A stretch of DNA of 26,960 nt, from IMG/VR virus record IMGVR_UViG_3300031420_000498, one strand, 5' to 3'. The translations under genes were made by a program, and so were the position numbers. This stretch comes from a virus. Below the pieces are notes generated by a model that worked only from the letters and a program-made list of their open reading frames with translations, was not told the origin of the DNA and ran no database searches. This document shows, piece after piece, positions 1 to 26,960 of the stretch; the stretch's first letter is position 1; each line of letters opens with the position of its first letter.

Positions 1-8507: not shown

Positions 8508-8567
8508 TGGATCAGATTCCACCGGGGAGCGGCCCTGAGGGCCTCGCTAAGCGACCTGGAAGCATTT

Positions 8568-8771
8568 CTGGAGTCATCATGTGGGTAGAGAGACTTTCGG
8601 CCTCAGGTAGGCGTCTGCTGCGCTTCGATAGAGTAGCTCTACGCCAGCTTCCCGTGGCTCACCTGAGACTCCAGTCCCCGCGCGATTGGAGATCCTCTAG
8701 GAAGGTGCTTAGCATCCGGGATCTTTCAGCTAGAGCGTGTCTCACTCTCTTTCGACCGGCGCGGGCAGTCT
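8568..8771 (+). ncRNA. Candidate structured leader RNA (multi-branch)
   Basis: cccgcgc 8677-83/gcgcggg 8759-65, gatcc/ggatc and ggtgc/gcatc inner stems, ctggagtc 8568-75/gactccag 8667-74, ctcaggt/acctgag. Confidence 0.45.
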
Positions 8772-8784
8772 AAGGAGATTCCCC

Positions 8785-9447
8785 ATGGTATCAGACCACG
8801 CACTCAAGCTCGCTATTCGAGAGCAGATGGATCGCTACAACAGAAGAGCCCTTGGAGCTGGCATTGCTCCATTGAGCTACACACAGGCGCGGGCTCGCTT
8901 CATCGAGAGCATGTATCCCTCTGTGGAAGAGATGACTCCGATCCGACAAGCCCAGGTGGCGGCAGGCATCTCCGTGCTCGAAGCTGGCAGAGACCTCATC
9001 ATCTGCGGTGGGACCGGATCTGGCAAGACAACCATCGCTCAGGCTGTGAGCAATCGCGCCTCCAACGGCCTCTACATCGCCAGCCAGCAGATCGAGTACG
9101 GCAAGGAGCTTCGGAGCTCCCACTACATCCAGTGGAGCGGGGATAAGCGTGAGCGAGTCCTGAACGCTGACAGCGTCTGCATCGATGAGATCAGAGGCAA
9201 TGACGAGCTCGAACCGGCCCGGCTCAGGGATGGTAGGCCGCTCGCTGTGGTCCTTCACGCTATGCACCCAGACGACGCAATCTGGAGGCTTGAGAACATG
9301 GGGCTTCAGAGAGAGTGGAAGAATCCAGCATTCCTTTACTGCCGCTGGGAGGACAGGCTCACGGATGAGGTGAAGCGAGAAATCGCGGAGAAGAAGGCTA
9401 GAGATCAAGCCCGCCTGGATAGCGTTCAGCCGATAGTCAATGGGTAA
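8785..9447 (+). CDS. P-loop NTPase, minimal CpaF/VirB11/PilT-like
   Basis: TAAGGAG RBS; Walker A GGTGSGKT, Walker B VCIDEIRG, and LHAxxPxxAxxRL resembling the His box of secretion ATPases. Confidence 0.7.
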   Translation: MVSDHALKLAIREQMDRYNRRALGAGIAPLSYTQARARFIESMYPSVEEMTPIRQAQVAAGISVLEAGRDLIICGGTGSGKTTIAQAVSNRASNGLYIASQQIEYGKELRSSHYIQWSGDKRERVLNADSVCIDEIRGNDELEPARLRDGRPLAVVLHAMHPDDAIWRLENMGLQREWKNPAFLYCRWEDRLTDEVKREIAEKKARDQARLDSVQPIVNG

Positions 9448-9490
9448 CCGAAGCAGCTAGTTTCGGCCTAAACTATGCAAGGAGTGCACC

Positions 9491-9862
9491 ATGTTCGCCA
9501 GCGAAGAAGACATCACAGAGGCGGCCTTGCAGCGGCCCTATCGGGAGCTCCCCCAGGAGAAACTTGACAGCCTGCTCGAAGCCTTCGAGGATTTCCTCCC
9601 CGCGCTGGAGAGCTACAGCCACTCCACAGAAGAGCTCCTCGCAGAGTTCCCAGAAGAGCATCGCACGGACACTCTCCGCAACACGCTCCAGGCAGATGAG
9701 CCAGAGGTGAGCTTCACGCTCTTTGAGCTCGTCCTCGAAGCGACGATACGCATTCGCAACGGCGGGACATCTGCCTGGGCAGCCTACCAGGGCTGGAGCG
9801 ACAGAGGGCTGTTCTTCGGCTTCGACGGCGAGGACCTCGATCACGGACTCTCGGTGGCCTAG
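9491..9862 (+). CDS. Acidic hypothetical protein
   Basis: AAGGAG RBS; terminator follows. Confidence 0.8.
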   Translation: MFASEEDITEAALQRPYRELPQEKLDSLLEAFEDFLPALESYSHSTEELLAEFPEEHRTDTLRNTLQADEPEVSFTLFELVLEATIRIRNGGTSAWAAYQGWSDRGLFFGFDGEDLDHGLSVA

Positions 9863-9877
9863 CCTAGAGCCCCATGG

Positions 9878-9919
9878 GAAAGGCCCCGGCCGAGCTTGTC
9901 GCTCTGGCCGGGGCCTTTC
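9878..9919. terminator. Bidirectional terminator
   Basis: gaaaggccccggcc / ggccggggcctttc between convergent genes. Confidence 0.85.
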
Positions 9920-9940
9920 GTGCTGTCGCTGGGCCGACGG

Positions 9941-10522
9941 TTAGCCACGCGCTCCCAGCTGAAGGATCTCTCCGGGAGCATCGTAGGCGTCGAGGATCCT
10001 GTCCGGAAGGATGATGGCGTAGCTCACTTCTTCAGCGTCGATGCCGAACTCCCCGAGGTCAAACTCACCCTTCCTGTAGGACTCGACGAGCCTTCGGCTT
10101 TCCTCATCGGGAGAGTCTGCGAACCTCGCGTCGGCTAGGGCTAGAGCTCCCAGGAGTAGCCCAGAGTCGAGGAGCTCGATCCGGGTGCGAATCAGCCCAT
10201 TGGCAGTGAGGAATTCCAGGTCTTCCGCTCCGAGCTCCTCGTCGGTCCTGAGAGACACCCCGTGGAAAAAGCCGTTGGAGTAGCCGCTGAGCTGAGCCCT
10301 GTCCATGAGGTCAGTGTAGTAGCTGTGAGTCGCTGCGCTAATCCAGAGCTTGCTCGGGAGCTGGACGAAGCCCTCGCCGGCGGATTCATCTCCCGGGAGG
10401 GGCGGATCGGGCCAGAGTCCGTCTTCGAAGTAGTTGTCTGTCGTGTAGATCAGGTTGTAGACAGCTGGCTCAAGCTCGATTGCGAAGCCGGCCTGGATGA
10501 GTCGTTCTCGTAGATCGTTCAT
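9941..10522 (-). CDS. Acidic hypothetical protein
   Basis: 193-aa ORF; TAGGAT 6 nt before the ATG on the minus strand (leaderless-type start). Confidence 0.8.
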   Translation of the reverse strand: MNDLRERLIQAGFAIELEPAVYNLIYTTDNYFEDGLWPDPPLPGDESAGEGFVQLPSKLWISAATHSYYTDLMDRAQLSGYSNGFFHGVSLRTDEELGAEDLEFLTANGLIRTRIELLDSGLLLGALALADARFADSPDEESRRLVESYRKGEFDLGEFGIDAEEVSYAIILPDRILDAYDAPGEILQLGARG

Positions 10523-10606
10523 GGTCCTATCCTACCGATGATCGGTCAGAATCAGCGGTCCTGTGGGCAGAAAACGCGGTAGGATCGACGCTATAGCATG
10601 GTTGCA

Positions 10607-10635
10607 TTGCGTCCGCAGGAAAGTTCATGTAAGGT
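10607..10635 (+). promoter_or_regulatory. sigmaA-type promoter
   Basis: TTGCGT-N17-TAAGGT. Confidence 0.55.
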
Positions 10636-10696
10636 AGCGCTGACAGTTCTCAACAGTAGACCGGTGTCCACTAGCGCCGGAGCGAAGGATCCCACC

Positions 10697-11356
10697 GTGA
10701 GCGGAGCACTCGTGCTAACCCACGGTCTTCCTGGAGCCGGAAAGTCCTCCCTGGCCGACTTCCTCCAGGCTCGCTTCGGGAACATCGTGAGCATCGCCGA
10801 GCGTGATGAGATTCGCCTCGAGCTCTTCGGAGCCCAGTACTTCATCCTCGATCAGTATCTTCCGGTCAACGAGGATCGAGTCACCGAGCTGCAGCATGCC
10901 CGCATCCGAGAGGAGCTCGCTCAGGGTCAGCTCGTCGTCGCCTCTGACACCAACCTCGACCCTCGCCGGATCCGAGAGCTCGTCTCCATCGCTCTAGAGT
11001 TCGACGCTCCGGTCTTCGATCTCCACCTCGACATCTCTCAGGCGGAAGCCAAGGCGCGCAACGAGCATCGAGCCGAAGGTGGAGGCCGGCTGGTTCCTCA
11101 GGATGTGATCGATGACATGGCCGTCTACGGCTACTCGGGCGAGCGCATTCGCCACTTCTCGGTGCGCTTCGATCCTACGCTCCCCGAGGGCTTCGAGGTG
11201 CTCATTCGGGACCGCCGGAAAAACGACCTGGAGCTCCTCCAGGAGATCGCCGTCCTCGACAGATTCCTCGAATCCTACGACCGGCTGACTCCAGGACTGT
11301 CTCTAGGCTCGAACGCCTCCACCATGCTCCCTTCCGAAAGTAGTAGGATCTCGTGA
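10697..11356 (+). CDS. Polynucleotide-kinase-like P-loop kinase (AAA_33 / T4 Pnk kinase domain type)
   Basis: GTG after GAAGGA; GLPGAGKS, RDEIR, VVASDTNL, RNxxR...RLVPQDVI lid. Confidence 0.8.
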   Translation: MSGALVLTHGLPGAGKSSLADFLQARFGNIVSIAERDEIRLELFGAQYFILDQYLPVNEDRVTELQHARIREELAQGQLVVASDTNLDPRRIRELVSIALEFDAPVFDLHLDISQAEAKARNEHRAEGGGRLVPQDVIDDMAVYGYSGERIRHFSVRFDPTLPEGFEVLIRDRRKNDLELLQEIAVLDRFLESYDRLTPGLSLGSNASTMLPSESSRIS

Positions 11357-11844
11357 ACTTCATTCCTCAGACATCGCCGAGCCTCACTGTCATGTGGGTG
11401 GCAATCGTGGTCCTCGTAGCGGCGCTGACCACCTTGATCCTCGCCAACAGGCCCAATCCCAAGCGCCGCTTCGAGCGCCAGAGTATCGCCAGCATCGTTC
11501 TCAGCGCTATCAGCGGAGTACTCATCACCGCATCCGGTGCTAGCGCCCTTGCCTTCGGCCTCCCGGATGCACAGCTTCAGCAACTGCGCTTCGGAGAGCA
11601 GGTGCAGGCTCGCTACGGCGTGATGCTCGATCTCGAACAGGCGAAGGCTCTCAAGTACCCCTGGAAAAAGCCCGACAGAGGGTTGCAGACCTACGGCACC
11701 ACGACCCTGGAGACGAAGGTCGAGGGAGATCTCTACCGGAAGCAGAAGGTGCAGCTCATCTCCGAGGACGGCAAGTTTAAGCTCGCTCACTACGAGGAAG
11801 ACAAGGGCTTCGAAGAGCTCCCCAGGAAGGACGCGGACCGATGA
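11353..11844 (+). CDS. 2-TM membrane protein, paralog family C (copy 1)
   Basis: Two hydrophobic helices then YGVML...LKYP...YG...DGKFKL. Confidence 0.85.
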   Translation: MNFIPQTSPSLTVMWVAIVVLVAALTTLILANRPNPKRRFERQSIASIVLSAISGVLITASGASALAFGLPDAQLQQLRFGEQVQARYGVMLDLEQAKALKYPWKKPDRGLQTYGTTTLETKVEGDLYRKQKVQLISEDGKFKLAHYEEDKGFEELPRKDADR

Positions 11845-12356
11845 ACTACCTACCCGTCAAGAGCTTCGACTTCGAGAATCCGTTCGTTACGGTTTCTGGC
11901 ATTGTCATGCTTTCCGCCCTCGTCCTGCTGGTGATCTTCCTCTGGCTGTTCAGCCGTGCGGAAGATAGGAAGCAAGAGCGAGCTGCCAGTGTGTTCTTTC
12001 GGTTGGCGGCTGTCGTAGGAGGCACAGCCGCTCTGTCGATGATCTTCGGAGCAGTGGCCATCGGCTACAGCTTCCTGGGCTTCGACAGGCTCAACGAGCG
12101 CAATCACATGGTCCAGGCGCAGATCGAGAAGGACTACGATCTCAAGCTCAGCCGCATGGAGTTCCACGACCTGAACTACCCGGAGCTCAAGCCTCAGGAG
12201 GACTTCGCTGTCTACGGCTCGATCCAGAAGGATCTAGAGATCGACGGGGCTTCCTATAGGAGCGCGAAGCTCTCCCTGGTTTGGTCGGAGGGCAAGTTCT
12301 ACCTCTCCGAGTCCACCAACGGCGAGGATTTCCAGCCCCTGAGCGCCAAGCGCTGA
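11841..12356 (+). CDS. 2-TM membrane protein, paralog family C (copy 2)
   Basis: YDLKL...LNYP...YGS...LVWSEGKFYL; ATGA overlap. Confidence 0.85.
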   Translation: MNYLPVKSFDFENPFVTVSGIVMLSALVLLVIFLWLFSRAEDRKQERAASVFFRLAAVVGGTAALSMIFGAVAIGYSFLGFDRLNERNHMVQAQIEKDYDLKLSRMEFHDLNYPELKPQEDFAVYGSIQKDLEIDGASYRSAKLSLVWSEGKFYLSESTNGEDFQPLSAKR

Positions 12357-12404
12357 TCCAGTTATCGAAACATTTATACAGCATTCTAGCATTGGATATA
12401 TGAA

Positions 12405-12899
12405 ATGAACTACATCGAACGAATCGGTGTCAATGTTCCCCTAGGTCTGGCCTTCTTTGGCCTGGCGGCCATTGCACTGGTCGCCCTGGTGGTGTTCATT
12501 CTAGTCGAGAACAGGCGAACCAAGGGTGACTGGTCTGGCAGGAGCTTCGTCGTGTTCTGCGCCCTCGCCATCGCTTTTGTTGGCAGTGTCGGGACCAGCT
12601 TGTGCCTCATTACTCCGACCACCTACGCGGCCCGCGACAAGCAGGAGGCAGCTATCCGAGAGCAGGTTAAGGATACCTACGGAGTCACGCTCCGGGATGA
12701 TCAGTTCGAGAAGCTCAAATACCCTGAAGATCGACCCAAGGGTGGCACCCAGTCCTTCGGTTCCTTCGAGCAGACCTCCATGGTGGGTGATGGCAAGTTC
12801 CTCAAGCGTGAGATCTCCCTAGTCTGGGTGGACGGGAAGCTGGTACTCGCCGAGTCCGCTGACGGAGAGAACTTCGCTCCCCTGAAGGTCAAGGGCTGA
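12405..12899 (+). CDS. 2-TM membrane protein, paralog family C (copy 3)
   Basis: YGVTL...QFEKLKYP...FGS...LVWVDGKLVL. Confidence 0.85.
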   Translation: MNYIERIGVNVPLGLAFFGLAAIALVALVVFILVENRRTKGDWSGRSFVVFCALAIAFVGSVGTSLCLITPTTYAARDKQEAAIREQVKDTYGVTLRDDQFEKLKYPEDRPKGGTQSFGSFEQTSMVGDGKFLKREISLVWVDGKLVLAESADGENFAPLKVKG

Positions 12900-12970
12900 C
12901 CCTTACTGAACCAGAAACCCAGCGACGCCTGACCAGTGACAGATCTTTGGGAATGATGTAGGATGATCCC

Positions 12971-13222
12971 ATGAGCATGGACAGGGTGATCGCAGCTACG
13001 GCTGAGCTAGAGGGGCAGGCTCTCTTGAGTCCCCTGGGAAGCTATCTTGTTCTAGCCTTGGGCATCGTGCTCATCATCGGAAGCCTCATGGCCCTCAAGG
13101 CTCCCCGGACACCCGTTGGCCGTCGCACGAAGTTCCTTGCCTCTGCTTTCCTTGTCCTTGGACTGGTCGTATCTCTCGGAGGTATCATGGCCGGAACCAC
13201 AGGCTCGATCTTCGCCCGCTAA
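12971..13222 (+). CDS. Small 2-TM membrane protein
   Basis: TAGGAT 6 nt before the ATG; LGIVLIIGSL resembles TM1 of the next gene. Confidence 0.75.
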   Translation: MSMDRVIAATAELEGQALLSPLGSYLVLALGIVLIIGSLMALKAPRTPVGRRTKFLASAFLVLGLVVSLGGIMAGTTGSIFAR

Positions 13223-13274
13223 CCACACCTGCTTCGGCTGGTCATCTCAAACTCTACAGACAGGAAGCAACCCC

Positions 13275-13724
13275 ATGGACTTCATTGCCTACGAACCCAG
13301 TGCCATCGGCTACTTGGCCCTTGGAGGTCTCGTCCTCGGTTTCGTACTCATCATCGGTAGCCTGTTCTTTGACATGGCCGGTCCGGTAACCGTCCTCGGT
13401 TTCGTACTCATCATCATCTCGGTCATCGGCGGGATCTTCCTTCCCGATGGTACTCAGGGCTGGTCCAAGGATGCGAGAGCTGAGATCAAGGACCACTACA
13501 GAGTGACGCTCTCGGAGAGGCAGTTCGACAAGCTCAAGTACCCGAAACAGAGGGAAGAGCCCGAGGGGAACTTCGAGCAGTACGGTTCGGTCACCGTGGT
13601 GAAGCCAGATGGAGAAAAGGGCTTCGAGAAGACTGAGGTCTACCTCCTCTGGAGCGACGGCGAGATGGTGCTTGCCTCTCCCGATGAGCAGAAGAAGCTC
13701 CAGCCCCTGAAGTCAAGAGACTGA
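13275..13724 (+). CDS. 2-TM membrane protein, paralog family C (copy 4)
   Basis: AGGAAG RBS; YRVTL...QFDKLKYP...YGS...LLWSDGEMVL. Confidence 0.85.
   Translation: MDFIAYEPSAIGYLALGGLVLGFVLIIGSLFFDMAGPVTVLGFVLIIISVIGGIFLPDGTQGWSKDARAEIKDHYRVTLSERQFDKLKYPKQREEPEGNFEQYGSVTVVKPDGEKGFEKTEVYLLWSDGEMVLASPDEQKKLQPLKSRD
13331..13415 (+). repeat. 25-bp perfect direct repeat, 60-nt period
   Basis: cgtcctcggtttcgtactcatcatc at 13331-13355 and 13391-13415 (VLGFVLII twice). Confidence 0.95.
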
Positions 13725-13732
13725 GATAGAGC

Positions 13733-13924
13733 GTGAGCGCAATGGGTAAGAACACAGCTAAGAGGCAAGCACCTCAATTCCGAGGCGAGCCCGACCTGGA
13801 GACCCTCCGGGAGGTCATTCGCTACATCGACAAGACGACTGCGGTTACCTGGACTGGCCAGGGAGGCGTCAAGGAGCGCCTCGAGGCCGTTCTTCGGGAA
13901 CATGACACGGATGAGAAGTCCTAG
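13733..13924 (+). CDS. Small hypothetical protein
   Basis: Fills the gap in the operon; start may be ATG 13742. Confidence 0.65.
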   Translation: MSAMGKNTAKRQAPQFRGEPDLETLREVIRYIDKTTAVTWTGQGGVKERLEAVLREHDTDEKS

Positions 13925-13948
13925 GGCCTTAGAAGGGCAGGTAGTCGA

Positions 13949-14284
13949 ATGATCGCAGTGTACCTTATGGCTGTTCTCGGCGGGGCCGGAGCTCTGGGGC
14001 TGATAGCGAGCTTCATCAGAGGGAGCTCCTCAACCGATCGGTTCGAGGGCTACCTCAGAGAGATCGAAAGAAACCATAGACAGCAGCTCCCACCAGCGTC
14101 GGAGCCTAAGGCTGCTGCAACCGAGCTCCCCGCAGAGGAGCCATCAGGGCTCAAGTCGAGACTCCAGGGCGCGCTTCACTCACTGAATCAGCCGGGCATG
14201 GGAGATCCCTCGAGTGATTCGGTATCAGAGCCAAAGAGACCTACCGACCAGAACACCACTCCCAGAGACGGAACTGACCGATGA
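13949..14284 (+). CDS. Membrane-anchored hypothetical protein
   Basis: N-terminal hydrophobic helix, low-complexity tail. Confidence 0.7.
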   Translation: MIAVYLMAVLGGAGALGLIASFIRGSSSTDRFEGYLREIERNHRQQLPPASEPKAAATELPAEEPSGLKSRLQGALHSLNQPGMGDPSSDSVSEPKRPTDQNTTPRDGTDR

Positions 14285-14862
14285 TCGTAGTCGACGAGAA
14301 GAGCTCAGCAAGGCTCTATCCCGAGGATAAGCGCGCCACGCTCAAATCGAAAGCCCTCCAGAAGGCAGGCTCATCGGCTGTAGCCATTGGAGAAGGCAAG
14401 CGCCGCACTTTAGGTGAGTTCATCGGAGCCCATCTCATCGACATCATCCTGACCACTGCGATCTTTGCGGGCCTTCTTGGCCTTGGAGGATTGGCATTCA
14501 ACGGGATGGCCTACAGCCAGCAGAAGCTGGCCACAACTGTCTACGCTCACAACATCGGAGTCGCCATCGATAATCGGGCCGCTGAGATTCCTGCTGACGC
14601 CAAGGTCTCAGGAAAGCTCAGCGATGTAGAGGGCGGAGCAGTGAGCTTCAAGGATTCCGAGAGCGGCAAGGTCCTCGCTGAGGTCAAGGTGCCCGCAGAC
14701 CATATTCTCGGGTATCCAGTCGGTAGCTTCAAGGTTCACGGTACGGCCGATGCCTACACTGTAGATTTCAGCAATAGCAAGGATCCATCTACAGTCTACC
14801 ATTTGAGCTCCGAGACGGACGAGATCACAAAGACAGAGACCACCGAGAGTACGGGACTCTGA
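14281..14862 (+). CDS. Type IV pilin-like membrane protein
   Basis: Basic leader then G|AHLIDIILTTAIFAGLLGLGG (acidic residue at +5, class III signal-like) and a beta-rich head. Confidence 0.5.
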   Translation: MIVVDEKSSARLYPEDKRATLKSKALQKAGSSAVAIGEGKRRTLGEFIGAHLIDIILTTAIFAGLLGLGGLAFNGMAYSQQKLATTVYAHNIGVAIDNRAAEIPADAKVSGKLSDVEGGAVSFKDSESGKVLAEVKVPADHILGYPVGSFKVHGTADAYTVDFSNSKDPSTVYHLSSETDEITKTETTESTGL

Positions 14863-15021
14863 GATGATCTTGGTCAACGGGGAAAGCTAATCGGTGAGAT
14901 GGTTCTCATCAGCGGCATTGCAGCAATACCACCCCATCATGTTCCTCATCTCCCTGCTTTTCAAGTGATCTCCGATCCTACAAGCTAGCCATCAACCCGC
15001 CACGACCAGAGAGTCCACACC

Positions 15022-15390
15022 ATGAGAACAGTCTACTCCCTCGACAGAGCCGAGCTCCACTCCGAGATGATCGACGGCCTTCGTCGGCTCCCAAAGGAAC
15101 TCTCAGAAGCGTTCACCACAGACACCGTGAAGAATACCTCAAAGCGGATGCAGCCAAAGAACCTCCTCGACAAGACAGCGGACACCAACTACTTCGATGG
15201 TGCCTACCTCACCGATGACGAGGGAACGGTCTACGAGACCCTGAACTTCAACATCCAGAGCGTCTATAAAGTCGACGGCGATCTCTGGATCTCCGGCAAT
15301 GAGTTCCGGATCAACTGGACGAAGTACAGCAATCAGCTCCTGGACCTCGTGGAAGAGGCCTACGGCGTGAAGCTCGAGGGCAGAAGCTGA
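15022..15390 (+). CDS. Hypothetical protein
   Basis: ORF with typical codon usage, coupled to the next gene. Confidence 0.8.
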   Translation: MRTVYSLDRAELHSEMIDGLRRLPKELSEAFTTDTVKNTSKRMQPKNLLDKTADTNYFDGAYLTDDEGTVYETLNFNIQSVYKVDGDLWISGNEFRINWTKYSNQLLDLVEEAYGVKLEGRS

Positions 15391-15836
15391 TGTTCTTCGG
15401 TGGAGGACCCCTTGCCATCATCATCCTGGCGGTCGGCGTTCTCGTTCTGATCGCGGGATTCATCCTCTCGGGAATCAACGAGAAGCGCAAGAGCAGCATC
15501 TACAGCTTCAAGCAGGACTGGCCGGAGAAGAACCTCTCTGAGGGCTCCTACCGGGGCATCGATGGAAAGCTCTTCGAGGATGCTCGTTTCGTCTTCGATT
15601 ACAGCCGCATCGACATTGAGGTCTTCAGAAGCCAGGGGAGCATGTTCCCCGACTCGGATGTGCGAAGGCTCATCGACGGTGCGAACTCCCACCGGTCGGA
15701 GAGGCTGGAGTCGCCTGAAGATGAGCTCATTCGAGCAGTGCGCACCATCGCTCTAGACTGGTGCGTTGCCGTAGAGAGCTACAGGAAGGACCTCGGCCTA
15801 GACTGGCTGCGAAGGCTCGAAGGAGAAAGAGAATAG
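15390..15836 (+). CDS. Membrane-anchored hypothetical protein
   Basis: N-terminal TM; TGATG coupling. Confidence 0.8.
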   Translation: MFFGGGPLAIIILAVGVLVLIAGFILSGINEKRKSSIYSFKQDWPEKNLSEGSYRGIDGKLFEDARFVFDYSRIDIEVFRSQGSMFPDSDVRRLIDGANSHRSERLESPEDELIRAVRTIALDWCVAVESYRKDLGLDWLRRLEGERE

Positions 15837-15888
15837 GGCCTCATGGTACTGTGAGCCCTGGGACACATCAACAGAAGGAGTGAGCCTC

Positions 15889-16467
15889 ATGCTCGACTAC
15901 AACATCCACGAGCGCGTGCTAATCCTCGAGGGAAAGTACGCCGGTCGCTACGGTCTCGTGGAAGCTCCCCACCTCACAGATCCCTACGCTCTCTACATCC
16001 TACCGGATGGAGCTAAGGATGAGCTCCTTCTCTCCGTCTCGCATTTCCTCTCGGTGGACCCCAGGGGTAAGCGAACCGATGTGGCCGAACGGAAGCGCCG
16101 AGAGCTGGAAGCCAGTGGGAAGTACGAGGACTTCCTCTACAGGGACCCCTACGATGAGGCCGTGGTTACAGTGCCTCGGGCGTTCCTAGAGCGCATCCTC
16201 GAGGGAGGCTACACCGAGCAGGATGAGCTCGAAGTGATGGCGCTGCTGGCCCAGGGTGCTCGCCGGGACGGGGTCAAGGAAGCCCCCATCAACCTCGCCC
16301 TCGCGGACACGATCCGCGGTACCCTCGGATCTGCACCTGAGTCCTATGTGCGGGACTACTGCATCGAGGAGCTCGACAAGATCCTCGCTCAGGTAGATGA
16401 GCTAGTCTCAGAGCAAACCGGTTCTAACCACGGCCGAAACACCGAAGTCCAGGAAGAGGGAGAGTAA
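15889..16467 (+). CDS. Hypothetical protein with N-terminal KOW-like motif
   Basis: GAAGGAG RBS; ERVLILEGKYAGRYGLV fits the KOW pattern VxIxxGxxxGxxGxV. Confidence 0.7.
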   Translation: MLDYNIHERVLILEGKYAGRYGLVEAPHLTDPYALYILPDGAKDELLLSVSHFLSVDPRGKRTDVAERKRRELEASGKYEDFLYRDPYDEAVVTVPRAFLERILEGGYTEQDELEVMALLAQGARRDGVKEAPINLALADTIRGTLGSAPESYVRDYCIEELDKILAQVDELVSEQTGSNHGRNTEVQEEGE

Positions 16468-16469
16468 CC

Positions 16470-16841
16470 GTGAGAGAGGGTTACAGCGCATATCTCAACG
16501 CCCTGGAGAATAGCGCACTCAGCCGATCGGACATCCAGGTCTTTGGAGTCTTTGAGGCGTCCACCAAGAAGGAGCTCCAGGCCCTGGTCGATCCCCTGGG
16601 GCTCAAGGTAAAAGGCTTCAAGAGTCTCTCCCAGGTCACCCTCGCAAGCAGGGAGCTTCGAGGGCTACCCGACGCTCCAGCCTACCTGAGGCTCGCGAGG
16701 AGCAATCGAAGCCCAGAGAGCTGGAGGCTCTATCTGATCTGGGCAGGGAAGCGATTTGAGATCGACGGAGAGCTCGACGGGCAGATTCGCAGGATCCTGA
16801 GTTCACCGGGCTCTGAGCTCATCTACTCCAACTCCAGATGA
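16470..16841 (+). CDS. Hypothetical protein
   Basis: GTG start after GGGAG, directly after the previous stop. Confidence 0.7.
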   Translation: MREGYSAYLNALENSALSRSDIQVFGVFEASTKKELQALVDPLGLKVKGFKSLSQVTLASRELRGLPDAPAYLRLARSNRSPESWRLYLIWAGKRFEIDGELDGQIRRILSSPGSELIYSNSR

Positions 16842-16849
16842 TCAGCCGG

Positions 16850-16878
16850 TTGAAGTCCTTCTGAGATTCGTGTAAGGT
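16850..16878 (+). promoter_or_regulatory. sigmaA-type promoter
   Basis: TTGAAG-N17-TAAGGT. Confidence 0.6.
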
Positions 16879-16921
16879 GAGCCTGAACACAGTCTCTTTC
16901 AACACCACAGAAGGAACCACC

Positions 16922-17581
16922 ATGGCAGTCACTGACACTCCCACCGTCGAGATCCCCAAGGCCATTCTCGAAGAGCTCATCTTTGGGGTCCGGGAGTTCC
17001 CCACCGATAAGACCCGGGATGCTGCCGACGCTGCGGAGTTCATCCTCCAGGACGCCTCCGCTCCGAAGCCCTGTGGGTCCACCCTGGAGCTCGGAAGCTA
17101 CATCCTCGAGTGCAGCAAGAGCACTGGTCACGGGGATAAGCACCAGGACGGCTCGAAGCTCCTCATCACCTGGACCGACGCTCAGGCTCGAAAGGACCCC
17201 TCCACGCTGATCCACAGCTGTGTCGAGTGCGGTCAGAAGTTCGATCAGCCCCAGTCCTACCGGGACGGTGCAGGTCATCAGACGATGAGCTTCGGCAAGC
17301 GAATCCTCGAGGAGGTCGAGCCCGCTCTCCCCGTGACCATCGACCAGCTCAAGGAATGGCGAGACAGCGCTGAGCGCAAGCGTAAGGCAGCTGCTGAGTC
17401 GATCTCGACCTTTGTGGCCTTCGCTCGCTTCTACGAGAAGCACCGGGCCCTGCTGGAGCCGGTGCTCAAGTCCATGGGTCCTTCGAAGGCCGTTCCCCTG
17501 AAGCAGCTGGAGCAGTGGGTCACTCAGCTCGAGCGCGGTTCCTCCATCAGGGACCTCGTGGGCAAGTTCATCAAGGACTGA
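16922..17581 (+). CDS. Hypothetical Cys/His metal-binding protein
   Basis: GAAGGA RBS; C...CSKSTGHGDKH and CVECG...H motifs. Confidence 0.8.
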   Translation: MAVTDTPTVEIPKAILEELIFGVREFPTDKTRDAADAAEFILQDASAPKPCGSTLELGSYILECSKSTGHGDKHQDGSKLLITWTDAQARKDPSTLIHSCVECGQKFDQPQSYRDGAGHQTMSFGKRILEEVEPALPVTIDQLKEWRDSAERKRKAAAESISTFVAFARFYEKHRALLEPVLKSMGPSKAVPLKQLEQWVTQLERGSSIRDLVGKFIKD

Positions 17582-17595
17582 GAGGCACTTAGATC

Positions 17596-18270
17596 ATGCA
17601 TGACTGGATCATCGATCACCTCTGGCTCCTCTCCATCCTATTCTTCGTCGCCGTTGTTACTGCGATTTTGGTGGCCGATTTCTGGGAGGAGATCGTGGAC
17701 TTCTTCAGGGATCTCTTCGGTTTCGAGGAAAGCCCTTCGAGCCAGAAGCCCTCCGAGCCCCTAGGCTACAAGTACGCCAACATCTCTCGGAAGCCAGGTA
17801 AGTTCGTCGGACTCGCCAACGGGAAGCCCTACGGGATTCGAGCCTCTACGAAGCGTGAATCCATGGGTTTCCACAGCTACGATAGCCTCAGGATGCTCCA
17901 GCACAAGATTCGACCCTGGGAGCGAGGCTCACTCCTCCTCGAGGTGCTCCACCACGGAGAGGTCACCGAGTATGAGGACGGCTGGGTGTCCACGGAGCAG
18001 CGAGTGCTTCAGATCGCTCCCGCTGATGTCTCATGCTGGGGCAGAAGCAATCAGTGCAGCTCAGAGGTAGAGTTTCAGATCATCATCGGCAAGAGGTTCT
18101 CAGCCCATCTTTGCCGACCCCATCGGGCAAGTTACAGGCCCATCCTGTTCTTCTTCCCCTGGATCAAGGCCATCAACATCGGTCAGTGGATTGAGGACTT
18201 CGCCGCCTCAGCAGAGGCCGAGGGCGTTGCCGTCCGGAAGACCCGTCGGGAGCTCAAGCCCACGCGCTGA
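17596..18270 (+). CDS. Membrane-anchored hypothetical protein
   Basis: N-terminal TM; GYK...GFHSY...LEV...GEVTE...G...QRV segment and a C-x6-C...CxxH cluster. Confidence 0.75.
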   Translation: MHDWIIDHLWLLSILFFVAVVTAILVADFWEEIVDFFRDLFGFEESPSSQKPSEPLGYKYANISRKPGKFVGLANGKPYGIRASTKRESMGFHSYDSLRMLQHKIRPWERGSLLLEVLHHGEVTEYEDGWVSTEQRVLQIAPADVSCWGRSNQCSSEVEFQIIIGKRFSAHLCRPHRASYRPILFFFPWIKAINIGQWIEDFAASAEAEGVAVRKTRRELKPTR

Positions 18271-18319
18271 GCGCTGAGGCACCCCTCGCACTGTAGGAAT
18301 CTTCAGAAAGGATGCTCCC

Positions 18320-18808
18320 ATGGAGCTCAACCACCAGGGCTACCTGATCCACTACCTTAGAGGCTCTGGCTCTCAGATCGGCGATCTCCACATCACCGTG
18401 CTCGGAGACATCGATGATCCGGCGAAGACCGGCCTAGAGGCACTGGAACCTCTGGTGCTCGGCGCACCCCGTGGTGCCATTGAGCTCATTCCCCAGGGAG
18501 TTGAGGCTTTCGGTCTCGGTGGGGAACATCGAGCCCTGACCTTTGGCGATCCCACGGGTCGGCTCCAGGAACTCCATGAGTACTTCCTCACCGGTATCGA
18601 GGAACTGGGGTTCAGGAGCTCCCGACCTCAGTGGACCGGCCCAAACTTCCGGCCTCATATGACCCTGGGTAGTAGCGTTCTTCAGGCCGCGAGCCACCTC
18701 AAGCTCGACTCGGTGACCCTCGTGGACTCGATCTTCGACGGCGACTGGAACTTCCTCCGGGGCGAGCCTCTGGCCACAGTTGAGCTCGGGGAGCTCGACC
18801 GGGGCTGA
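18320..18808 (+). CDS. 2H phosphoesterase (2'-5' RNA ligase / LigT-like family)
   Basis: Two HxT motifs, LHITV and FRPHMTL, at typical spacing. Confidence 0.8.
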   Translation: MELNHQGYLIHYLRGSGSQIGDLHITVLGDIDDPAKTGLEALEPLVLGAPRGAIELIPQGVEAFGLGGEHRALTFGDPTGRLQELHEYFLTGIEELGFRSSRPQWTGPNFRPHMTLGSSVLQAASHLKLDSVTLVDSIFDGDWNFLRGEPLATVELGELDRG

Positions 18809-18838
18809 GGGTAGAATCTCCTCCTTCGATCCTCATCC

Positions 18839-18978
18839 ACAGCGCTGAATTGCTGTCCTGAACGCGCAGGCTAGAGCCCTTGAGTAGCAACCTCTCTAGG
18901 CTGTCATCGAGGCCGTGCTGCTGGTACTTTGTTCGGGAGGCACAGTTTCCGATCACGATACGGAAGTGCCGATAGGAG
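18839..18978. ncRNA. Candidate structured ncRNA
   Basis: Stems acagcg/tgctgt, cctgaac/gttcggg, ctagag/ctctag, ggcac-ttccg/cggaa-gtgcc in a 270-nt gap; TAGAAT at 18812-17. Confidence 0.4.
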
Positions 18979-19007
18979 CCGAAAACATGGCCGATTCCAG
19001 CCGGTTG

Positions 19008-19036
19008 TTGCGCTCGATCTGCTCTTGACATACGAT
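19008..19036 (+). promoter_or_regulatory. sigmaA-type promoter with AC-rich leader
   Basis: TTGCGC-N17-TACGAT then ggtctcacaccacac. Confidence 0.6.
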
Positions 19037-19076
19037 GGTCTCACACCACACCGCACCGCAACATCCGGAGGCAATC

Positions 19077-19343
19077 ATGCTCAACAGCGCCGCAACCGTC
19101 GAGATCCGCCACGACTGGGAAGAGAAGGGTACCTCGGAGCTCTTCGAGAACGCTCAAGTCGAGCTGGAGAACCGGCTCATCGATGCTCCCAATGTCCAGA
19201 TGTCCTTCGGCGTCTACAACAGCCACGGCGACACCATGATCGGCTTCGCCGTCGAGCTCACCGACGGGAACCGGACCTTCTTCCTCAACTCCCTGGAGGA
19301 GATCCACTTCGACTCCGAGGGGAACCTCGTCCTCAAGGGCTGA
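19077..19343 (+). CDS. Small acidic hypothetical protein
   Basis: GGAGG RBS, ATG 19077. Confidence 0.8.
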   Translation: MLNSAATVEIRHDWEEKGTSELFENAQVELENRLIDAPNVQMSFGVYNSHGDTMIGFAVELTDGNRTFFLNSLEEIHFDSEGNLVLKG

Positions 19344-19349
19344 GAGCAG

Positions 19350-19598
19350 ATGTCGAAGGCCTACCAGATCAGCGACTCCTACGGGGTAGTACTCACCGAT
19401 TCCGGTCGAGTGCTACCCTACGGTCCGTCTGGGGTCCAGATAGACCCTCGGGACAGCGATGCTCTGCTACAGCTCGCACTGGCGGCTGCAGTTGAGATCA
19501 GCATCCTCCGCAGCGGGGAAGAGAGCGACACCCTCGAGGAGATCTTCTCTTCGGACTTCAGTCCCACCGGAGAGGGATCAGAAGAGTCCGATCTCTAG
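19350..19598 (+). CDS. Small hypothetical protein
   Basis: Follows the previous stop closely. Confidence 0.7.
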   Translation: MSKAYQISDSYGVVLTDSGRVLPYGPSGVQIDPRDSDALLQLALAAAVEISILRSGEESDTLEEIFSSDFSPTGEGSEESDL

Positions 19599-19672
19599 GC
19601 TACTGGGAAAGGGTGAGTGAGCAAGGTTCGATAGGGTAGCCGTAGTAGCCAACTCAAGTCAGGGAGCAAGAG

Positions 19673-20134
19673 ATGAGCCAGCCTTTTTCTATCGGTCCGG
19701 GCAATCCCGCACCTAGGCCCAGCCGAGTCTGGGGCCTCGGCTCGATCATCGGTGAGCGCCAGGAAACCATCGGCGCCGAGAGCGACTACGAGGACATGGA
19801 CGAGGTAGCTGCAGCAGTTGAAGCATCCTTTGCTCAGCCCTCGATGATCGAGCCCCAGGACTCGAAGCACTGTGGGGAAGATGGCCGAAAGCACATCTTC
19901 ATCAGCCTCAACGATGAGCCGGGGCTCGATCTCTTCTACACTCTCCATGTCCACATCGAGCTCGAGGAGTCCCTGGAGGCCGACATCCTGAAATTCCTGG
20001 AGGGATACCCGGAATCCAAGGGAACTGAGCTCTGGGACATCACCAACAGAGCCGATGAGTTCATCGCCGATCTCAGGGCACAGCCAGGCGTGGCTGCAGC
20101 CGACTACATGAGCTTCGTTCACCCCTGGAAGTGA
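19673..20134 (+). CDS. Acidic hypothetical protein
   Basis: GGGAG RBS; GTGA overlap with nfo. Confidence 0.75.
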   Translation: MSQPFSIGPGNPAPRPSRVWGLGSIIGERQETIGAESDYEDMDEVAAAVEASFAQPSMIEPQDSKHCGEDGRKHIFISLNDEPGLDLFYTLHVHIELEESLEADILKFLEGYPESKGTELWDITNRADEFIADLRAQPGVAAADYMSFVHPWK

Positions 20135-20979
20135 GCCCAGTGTCCACATCAGCCTACGGTGCCCACCTCCCTGGTGGCAAGGATCTCCGCCCATCTGCAG
20201 TCATGGCAGCTCGCTTTGGCTTCGGTGCCTTCCAGGTCTTCCTCCATGGACCTACGAGCAGCAAGATGCCCACGGGCACCGAGGAATTTGACAGGCTCTT
20301 CGTAGACGCGCTGGAGCTCCTTAAGGCGAAGGTCTTTGTCCACGGCCCCTATCTCATGAACTTCGGCTCTGCCCGGGAAGAGGTCCGATCGAGTTCGGCT
20401 GAGATGCTCCAGCGCAACCTCAAAAGAGCTGCTGTCATCGGTGCTGAGGGCGTGATCTTCCACGGAGGCTCGAGCACGGGAGCTTCCCGGCTAGAGGGAC
20501 TGAGGAGGCTCCACGACAGCCTCATGCCGGTGCTCGAAGGCCTCCCCGAGGATGGTCCACAGGTCATCCTCGAGCCCACGGCGGGTCAGGGTGACAGCCT
20601 GGTCTCATCTGTGGACAGCATCGGAGACTACCTCGCGACCCTGAACAACCACCCGAAGCTCAGCCTCTGTCTCGACATCTGCCATCTCCTCGCGGCTGGA
20701 GAGCCCCTCGATGAGCCGGATGGCACAGAGCGGCTCGTGGCTAAGCTCCAGAGGCTGGATCTCTGGGACCGGGTTCTCCTATTCCACGCCAACGACTCAG
20801 CCTTCGAGCGAGGATCCCACCGGGATCGCCACGCGAACCTCGGCCAGGGCCATGTGCATCCCAAGAGCTGGAATCAGCTCATGGGCACCGGTGTTCCACT
20901 GATCCTAGAGACACCGGGAGAGAACTTCCACTCGGACATTGACCTGCTCAAGAGACTCGCAGAGACCAAGGAGAACTGA
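20131..20979 (+). CDS. nfo: Endonuclease IV (AP endonuclease family 2)
   Basis: QVF, HGPYLMN, FHGGS, LEPTAGQG, CLDICH, HANDS, DRHANLG, ILETP metal-binding motifs. Confidence 0.92.
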   Translation: MSPVSTSAYGAHLPGGKDLRPSAVMAARFGFGAFQVFLHGPTSSKMPTGTEEFDRLFVDALELLKAKVFVHGPYLMNFGSAREEVRSSSAEMLQRNLKRAAVIGAEGVIFHGGSSTGASRLEGLRRLHDSLMPVLEGLPEDGPQVILEPTAGQGDSLVSSVDSIGDYLATLNNHPKLSLCLDICHLLAAGEPLDEPDGTERLVAKLQRLDLWDRVLLFHANDSAFERGSHRDRHANLGQGHVHPKSWNQLMGTGVPLILETPGENFHSDIDLLKRLAETKEN

Positions 20980-20981
20980 TC

Positions 20982-21140
20982 ATGGAAAATCCAGAGAGCT
21001 GGGGACCAGCAGAGCGCACCATCAAGAGAGCCATGGACCGCTACGAGGAGAGCACCGCCGAGGGCATGATCGGCCTGTCACCCTATGCGGCCATCGCCAA
21101 CGAACTTCGAGTCGCCGGACTCCTCGTGGATCACGACTGA
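20982..21140 (+). CDS. 52-aa hypothetical protein (not in ORF track)
   Basis: AAGGAG RBS; MENPESWGPAERTIKRAMDRYEESTAEGMIGLSPYAAIANELRVAGLLVDHD; TGATG coupling. Confidence 0.75.
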   Translation: MENPESWGPAERTIKRAMDRYEESTAEGMIGLSPYAAIANELRVAGLLVDHD

Positions 21141-21310
21141 TGGGCGTCTACAATCGACTTCAGCGCTCCACCGATCGGCTCGAAGCTCGCATCGAAAGGC
21201 TCAGGGCCAAGGGTGGAAGCAGCCGCGAGCTCAAGGCAGCCAAGCTCGACCTCAAGGCTGAGCTCAACCGCATCGTCCTCCGGGACTGGAACGACGAGCG
21301 CTGGGGCTGA
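21140..21310 (+). CDS. 56-aa basic helical protein
   Basis: MGVYNRLQRS...; starts at the TGATG overlap. Confidence 0.7.
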   Translation: MGVYNRLQRSTDRLEARIERLRAKGGSSRELKAAKLDLKAELNRIVLRDWNDERWG

Positions 21311-21311
21311 C

Positions 21312-21443
21312 ATGAGCAGGAGCATCGAAGACCTACTCAAGATCCGACCCGTGGATCGCGCTAAGATCGACGCCGAGAAGGCCCGGCTCCTCGCGCTCAT
21401 TGAGGAGCACCGGGAGCACACAGAATCCAAGGAGAAAGACTGA
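21312..21443 (+). CDS. 43-aa peptide resembling the N-terminus of HigA2-type antitoxins
   Basis: MSRSIEDLLKIRPVDRAKIDAEKARLLALIEEH...; no HTH. Confidence 0.6.
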   Translation: MSRSIEDLLKIRPVDRAKIDAEKARLLALIEEHREHTESKEKD

Positions 21444-21667
21444 TGGCACTCATCGACATTCAAGGGCTCGCCGCGGCGATCAGACAGAGCCGCTCAAGGA
21501 GAACAGTGGACGACCGGCTTCGGCTGATCCGATCCAACATCAGGGACTTCGAAGGCCGGGCAAAGGCTGCCTGGCGCGGCCGCAACATCGTCCTCGGAAA
21601 GGCCCTGGACGAGAAGGCTGCGGCCTGGAAGCAGGCAGAAAGAGACTACCTGAGAGGGATCGCCTGA
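21443..21667 (+). CDS. Small basic helical protein
   Basis: AAGGAG RBS, TGATG coupling. Confidence 0.75.
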   Translation: MALIDIQGLAAAIRQSRSRRTVDDRLRLIRSNIRDFEGRAKAAWRGRNIVLGKALDEKAAAWKQAERDYLRGIA

Positions 21668-21885
21668 TGGGGCTATGGAGCGCACTGACAGGTACCCAGG
21701 AGCGCCTCTTTGACCGAAGGGCATTCAGGGCAGGTAGCGAAAAGAGAAGGCTCATCGCCGAGGCCGAACTCTACGAGAAGATGGCAGAGGTGAGCTCCCA
21801 GGATAACACTGCCCAGGGAGAGGGTACCAGCGAATGGGCCCGTGAGAAGGCAAGGGAGCTCAGACTACAAGCTGAGCTCAAGTGA
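21667..21885 (+). CDS. Small helical protein
   Basis: MGLWSALTG...; TGATG coupling. Confidence 0.7.
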   Translation: MGLWSALTGTQERLFDRRAFRAGSEKRRLIAEAELYEKMAEVSSQDNTAQGEGTSEWAREKARELRLQAELK

Positions 21886-22163
21886 GCAAGGGAGAAGATT
21901 CCATGGGCTACTGGCTGAGAAGAATCGGCCTAGGTCTTAGGCTCTGGAAGCGGGACCGAGTCCTTTGGAAGCTCCGCGAGAGAGCTGAGCGCAGCAAAAT
22001 GCTCTCTGAGCTCTACTACCGGCGCTGGAACGAGCTCGAGCGCTTCGGCGGGGGAAGAGAGCTCGATCTCATCGCGGCCAAAGAGCACGGTAGAAAGGCC
22101 AAAGCCCTCCAGCAGGAGATCGAGGACTACAGTAGTCGAAGGCGTAGGAGCGACAGCCACTGA
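21882..22163 (+). CDS. Small basic helical protein
   Basis: GTGA overlap; alternative start ATG 21903. Confidence 0.7.
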   Translation: MSKGEDSMGYWLRRIGLGLRLWKRDRVLWKLRERAERSKMLSELYYRRWNELERFGGGRELDLIAAKEHGRKAKALQQEIEDYSSRRRRSDSH

Positions 22164-22211
22164 TCCACGATAGGATAGCTCAAACCGTCGGACCCAAGTG
22201 AGAGGATCAGC

Positions 22212-22586
22212 ATGATTGGATTCAGCCTCAAGATCAGCGAGCTCAAGATGCAGCCCACTCGAGGGCTCCATCGCATCATCGAAGACACAGCTGACTACAG
22301 AGACATCCCCGAAATCATCCGCGACGAGCTCCAGGGGCAGCAAGTAACCTACATCAGCGAAGTCACGCCCTGGTGGTCTGTTAGCAGGCTTGTAGAGCTC
22401 GTGGAAAACCACCAGGCCAACGGAGCCACCATGTTCTGCCGGAGCGGCTACCCTTTCCTCTTCACCGTTCGAGGTCGAGACATCATCGGCTCCATCGTCA
22501 ATGTGGATGGTAGCCGCCACCACGATCTCATCCATGTACTTCAACCAGAGACCATGTACCTCTTCGAGGCCTGGGATCAGAGCTAA
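22212..22586 (+). CDS. Hypothetical protein
   Basis: GAGGA RBS; TAGGAT upstream at 22171. Confidence 0.75.
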   Translation: MIGFSLKISELKMQPTRGLHRIIEDTADYRDIPEIIRDELQGQQVTYISEVTPWWSVSRLVELVENHQANGATMFCRSGYPFLFTVRGRDIIGSIVNVDGSRHHDLIHVLQPETMYLFEAWDQS

Positions 22587-22649
22587 CCGCAACCTATCCC
22601 ACAGGATCGGACCTACCGATCACCTCTTAGACATAGAACGGAGCCAGCC

Positions 22650-23615
22650 ATGGTATCCATCGATCCAGAGCTCCGGCTGAAGCCAGTAGTCGCCTTCGAT
22701 GTGGACGGAGTGGTTCGAGTTCGAAAGATCGAGATCGACGGGCTTGACCAGGGCGAGCTCATCGGAGCTGACATCACCCTGAAGCGTGAGGAGTACCCGG
22801 ATCTCTTCCACGGCAAGCCTCGCTGGGACGAGACTGGAACGAGCTCTCGCACAGAGCACTTCTCCCGGGCTGCAGTCGATCTCATCGGCGACCTCTCCGA
22901 GGACCCGCGCACAGAACCTGTCTGGGCGACGACCTGGCAGCGCTGGGCGAACTACTACTTCAGCTCAGCCCTGGAGCTCCCCGAGCTGCCGGTGGCGGTG
23001 AAGACGCTAGAGCCCGAAGAGCTCAACTACGCCCACTGCTCACCCTCCTGGAAGACCCAGCAGCTCTCCAGGCAGTTCGATGGCAGGCCGCTGATCTGGC
23101 TCGACGACAACATGCCCGATCGGCCGGGCGAGGATCTCACTGAGCTCAGAAGGCCCATCGATCGGGCACTTACTAAGAGCTTCCGGGTCAACCCCTGGAC
23201 TGGAATCACTCCAGCCGATGTCGAGGAGATCCTCGGCTGGATCGAACTTGCCAGCACCGAGGCCGGTCAACAGGAGCTTCGAGCTCAGCGTCAGGTCGAG
23301 CTCAAGGAAGAGAAAAAGACCCGGGCTCGCCAGGACCGTCAGCGAGGGAGGCAGCACGAGATCTTCATGGCTATCCGAGACAGACTCCTCGAGCTCTACC
23401 CTGAGCAGAGGCGCTTCGCATCGGAGGTTGCGAGCGCGGGCCAGTACAAGGACGGGCTCACGGCTGAAACGCTACGCTATGCGCTCAAGCGCAACTCAAT
23501 CGAGGCCGATCCTACTGAGCTCGCTGCGAGCCTCCGGGTGCCTCGCTATCATCTCCGCGGTGTCGATGAGACAGAAGATCAGGATGCCGGGCTCGACGAG
23601 CGATACAACTTCTAG
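22650..23615 (+). CDS. HAD phosphatase, 'Swiss Army Knife' RNA-repair-type (HAD_SAK), with C-terminal helical extension
   Basis: FDVDGV, VWATTW, WK, LIWLDD, VNPWTGIT motifs. Confidence 0.8.
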   Translation: MVSIDPELRLKPVVAFDVDGVVRVRKIEIDGLDQGELIGADITLKREEYPDLFHGKPRWDETGTSSRTEHFSRAAVDLIGDLSEDPRTEPVWATTWQRWANYYFSSALELPELPVAVKTLEPEELNYAHCSPSWKTQQLSRQFDGRPLIWLDDNMPDRPGEDLTELRRPIDRALTKSFRVNPWTGITPADVEEILGWIELASTEAGQQELRAQRQVELKEEKKTRARQDRQRGRQHEIFMAIRDRLLELYPEQRRFASEVASAGQYKDGLTAETLRYALKRNSIEADPTELAASLRVPRYHLRGVDETEDQDAGLDERYNF

Positions 23616-23777
23616 GCCCTTAGGCGGGCCTCTAGGGTGGCCAAAGGATCTCTATGCGTCATCGTTCGACAGGCTAGCGAACGGGGCATAGGCTGGCAGC
23701 TGGCGATAGCTATACCGACGGCCCTTTCGGATCGTCTTTGAACTGGCGAGAACCAGACCACTGAAAGGACGGCCACC

Positions 23778-24806
23778 ATGGCCAAGACACCCAAGCGCGG
23801 CAGCTATCTCACTCTCGAGGATGTGCGGGTCTTCTACGACGCGAAGTCGGACACCGTATCGCTCACATCTGGCGACAGGGATCTTCCTGAGGCTGGCGGT
23901 TTGAAGATCGACATCAGCCCGGGAACTCAGGCTGAGAGGCAGCTCCGGGAGCTCCTCAAGGCTAAGGGCGTACTCAGCTGGGATCCCTGGCCCAAGACCA
24001 CCAGGGAAGACACCTTTGGCCGCATCGTAAGCTCTCCCGAAGATCGACTCCAGCTCGGCACCAACATCAGTGGAGAGCCGGTGGAATGGGATCTCAACAC
24101 CTACCGAAACCTCTGGGTCCACGGGGCGACCGGTGGCGGAGCTTCTCTCCTGTCTCGAGCGGCTATTCAGCATGGCTTCGTCCATGGCTGGGAAGTCTTT
24201 GGCATCGATCCCCGTCGAGTAGAGCTCAGCGAAATCAGCAAGTATCCCGTGGGTAGAACAGTAGCCAAAGACACCCAAGAGGCATTGAACCTCCTCGATA
24301 GCCTAATCGGGCTTGCCGAAGAGCGCATCAGCTTCCTGGAAGGCCAGAATGTGCTGAGTACTCGAGATCTTCCCGAAGATCTCCAGCCACGCAGGGTACT
24401 CCTCATCATCGACTCATTTGAGCTCATCCTCGAGTCCGCCAACACCGATGATCAGGTGAAGCTTCTCGCAAGTCTCGAAAGGCTCAGCTGGTCAGGCAGC
24501 CCAGTGGGAGTTCATATGCTCTTGGGCTCTAAGACGCAGCCTCGAGACCTCCGGCGTGCCGATTCCGATAGGCTCAAGAAGATCCAGAGCATCTGTGCCC
24601 ACATCGTCTGCGGTAACTACTACCAGGATCAGCTCCCTGAAGATCTGCGAGAGCGCTACAAGCCCAATCGTGGTCGAGGCATGGGGCGAGCTCAGTTCGT
24701 CCTCGGAGGGCCGAGAGCTGAGGCCACCGAGTTCCAGCTAGGGCTTGCTCTGGACGATCCTCGACAGTTCATCGAGGCACTGCGCGCCCATCGACGGGGG
24801 TACTGA
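23778..24806 (+). CDS. FtsK/SpoIIIE-like ATPase domain protein with degenerate Walker motifs
   Basis: LG...GEPVEWDL...LWVHGATGGGAS, IDPRRVEL, LLIIDSF, GVHMLLGS...QP. Confidence 0.7.
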   Translation: MAKTPKRGSYLTLEDVRVFYDAKSDTVSLTSGDRDLPEAGGLKIDISPGTQAERQLRELLKAKGVLSWDPWPKTTREDTFGRIVSSPEDRLQLGTNISGEPVEWDLNTYRNLWVHGATGGGASLLSRAAIQHGFVHGWEVFGIDPRRVELSEISKYPVGRTVAKDTQEALNLLDSLIGLAEERISFLEGQNVLSTRDLPEDLQPRRVLLIIDSFELILESANTDDQVKLLASLERLSWSGSPVGVHMLLGSKTQPRDLRRADSDRLKKIQSICAHIVCGNYYQDQLPEDLRERYKPNRGRGMGRAQFVLGGPRAEATEFQLGLALDDPRQFIEALRAHRRGY

Positions 24807-24816
24807 GCCTTACCCA

Positions 24817-24864
24817 TTGACCTTCCTGGAGTCTTCGTGTACGGTCAATCGAAGACTCCAGGAA
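24817..24864 (+). promoter_or_regulatory. Promoter embedded in a 15-bp hairpin abutting the RBS
   Basis: TTGACC-N17-TACGGT; ttcctggagtcttcg 24823-37 / cgaagactccaggaa 24850-64. Confidence 0.65.
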
Positions 24865-24879
24865 AGGGAGATCCAAACC

Positions 24880-25281
24880 GTGAAGAGAATCCTTGCAGCA
24901 GCTGCGGTTGCCCTCGGCGCGCTGGCAGTGCTCGCAGGCTGCGCTCCGGCCATCACCTCTGGCACCATCGCCACGAAGGACTATACGGCTGCCTACGACA
25001 AGATCACCAACGAGTGCACCGCTCACGGCTATGTCTACGAGTACGGCTACCACCTCAATCCAGCGACCGGCGAGTACAAGTACGGCTACGGTCAGGTCTA
25101 CAAGTGCACCCGCTACGAGGATGTGACCCACCACATCCCGGCGAGCTACAAGCTCATCATCTCAGGGACCAAGGGTGACAAGGAAGTCACAGCGAGCTTC
25201 GAGGTGCCCAAGGGTACCTTTGAGAAGGCCCACGAGGGCTACTTCTACGACAGTGAGGCCGAGCAGCTCTCGGCTCGCTGA
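24880..25281 (+). CDS. Lipoprotein
   Basis: GTG after GGGAG; MKRILAAAAVALGALAVLAG|C lipobox; Tyr-rich loop between two Cys. Confidence 0.85.
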   Translation: MKRILAAAAVALGALAVLAGCAPAITSGTIATKDYTAAYDKITNECTAHGYVYEYGYHLNPATGEYKYGYGQVYKCTRYEDVTHHIPASYKLIISGTKGDKEVTASFEVPKGTFEKAHEGYFYDSEAEQLSAR

Positions 25282-25300
25282 CCTCAGCTGAAAGTCGGTG

Positions 25301-25329
25301 TTGCACGGCTGGGCTTCCCGTGTGATGAT
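25301..25329 (+). promoter_or_regulatory. Promoter with AC-rich leader, similar to 19008
   Basis: TTGCAC-N17-GATGAT (extended TG) then ggccccgcaccacac. Confidence 0.45.
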
Positions 25330-25382
25330 GGCCCCGCACCACACACCACCACCCTCGATCTTCTCTCCAAAAGGAGTTCCCC

Positions 25383-25685
25383 ATGGACATCAGCAACCTC
25401 TACGCCGAGATCGCCGCCGACGGAACCACGGACGCAGCCACAACTGCCCAGCAGGGCACAGGGCTGCTCTGGATGCCCATCGCGCTCGCCGAGGTCAAGG
25501 AGGGCATGACCCTGCGCCTCGAGGGCGAGCGCTACACGGGTGCCACCGTCGTGAGCACCGTGCGGATGGAGATCTTCAGTGAGACCGACGAGGCCCTCGT
25601 GGTGGACGCCATCTACCCCAGCGCTCGAGTCCGCGATGTCTTCAGCAACTTCCGTGAGGTGAGCTACCTGCGCCTCGCTCACTGA
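25383..25685 (+). CDS. Small acidic hypothetical protein
   Basis: AAAGGAG RBS. Confidence 0.8.
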   Translation: MDISNLYAEIAADGTTDAATTAQQGTGLLWMPIALAEVKEGMTLRLEGERYTGATVVSTVRMEIFSETDEALVVDAIYPSARVRDVFSNFREVSYLRLAH

Positions 25686-25713
25686 GCTAAGCCCGCAGCA
25701 TCCACTCTCGGCA

Positions 25714-25751
25714 CAATGACCCCAGGGACAGATTAGTCTCTGGGGTCATTG
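25714..25751 (+). terminator. Stem-loop, probable terminator
   Basis: caatgaccccagggac / gtctctggggtcattg, 16 bp with one G-U. Confidence 0.6.
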
Positions 25752-25776
25752 CACCGTTAGGTAGAGGAGTAGCACC

Positions 25777-25995
25777 GTGGGTAGACGCCGTGGGAGCATG
25801 GACATCGACATCAGCGGTGGAGCCCTGGAGGCTCTAGAGGAGCTCAGTCGCCGTTCCGGTCGACCCATCACCGAGGAGCTTCGGTTCGCCATCTCGGATC
25901 GGAAGTTCTTCTCAGGGAAGGTCGAGGAGGGCTACGCCATCAAGCTCATCGACCCTCAAGATCCCCACCAGGTGACCGTGGTCAACTACAGCTGA
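25777..25995 (+). CDS. Ribbon-helix-helix (CopG-like) protein
   Basis: MDIDIS...LEELSRRSGRPITEELRFAI strand-helix-helix pattern; GAGGAG RBS. Confidence 0.6.
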   Translation: MGRRRGSMDIDISGGALEALEELSRRSGRPITEELRFAISDRKFFSGKVEEGYAIKLIDPQDPHQVTVVNYS

Positions 25996-26061
25996 TCGCA
26001 GCCTGTCCCCTCTGTCAGTTCGAGCTAGCGCAAGCGCCTTCGGGGCGAGTAGGAATAGACC

Positions 26062-26960
26062 GTGAATACATCCCCTGGAAGTTCTCTGAGATTTCCGCAA
26101 TCCCTCAGGGAAGCCTGGCCTGCGCTGACCGGCCTATCGGCCGTCTTCCTCTTCGAGATGCTCGACAACTCAGTGCTCAATGTGGCGCTCCCCACCATCG
26201 GCCGGGAGCTCCAGGCTTCCACAACAGGGCTACAGTGGGTCACAGGAGCCTATTCCGTCGCCTTCGGTGCCCTGATGCTCCTCTTCGGTGCGGTGGCAGA
26301 TCGCTTCGGCCGGCGGCGAGTGATGCTCGTCGGGCTGGTTCTCTTAGCCTTCGCTAGCCTCGCAACGCTGCTGGTCGGGACTACTGAAGAGCTCATCCTC
26401 GTTCGGATCCTCATGGGTGTGGCGGCCGCCATGACCACTCCCGGCTCCATGGCCCTGGCCTTCCGGCTCTTCGACATCGATGATCTTCGAGTTCGAGCAA
26501 TCACTGTGATCTCAACAGCGGGTCTGGTAGGTCTCGCAATCGGCCCTGTGGTAGGAGGCTTCGTGCTTCAGATCGCGCCCTGGCAGACCCTGCTCCTCAT
26601 CAATGTCCCCATCGCAGCCGTGGCTTTCTTCGCTATCCGCTCGGGGATCGCCGAGGATGATCCAGCCCACCATAGGCAAGATCCGATCGATGTGCTCGGA
26701 GCGATTCTCGGGGCTGCTGCTATTGCCCTCAGTCTCGCAACACCAACTGCCTTCGTGGATGTGGGTTCCAGTTCCTGGATCCCCTGGACAACGGGAGCTG
26801 CGGCGTTGGTAGCGGTATTAGCCTTTGCCCTCCGGGAGCGTTCAGCTCCCCACCCGCTCCTTGAGCTGTCCCTGGTGGCTCGACCCCTGGTGGCTAGCGG
26901 CCTCGCCTTCAAGGCAGCCTCAGGGCTGGCAGTTGCCGGATTGAGCTACCTCGTTACGCT
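26062..26960 (+). CDS. MFS efflux transporter, DHA2 (EmrB/QacA) type, 3'-truncated (not in ORF track)
   Basis: GTG 26062; EMLDNSVLNVALPTI (motif D1), GAVADRFGRRR (motif A), GLAIGPVVGG (motif C), LINVPI, IDVLG. Confidence 0.92.
   Translation, partial: MNTSPGSSLRFPQSLREAWPALTGLSAVFLFEMLDNSVLNVALPTIGRELQASTTGLQWVTGAYSVAFGALMLLFGAVADRFGRRRVMLVGLVLLAFASLATLLVGTTEELILVRILMGVAAAMTTPGSMALAFRLFDIDDLRVRAITVISTAGLVGLAIGPVVGGFVLQIAPWQTLLLINVPIAAVAFFAIRSGIAEDDPAHHRQDPIDVLGAILGAAAIALSLATPTAFVDVGSSSWIPWTTGAAALVAVLAFALRERSAPHPLLELSLVARPLVASGLAFKAASGLAVAGLSYLVT

What the first reader, a model, noticed from the sequence alone, without database searches (positions are those of the whole stretch)
8568..9447. 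Second structured leader with the same closing stem, upstream of a minimal secretion-type ATPase (copy 2)
The 277-nt gap contains CCCGCGC/GCGCGGG, a compensatory variant of CCUGCGC/GCGCAGG at 2046/2153, enclosing branched stems. Bases 8666-74 can pair either upstream (8568-75) or next to the RBS (8767-71), which is switch-like. The protein starts ALKLAIREQM...LSYTQARARF, echoing the 2187 gene, and is fused to a shortened CpaF/VirB11-like domain with no secretion genes adjacent.
Basis: partly seen in the sequence, partly recalled or inferred. Interest (0 to 1): 0.7.

Follow-up and report, generated by a model that had tools for sequence, protein, structure and literature searches.

The report
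Frozen kissing-loop mRNA leader before ATPase
The gap in front of this small ATPase gene is a real, uncatalogued folded mRNA leader of about 145 bases that hides the ribosome-binding site. It is almost letter-for-letter identical in related giant mobile elements, and it always travels with one short N-terminal protein tag.

Summary
CCCGCGC (8677-8683) and GCGCGGG (8759-8765) are present and pair, and the helix covaries in relatives: CCCGCAC/GUGCGGG and GCCGCGU/ACGCGGC. It is not a nested closing stem. It is a loop-loop (kissing) contact between hairpin 8669-8691 and the apical loop of a hairpin (8747-8777) that sequesters the Shine-Dalgarno AAGGAG.

Bases 8641-8784 are 94-99% identical in nine distinct related metagenomic sequences, against 55-75% in the flanks. 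Conservation starts 7 nt after a -10-like GATAGAGT box, so this is a 5' UTR.

ORF 8507-8773 is not coding. It shows no codon periodicity, and the substitutions in its conserved part are about 8 nonsynonymous to 1 synonymous.

The proposed switch pairings are not conserved. Rfam has no match. A covariance model finds only this leader type, not the leader at 2013-2186, which is a different family built on the same plan.

The N-terminal tags of the two proteins are homologous (hhalign 94%). The protein is a minimal PilT/VirB11/CpaF-like P-loop domain, below family thresholds.

The most likely function is translational control, possibly autogenous through the tag.

This scan had already noted related tag-linked leaders elsewhere in this genome (e1-5355410, e1-5355411, e1-5625438).

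The parts
8627..8634 (+). -10-like promoter box GATAGAGT (hexamer TAGAGT). The transcription start is inferred about 7 nt downstream, at ~8641.
   Evidence: GATAGNRT occurs 5/5 times on the + strand in the window and 15/15 in window+L020+L021, mostly in intergenic gaps. In both leaders, and in L025, L022 and L026, conservation begins 7 nt after the box. The consensus sigma-70 scan finds nothing. The promoter is an inference.
8641..8784 (+). Ultraconserved 5' UTR leader RNA, about 144 nt.
   Evidence: 94-99% identity per 50-nt window against 55-75% background over 10 kb of synteny. Nine distinct sequences show 10 variable columns in the 138 nt up to the SD. No Rfam hit at E<=10. CM R2 scores are 160 bits here and 63-102 bits for the leaders of distant homologs.
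8643..8658 (+). H0: 5'-terminal hairpin GCCA/UGGC.
   Evidence: 4 pairs, 3 with compensatory changes, 100% of cells paired (helix 1).
8665..8697 (+). H1: hairpin (core stem 8669-8676 / 8684-8691) that presents the 7-nt loop K = CCCGCGC (8677-8683).
   Evidence: The MFE and centroid of 8660-8700 give this hairpin with exactly the heptamer as loop, z -2.1. 11 pairs, 10 with compensatory changes (helix 2). L025 presents CCCGCAC as a 7-nt loop in the same way.
8700..8717 (+). H3: invariant hairpin GGAAGGUGC-NNN-GCAUCC with an AA bulge. It is the signature of this leader type and a candidate protein-binding site.
   Evidence: The stem letters are identical in window, L025, L022 and L026, and only the triloop varies. 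100% paired, but with no covariation because the stem is invariant (helix 4).
8747..8777 (+). P5: hairpin in which the anti-SD CUCUUU (8747-8752) pairs with the SD AAGGAG (8772-8777). Upper stem GAC/GUC. The apical loop 8757-8767 carries K' = GCGCGGG (8759-8765).
   Evidence: It is the MFE and centroid of 8741-8790, and is already present in the centroid of the whole gap. The analogous SD-sequestering hairpin is the MFE in L022 and L026. 9 pairs, 95.8% paired, 3 with compensatory changes (helix 5).
8785..9447 (+). Gene for a 220-aa protein. Residues 1-about 45 form an N-terminal two-helix tag (MVSDHALK...LSYTQA). Residues about 56-190 form a minimal PilT/VirB11/CpaF-like P-loop domain.
   Evidence: Translation. 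AF2 mean pLDDT 78. Foldseek top hits are PINA, PilB, VirB11, GspE and CpaF, E 7e-7 to 1e-5. Profile against PDB: HP0525 E 7e-4. Pfam T2SSE scores 22.2 bits, below the 24.9 cut-off.
8507..8773 (+). Open frame across the gap. Judged not to be a gene.
   Evidence: Variable columns by codon position are 20/23/24 in the 5' half and 4/4/2 in the conserved half. Two neighbouring real genes give 30/21/85 and 23/12/76. Indels in the 5' half are not multiples of 3, and the conserved motif TCATC[AG]TGTG is read in three different frames. No uORF is shared by the four leader lineages.

Best explanation
Bases ~8641-8784 are the 5' untranslated leader of the ATPase mRNA, transcribed from a promoter whose -10 box is GATAGAGT.

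The RNA folds into:
- a terminal hairpin (H0);
- a hairpin (H1) that displays the heptamer CCCGCGC as its loop;
- an invariant bulged hairpin (H3, GGAAGGUGC-NNN-GCAUCC);
- a 3' hairpin (P5) whose lower stem pairs the Shine-Dalgarno AAGGAG with CUCUUU, and whose apical loop displays GCGCGGG.

The two loops kiss (7 bp). This locks the ribosome-binding site in the closed hairpin, so the leader sets how often the gene is translated.

This leader type is found in front of genes whose products begin with the same two-helix tag (M-V/T-x-N/D-H-A-x-K...S-Y-T-x-A). The most likely effector is therefore a protein that recognises H3 or the kissing helix, possibly the tag itself (autogenous control).

Shown: conservation, the helices, their covariation, and SD sequestration in the predicted folds.

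Inferred: the transcription start, the direction of regulation, and the identity of the effector.
For: - Conservation: 94-99% identity confined to 8629-8784, with a sharp 5' edge just after the -10-like box.
- Helices: five helices, 37 pairs, 96.5% of cells paired against 84.9 +/- 1.3 in shuffles (0/500). 19 pairs have compensatory changes against 5.7 +/- 1.8 (0/500). Slid controls give 29-47%.
- Kissing helix: it was not in the covariance model, yet it is 100% paired with 3 double changes. A perfect complement arises by chance in 0.2-0.7% of shuffles per leader.
- Hairpins: H1 and P5 are the MFE or centroid folds of the local segments.
- Substitutions: by my mapping of the variable columns onto the model, 12 of the 13 variable columns among orthologs (10 up to the SD, 3 in the SD-AUG spacer) fall on unpaired positions. 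That is about 0.1% by a hand binomial with 49% of positions unpaired.
- Strand: G-U pairs in H3 and P5 place the structure on the sense strand.
- Coupling to the tag: distant ATPase homologs with MTxNHAxK tags carry the same leader type.
- Two tags, two leaders: the 2187 family has a divergent but homologous tag and its own leader family with the same loop-to-loop design.
Against: - Only four independent lineages of this leader type were available (window clade, L025, L022, L026), so statistical power is low. The nested helices were counted on an alignment fitted to the model.
- The MFE of the whole leader is no better than shuffles.
- L025's local MFE prefers another SD-occluding fold.
- One ortholog (L003) has a mismatch inside H1.
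- L026 has 6/7 pairs in the kissing helix.
- Near-total invariance of the unpaired half is more than a translational operator usually needs and is unexplained.
- No experimental transcription start, and no evidence on any ligand or binding protein.
Confidence: 0.72

Rival explanations
1. The gap encodes a small protein (ORF 8507-8773, about 88 aa) that is translationally coupled on both sides (TGATG overlap upstream, stop TAA inside the SD). The conservation reflects that protein, or a regulatory uORF.
For: The frame is open in every related locus. In the window, L001, L003, L008 and L009 its ATG overlaps the upstream stop as TGATG. The stop codon overlaps AAGGAG.
Against: There is no 3-periodicity of substitutions (20/23/24 and 4/4/2), while neighbouring genes give 30/21/85 and 23/12/76. 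Substitutions in the conserved part are about 8 nonsynonymous to 1 synonymous. Indels are not multiples of 3, and a conserved DNA motif is read in three frames. No gene caller called it in the related loci. No uORF is shared among the four leader lineages. There is no Pfam hit.
Confidence: 0.05
2. The frozen 150 bp is a DNA-level element. It could be a recombination homology arm for swapping the highly variable ATPase allele, or a replication, partition or transfer site. On this reading its identity among elements is kept by gene conversion rather than by selection on RNA.
For: The leader is far more conserved than any riboswitch-like element needs to be, including its unpaired half. The gene behind it is among the most diverged in the neighbourhood: 47-57% aa identity against 75-80% for the next gene. 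The leader at 2013-2186 behaves the same way in front of a gene that drops to 45% identity. L008 carries a tandem duplicate of the ATPase.
Against: The edge of conservation coincides with the -10 box and the inferred start, not with a gene boundary. DNA 10 nt upstream is about 55% identical. Compensatory changes in five helices, with G-U pairs, point to a sense-strand RNA. More distant elements keep the fold while the sequence diverges. The two readings are not exclusive.
Confidence: 0.13
3. It is a riboswitch or RNA thermometer that senses a small molecule or temperature, with no involvement of the encoded tag.
For: The SD-sequestering hairpin plus a tertiary loop-loop contact resembles riboswitch expression platforms and thermometers. 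Many unpaired nucleotides are invariant.
Against: No Rfam family matches. The leader type follows the N-terminal tag type rather than any metabolic function: two tag families have two leader families. The downstream genes are ATPases of unknown role in ORFan neighbourhoods.
Confidence: 0.1

Closest known systems
Autogenous translational operators in mRNA leaders (E. coli rpsO/S15 pseudoknot, S4 alpha-operon pseudoknot, thrS operator)
   Same: A cis-acting 5' leader whose tertiary or pseudoknot fold includes or occludes the ribosome-binding site. The presumed effector is a protein encoded downstream. (Comparison from established knowledge; not tested here.)
   Different: No sequence or covariance-model relation (Rfam: no hit). 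Here the leader is coupled to a portable 35-45 aa N-terminal tag fused to different payloads, not to a ribosomal protein or synthetase. Protein binding is untested.
ColE1 RNA I / RNA II kissing complex bound by Rop (Rom)
   Same: Seven-nucleotide hairpin loops that pair over their full length. Rop is a small helical-hairpin protein that recognises the loop-loop helix, and the tag here is also predicted as a helical hairpin (H4-25, H32-41). This is an analogy from my own knowledge.
   Different: The contact here is intramolecular and lies in an mRNA leader that controls translation, not replication primer formation. There is no sequence relation. Binding of the tag to the kissing helix is speculation.
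Leader at window 2013-2186 and its paralogs (before the P0001-like genes)
   Same: The same -10 box and spacing. A 5' hairpin, then a hairpin with a 7-nt loop (CCUGCGC), then the complement (GCGCAGG) in the loop of a hairpin near the start codon. It is equally frozen among orthologs. The downstream tag is homologous.
   Different: It lacks the GGAAGGUGC-NNN-GCAUCC hairpin and has its own invariant block (...GGCGGCCG). The GUGGA/UCCAC hairpin does not contain the SD. It is not detected by models R1 or R2 at E<=10.
PilT/VirB11/CpaF/GspE secretion ATPases and the archaeal PINA (RuvB-like) ATPase
   Same: The RecA-like P-loop core matches by fold (Foldseek E 7e-7 to 1e-5) and weakly by profile (HP0525 E 7e-4; tblastn to a CpaF family protein at 30% identity). 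Walker A GGTGSGKT and Walker B CIDE are present.
   Different: Only 220 aa. There is no PAS-like N-terminal domain. Pfam T2SSE is below cut-off. Walker A is degenerate in some relatives (SEKT, SGRT). No secretion partners were found among the ORFs scanned.

Membership tests
Any Rfam family (release 15) | Score at or above the family's gathering threshold, or at least E<=10 with permissive filters | tested here: not met
   0 matches in the whole window at gathering thresholds. 0 matches in 8450-8850 at E<=10.
Tag-linked kissing-loop leader, GGAAGGUGC type (uncatalogued; defined here by models R1 and R2) | Hairpin loop heptamer complementary to a heptamer in the apical loop of the SD hairpin, about 26 nt before AUG | tested here: met
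   K lies at positions 33-37 and K' 26-27 nt before AUG in the window, L025 and L022. All seven pairs are 100% paired across the aligned leaders (L026's first pair falls on a gap column; by sequence L026 has 6/7), with 3 double changes.
Tag-linked kissing-loop leader, GGAAGGUGC type | Invariant bulged hairpin GGAAGGUGC-NNN-GCAUC | tested here: met
   Present at 8700-8717 and in L022, L025 and L026.
Tag-linked kissing-loop leader, GGAAGGUGC type | Followed by a gene whose product starts M-[VT]-x-[ND]-H-A-x-K ... [SN]-Y-T-x-A | tested here: met
   Only ATPase-type payloads were recovered with my tag profile.
Leader family of window 2013-2186 ('copy 1') | Detectable by a common covariance model or shared invariant blocks | tested here: not met
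   R1 and R2 give no hit at E<=10 on the window copy, or on the three L020 and five L021 paralogs. Only the architecture and the -10 box are shared.
Type II/IV secretion ATPase (Pfam PF00437 T2SSE; VirB11/CpaF/PilT) | Score above the Pfam gathering threshold | tested here: not met
   22.2 bits against the 24.9 cut-off, E 6.5e-5. NCBIfam TrbB and VirB11 hits are far below their cut-offs.
Type II/IV secretion ATPase | RecA-like C-terminal domain with Walker A and Walker B | tested here: met
   GGTGSGKT at 75-82 and CIDE at 132-135. The fold matches PilB, VirB11, GspE and CpaF.
Type II/IV secretion ATPase | N-terminal PAS-like domain and hexameric assembly with membrane partners encoded nearby | tested here: not met
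   The AF2 model has only three helices before the first P-loop strand. Pfam scans of about 30 window ORFs found no secretion component. Hexamer formation is not testable here.
Protein-coding gene (ORF 8507-8773) | Excess of third-position and synonymous change; frame-preserving indels | tested here: not met

The most novel reading that the evidence does not exclude
Leader and tag form one self-recognising, portable module. On this reading the two-helix N-terminal tag, perhaps as a Rop-like helical bundle, binds the kissing-loop helix or the invariant H3 hairpin of its own leader type. All proteins carrying one tag type would then jointly feed back on the translation of every mRNA carrying the matching leader. 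Different tag types (MVSDHALK type, TNTNLK type) would have co-evolved with different leader types. In the ACGT-free giant elements this RNA-peptide pairing would be so constrained that the whole leader is frozen.
Probability: 0.2. Interest if true: 0.85.

Novelty: new variant of a known kind. Interest (0 to 1): 0.62.

Why it matters
This is a structured cis-regulatory RNA that no catalogue lists, with a covarying loop-loop lock on the ribosome-binding site. It comes as a package (promoter, leader, N-terminal tag) placed in front of different payloads on very large, almost entirely unannotated mobile elements.

If the tag binds its own leader, this would be a modular, transferable RNA-peptide regulatory pair. 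That would be of interest for the biology of giant plasmid- or phage-like elements and as a compact orthogonal translation control part.

The near-perfect freezing of about 140 nt, next to DNA that has diverged to 55-75% identity, is itself an unusual signal that needs an explanation.

Tried and rejected
Searches that found nothing:
- Phage and plasmid databases by DNA and by protein. The only result was two weak hits on plasmids, one under a gene annotated as CpaF family protein.
- IMG/VR pattern and tag scans gave nothing or chance hits.
- The GTDB genome scan with the 19-mer core gave 4 hits that share only the 19-mer, about the number expected by chance.
- No whole genome is held for the window. 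Metagenome records cannot be searched by handle.
- The tag profile matched 1/401 genomes sampled from the phylum of G001 (the Haloactinopolyspora alba genome) and 3/401 from its class.
- Model R2 had no hit in 151 genomes of one Actinomycetes family.

Tests that gave no support:
- Thermodynamic stability of the whole gap, the core, and the antisense strand is not significant.
- BLASTP of P0001 against P0003 found no similarity. Only the profile comparison did.
- RNAalifold on the chromosomal short leaders gave no clear consensus.
- A literature search for a described equivalent returned nothing relevant.

The tag profile search in the 5.8-billion protein set returned only 17 proteins, mostly the same ATPases. 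I therefore could not reproduce the breadth of payloads reported in earlier notes.

Full report
**What is at the coordinates.** All likely genes around the finding lie on the + strand. The upstream gene ends at 8507, and the ATPase gene runs from ATG 8785 to 9447 (220 aa, P0003). The 277-nt gap contains CCCGCGC at 8677-8683 and GCGCGGG at 8759-8765. The earlier gap contains CCTGCGC at 2046-2052 and GCGCAGG at 2153-2159. The description is accurate. Minimum-free-energy folding gives no support on its own. The z-scores against dinucleotide shuffles are 0.00 for the whole gap, -0.02 for the 1860-2192 gap, -1.15 for the core and -0.63 for its antisense. Rfam 15 has no match in the window at gathering thresholds and none in 8450-8850 at E<=10.

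**The decisive observation is comparative.** P0003 has seven relatives in the 5.8-billion protein set, at 47-87% identity, all from metagenome assemblies on contigs up to 297 kb. I fetched their loci. Synteny is conserved, and all have a gap of about 250-320 nt before the gene. In the alignment of these gaps, the last ~155 nt and the first five codons are almost invariant, while the 5' half is diverged and carries indels. A sliding-identity profile over 10 kb of synteny shows 94-99% identity at window 8629-8778, against a background of mostly 55-75%. The edge on the 5' side is sharp. Nine distinct sequences differ at only 10 columns in the 138 nt up to the Shine-Dalgarno. The same holds for the leader at 2013-2186, even against a locus whose downstream protein is only 45% identical.

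**Where the conservation starts.** In both leaders the invariant stretch begins 7 nt after a box GATAGNRT (8627-8634 and 1999-2006). That box occurs only on the + strand: 5/5 in the window and 15/15 with L020 and L021, mostly in intergenic gaps. The six bases between the box and the invariant part vary. I read this as a -10 element, a discriminator and a transcription start near 8641. The frozen part is then the transcribed 5' UTR. This is inference. The generic sigma-70 scan finds nothing.

**Is it a small gene?** The frame 8507-8773 is open in every relative. In the window, L001, L003, L008 and L009 its ATG overlaps the upstream stop as TGATG, and its stop overlaps the SD. It does not evolve as a coding sequence:
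- In the variable half, variable columns by codon position are 20/23/24.
- In the conserved half they are 4/4/2, and about eight of the nine substitutions change the amino acid.
- Two neighbouring real genes give 30/21/85 and 23/12/76.
- Length differences between lineages are 13, 23 or 24 nt. A conserved DNA motif, TCATC[AG]TGTG, is read in three different frames.
- No uORF is shared among the four leader lineages.

**The fold.** Local folding gives two robust hairpins.
- Bases 8669-8676 pair with 8684-8691 and leave exactly CCCGCGC as a 7-nt loop (z -2.1).
- Bases 8747-8752 (CUCUUU) pair with the SD AAGGAG at 8772-8777. An upper stem GAC/GUC sits on top, and an 11-nt apical loop contains GCGCGGG. 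This hairpin is the MFE and centroid of the local segment and is already present in the centroid of the whole gap.

It is a kissing or pseudoknot contact, not a nested stem.

**Distant relatives.** An exhaustive profile search found remote ATPase relatives of the same size, beginning MTQNHALK, MTSNHALK or MVANHAHK. Their leaders (L022, L025, L026) share the following with the window:
- the -10 box and its spacing;
- a 5' hairpin;
- a hairpin presenting a heptamer;
- the invariant hairpin GGAAGGUGC-NNN-GCAUC(C/U);
- an SD-sequestering hairpin with the complementary heptamer in its loop.

The heptamers covary: CCCGCGC/GCGCGGG (window), CCCGCAC/GUGCGGG (L025), GCCGCGU/ACGCGGC (L022) and GCCGCGU/ACGCGGG (L026, 6 of 7). 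A perfect complement arises in only 0.2-0.7% of shuffles per leader.

**Covariation counts.** A covariance model built from the window clade alone finds L025 (E 2e-8), L022 and L026. A second model finds all of them at 63-102 bits. On the model-guided alignment:
- 37 pairs in five helices are 96.5% paired, against 84.9 +/- 1.3 in shuffles (0/500).
- 19 pairs carry compensatory changes, against 5.7 +/- 1.8 (0/500).
- Slid controls give 29-47%.
- The loop-loop helix was not part of the model and is 100% paired, with three double changes.

The caveats are that there are only four independent lineages, and that the nested helices were counted on an alignment fitted to the structure. I mapped the ortholog substitutions onto the model myself. 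12 of the 13 variable columns (10 up to the SD, 3 in the SD-AUG spacer) fall on unpaired positions (hand binomial about 0.001). One, in L003, breaks a pair in H1.

The upstream arm, 8569-8575 TGGAGTC, is not conserved (TGCAATC, TGCGGTC, TGCGATC) and lies upstream of the inferred start. The pairing of AGACU with AGUCU next to the RBS has no counterpart in L025. I found no conserved alternative fold.

**Relation to the first leader.** The 2013-2186 leader has paralogs in front of every P0001-like gene in L020 and L021. These carry a covarying 5' hairpin, a covarying hairpin with the loop CCUGCGC, and GCGCAGG inside the loop of a GUGGA/UCCAC hairpin. Neither R1 nor R2 detects any of those copies at E<=10. 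They also lack the GGAAGGUGC hairpin. They are a different family, not a second copy. The N-terminal peptides are homologous (hhalign probability 94.2%, E 1.1e-7 over 34 columns), although BLASTP sees nothing. Two tag types thus go with two leader types.

**The protein.**
- AF2 (pLDDT 78) gives three helices followed by a RecA-like core.
- Foldseek's best PDB matches are PINA, PilB, VirB11 (HP0525), GspE and CpaF.
- The family profile hits HP0525 at E 7e-4.
- Pfam T2SSE is just under its cut-off, and NCBIfam TrbB and VirB11 hits are far under theirs.
- Walker A and B are present, but Walker A is degenerate in two relatives.
- There is no PAS-like N-domain. Pfam scans of about 30 window ORFs found no secretion partner.

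'Minimal secretion-type ATPase domain' is a fair description of the fold. Membership of the family is not established.

**Host and spread.**
- The element matches nothing in the phage and plasmid collections, and its leader core and tag pattern match nothing real in IMG/VR.
- A tag-like N-terminus with its own loop-to-downstream 8-bp complement (CCCUAGCC/GGCUAGGG) precedes a DUF2087 gene in one genome of the class of Haloactinopolyspora.
- A related N-terminal motif, LKKLARERMERTGESYT, heads chromosomal BtrH_N/DUF4872 genes in 33 of 301 genomes of that genome's family.

This points to Actinomycetes hosts. R2 itself found nothing in 151 genomes of that family.

**Mechanism.** I commit to a translational control leader. 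The SD is held in P5, and the H1-P5 kissing helix locks it. The strict coupling of leader type to tag type makes a protein effector, possibly the tag itself, more likely than a metabolite. The direction of control and the effector are unproven. The near-complete invariance of the unpaired nucleotides is not explained by this model. Recombination that uses the leader as a homology arm for the unusually variable downstream gene is a live, non-exclusive alternative.

**Earlier notes of this scan.** These describe a pseudoknotted, RBS-hiding leader before MTxN-tag genes elsewhere in this genome. They also describe the first leader as a kissing-loop family, with this one being 'a different leader built on the same plan'. 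My independent tests agree with both. I could not compare sequences with the MTxN copies, because that DNA was out of reach. I could not reproduce the reported breadth of payloads.

Noticed in passing
window 1-26960: The tetranucleotide ACGT is completely absent (0 found, about 97 expected from base composition). The more distant locus L022 does contain ACGT.
   Followed up: partly
window 1999-2186; L020 1116-1281, 2526-2733, 5478-5667; L021 891-1082, 2022-2223, 3238-3445, 6310-6497: A paralogous leader family lies before the P0001-like genes, some of which carry a C-terminal DnaG-type zinc ribbon. It has the same -10 box, a covarying 5' hairpin, a hairpin with loop CCUGCGC, and GCGCAGG in the loop of a GUGGA/UCCAC hairpin. 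Its orthologs are frozen in the same way as leader 2.
   Followed up: partly
L008 5001-6364: The ATPase gene is tandemly duplicated. The first copy has Walker A GGTSSGRT (K to R). P0010 in L007 has GSVFSEKT. ATP hydrolysis may therefore not be essential for the family's role.
   Followed up: no
window 5107-7113: Three consecutive genes of about 213-263 aa are diverged paralogs of each other, and of four genes in L020 and three in L021 (28-45% identity in tblastn). None has a Pfam match.
   Followed up: no
window 3654-4427, 10598-11356, 18320-18808, 22650-23615: A scattered RNA-repair-like gene set: a class II aaRS-like protein (PHROG 'histidyl tRNA synthetase', E 3e-30), an AAA_33 polynucleotide-kinase-like protein, a 2H phosphoesterase/2'-5' ligase-like protein, and a weak HAD_SAK_2 hit. 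An FtsK/SpoIIIE-like gene lies at 23778-24806.
   Followed up: no
L034-L061 (Actinomycetes genomes), about 90 nt upstream of the tag-like start: Chromosomal BtrH_N/DUF4872 genes begin with a related N-terminal motif, LKKLARERMERTGESYT. Many have a short leader after a GTAGAAT box containing a GYGCGGG-loop-CCCGC(GC) hairpin. This uses the heptamers of leader 2's kissing helix, but as a local hairpin. RNAalifold gave no clear consensus.
   Followed up: partly
window 728-776 and 4516-4561: Two perfect 19-nt inverted repeats. One overlaps the start of the 729 gene. The other lies inside the nominal ORF 4476-5027, whose homolog in L020 is called on the opposite strand.
   Followed up: no
window 8569-8588 and the aligned positions in L001-L009: A motif TG[CG]NNTCATC[AG]TGTG is conserved in the otherwise diverged 5' half of the gap, about 50-75 nt upstream of the -10 box. 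It is read in three different frames, so it acts at the DNA or RNA level. Function unknown.
   Followed up: no
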